DNA of 63,629 nucleotides, the filler included, from Collodictyon triciliatum (lineage: Eukaryota): the NCBI GenBank assembly GCA_043381765.1. It is 7 parts of 7 records of this genome, joined end to end, with 100 filler letters (N's around TTAATTAATTAA, not from the genome) between each part and the next. Parts side by side here need not be neighbours in the genome. Positions count along the whole stretch, not along the records: positions 48,771 to 59,028 come from JBHJMP010002744.1; 6 more parts are not named here. One strand, written 5' to 3'. The notes under the pieces are model-generated. The model was given only the letters and a program-made list of their open reading frames with translations, did no database searches and had not been told where the DNA came from. Position numbers and translations under genes: made by a program. Positions 1-63,629 of the stretch are shown here, piece by piece. Position 1 is the stretch's first letter. The number at the start of each line of letters is the position of its first letter.

Positions 1-2695
1 TTTTTTTTTTTTTTGTTTTTTTTGTTTTTTTTTAATATAGACGCAATACTTTGAAGCCCCTCTGAAAGGGTCAATCTCTGATATTGCAGGTCGGTTAGAG
101 GTAATTTCATTTGTGATAATCCGAACAGGCACAGTCGACGGGTCTTCTTCTGCTTCTTTAGCTGGTATCTCTGTCATATAGCGGAGGACATCTTTCACAC
201 TATCAACTGCTAGATTGTGGAGAGCGTCGATGATGATGTAATCAATCAATCGAACATCTAGAGTGAAATGGTGCAATTAATTTAGAATATTATACATGCT
301 AAACTTGGCGCGAGTCCTTATTTCAAATATTGTACCATCATAGCCGATAATAGTATTAAATTTTAAAAAAAAATAATTAGTTAAATCATCTTTGTTTAGA
401 TGAGTTTTATAAAAAAAAAAAAAGTAAAAAAAAGTTACAGTTTGTAAGTCTGCGGCATTCGGATCTCTTAGCCGCCATTTGGGTATAGGTAAGTTTCAAA
501 GTCGGTATGTTTGTTGCTGGGTTAGTCGTTGATGTCTTGATCGGATTAGATGATAGTGAAGCAGACGTCAGAAAAACGCTCTGTCTCGCACTCTTGGGGC
601 TAGCAGGTGGAATCATATTTCTTGGGGTTGTAGGAGGCAAAAATCGGCGAGAACTTTGCGTTCCGTTATTGATTGTTGATTCATTAGTATCATAAGATGG
701 CCGGTCATTGATAAACCCGGCTCTTTCCATAACAATTTCACATGAATCACGAACATTCTCCAGTATCTATTGGTTGCGTATGTCATATATGAAAATGATG
801 TGTAGAGAAATAAAACAAAATCATGTAGATTATAACTAACAAAAGTGACTATCAAGAGATTCATGCACACAGCCATTTCTATTGAATTAATTTTACATGG
901 TTCACGATTTCCATCAATTGAGAGACTATATTCGTCTTGTGCTGCTTTTGTGATGCAAGTATTTCATCGAGAGTGTATCTAGCGGTGATGTTATGGATAA
1001 TCTCGGTTTTCCATTAGTTGTCCAAGGTCATTTTTTTTTGTATTATTTAAAAAAAGGGACTTTGACGAGGTATGCGAATCGAATAATTAGATATGGCAGG
1101 AATAGGTCTGGGTAATTGTATTTTTGGAATGGTTTGCATAGGATACGGTGTTTTTCTGTTGATATTATGCAAGCGAAGCCTTTGCATATTTACACAAATT
1201 CCTCGGACGGTCAGAATTGAAGATCGAAGATCGTCATCCAGTAGGTAGAGATTGTCCTGATATAGAGTAAGTAGATTATATATCAAGCAGATTTTTTTTC
1301 TTCATAATCCAGGAATATGATTGAAGGTACTTATCAACCTAGCTTTATCATATGATTAAGTGTAGAAAGACGTACCTGGAGGAACTTTGAATGTAACTGA
1401 AACTTTTTGGAGCGAACGAATACTTTCCATGCGATATAAGTTCTCCACAAACGGAATTTTTTAAAGAAGGGGATATCCATTATTTTATGAAAGATAATAT
1501 ACTCCCTCTCCCACTGATCAATTGGAGTGAATGCTAAGTTGAATAACCGGTCGTAAGTATAGCTCATTCGCCTCTTTTTCTTTTTTCTTATAAGAATTTT
1601 ATCATCATAGGAATATAGGATTATTTCTCTACCGGTATTTGTCTAGAGAAAAGTATAGAGGCTATTTATGTGATTTAAAAAGGATATAAAATGAATGAAA
1701 CAAATACATGCTGAGCCTTTGACAAAATGTGTTACTCCAGCAGAACTGATCGTGTAATAATTTTCCTTATTAATGTCAGAGTGGGGAACAATTCGCAGAT
1801 TATATGGATTAAAGGAATTCTGGTCTGTGTTGTTAAGAACCATGTAGACAAACTCGTGCGAATTTTTAGCATTTCGTATGGATGCTACGAATAGAACGAT
1901 TCAAATGTCAGTATTCTTTATCAGATAACCACTTTAGGCATATGAAAAGACATGTATTGAAGGAATAAACAAGAATCTTGTAAATTATAAGCATCAAAGT
2001 AAATGATATGAAAAATGAAGCATATTTAGGTAAGGAAATTGTGGAAACTGGTTTGCTATATAAAAGATTATGAAAACACCTATAAAGTCGAAGGCATCAG
2101 AATCATGTTTTGCAGCCTTTAATCCACGCCTCCCGTTACGATAATGTCTTCGCTCTGCAGCTCCGAACTCATCATCGTTTTTTCTCTGTTTTGGAGGCGC
2201 AGGCGCGTGTTGCGGGGTAGCTGGATAAGCACGAGGATCAGCAAGAGGCGGCTTCGGTCTGGGTGTTTCCTTTGGAGCAGGTGGAGGTGCAATAGGACTC
2301 TTTGGATCGGGGATGAAGCCGGTGACTTTGAAGGACCGAGCAGGAGGGCGTGGGCTCTGGTTAGAAGCCGCTTGTGAATGTGACAAAGGCAGCTGCATAA
2401 GCGAGTGGGCATTCTTCTTTGCATCCTCCTGGGTCCGTGGGGAGGAGTTTGGTCGAGGGATCGAAGGATTCGGTGAGTGGGCTGCTTCGCGGCGTGGCAG
2501 AGTCAGTCGTGGAGACGAAAACGAAGAGTTTATGCGGCCGGTGTTTGGAGCAGATGAGGATCCGTTGCTGGGAAGATTCAACGGAGGCACAGGCAGTTTG
2601 CGCGGGGTGTGTGTAAAAACCAGGCGGCTGTTTAGATCAAGAGCCTTGGACGAGCCTGAAGGAAAGGTTGCGGTGGGCGTCGAAGGATCGCCCAT
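1..2695 (-). CDS. DNAH6: Axonemal inner-arm dynein heavy chain, DNAH6-like N-terminal part (3' truncated at window edge)
   Basis: Spliced GT-AG exons read ...EFVYMVLNNTDQNSFNPYNLRIVPHSDINKENYYTISSAGVTHF...FTPIDQWEREYIIFHKIMDIPFFKKFRLWRTYIAWKVFVRSKK...DNLYLLDDDLRSSILTV...YTLDE...LTYTQMAAKRSECRRLTNYVRLIDYIIIDALHNLAV. This matches the DNAH6 N-terminal stem as I recall it. The first exon, from ATG 2695, is Pro/Ser-rich. Confidence 0.85.
979..1146 (-). other. Candidate U12-type (minor spliceosome) GT-AG intron in the dynein gene
   Basis: Donor CC|GTATCCTATG; branch-like TCCATAAC (+990-997) about 11 nt before the terminal AG; phase 2. Removal restores NRKTP|YTLDE. Confidence 0.6.
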
Positions 2696-4353
2696 GAAAG
2701 GCAGAGGAAGGTCGATGCTTTTGAGCCCGGCTCCCTGGGAATGACTCTGTTTATCGCAAAGAAGGCGGTGTCGTGGAGTTGCTGCTTGGGTGTCTCCTTG
2801 TGATCTGGGCGGGTGCGTTGAATCCTTTGAGCATTACGTACAGGAACGAAGAGAGAGGAAGAAAGGAAGAAAGAGGGGGAAAAGTGGAGGAAAGAGAATT
2901 ACAGACAGACTTTGGAGAAAGGTTGAGTGAGATGAGATAAAAGTCTTCTGGGGTTTGGATAGAGGAAAGGCTCTTAGGAATGAAGGTGTTTCTGACTGAT
3001 TTATATATATCGTTTACAGAGTCCTTTGCGGAGTGAAAAGAGATCGCAACGAGGTTCCATGAAGACAAAATATCTTGCTTTCGTAATCAGATAATAATTG
3101 CTTTTATTTTTCGCGAATAACGTATGTGGCAAGAGGATAACGAACCGAAAGATGAACTACCGCGCGCACCCCGGCTTTGGTTGGGTAGATGTAAAAATAT
3201 ATATCTTATTCCATGGGAAATGTCATATCTTGATGTCAGAGAACAGTCAAGAAAAAGCGCGGCTCTTTTTTCCAGGCTCTCGCCGCGCCGAATCGCCCAG
3301 CTTTGTTTGCTTCGGGTTGGACGCGACATCGTCGCAGTGGTGCTGTTGTGATTCTGTTTTTGAAAGACAATCCTTGATTAGATTCATGATCTACAGTATA
3401 CACCTCTCATATCTAGAACTAACATTTAACAAAGAAGAAAAGCATGTTTCGTATACGTTTCCTGTCTGTTGGTATCATGATGAGAGGCATTAACGTTGCC
3501 TGTGATTAAAAATTGTAACATGAGCCGTACAAGCTTGCAACGAGGCTTTCGTATCTTTTTTTTTTATTATTTATTTATGAATTGACATCCAGTGGTTGTA
3601 ATGGCTGCGGATGTACGGAGTGGACGCCCTCAAGTGATTGCAAGTGTATGCCTTGCAAGCTTGTGAGGAATCTGGCTTGGCTTGGCGTCCGCATTATCCC
3701 AGCAAACCGATGCTGTTCAGTTGCGCCACATAAGAATGTACGGTATTTAAATCCCTACGTATCCATATCTGAATGCATAACTTTATTTACAGCATAATAA
3801 CCAAAATTCATGAAGCATGTGATTAGATAATTATATATTTATATTTTCCAGATCTAAACTTCGCGTGGCCACGGAATCAATCAGGAGAGCGTTTCTTGCA
3901 TCAAACATGCCATTCCTTTAGATATGCACACCTTTTGATCGCTTCCCGCGCAGACTTGGCGATGTCTTCTCCACACACAATGACAGACATTATATACATA
4001 AAAGACACAAAAAAAAAAAGAAGAGATAAGGGTATAAAAAAACGGACAGAAAAAAAGCCCAGCGCCACACAGGACGCTGAATCATTCTCCTGCTGTCAAA
4101 TCAAGATACGCGCCTTTTCCACGCATCAAGCCCGCGATTTCGAACGCTTGATTCTCCGCCTGCAGTTCTTTCAGTCGCAAGAAGAGGCACAACACTGCGA
4201 CTGTTATTCTAGACAGCAGCACACTAACATGATCAACCCTTCCACAAAAATATATAAATATGATACTGCGCTGATAATCCAAAGAAAAATAAAAGAGCAA
4301 AAGAACAAAAACAAAGACGGGATAATCTAAAACCTGGCCGACAAACTTTGAAG

Positions 4354-7300
4354 ATGGCTCTGACCCGCTCAGCCGCGCTGCTCGCCCGCCCTTCGCTCAC
4401 CCGCTTGGCCTCCGGGCAAGTGGCGCCTGTGTTCCCCGGCGAATATGACAAGCCTCAAATGAAGACCGCCTTCCCAGGCCCAAAGTCCACTGCCGAGTTT
4501 GCAAACATCGGCCTCGCTCAAGACCCTCGCGGCTTCATGGCCGTCTTTGACCAGGTTGGCAATCAAATAGACACATACGCACGCATACGGCTCTTTGTTC
4601 CGCCCAGAAACCTGCCTGTTTCACTCGACTTCATTCGTCAAACTGCGCCGCTCACAAAAAATGACATGCAATCGCCCAGGAAAGAAGCAAAGGAAACTAC
4701 TTTGTCGACATTGACGGGAACATCATGCTTGACGTGTACGGGCAGATTGCCTCGATCCCCATCGGATACAACAACCCAACTATCCTGCAGGTACATATCA
4801 GAATCATGTACGCTGAGGCATCCTTGGTCGCTCATCACACCCACCCGTAGGCGGCAAAGAGCGACGAGTTTGCCCGCGCCTTGGCCAATCGCCCGTCTCT
4901 CGGGCTCATGCCTCCGTCAACATGGAACAAAACCATCCAGGACGCCTTCTTGCGCGTTGCCCCGAAGGGACTCAACAACATCTTCACGGCCATGTGCGGC
5001 AGCTGCGCCAACGAGACTGCTTTCAAGGTATATTGAATTCAATGCAACGTTGCGTTGGAAAAAAAAAAAAGAGAAGGGGAGAGAGAGTGAAAAAAAAACA
5101 TTTAGTCATGTTGGAATTGGAAAAGTACATCCTCAATATGCTCTTTCTTGGTCAAAAAGTGCTACGATTTCCCCCTTCTTTTTGATTCAAAGCATGAAGC
5201 ACAATAGTAAACAGCGTTGCATTCGTAGGCTGCTTTCATGGCTTATCAACAGCGCCTTCGCGGGGACCGGTTTGCCTTCAATGAGCAGGAACTCCAGTCT
5301 TGCATGAAAAACGAGGCACCAGGCTCGCCTGATCTTTGCGTTATCAGCTTCGAAAAGGTACACCCCACCTTCTCAGTTGTATGGTTAAGGATTGTCGTTT
5401 GGTTGTTCGTAAAAGCATATACATGCATTATAGGTGAAAACGCTTCCAAGGACTACATTCTTTGTATCAATTATCCAACGAAGAGACTATGCAAGTTGAT
5501 TTTATCGCTTATATTGTAGTCATTCCATGGTCGCCTTCTTGGTACGCTCAGCACGACCCGGTCGAAGCCCATCCACAAGCTGGACATTCCTTCCTTTGAC
5601 TGGCCTGCGGCTCCATTTCCTCGCCTGAAGTAATTAAAATGCTCGTGAAATCAAAGGATCTTGCAGCTCACACATAACTTTCATTTAGCTTTTCGATTTG
5701 TAAACAAGTCCTTTTAAAATGTAATAATAACAACTAGGTATCCTTTGGCTGAAAATCAGAGAGAAAACGAACAGGAGGAAAAAAGATGCCTTGCCGCCGT
5801 TGAGGACATTATTGTGTCTTGGAACAAGTCTGAATTTCATCGCTATTATGTCATAGTCATTTATTTTTATCACTATATATACAATATTTAATATAGCGTG
5901 ATACCTACTATTTTAAACGAATAACGTTGACTTACGATATAAATAATCGTATTTTTTTTTATTTAGGCCTTTTTTTTTACTAACTTAATTTATTTTTATT
6001 CAGAAAGGGACGCAACATCGCTGCATTGATTGTCGAGCCTATTCAAGCAGAGGGTGGTGATTACGAGGCATCCCCTGCATTCTTCCAGGGCCTCCAGGGA
6101 GTTTTGAAGAAGCACAGAGTCTACTTTATCGTTGATGAAGTCCAAACAGGCTTGTGATGTATTTATACTGAATTAGACTCTCTTCCTTTTTTTTTTTATG
6201 GGATGTACACTTACTATAAGTCTATTTGTAATACCATGAATAGCCTTCTCTTTCTTAAGAATATCCTTAACTGAACTTATCCGCCTTCCATTAAATCATG
6301 CAGGTGTTGCCACAACGGGCACTTTCTGGGCTCACGAGAGCTGGAGTCTTCCTCACCCACCTGACTTTGTTACTTTCTCGAAAAGATTCCAGGTGAATGT
6401 GGTGTGCCTGTAATGTTTGCGGCTTTCTTAGTCGAAGTAAATGTATAGATTCGATATGTCGGTGCCTGCATCACTCAATCTGATACTTGACAGGCTGCTG
6501 GTTTCTACCACTCTTTGGAAACTCGTCCAACTTACCCCTTCCGCAACTTCAATACATGGTGCGGTGACCCAGTCCGTGCCCTGCAGGCCAAGGTAAAAAT
6601 ATAAATACAAAAATTCAGAGAGACCAAGACAAGGGTACTCTTGTAATAGAGAAGGAATGGTATTATGATAAATAAATTGCAATAATGAGGTCATCATTGA
6701 CGAAGTTCTGGGCAAAAACCTGGTGGAAAACGCTCGCACAACTGGTGCTTATCTCAAGGTAAGAACTCCAAAGTCCGTTTCCTTTTCTTTATTGCATTAT
6801 TCCACATTTCCACATGTATTATCATTTGAATTTTTATTTGTTGGTTTTATTTGTTGGTTTTATTTGTTGGTTTATCTTTGATTTTATTTGTTGATTTTAT
6901 TTGTTGATTTTATTTGTTGATTTTATTTGTTGATTTTATTTGTTGATTTTATTTGTTGATTTTATTTGTTGATTTTATTTGGATTACTACCATTGCAATC
7001 AGGTGTTTTTGCGTGTATATGTTTGTTTTTTTCAACCACTAATACCGGGCCACCCTCGACTGTGTCCACCAGCGTGGCTTGGAGTCCATCAAGCACCCAT
7101 ACGTGCAGAACGTGCGAGGTCAGGGCCTCTTCCTCGCCTTCGACTGCCCCGACCCGGCAAAGCGTGACGACCTTGTGACACGCGTCCGCAATCAGGTTTG
7201 GCGCCCATCGCACCCAAGATAGCCTGTGATGGCATGTGATGGCATGTGATGGCATGTGGCTAACAGCAGGGATGGTGGATACAGGGTGTGCTCATTGGCG

Positions 7301-7404
7301 GATGCGGCGAGCAGACCATTCGCCTCCGTCCCATGCTTGTCTTCCAACAACACCACGCCGACCAGCTTCTGGAGGGGCTCGTCAAGGGGCTCCAAGGGCT
7401 TTAA
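4354..7404 (+). CDS. ABAT: 4-aminobutyrate aminotransferase (GABA-T), mitochondrial-type, multi-exon
   Basis: Presequence-like [18 protein letters not shown]; motifs [130 protein letters not shown]; stop TAA 7402-7404. Confidence 0.95.
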
Positions 7405-8309
7405 TCGGGTTCTGCCTGTCTGCACGCATGCATACACATATGCATATGATGCGTCGCAATGTGTTTGTATGTGCCTCGTTTCAACAGCCTCAGCATTCAA
7501 GACATCCAAAAGCAATCTCACAATAGGGGACGTGATTACAAATTAAAATTAAATGTTGTTAAAAGAAAAAACCAACTTGCTGGGTGATAATGCTTTAGAC
7601 AGTGCGGTAAGCTCATCGCCAAGTCCTAGGCTTCTTACTGTCCGATATATCTTTTTTTTCTTTTTCCTTTTTTTTTTTTTAATTGTTATTATGTTCATGT
7701 GTATGCTGTGTTCATGTGGGATGTAACCGAACGAAAAGAGACTCAGCTGACTGGTTTATTCGCCCGCTGACTTTGGCAGTCTTAACTTAATGCAGCTCAT
7801 TTGAGGGTGGCCAGATAGTGATTGGGGAGGAAGCAAGAGAAGAGGAAAATGATTTAGGGATGTATCAAAGCATCATATCACAATGATTGAATCTGCAGCG
7901 CTGTGTTCTTTTCTTTTCTTTTCATTTTTTTTTTAAAAAAAAATTATTAATATTAAAAAAGAAAAAAAGGGAAAGGGAAAAAGCGGGTGGGACTTCGTGA
8001 CTTCGAAGCAGCACACAAAAGGCTTGGAACGCATGTGGGCACCGGCAAGGAATGACCAGAGAACACGATTGGATTGAGACATGGACGATTCAACAAGACA
8101 CAGGGCGCCACACACAACCAAAGGGAATAAATGAATCTATGGGTACTTAACCAGCCATGTTTCAACTACGCATCTGTTTGCGACTAGCGAACAGGACCGG
8201 ACGAAGAGAGAGAAAAAAAAACGAAGAGAACCTGAGAAAAGAAATGGGAGTTGCGAGGAACAAGGACGCGAGGCCAGCAGAAGCTTGCTTGCTCTTTCTG
8301 CATCGCAGC

Positions 8310-10262
<1,953 letters not shown>

Positions 10263-10362
10263 NNNNNNNNNNNNNNNNNNNNNNNNNNNNNNNNNNNNNN
10301 NNNNNNTTAATTAATTAANNNNNNNNNNNNNNNNNNNNNNNNNNNNNNNNNNNNNNNNNNNN
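10263..10362. other. Artificial contig spacer 44N-TTAATTAATTAA-44N (also at 20624-20723, 30986-31085, 48671-48770, 59029-59128, 62296-62395)
   Basis: The same 100-bp structure with six-frame stop codons occurs six times. Confidence 0.97.
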
Positions 10363-11670
10363 GGATGCAATTCAAAGACAGAGCGGGGTGTATCAAGGCT
10401 GCCCACTTGCACCACTGCTCTTCAACTTTGTCGCTGACTGCCTTGCAAACCACTTCCGAAACGAAAACAAGGTGCACAACCGATTGCTACTTCAGTATGC
10501 AGACGACACAGCATTCATCTTGCGGTCTCCCGAAGGCGCCACACTCGCTAACAAATGCATGCAAGAATACACACGAGCTGTCAGCGGAAGAATCAACTAC
10601 AAAAAGACAGATGTAATTATTTTTGGGTTTCAGGATGGACTTATGTTTCCAGGAAACATTGTGTGGAAGCCACCGTCACATCCACTCAAGTACCTTGGTA
10701 TCATATTCGGTCCACAATCGGATAGCAAATGGACAAGCCTGGTTGAGTACATCAAGTCGAAAATATCAGTGTGGAGCAACTTTCATCTCTCGGACGTGGG
10801 AAAAGTAAGGTTGTGGAACTAAGCGATGCTGTCGACCCTTATCTACAACATGAAAGGCACTTTGCTGAATCCCAAGAGGCTGAAGGAGCTGAAAGACACC
10901 TGCCGCAACTTCATCACTACCAATAATCAAAAATACAAATGCTGGAAGCAAGCCCGTATACCTCAGCTACTTCCGAAACACCACGCCCTACCGCTCAATA
11001 TCTCCAACAGAGAGCTGTAGATAGGTGCGTGTGTATTCCATGCAGCAACGACCTCTCCAGAATACACCATGCGCCATAGTGGAGACGACTCTATCGAACA
11101 TACATTTGTGAAGTGCTCTCTTGCTCAAAAAGTGACAGAGTCTACCCACAAGATGCTCTCTGAGCTGGATTATGCTCCCAACCGTCTCAGCGCGTCTGAC
11201 ATCCTGTTTGGCCCACAATACCAAATGACCCACGACTCTAGAATACTCTGGACAGTCACAAGGGGACATATGCTGTGGTCCTTATGGAATGTGCGTGCAT
11301 TATCTCGCTCTAATGATTTGACCGAAAGAGAAATCAATGTGTCGAGGCTGGAAATTATCGTGCAATACAGCTTCCTGAACAGCCTGCTGAAACACGCTCG
11401 CATTCTTCGCTACTCCGACCGCAAGCGAAGGGAGATGGGGGAATGTGTCGTGCGATATCTCCCACAGCATATCCAATCCCTGCTATCCACGCAACCAATC
11501 AACCAGTTGGGACGCCCGCCTGACCAACTCGCTATCGCTGATTATCTTCCAGTACCATCATACCCACTGTAGTGTCGTCTTCTATTCACGTTTGCTCTCT
11601 CCCATGAGCAGCTATCTCGCCTCTTGTATGGCATAACCTTGTTGCGCTATGAATCGAATAAAGGGAAGTA
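10363..11670 (+). mobile_element. Decayed non-LTR retrotransposon (L1/Tx1-like) 3' half: RT C-terminal part, zf-RVT-like motif, 3' UTR
   Basis: SGVYQGCPLAPLLFNFVAD, LLQYADD, SGRINYKKT, LKYLGI, then DDSIEHTFVKC. Three ORFs in one frame are interrupted by TAA (10820) and TAG (11018). Ends ...CTATGAATCGAATAAAGGG. Confidence 0.92.
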
Positions 11671-12174
11671 GTGAAATAAAGAAGGGTTATGTCGAGATAT
11701 GCAAATAAGATGACGGCTTCACAAACAAAAACAAAAAATACACTCTAATAAAAAAGATTTATCAACTCGCTTCAAACCTGAACCAAGTCGTGCCATTTTG
11801 ATGAAAAAAAATATTAATGACTCTTGCAATGATTACGTTCTTCCAACACCGATTTGTTGAGTTAGTGGTATCTTATAGGAATTAAAATCATTCAGAAACG
11901 CCAATATGTGCATTAAAAATAACTAACATGATTATTTCTCACTTCTACGTATTATGAGCGATTTATTTACACATCTTTCATATTTTTGTTACACTTTCCA
12001 GGCTTGCAATCCAACGACACGGAGACGAATCGGCATTTTGATTTTTAATGACTAGTTCGCTGGCTTTTGCTTTTATTCGATTGTTTAGGGGTTCATCTGA
12101 TTCATGGTTGAAGTCGAATTTTTTTTTGATTGTAAATGAAGTTGCTGCATCAGTAAAAGAAAATGAAGGGAAGG

Positions 12175-14485
12175 TTATTGGGGGTCGGAAGAGAAGGCCG
12201 AGACCGACTTTTGCGAAAGACTCGTGGCATAGAAAGTGCCGTCGAGTCCGAAGCAGGCGCCCAGGCAGCCGTCCAAGAAGATGCGGTGCTGAACTGCGCC
12301 CTGATAGTTGTAGAAAGTGACTGTCCCGGTCTTGTTCTCGCAAACACCAAAGACACCGGGAGAGGCGCGGAATATATGCGACCAGGCCTCGACGCTTGTT
12401 GGCACTTCCAGCTTGACTTCTTTTTCGAAAATACCGTCCTTTGGAAAGATGCGGACTCTGTCGGAGCCGGCACAAAGAACTAGAAGCTTGTCCTCTTCAT
12501 TAACACAGACGCCATTGACCAGCGAGCTGATATAGCCGCCACTTTCGCTCGCGTCTCCGATGACAGAGACAAACGCGCCCTTCTTGTCGAACTTCTGGAC
12601 CCTTTGGTTCCCAGAGTCGGCCACGTAGAGGTTTCCTACACTGTCGAAAGTAACCGAGTATGGGCGATTGAGCTGGCCATTCTCCTTACCCTTCTTTCCG
12701 CCAATTGTCTTGACAAGTGTGAGCTGGCCGGTGAAGAGCTTCACAGAGTGACCTTCGCAGTCTGCAACTGCAATGAGACCGTCTTTGGAGATGGCGATTC
12801 CTCTTGGCCCGTGAAGAGCCTTTGGGATGACGAGTCCGGTGTGGTGGGAGGAAATATGGCTGAGGTCTTTTCTAAAGATGTGAACTTTTTGCGAATCTTC
12901 ATCCGTCGCATAGATGTTACCGTTCCGTGGATGCACGCAAACCGCCCACGGACACTCGATTCGGGCATCACCAGTCGACGAGTCAATCGAAACGCTGAGG
13001 GTTTTGATGTTTGCAAGCAACGCGGTGATCGAGTGAAGCGGTTCTGTTTCCGTCTTGGCTTCTTCTGTCACCGCTCCTTCTGCTTCCTCATCCGTGCTCA
13101 GGCCAAACATGAATGTCTCGTTCAGCTTCTTGAGGTCGTCCAGGATGGTTCGCGGCAGTCTTGAGACAAAGGTAAGTGGGGCAATCTCAATAGGTGTATC
13201 GTATTTGGAATAAAGGACTTGGTTGGCGAAGCGCAGTGCGTTGCCCATCTGGACCAGGGAGCGCTCGCCTTCGGGCTTTTCAATCAGCTTGCGCAGGGTT
13301 CGTTTAGCAATGTGGATTCGGCGCATTTCGTTCATGAGGCTGTTCTGCGAGTTCCTCAGCGGAACAAGGATGGACTCGTTCAACGCATCGAGCTGGGCAA
13401 TATTTTGTGTTAATTCCCGTTGGGGAGTGCCATTATTTTTTTTGATAAAATACTTGAAAAAGAAAGCGGTTAGGGTACCTCCTTCTTCGACTCAGCCTTG
13501 AACTGGTTGACTTGTGCTTCAAGTTCTTTCACGAACCCATCGAGTTCATTGGCCCTCTTCTGGTGCTGCTCGGCTTCCTGGATGGGTAAGATTGGTATTG
13601 TGATGTCTATGTTGGCAAACTCAGATGTATTTAGACGGAAATAAAATATTCTGAATTATCTAACCTTTCGCATCTTCAGCTGAATAGACGCAATATTCGG
13701 TGCGAGTTTGTTCTCTGACTTGTGGAGCTCTTGGATTTTGGTGGCTAGAATAGAGTTGGCGTCGAATCCTTCTTGATTGATTGGAACCCTCAGCTTTTGA
13801 TGTGGTTTATCCTCCAATACACACTCAGCGCATTTCATTGGAGACTCGGGGCAGGATGGGCAGAAGAATTTGATAGCATTCTTATGAATCGAGCAGATTT
13901 CTATTTTCCTCGCACTCGGTAAGGCCCCGAACCCGAGTTTACTGAATGAAAAATGTGAGGATGTGAATGTATCATCGCCATAATTTTAGTTCGAATCAAT
14001 TTACATGGCAGTGCATTAATGAAAAAAAAATATTCTTACTTGATAATATGGTCTTCATCATTCACTTCTGCATGCATTCCACCATGAGTTTCGCAGAATA
14101 CACCTTTCGTACCACAAATAGTGCAGTAGTGAGTGGCGTCACTTTGGCAGTTCCTACCTTTGCACTTCAGCACTGAAACGCTTGCTGCGGCCTTCCCAGC
14201 CCCGAGGCCAGCGTTAATACTTCCAAAAGAGGCCGCGTCATACTCATACGCCTTTAATTCAGCAAGTGTGTTCTCATCCACATAGGCTGGCTCGGCGCAT
14301 AGCGGGCATCGAAGCGGTGGGCCCTCGTTTGAGTCGGTGATGGCTGTTTTGATGCAGGTAGAGCAGAAAGTGTGTTGGCATGGCAGGAAACATGGGTTGT
14401 TGTACTGGCTGATGCAGACGGCGCAGAGGCCCCCGCTGAGACACTGATTAATATTGGCCTCAGAGACATTGGTCTCTAGCTCGCT
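12175..14485 (-). CDS. TRIM-NHL-like protein: C3HC4 RING, two B-box-like Zn fingers, coiled coil, NHL beta-propeller
   Basis: RING CAVCISQYNNPCFLPCQHTFCSTC...CPLC is in frame upstream of ORF 14036-14281 and was missed by the ORF track. B-boxes CKGRNC...CTIC...CETH and CSIHKNAIKFFCPSC...CAEC. NHL repeats PWAVCVHP, GPRGIAISKDG, LNRPYSVTFDSVGNLYVADSGNQRVQKFD. The RING exon has no in-frame ATG and begins at an acceptor. Confidence 0.88.
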
Positions 14486-14736
14486 CTAGAACAAAGCTAC
14501 TTATTACTTTTCGTTCGCAAATTGAAAACTGGGTTACATATCTTAAAACAGATGAATATAGGTGTGTCTACGGTGTTTCTTTGAGGATTTTCGTCTTGCA
14601 GTTGGAGGGCTGGCTTTTCCTTTTTGACCAGCTTGTGTCTTCTCTTTTGTTGGTCTAAAAGGTGAGGGGTCTGAGAACTGGGGGAAAAGAAAGAAAGAAA
14701 AAAAAGGTAATACCAGTATGATGAACAATATTTCAC

Positions 14737-38548: not shown

Positions 38549-41500
38549 ATGTCCCCTGCCATAACAAATAGAGTCGGTCCGGTCTTGCGGGTGGTTGGCG
38601 AGTATGTAACTCCAGAGGGTTTACTAGGTTTAGCGCTGGCCTATTACTTGGGTAAGACCATGATTCAAGTCATTGATCCTCGTGCAGAGGAGAAAGAAAA
38701 GGCTCAAAAGAACAAAGAGAGGCTGCAGTCAACACTGATGGTTTGTCGCTATGAGACGCTGTTCCTGTTTTCACTGTTTATTTTCTTCTAAATAATGGTT
38801 CCATTTCGTCCCTTAAAATACTATCTAAATAACTCCCAATCCACTATGCTACACGACAGTAGCCAGATTTTAATATTCCAAAAAAAAAATAACACTTCTG
38901 TTAGAAAAGAAACATAAACGTCGACTTCGACTTGGACGAATATGAGTCTCTTATCGCTCAAGATGTCATTAATCCTGACAACATCGAAGTTAAATTCGAA
39001 GGTTTTTTTTAATATATGCACTTATATCAAAAGATTCAATAATTCATCGAATTAATTCCATATCTTAGATTCTTTGCCTTTTTAAAAAAATTCCTTTATT
39101 CCATACAATATATGGTTTCTTATCAGCATGATTCATTCAGAAAATAACTGCATGCGCTTTATTTACAAGAATAAATATTAATTTTGGTCCTTTTTTAATT
39201 GTCCAATTATGCAATGTGGGAAAAAAAAAAGATATTGGAGGATTAGACGAGGTTAAGAGATCTCTATATGAGGTTGTCGTTCTCCCTTTTCTCCATCCCG
39301 AGCTATTTAAGCAAAACAGCTTGTTAAAGCCTCCAAAAGGGATTCTATTTTATGGACCTCCTGGTATTCTCTTTTATTCGACTTTTGTTGGGTGAGTAAA
39401 TTCAATACTAAACCAGATATTTGGCCTCAGGGACTGGAAAAACGATGCTAGCCAAAGCGGTTGCAAAAGAGACGCATGCTACTTTCATAAGTTTGTCTTT
39501 TTGTTGTTGTCTTATGAATTTTGAAGACTCTCTTGATTTAATTTGACCACCCCTCAAATAACGAATCCTCTCTCAAGTCACAAATTTACGAGCTATTTTT
39601 TTAATAGATGTGAAACTATCTATGCTCCAGGATAAATTTTTTGGTATGTGATTCGTGTACATATATATTGAGGTATCATTGATGATTTTTCTTTACCTTT
39701 TTCTTCTTTATATTTTGAGCCTCATAGATCAATTTTTTCTTTCTTTGACCAGGCAATTTGAAAATACTACATAGGTGAGAGCCAAAAACGAGCCAGGGGA
39801 TTGTTCAGCTTGGCGTATAAGATATCTCCATGCATTATCTTTATAGATGAAATTGATAGCTTCCTTCGGTATGTGGAATATATTTACGCTCTATTTGTCC
39901 TATTATAATATCCTGAATTATTATTATTATTATTATCATTATCATCATCATCATAATCATCATCATCATAGTTATCCTTTTATCTTTGCGATTGATTGCT
40001 GCATATTTTTTTAAAAAATTTTTTAGTGAAAGATCATCAAATGAGGATGCCCATCTCAGCAATCTGAAGGCAGAGTTCATGAGGTATACTATTATTTTAT
40101 TTTAACAAAATCAACATGAAACATCGTGATGCAAATTACTGAGATCCAAATCAGTATAATAATTTAATATAATCGATTTTCTGGCAATTCAAAGATGAGA
40201 CTGATGGTTAAGTTTTGTATAGTGCCTGGGATGGATTAGAGACCGATGATTCAAAGTTTGTATCATAGATTGCATCCACTAATATGATATCAAATCTTTA
40301 TCGGACTATCAAAATAAATGGTTTTGAAATCTATATTTTAGCGTAATTCAATAAACGATAATGATGATTAAGGTACGTTATTGTTATTGGAGCAACAAAT
40401 CGGCCGTTCGATGTAGACAGTGCGATTCAGCGGTAATATTGATAACAATCTCAATAGCAACCAAATTTATTTTCTCCATTCAGATTAGTCTCTAATTTTA
40501 CCTATTTTTCAAAAATATTTTTTAAAAAAATCTGCTCCAGTCGCCTCCCTCGCCAATTCCTTATAGAACTTCCAAATGAAGAGCAGAGGAACGTCATATT
40601 CAGAACAGTACAGTCTCACTCTTTCTAGTTGGCTCATTTTCAAGAATCTAAAATCTTTTCATCAGTGTTCTTACGAATAAGTGCTGGTCTGTGTGTCAGT
40701 GTGTGATTTGTCTGTGATTTGTCTGTGTGTTTATTTCGTCTGTGTGATTGTTGTTTGTGATTATTTTGTCTGTGTGATGTGTGATGTGATGCGTGATGTG
40801 ATGTAATGTGATGTGATGTGATGCGTGATGTGATGTGATGTGATGTGATGTGATGTGATGTGATGTGATGTGATGTGATGCGATACGATGCGATGCGATG
40901 TGATGTGTGTATTTTGCCTCAATACTATTTCAATTCTACCCATGCATGCTTTTTTTTTCCTGCCTTTATTCATTCAGAGTTCAACCCATGCATGTTAGAT
41001 TCTCAAGGACCAACACCTATCCAGCGATTTTGACTTTGATCTAGTGGCCAAACAAACCCATGGCTACTCAGGTGTTGAATCATAAGAAACTACGCTCTTC
41101 TTTTCTTCGATAAAAACTTAAACACCGTGACTCTCATCATGGCAATATGCTTTTAATTTACCGTGGGAACATCTCATTAAGGTTCCGATATTAAAGAGCT
41201 TTTGAAATACGCATCACTTGCCACTATTCGTCATGCTGTTGGGAGCTCTGCGACGTCCTCTGCCTCTCCTGTAAATCTCTACGGGAACTAACATTCGCAC
41301 AAAAATGCAAAATGCGACAATATTATTCGCCTTTTGACACATCACCCATCGTGATGCATCCCATTTCCGCATATCAAATCATGCAATCTAATCAGAGGTC
41401 TATATCCCATTTGGACAGGCAATCCCGAGTATTCGCCCGTTGTCGCATTTTGATATATTGCAGTCTCTTCGCCATGTCCCGCCTACTGGTTTGCACCAAC

Positions 41501-41858
41501 CCCTTTCGTGAATATTATTTTAGGAGCTGACGCTGCTTGCTTATCTTTTTTTATTTATCTGCAACCATAATAATAATAAAAAAAAATAAAGGAAAACACG
41601 TAAAACAGATATTATAGTTATCTGTTCAGCATTTCCAATATATAATCCAAGATTGCTATTATCTTTATTATTTTTTTTATATATATAAAGGAACAAAGAG
41701 AGCTGGCGATGAAATTTTCTGAATGTGCTATGGTATGCGTAGGTCAAAGTGCGAAGCTCTATCAGCAGAAGGCTGCACAAGAGAAGCTACGCGAGGTTTC
41801 AAAGTACCAGCCGAATCAGTATGGCAACCGTCCGTCGGATTCTCCGGATATCGATTGA
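38549..41858 (+). CDS. ATAD1: Msp1/ATAD1 membrane-anchored AAA+ ATPase
   Basis: N-terminal TM segment; [103 protein letters not shown]; stop TGA 41856-41858. The start could lie further upstream in the gap. Confidence 0.9.
40934..40996 (-). mobile_element. Ultra-short LINE 3'-end insertion (29 nt) with 17-bp TSD, next to an ATAD1 3' splice site
   Basis: TTCTACCCATGCATGCT (40934-40950) and TTCAACCCATGCATGTT (40980-40996) flank an insert whose reverse complement is CTCTGAATGAATAAAGGCAGG(A)8. Confidence 0.7.
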
Positions 41859-42543
41859 GACTTTGCCACTCGCCCGGTGGCGATAGATGAAGACAGTTTC
41901 TTTTCTTTTGAAATCAAAATAATAAACTGGCATCAAAGACCCCTGCAGTGTCCGCACTATAGATTGTTCTTTGAATACTTATTTACTTTATTTCAATCTA
42001 TGATGCGATTGAACTCTTTCAGGTCTTTTATTTATTTATTTTTGGTACATATTTCTGTATTTTTTTTTAGTTGGGCTGTTTGCGTCCATTTCAGAAATCT
42101 AGTGCGTTATGAATCACATCACAAGAAATAGTAATTTAAAAATATTCGTGAAATAGATAGTAATAATTTACATAAGACCATCCAACAGTATCCAGATTCA
42201 AAGTATAATTAATTAAGTGGTATATTTATTGATTGGGTTTAACCAAGAGAACTCCTATAGAGCTTTATCTGCGTATTAATGGATGCATCTTCTTTCATAT
42301 TTTTTCCCTTACATTCATGATGTTTTTATATTCTCCTTATCTCGCTTTCAATTATGAACAATGAATATCTAAATTGAAAGGAATGTCAACATGTATATAT
42401 GTATAAAAGAAGAACAGTGAATTGTATACGTTTAAAAGAAAAAAGAAAAAAGAAAAAAAAGAGAGAAGATATATGTAGCTCCATGCACACTTTTATATAT
42501 AACATGATAGAATTCAGGGCACTGAATGCACGTACATACGAAA

Positions 42544-48480
<5,937 letters not shown>

Positions 48481-48770
48481 CTGCAGTGTTATATGAACGA
48501 TTAAGGATACAGGTATGCCTTTATTCCTCTATTTCTTTGCCTCTTTTTGTTTTTTGTTGTTGTTTTTTTGTTGTTTTTTGTTGTTTTTTGTTGTTTTTTT
48601 TGTTTTTTTTGTTTTTTTTTGTTTTTTTTGTTTTTTTTTGTTTTTTTGTTGTTTTTTTTGTTTTTTTGTTNNNNNNNNNNNNNNNNNNNNNNNNNNNNNN
48701 NNNNNNNNNNNNNNTTAATTAATTAANNNNNNNNNNNNNNNNNNNNNNNNNNNNNNNNNNNNNNNNNNNN

Positions 48771-48844
<74 letters not shown>

Positions 48845-51294
48845 GCTATTATTATTATTATTGCTATTATTATTATTATTGCTATTGTTATTGTTATTGT
48901 TATTGCTATTGTTATTGTTACCGTCCCACTTCGGTCAAAAATGCGCGCCTCATTTGAACCTAAATATTTAAATATTGCATCCAGTGCCGCCGTGGTGTGG
49001 GGGATAATTAGAAACCACTTCATGTTCACAATACGTGAGTAGAGAAGTGTCGCCTCCCAAAACTTGAGGACATTCCAAATACCAATGTCCAAAAGATGAA
49101 GGAAAAGAAGGATAGAGAAATAGAATCACACGAATAATTACCTGAACCACCCGCTGCAATCAATTCCCCATCGCCTCCATGGCTAAATTGTGCCGAATAA
49201 ACCAAGCAAGCGTCTTCAGTTCCCTTCGACCACGGAATATCCCTTATAAGTCTCCCAGTCCCAAAGTCCCACAACTTAGTTATTACAGGGAATTACTTCT
49301 TTTTTTGTGGATACTGGGCTTGTGATTTGTGTAGCAACATAAAATTTATGTATTGTCATGTTCCAAAAGACTTTAAAGAAGTATATCTGGTGAGATTGTG
49401 TGTAAGATTTATATATTAAACCTGAAGCTGATGGTCTGGTCTCCAACTTCCACTCAGAATTTCAGTGGGAGTAGCATCTACGGCATCACCACATATATGG
49501 GCGCCAAATATGCTTCTAACAGATTGGTCAGTGCGGATATCCCAAATCTAAACAATCAAAACTTTATAAATACACTCAGCGATGGGACAAACTTGTCTTG
49601 GGCTTGAATCTTACTCAAAGTATTCTTAAATGGCATGTGATATTGGAGCAAACACGGTCAGTTCACCTGGATAGTGTCATCCCATCCTCCGCTAATGATC
49701 AGGTTGTCCTGTCTAGGATGGAATTTAAGAGAGAAAACACGGTTTGCGTGTCCCACAGAAGCATCACTCGCTCTATTATAAGCCACACTATTGATTAGCA
49801 TATTTGTACAAAAAAAAAATTAATCCATCTGGTTTGGTTGAAACAATCGAAGGATTAAAAATATATGAATGAAAAATTGGTATACCCGCCCGTCAGAGTA
49901 GATATGAGCTGTTTTGTGGCTTCGTCATAAAGTCTGACCTATTTTAGGACATAAAGAAATAATATATCAGTTTGTTAGAAAAAAATATCAAACCCGATGA
50001 AATACGTCAAATAATCGCATAAATTGTCACGGTAAAAATAAACTTAATTTTATCCATTTTACAGTGTCTGGTACAAACCTTAAAGTCTCTCCCTGCTGTG
50101 CAAAATCGAAGAGCATCTAAAGTATAGTCAATAGCATAGACATTATTTTCGGCTTCATGAATTGTATGCAGGCATTTATTCGATGTAACATGCCAATGGC
50201 GGATGAATCCTTCTGCATCTAATATAGGGGAGAGAAGAGAAAAGACCTAAGCGACGCGTTGCGGTAAAGAAAATAAACATTCTCATATCAAAATATTAGC
50301 CCAAAGAACTTGACACTATGAATAAGAAAGGCATAGGAGATTGCTATGTATACATATAGTAATTTAGATATGATTAATTACATGATGCTAAGAGAATATT
50401 TTTCGTCTTTTGGGACTGATTTGTAGGACGAAATCTTAAATTTGTAACCGGGAGCTTGGAATACTTTCCTATGAACATTTCTCGATGATTAGGCTCTTGA
50501 ATACTTTTGCTGGCAAAAAAAAAAAAAGATGAGGAATAACATCTAAAAGTCACCTGTTGGTGCCAATGCGTATGCCAATCTACCATTAGATGTATGATAA
50601 ACCTTTCATTTGTAATGTTTGCACGTGTTTTATTTAGAAAGAAACATCGGCGGTGGTCATCTTTTTGTAGTAAATTCTTTTACAGGAAGTCGACGTGTAT
50701 GAATGAAAAGCACGTTTTTACCCGCACTACGCAATCACCACACGCTGCTGCAAGAAATTGTCCGTCAGGCGAGTACTTCACTGCAAATATTTCCGATGCG
50801 CTTTCTGATGAGTCACTGCAGTTATGAGAGAAAAGATAGAGCTAAGGATAAGGCTATACATATTGATATTGACGGGAAAATTGAGAAATTTCAATACACA
50901 GAAATAAAATTGAATACTTGAAATTCCATTCGATTTTAAGAGGTGTGTTTTTTTGTTAGAATTTTTTTTCTGACTAAGAAACAATCAATATAAATACACT
51001 ACATAATAATTACCCCATAACACTCTTGGGAATTAAGCGAAGCTTGGCATTTGTGGAATGAGTTGGCTTACGAGCCGAGGATGCTCCTTTACGATTTTAA
51101 TAAATGCATTTATAATCAAAATAATGTCCTTAAAAGATGCAATTATCATTTGCCTTTGATATAACTTTTACCAACTTTAAGAGACAAAATCATGCAGTGG
51201 GCTCAAAACACCAACAGAAGTAGAATAACAAGAATTATAATATGCTGAAACTTTTAGAATGTTGCAATAAGAAAGAAAAATCACCTGAGCTCAT
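48771..51294 (-). CDS. WD40-repeat protein (3' end lost at spacer)
   Basis: IFAVKYSPDGQFLAAACGD, GFIRHWHV, VYAIDY...TAGRDFKVRLYDE, GHANRVFSLKFHP...ISGGWDDTIQIWDIR, LSGSWR...LQLWDFG. Confidence 0.88.
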
Positions 51295-51878
51295 GTCTCA
51301 ACAGAATATTTGCCCCGGATTGAGAGTGTGAAGTGGAGTTAATCAAAACCCTATATATGAAGACCAGCCGCCTTTGTATAAGTTGTGACAAAATATTATC
51401 GTAAAATTGCGTGTTTTTTTTTGTTTTTTGTTTTTTGTTTTTTGTTTTTTGTTTTTTGTTTTTTGTTTTTTGTTTTTTGTTTTTTGTTTTTTGTTTTTTG
51501 TTTTTTGTTTTTTGTTTTTTGTTTTTTGAATTCGCTTTAGTTTCTTATTTCAACAATAAAAAAAAAGTGTCAGAAAAGTGTCTCATTCGAAGGAAAAAAA
51601 GAAAAAAAACGAAACAAAATAAAAATATATAACCAAAAAACAAAGGAAAACAAAGTATATAAAAAGAAAATAAAGGAAAACGAAGAGGTTAATTAGAAAA
51701 GGGGAAATAAAGGAAAACAAACATGTATAAAATGTAATAAAATAAAAAAAAAAAAAAAGAAGGCAAGGCCAGCGGCAAGAAGCTGGGGGCTAAATGCAGG
51801 CGAAATATGTGGCTGTTCGTTCACAAGGGAGTGCACAAAGAGAAGATAACCTTCGTTGTGACAGCAGCAGATTTCAGA

Positions 51879-51900
51879 TGCATCGGCCGGGAATCGAACC
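51879..51900 (-). pseudogene. Isolated 3' fragment of tRNA-Gly (T-loop and acceptor strand)
   Basis: The minus strand reads GGTTCGATTCCCGGCCGATGCA, matching eukaryotic tRNA-Gly 3' ends. No matching 5' half found nearby. Confidence 0.55.
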
Positions 51901-52111
51901 TAGATTTCGCCTCCTCAAGAAACACAACCCCGCGCCTGCCGATCCCACCGCAGCCTTCCTTCGATGGGGTGTGGTTTGAACCGCATCATATCACACAGCC
52001 ACTCTGCCCGTGGGGCTCCGCACACACGAGTTTGGTGTTATTGTTGTTGGGCTGCTTCTAAAAAAAAAAAAAATGATAATAATAATAATTAGCCCGAGTA
52101 GAAGCGCAACG

Positions 52112-53855
52112 ATGCGAGTTGAGACTCACAAGTACAAGAGACTCATCGCCAACTGCTTCGACGTCTCGGAGGGCTCCAGTGTTTTGGGCCGCTTCGACAA
52201 ACTGGCGACCTATTGCGTGGTAAACCCACGTCGGCTGCCTTCTGTATGCGAGGACATCGAGGAGCGACTGCAAAAGTCCATCCGCAAGCGCAAGTACAAG
52301 TAATCTTTCCTATGCTAAACTTTTTCTTTTTCTTTTCCTTTTCTTCTTTTTTTTAAAAATTCTTTTCCTTTTGTCTGTTTTCTTGAATCCTTTGACTAGA
52401 CTTTTTTTTTTTTTTACTGGACTTGAACTAAAAAAAATGTGTTTGTGTTTGGGGCTGTAGTATGCGAGATGCCTTCATCGCGTTGGACTTGATGATGCAC
52501 TTGATCGAAAAGTGCAATCAGTACCTCGGTTTGATGGCCTCGTATCTGTTTCGCATGATCTTCGAAGCCATGAAGACAGGTGACTTGGACATGAAGTGCA
52601 GAGCCACTGATGCGGTACAATATCTTGTCAAATTGCCTCTGATTAAGAATGTTGACGAAAAAGTCCCTCTCTTTTATAACTCGGCGAGTTATCATATGAT
52701 TGATGTCCTTTTTTTTTTCGTTCTTATTTATTGTGCTTGTCATTAAGTTTGCCTATAATATCCTCTCTCTTTTTTCACGGTTAAATAGTTTATTTCATTT
52801 TCTACGTCACCAAATCATCGAGAAAAAGTCCATGAAAGTTATTCCCTTCTTCATTTCTTTCTGGAGTTGTGTACGGATTCTTCTCTTGGTCACCCGCTTT
52901 TACATAGGTTAGGGTCAATTGTTGACTACTTTTTATTGTTTTTATTGTTTTTATTGTTTTTATTGTTTTTATTGTTTTTATTGTTTTTATTGTTTTTATT
53001 GTTTTTATTGTTTTTATTGTTTTTATTGTTTTTTTGTTTTTATTGTTTTTTTGTTTTTATTGTTTTTTTGTTTTTATTGTTTTTATTGTTTTTTTGTTTT
53101 TATTGTTTTTTTGTTTTTATTGTTTTTTTGTTTTTATTGTTTTTTTGTTTTTTTGTTTTTATTGTTTTTATTGTTTTTTTGTTTTTATTGTTTTTTTGTT
53201 TTTATTGTTTTTTTTGTTTTTTTGTTTTTTTGTTTTTTTGTTTTTTTGTTTTTTGTTTTTTCAAAAACTTGATGATAATTTATCCTTAGTGCATACATTT
53301 ATATATTCATATTGATGAAAGATAATCAATCACGTGTGTTTTGAACCTGGTGGATTCTAATCCCCACATTTTCAATTTTTCTGTGCTTCCATTTCCATAT
53401 TTACAAGATCACAACTGACCGGTCTGAAGGCAATTCTGAGATACATTAGAATGGAGGGCAGCGTCGATCAATTTTATAGTGACATCATCCCCGTTCTGCT
53501 TGATATCCAAAAGTATAATTCGAATCACTCGTTATATTGATTATTCATATACAATACTTCTCGGTATCAAAAATAATGGTGATTGTCATCTCTGGTAGAT
53601 AAATATCTGTTTGATATGGTATTATGATCGAATATTCGTCATTCTTTGAAAAATATACATTTGTATAGAAATATGTCAAGTTTTTGAAAAAGAAGTGAGG
53701 TCTTAAAATACATAAACTCTTAAAATAAATTATTAAAAAAATCATGGTTATATTCTTTCATACTTAACAATATCGTTCTAGGTTGTTTTGTTTTGTTTTG
53801 TTTTGTTTTGTTTTGTTTTGTTTTGTTTTGTTTTGTTTTGTTTTGTTTTGTTTTG

Positions 53856-53886
<31 letters not shown>

Positions 53887-56800
53887 GGTGATGTCGCATT
53901 ATAATTAAACAACAACAAACCACCAAAATCCCTACCTAGAGAATCAAATCCCTTGGCAAAGACTCAGCCTAGTGGCTCGAATGATGGACTAGTCGAAGGA
54001 GTTGTTTACACACCCAAAGGGCTTTCTGAGAAAATTCTGTCTGAGATTGCCCTCAGTACAACTGCCGAAAAGTTACATTCCTTTCTGGAGGCTGTATTCG
54101 GGTTGCCACTCAAATATTGAATTGTATTTTAAATATGGGATATGCCCCGAAGGATGTTTTTATTTTTAAAATATACTTTTTTTTTCTTTCAATCCTCTTT
54201 GTTTTTCATTTGCTGGTTTATTGTCTACATTTATGTATTGGTTGATATCACAGTTAAACTGAATATAGTAACATGAATTTTTCTTTTCTTCCTTTTTCCT
54301 TTTCAATGAAATAGATACTTTGATCAGAATGCTGGCTGGGGGAATAACAACTTGTCTGAAGTTTGTCTTTCCATGATTACTAGTTCTGTCAGGGTGGGTT
54401 TATTTCATTTGTTATTTAAAAAATAGCGATACATTCAACATCTCACCATCTAGGACAAAATTGAAAGAAAGAATTTAAAAAAAAAACCGATACATAAACG
54501 GGTGATAAATATTTGCAAAAATATCATAGCAAGAATGCGAGATACTTGTCATTCTTCATTTGATCGCTCGATTGGATTTACATCGTGATAGTCCGATTGC
54601 TCGTATTGGCATATCTAAGGCGATACATCGATCCTTAGAAAAAGTCGAATCTATCCATGTTTCGTCTATTATTCAAACCACTGACGTCTTACTTCGCCAA
54701 TTGCAGCTGTCTATATCCGTAAGTTTTGTAGAATTTGCTGTAAGCGAAAGGAAATCGACTTCGTGTATGAAAAACTCACGCTTACCAATCAATCGATAGC
54801 ATAATGTCCCTACTCTGGCTCGTGAAGAAAAATTATTCCAAGATTTGATCATTTCAAATATAAGTACTTGGAAATTTCACACAGCTACAGCCTCATCATC
54901 ATACGAGTCAGTATGCCCTATACTTGCCTTCGTGCTCATTAATAAAGTTTTTTTTCTATAAACACAGACCGACTATGTTCGCTATCCTCCAATCCTGTTG
55001 ATTTGGATGAGGTCTTCTTTTTCGTGCTCGATCGCATCTCTTTCATGGACAAGCAAAGTTTGGTTGCATCAGGAGTCCTATCTGGCTTTCTGCAAACTGC
55101 ATCAACAATACTGAAACAGTTCCCAACCTACATTCGTGAGAGGCAACCATCGCCCCATATTTATACTGTCGTTTGCAGTATTATCAACACTGCTGATGCA
55201 TGTAAGATTTTTGTTTGTTTATCTTCGGACCCCTATATCGTCTTGAATTATAATTACTCAACAAGTAAAATGACATTAACGCTCTCATGTTGACTTCGAA
55301 TCGAATAAAGGGAAAAAAAAAAACGCTCTCATGTTGAATTGATTAAGGCTATTTGATGAATGTAAAGTATCATGTATATTTATGAAACGGAATCCATCAA
55401 ATAACTATTATAGTATCTCGCTCGTCTGCGTTGAGTATTCTGAGGAATCTATTAACGTCCACTCTTCGAATAATTAAGCAGCGTCCAGCACAATTAACGA
55501 AAGACGATTTCATGGTAATTTACCATTATTGAATCCGTGGCACCATTATGTCATTTAAGAGTTAACCATCTTATTCTTTTTTATCTAAATTCCTTGAGAA
55601 TATTAGTTTTATATAAACACACGAACAATCATGATTACAACCATTTCATTCTTACAATTATAATTCACATTACCATACACCCACGGCTGATGTCTCATGA
55701 ATACTTGGAAATAGTTTGTCATATTATCTCTTCGCGCAATCTTCGAATGTGCTCAAACTGCTTCAAATGTCCCAGAGCATTACGATCTAATTGCTCAAAT
55801 TGTCGCATCTGTTGTCGATATTCTTGACATTCGTGGTGTACTTTTGACTTTTTCATTCATGATGAAGCTCCAGGTTTTGCTTCACTTAATAAATTTTTTT
55901 GTTAGGAAAATTAAAAGATACTCTTGTATCTCACCTCGATACAACTCGGAAGCACCTTCGATTGTGAACTCTTTTTCTTTTTTCTTTTTCTTGTGTTTTC
56001 TTGTGTTTTCTTGTGTGTTCTTGTGTGTTCTTGTGTGTTCTTGTGTTTTCTTGCGTTTTCTTGCGTTTTCTTGTGTTTTCATGTGTTTTCATGTGTTTTC
56101 TTTTGTGAGAAATCATCGTATTAATCCCTTTTGTTCTTTTTTTTTTTTACCAAATCAGACATCCGCCATTCAATCAGGAAATATGTCTATTTTTCAACGA
56201 AACGCATTTCACTGTCTCGTTGCCAGCTATATTTGGCATATTGGACAAATCACGTCAGTCCGTGTTTTTGTTGATTATTCTATGAATGTGAGTTTACTTT
56301 ACATTTCAATCATTTATTTGATAATGCATATATTAATCGAACTTTCTCCATAAGACAATATTAAGGTTATTTTATTTTATTTTTAAATAAGCCTCCTTGT
56401 TGTTAATTTTTATAAAGGTAGTAAATGCACGCCGCGAAAATCACCAGATCAGCAAAGATATTTGGGTCGAAAATGGCTTATTTTCTGTGAATCAAATGTC
56501 AAAAAATAGGTTTTATTTTACTTATTTTCTCTCTTTATTCTTTGTTTCCTTTTCGTTGAATATTATTTATTATTATTTCGCTCCGCGTATGGATTGTGTG
56601 TCTAATATGAAAAAAAAAAAACTCGATATACCGCCCTGTAATGCGTAGGAAAATGTATACTCTATCAGTAGAATCCAGCCCCTTTGTTCCATACTCAATC
56701 TTATTCGCTGCTTTCAACAGAGTGACAGACCCTTCATTCACGCCTGTTGGATTCGCCTTTGATTCAACTGTTCTTCAGCAAATCCTTATTGACCAAATCC

Positions 56801-57166
56801 CAAGTCTATCCTCAGAAATTCCACAAGGCCGCTCTGCTCTCAATGGGTCAGCGTCAGAGAATGACATGCTCGAAATCCTAGCCCAGAGACACGGTTTGTT
56901 TGCAACATTATAAGCGCCCGTTGCTTTCGCGAAACAACACATCAATCCTTCATTCTTAAATGCCACTCTTCAATCACAGCTAAACCCGAGATTGATACCA
57001 CCGTCAAGAACATTATTCGCAATGTTTCGAGAAACAGCTTGAACGACCAGAGAGAGGCAAACGAGACCACACCTGTGATTCGCCCATTTGCATCTCTTGA
57101 CTCAGCCATACGTATTTTATAATCCATCTCAACTGAAAATTTATGTAAAATATGTGTTTGTATCTA

Positions 57167-57249
<83 letters not shown>

Positions 57250-57563
57250 AATTAAGTGAAAGAATCCCATAAGGAAAAGGAAAAAGAAACTCGCCACTGA
57301 CAATCATTCGCCTCCCCAAATGATTTTTCTATCTTTAACCATGAATAGTGTCCCCGAAACCGAGTGTCGAAGTCGGATGCCCGAGTTACGAGCGGATTCT
57401 CTCCAACGTCGCAGCCTACGGTCAGGACCGTCTCAAGTCCACACCCGATTTATCTGCCTTCGTCGCTGGTCTGCAGCGCCCCACAAACCCCGCCATTCCC
57501 ACAGCCCCTCCGAGCAATCAATTGTTTTGGAAGGACACCATATTTGCGGATCTTTTGTTCTAA
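52112..57563 (+). CDS. EFR3: EFR3-family armadillo-like protein (PI4K plasma-membrane scaffold)
   Basis: HKYKRLIANCF...FDKLATYCVVNPRRLPSVCEDIEERL; LIEKCNQYLGLMA; CRATDAFISFS; LTGLKAI; YFDQNAGW; RNAFHCLVASYI; canonical introns. Confidence 0.8.
54427..54495 (+). mobile_element. Second copy of the family-2 short retroposed insertion, in an EFR3 intron
   Basis: AACATCTCACCATCTAGGACAAAATTGAAAGAAAGAATTT(A)10 flanked by CGATACAT repeats (54427-54434, 54488-54495). Confidence 0.65.
55278..55337 (+). mobile_element. Ultra-short LINE 3'-end insertion (19 nt + poly-A) with perfect 16-bp TSD, in an EFR3 intron
   Basis: AACGCTCTCATGTTGA (55278-55293) + CTTCGAATCGAATAAAGGG(A)n + AACGCTCTCATGTTGA (55322-55337). 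Confidence 0.88.
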
Positions 57564-57802
57564 GCGCCGCGCCTTCAAACATTCGAGAAATGATTATCTT
57601 CTTTCTCTGGGGATAAAATAAAATAAATTGAGACAAGCAGAAATATTTCTACGCTTTATGGCTAGCATATTTTTTTGTTGCATCTATTTCACGAATAGGC
57701 TGCTGGCAACGTACACCATTTGCACAGACAAAGGGACACAAGGTATCTTGGAACGATGCCAGGAACCGCGAGAATAATGAATGTGCCCGGCGCTCCGGAA
57801 GC

Positions 57803-63629: not shown

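What the first reader, a model, noticed from the sequence alone, without database searches (positions are those of the whole stretch)
55278..55337. Family of ~20-nt 'nano' retroposon insertions: the LINE tail with full-length TSDs
Seen: a perfect 16-bp direct repeat flanks only CTTCGAATCGAATAAAGGG + poly-A. This matches the last ~19 nt of the LINE at 10363-11670 (CTATGAATCGAATAAAGGG) and of its copy at 23323 (CTTTGAATCGAGTAAAGGG). Three more such inserts lie in introns of other genes, on both strands and in separate contigs (33177, 40934, 43347). All have 16-17-bp TSDs, and three of the four start at the same CT..GAAT position. Established: TSD + poly-A + 5' truncation are hallmarks of target-primed reverse transcription. 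Inference: four minimal inserts in ~60 kb with a shared 5' end suggest either a stereotyped early RT abort (or host truncation) or a non-autonomous element far shorter than typical SINEs. Repeat finders would likely miss these.
Basis: partly seen in the sequence, partly recalled or inferred. Interest (0 to 1): 0.78.

Follow-up and report, generated by a model that had tools for sequence, protein, structure and literature searches.

The report
Thousands of 18-base LINE-tail stubs
A jumping gene in this single-celled eukaryote has pasted only its last ~18 bases plus a short A-tail into well over a thousand places, stopping at nearly the same base each time, which offers an unusually clean handle on why such elements usually copy themselves incompletely.

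Summary
Confirmed and extended genome-wide. The insert at 55278-55337 is a 16-bp target duplication around the last 19 nt of an L1/Tx1-like LINE plus A9. One public metagenome contig carries the exact empty site.

Exact counts in the 75-Mb genome: last 14 nt 2,515; 18 nt 1,830; 23 nt 531; 35 nt 285. Of 136 clean junctions, 81 end at -17 to -20 (mode -18, the C of CTTT), 117 at 22 nt or less. A geometric model is rejected. The peak follows sequence position, and its junctions carry only chance microhomology, unlike human truncated L1 (~80%).

It is not one fixed-length element: ends run from 3 to >100 nt. A second LINE subfamily also leaves short stubs, without a single peak. It is not a SINE.

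Best reading (0.5): reverse transcription stops at a roadblock at -18, perhaps a protein-bound 3' stem-loop, then jumps to the second strand. Rival (0.3): copying to the end of a pre-trimmed RNA. Stem-loop covariation was not significant.

The scan noted this family before on other pieces of this genome. The genome-wide curve, junction statistics and empty allele are added here.

The parts
55278..55293 (+). left target-site duplication (16 bp)
   Evidence: 16/16 identical to 55322-55337; a single copy in the empty-site contig of run X1
55294..55312 (+). last 19 nt of family-A LINE (starts at the modal C, -18 in two-G numbering; one T>C change)
55313..55321 (+). A9 tail
55322..55337 (+). right target-site duplication
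55202..55413 (+). probable host intron (GT..AG) that contains the insert
   Evidence: open frame continues across the junction; inferred, no RNA data
33177..33225 (-). family-A stub with ~11-nt core and exact 16-bp TSD
40934..40996 (-). older family-A stub, diverged core, TSD 15/17
43347..43403 (+). decayed family-A stub, TSD 12/17
10363..11665 (+). 3' part of family-A LINE ORF2 (RT domain onward, in-frame stops) plus 3' UTR; cut by contig end at 5'; lacks ~700 bp at ~10939 relative to L160; no clear A-tail
   Evidence: Pfam RVT_1 E 1e-12
23310..23639 (+). ordinary 5'-truncated family-A copy (~290 nt) with G-run, A-tail and TSD 13/16
44850..44944 (+). family-B stub (~55-60 nt of the second LINE subfamily's tail), TSD 14/14 core
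54418..54495 (+). older family-B stub (~40 nt), TSD 15/17 partly A-run

Best explanation
The stubs are target-primed reverse transcription products of an APE-type L1/Tx1-like LINE. SHOWN: the endonuclease-type target (TT|A), ~17-bp stagger, LINE-tail content, A-tail, a sharp sequence-anchored 5' end at -18/-19, and microhomology-independent joining. INFERRED: ORF2p copies the A-tail and ~18 nt, then meets a roadblock on its own RNA. The most likely roadblock is a protein-held 3'-UTR stem-loop (G-39..C-18, GUAUGGC/8-nt loop/GCUACAC) whose 3' foot is the modal stop. With the top strand already nicked, the enzyme jumps to that 3' end and starts second-strand synthesis, sometimes after adding 1-2 untemplated bases. 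Most events die here; about 10-20% read through to give longer copies.
For: Counts 2,515/1,830/531/285 for the last 14/18/23/35 nt, i.e. loss per nt 7.6%, 21.9%, 5.1% (arithmetic mine). Hazard peak at 18-19: observed 64 of 115 vs at most 32 in 20,000 geometric draws. The peak was replicated in 38 new junctions and stays at -18 for tails with 2, 3, 4 and 5+ G; there is no core-vs-tail correlation. Peak-class microhomology >=1 nt is 0.39 vs 0.42 expected (n=66), plus 9 with untemplated bases. Human 5'-truncated L1 show ~80% (PMC2912911 section 12). Folding the template left after the first 14 nt gives the stem-loop closing exactly at C-18; 93 of 96 cells are paired in 16 long copies, with one-sided wobble changes. 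In family B the largest unfolding barrier in the first 60 nt is at -20/-21, and 10 of 32 stubs are 21-25 nt long. Premature second-strand synthesis is a proposed truncation route for human L1 (PMC7617806 passages).
Against: The naked-RNA barrier at -18 is only 0.1-0.3 kcal/mol, so a protein must hold the stem, which is untested. No two-sided covariation; the score does not beat shuffles. Whole-tail folds are no more stable than shuffles (z 0.07-0.63, one at -0.16). The predicted compensatory variant of the family-B helix was seen in 0 of 100 listed matches. Blunt junctions with untemplated bases fit run-off from an RNA end equally well. The stem-loop was chosen after seeing the peak.
Confidence: 0.5

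Rival explanations
1. Run-off on a pre-trimmed template: host 5'-to-3' decay or small-RNA-guided slicing chews LINE RNA back to the footprint of bound ORF2p (or to the foot of the terminal hairpin C-18:G-2). The ORF2p-bound remnant is copied to its physical end and inserted like a full-length element.
For: Peak junctions look like full-length L1/Alu junctions, with chance-level microhomology. 21 of 136 have untemplated bases. The terminal hairpin's 5' base is exactly -18. A diverged subfamily (tail ...CCCTTCCTTCCC(A)CTTGAATCG...) keeps only the last ~18 nt in common. Two LINE subfamilies both give very short stubs, which suggests a host cause.
Against: The terminal hairpin is marginal (-0.3 to -3.6 kcal/mol), its variants mostly break pairs, and there is no covariation. 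Family B has no single peak. No RNA evidence could be obtained.
Confidence: 0.3
2. Ordinary random 5' truncation, made to look short by selection against long inserts in a gene-dense genome, by assembly collapse of long young copies, and by my TSD filter.
For: 9 of 11 anchors longer than 45 nt had no TSD call. Many 35-nt matches lie near contig ends. Family B has 285 matches at about -130 vs 1,042 tails.
Against: It cannot give a 1-2-nt peak with a cliff. The geometric null is rejected, and the TSD-independent classes still give 130 of 210 at 17-22 nt. Genome-wide counts show the same step.
Confidence: 0.08
3. Host repair nucleases (RNase H2 or flap/structure-specific nucleases) cut the nascent cDNA:RNA intermediate at a fixed distance from the nick.
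For: Both subfamilies peak about 18-25 nt from the tail. Two-G tails have somewhat more -19 ends than three-G tails (9 of 21 vs 3 of 24, p=0.04).
Against: The -19 shift did not show in the replicate subset (1 exact -19 among the 38 new junctions). The peak is fixed at -18 despite 0-8 extra G. No correlation with tail length (rho 0.10, n=65). Repair joining would be expected to use microhomology.
Confidence: 0.07
4. An independent ~18-nt non-autonomous 'nano-SINE' with its own source transcripts.
For: Very high copy number and a uniform start.
Against: No promoter or head. Continuous nested lengths from 3 to 143 nt. LINE subfamily variants are shared. Only a few inserts carry non-LINE upstream sequence, and those examined belong to another tail variant.
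Confidence: 0.05

Closest known systems
5'-truncated human L1 insertions (PMC2912911; PMC7617806)
   Same: TPRT hallmarks: 7-20-nt TSD, A-tail, T|A nick preference, APE-EN + RT + zf-RVT parent, dead on arrival
   Different: Here 117 of 136 TSD-flanked inserts are 22 nt or shorter, about half end within a 2-nt window, and microhomology is at chance rather than ~80%. The PMC2912911 survey began at 50 bp, so this size class was outside it.
Full-length L1 and Alu 5' junctions (PMC2912911 section 12)
   Same: chance-level microhomology, occasional extra nucleotides
   Different: these represent the transcript's 5' end; here the end lies 18 nt from the tail
Tailless retropseudogenes (PMC5322556)
   Same: short L1-made inserts with TSDs and structure-linked truncation hotspots
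   Different: those are 3'-truncated cellular RNAs without a tail; these are 5'-truncated LINE tips with a tail
Chlamys Penelope-like elements of Chlamydomonas (PMC9977147)
   Same: mostly very short 5'-truncated insertions in introns of a protist genome
   Different: median 128 bp, Penelope class, microsatellite target; no fixed stop was reported in the passages read
Stringent LINEs with a 3'-UTR stem-loop bound by RT (PMC5135761 abstract)
   Same: short stem-loop near the 3' end, predicted here
   Different: binding is not shown here, and no link to a truncation peak appears in what was read

Membership tests
5'-truncated TPRT insertion of an APE-type LINE | target-site duplication | tested here: met
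   163 of 302 anchors have a TSD, mode 17 bp among 136 clean; control 2 of 212
5'-truncated TPRT insertion of an APE-type LINE | 3' A-rich tail | tested here: met
   mostly 5-9 nt in 97 junctions; note the anchors required an A-run
5'-truncated TPRT insertion of an APE-type LINE | T-rich|A nick preference | tested here: met
   T 0.62 and 0.71 before, A 0.88 at the first base of the maximally extended TSD, n=136 (the extension favours A)
5'-truncated TPRT insertion of an APE-type LINE | parent with APE endonuclease + RT + zf-RVT | tested here: met
   PF03372 + PF00078 in L141 (family-B parent); PF00078 in the window copy and PF13966 in L160 (family A); L147 aligns to L141 from the ORF2 start
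5'-truncated TPRT insertion of an APE-type LINE | empty pre-insertion site with one target copy | tested here: met
   run X1, one 151-nt contig at depth 2: joint 55277>55322, skips 44, 16 letters fit both sides, 0 mismatches; also the L154 stub vs the empty paralog L141
human-type 5'-truncated L1 | microhomology-enriched 5' junction | tested here: not met
   0.48 vs 0.43 expected overall (n=115); 0.39 vs 0.42 in the peak class
human-type 5'-truncated L1 | broad, smooth length spectrum (recalled, no call) | tested here: not met
L1 versus Tx1 clade | RT phylogeny | not tested
   no tree built; the domain order fits both; among 21 hits of 1305 aa or more one is named Transposon TX1 protein, 27% identity
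SINE | own Pol III head or other non-LINE 5' part | tested here: not met
   the TSD abuts LINE sequence directly in 115 of 136; the other 21 have 1-3 extra bases
SINE | independent source transcript | not testable with these tools
   no RNA run holding the locus was served at useful share
Tailless retropseudogenes | 3'-truncated, no A-tail | tested here: not met
   3' end intact with tail
Stringent LINE with RT-bound 3' stem-loop | conserved, covarying stem-loop | tested here: inconclusive
   96.9% of cells paired, no two-sided change, not above shuffles

The most novel reading that the evidence does not exclude
In this lineage the dominant product of LINE activity is a stereotyped ~25-nt micro-insertion. 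It is made by a single programmed stop in TPRT (an RNP roadblock, or a host-trimmed RNA end) and joined without microhomology. This would be a natural, still-polymorphic readout of one discrete TPRT intermediate, possibly a host defence that converts most transposition events into harmless stubs, in a size class below the cut-offs of standard repeat surveys.
Probability: 0.6. Interest if true: 0.75.

Novelty: new variant of a known kind. Interest (0 to 1): 0.6.

Why it matters
Why LINE insertions are 5'-truncated is a long-standing open question, and in mammals the ends are scattered. Here more than a thousand natural insertions stop within 1-2 nt of one base and are joined without microhomology. 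This gives a precise, falsifiable target for in vitro TPRT and RNA-end mapping: RT roadblock with premature second-strand synthesis versus a trimmed template. It also shows that a genome can hold thousands of ~42-bp retro-insertions (stub plus duplication) that repeat surveys with a 50-bp floor would skip. At least one is polymorphic, so they are usable as strain markers.

Tried and rejected
1. Fixed-length element: rejected. Stubs of 3 nt (AGG+A9, 18-bp exact TSD, L110), 6-8 nt, 10-13 nt, 24-43 nt and 143 nt exist.
2. Apparent second peak at 11 nt: partly an artefact of assigning T/AT microhomology to the TSD; after interval scoring it is a low hump at 10-13.
3. Ruler from the poly(A) start or from the nick: not supported.
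4. Microhomology-driven stop: not supported.
5. Thermodynamic stop on naked RNA at -18: barrier negligible.
6. Covariation of either family-A hairpin: not above shuffles.
7. Compensatory change in the family-B long-range helix: 0 of 100 listed, of 285.
8. Public runs: the six holders had shares of 0.04-0.19. Only short pieces laid, so no habitat or strain claim is made, and most other laid pieces are unlike sequence.
9. Literature searches returned no paper describing a LINE with a fixed ~18-nt stop. The library lacks most subscription papers, and no supplements were read. PMC11702581 passages held nothing on point.
10. The host organism was not identified, so its own genome paper was not checked.
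11. Family B rests on 32 junctions; a larger sample remains open.

Full report
Observation. The window is several eukaryotic contigs joined by spacers. At 55278-55337 a 16/16 direct repeat flanks CTTCGAATCGAATAAAGGG and nine A. The core equals the tail of a LINE fragment at 10363-11665 (RVT_1, E 1e-12) and of a ~290-nt copy at 23323. The companions are real but uneven: 33177 has an exact TSD and an 11-nt core, 40934 has a 15/17 TSD, and 43347 has 12/17. Numbering below counts back from the second G of ...AATAAAGG, so the C of CTTT is -18 (19 nt in three-G tails).

Genome-wide abundance. G000 has 75.4 Mb in 14,576 contigs. Exact matches (control = reversed pattern): last 14 nt 2,515 vs 1; 18 nt 1,830 vs 0; 23 nt 531 vs 0; 35 nt 285 vs 0. 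Loss per base is 7.6%, 21.9% and 5.1% in the three intervals. Allowing 3-5% per base for mutation, roughly 1,150-1,200 exact-tail copies begin between -18 and -22 (my arithmetic). An RT-domain search gave 151 matches from 150 of 265 candidates scored, across subfamilies, so tails outnumber RT-bearing copies about tenfold. Long young copies may be under-assembled.

Junction analysis. I held 300 loci (922 kb), taken in contig order from the first places listed, not at random. Because a 15-nt query hides shorter inserts, I re-anchored on 9-10-nt motifs and then scanned all held DNA with a 6-nt anchor. Of 302 anchors, 163 had a TSD above threshold. Twenty-seven were dropped (more than 3 unexplained bases, low complexity, or TSD outside 12-24 bp), leaving 136. 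The swapped-flank control gave 2 of 212 against 116 of 212. Weighted 5' ends: 44.8 at -18, 19.2 at -19, 9.3 at -17; 81 of 136 in -17..-20; 117 at 22 nt or less; 135 at 45 nt or less. The 38 junctions fetched last reproduce the peak (15.8 at -18). Hazard is 0.48 and 0.39 at -18 and -19, against 0.01-0.19 at 14-17 and 20-30 nt (a few sparse positions further out reach 0.3-0.5 on 10 or fewer copies at risk). A fitted geometric model never exceeded 32 in 20,000 draws against 64 observed. Without any TSD requirement, 130 of 210 anchors match the tail for 17-22 nt, 38 for 14-16, 31 for 23-45 and 11 for more; 9 of those 11 lacked a TSD call, so the TSD set under-represents long copies. An anchor-free scan found stubs as short as AGG+A9 with an 18-bp exact TSD.

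TPRT hallmarks. TSD mode is 17 bp; the first-nick context is TT|A; the TSD's 3' base is T in 68 of 136. Parent proteins carry APE endonuclease, RT and zf-RVT domains, i.e. L1/Tx1-like; no tree was built. Two empty sites were seen. One 151-nt contig at depth 2 in public run X1 joins 55277 to 55322 with one target copy and no mismatch; this is a single low-depth record. A stub inside a family-B LINE copy (L154) is absent from the paralog L141.

What sets the stop. It is tied to sequence. The mode is -18 for tails with two, three, four and five or more G, and core length does not correlate with tail length. A mild excess of -19 in two-G tails (p=0.04) did not show in the replicate subset. Microhomology is at chance: 0.48 vs 0.43 overall and 0.39 vs 0.42 in the peak class; 21 of 136 junctions have 1-3 untemplated bases. 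In PMC2912911 (passages and section 12 read), nearly 80% of 5'-truncated human L1 carry microhomology, while full-length L1 and Alu are at chance; that survey started at 50 bp. So these junctions resemble a clean template switch, not repair-mediated annealing.

Two predicted structures meet at C-18. One is an upstream stem-loop G-39..C-18 that forms once the first 14 nt are removed; the other is a terminal hairpin C-18..G-2. In 16 distinct long copies the upstream stem keeps 93 of 96 cells paired, through one-sided wobble changes. Its 5' arm changes at 3 of 175 sites against 11 of 200 in the loop (25 copies). However, there is no two-sided covariation, neither structure beats shuffles, and the naked-RNA barrier at -18 is at most 0.3 kcal/mol.

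Second family. The tail ...CCTGCACAAAATTGAAAGGAAGAAT+A (1,042 vs 9) is the 3' end of the L141-type subfamily, which is ~70% identical to family A in the RT. Of 33 TSD-flanked anchors (one composite dropped), 29 of 32 are 14-51 nt, 10 of them 21-25 nt, near the largest predicted barrier (-20/-21). There is no single peak, and 285 copies reach about -130. The predicted compensatory variant was not seen in 100 listed matches. Extreme shortness is therefore shared by both families, and the sharp stop is family-specific.

Mechanism. Best (0.5): early RT stop at an RNP roadblock at -18, then premature second-strand synthesis from an already nicked top strand, a route proposed for human L1 in PMC7617806 (passages). 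Rival (0.3): run-off on an RNA trimmed to a protected 3' remnant. Sequence alone cannot separate these two. Random truncation plus selection (0.08), fixed-distance repair cutting (0.07) and an independent nano-SINE (0.05) each fail at least one test above.

Comparison and novelty. The stubs are TPRT products of an APE-type LINE, but they fail two features of human-type truncated L1: microhomology and a smooth spectrum. Nearest short analogues in print that I saw: tailless retropseudogenes (PMC5322556, passages) and Chlamys elements with median 128 bp (PMC9977147, passages). 3' stem-loop recognition is summarised in PMC5135761 (abstract and outline only). Eight searches found no report of a fixed ~18-nt stop; the library is incomplete and supplements were not read. 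This scan noted the same family on at least eight other pieces of this genome; those notes agree, and one pointed to PMC2912911. Verdict: real, a new variant of a known kind, interest 0.6.

Noticed in passing
window 10363-11665; L123, L124, L128, L130, L132, L133, L137, L144, L148: The window LINE and nine other copies share a ~700-bp internal deletion at window ~10939 relative to L160/L125/L126: an amplified non-autonomous deletion derivative.
   Followed up: partly
   Followed up: yes
L064, L065, L087, L118: A third tail variant (...CCCTTCCTTCCC(A)CTTGAATCGAATAAAGG) shares only the last ~18 nt with family A; parent not found.
   Followed up: no
L196, L209, L213: Family-B variant with CCTCGGTCCTGCAC instead of CCACCATCCTGCAC; no long copy held.
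   Followed up: partly
L028: A family-A stub whose tail continues as AAGAAT, making a composite A/B-like end.
   Followed up: no
L147 (1-1356 and from ~5648), L143 (~1123-1369): An LTR-retrotransposon-like integrase/chromodomain-type frame (label from recall) and a shared non-LINE segment interrupting two different LINE copies.
   Followed up: no
window 12175-13491 and 60470-61879; 14036-14485 and 59242-59643: RING/B-box plus NHL-repeat (TRIM-like) genes; labels from recall of motifs, no domain scan run.
   Followed up: no
window 24008-26477: Two tandem single-exon secreted beta-propeller (FG-GAP-like) genes; label from recall.
   Followed up: no
window 15048-15581 and 15827-16429: An 18-nt tandem repeat encoding (KAEEAR)n next to a short leucine-rich-repeat gene.
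   Followed up: no
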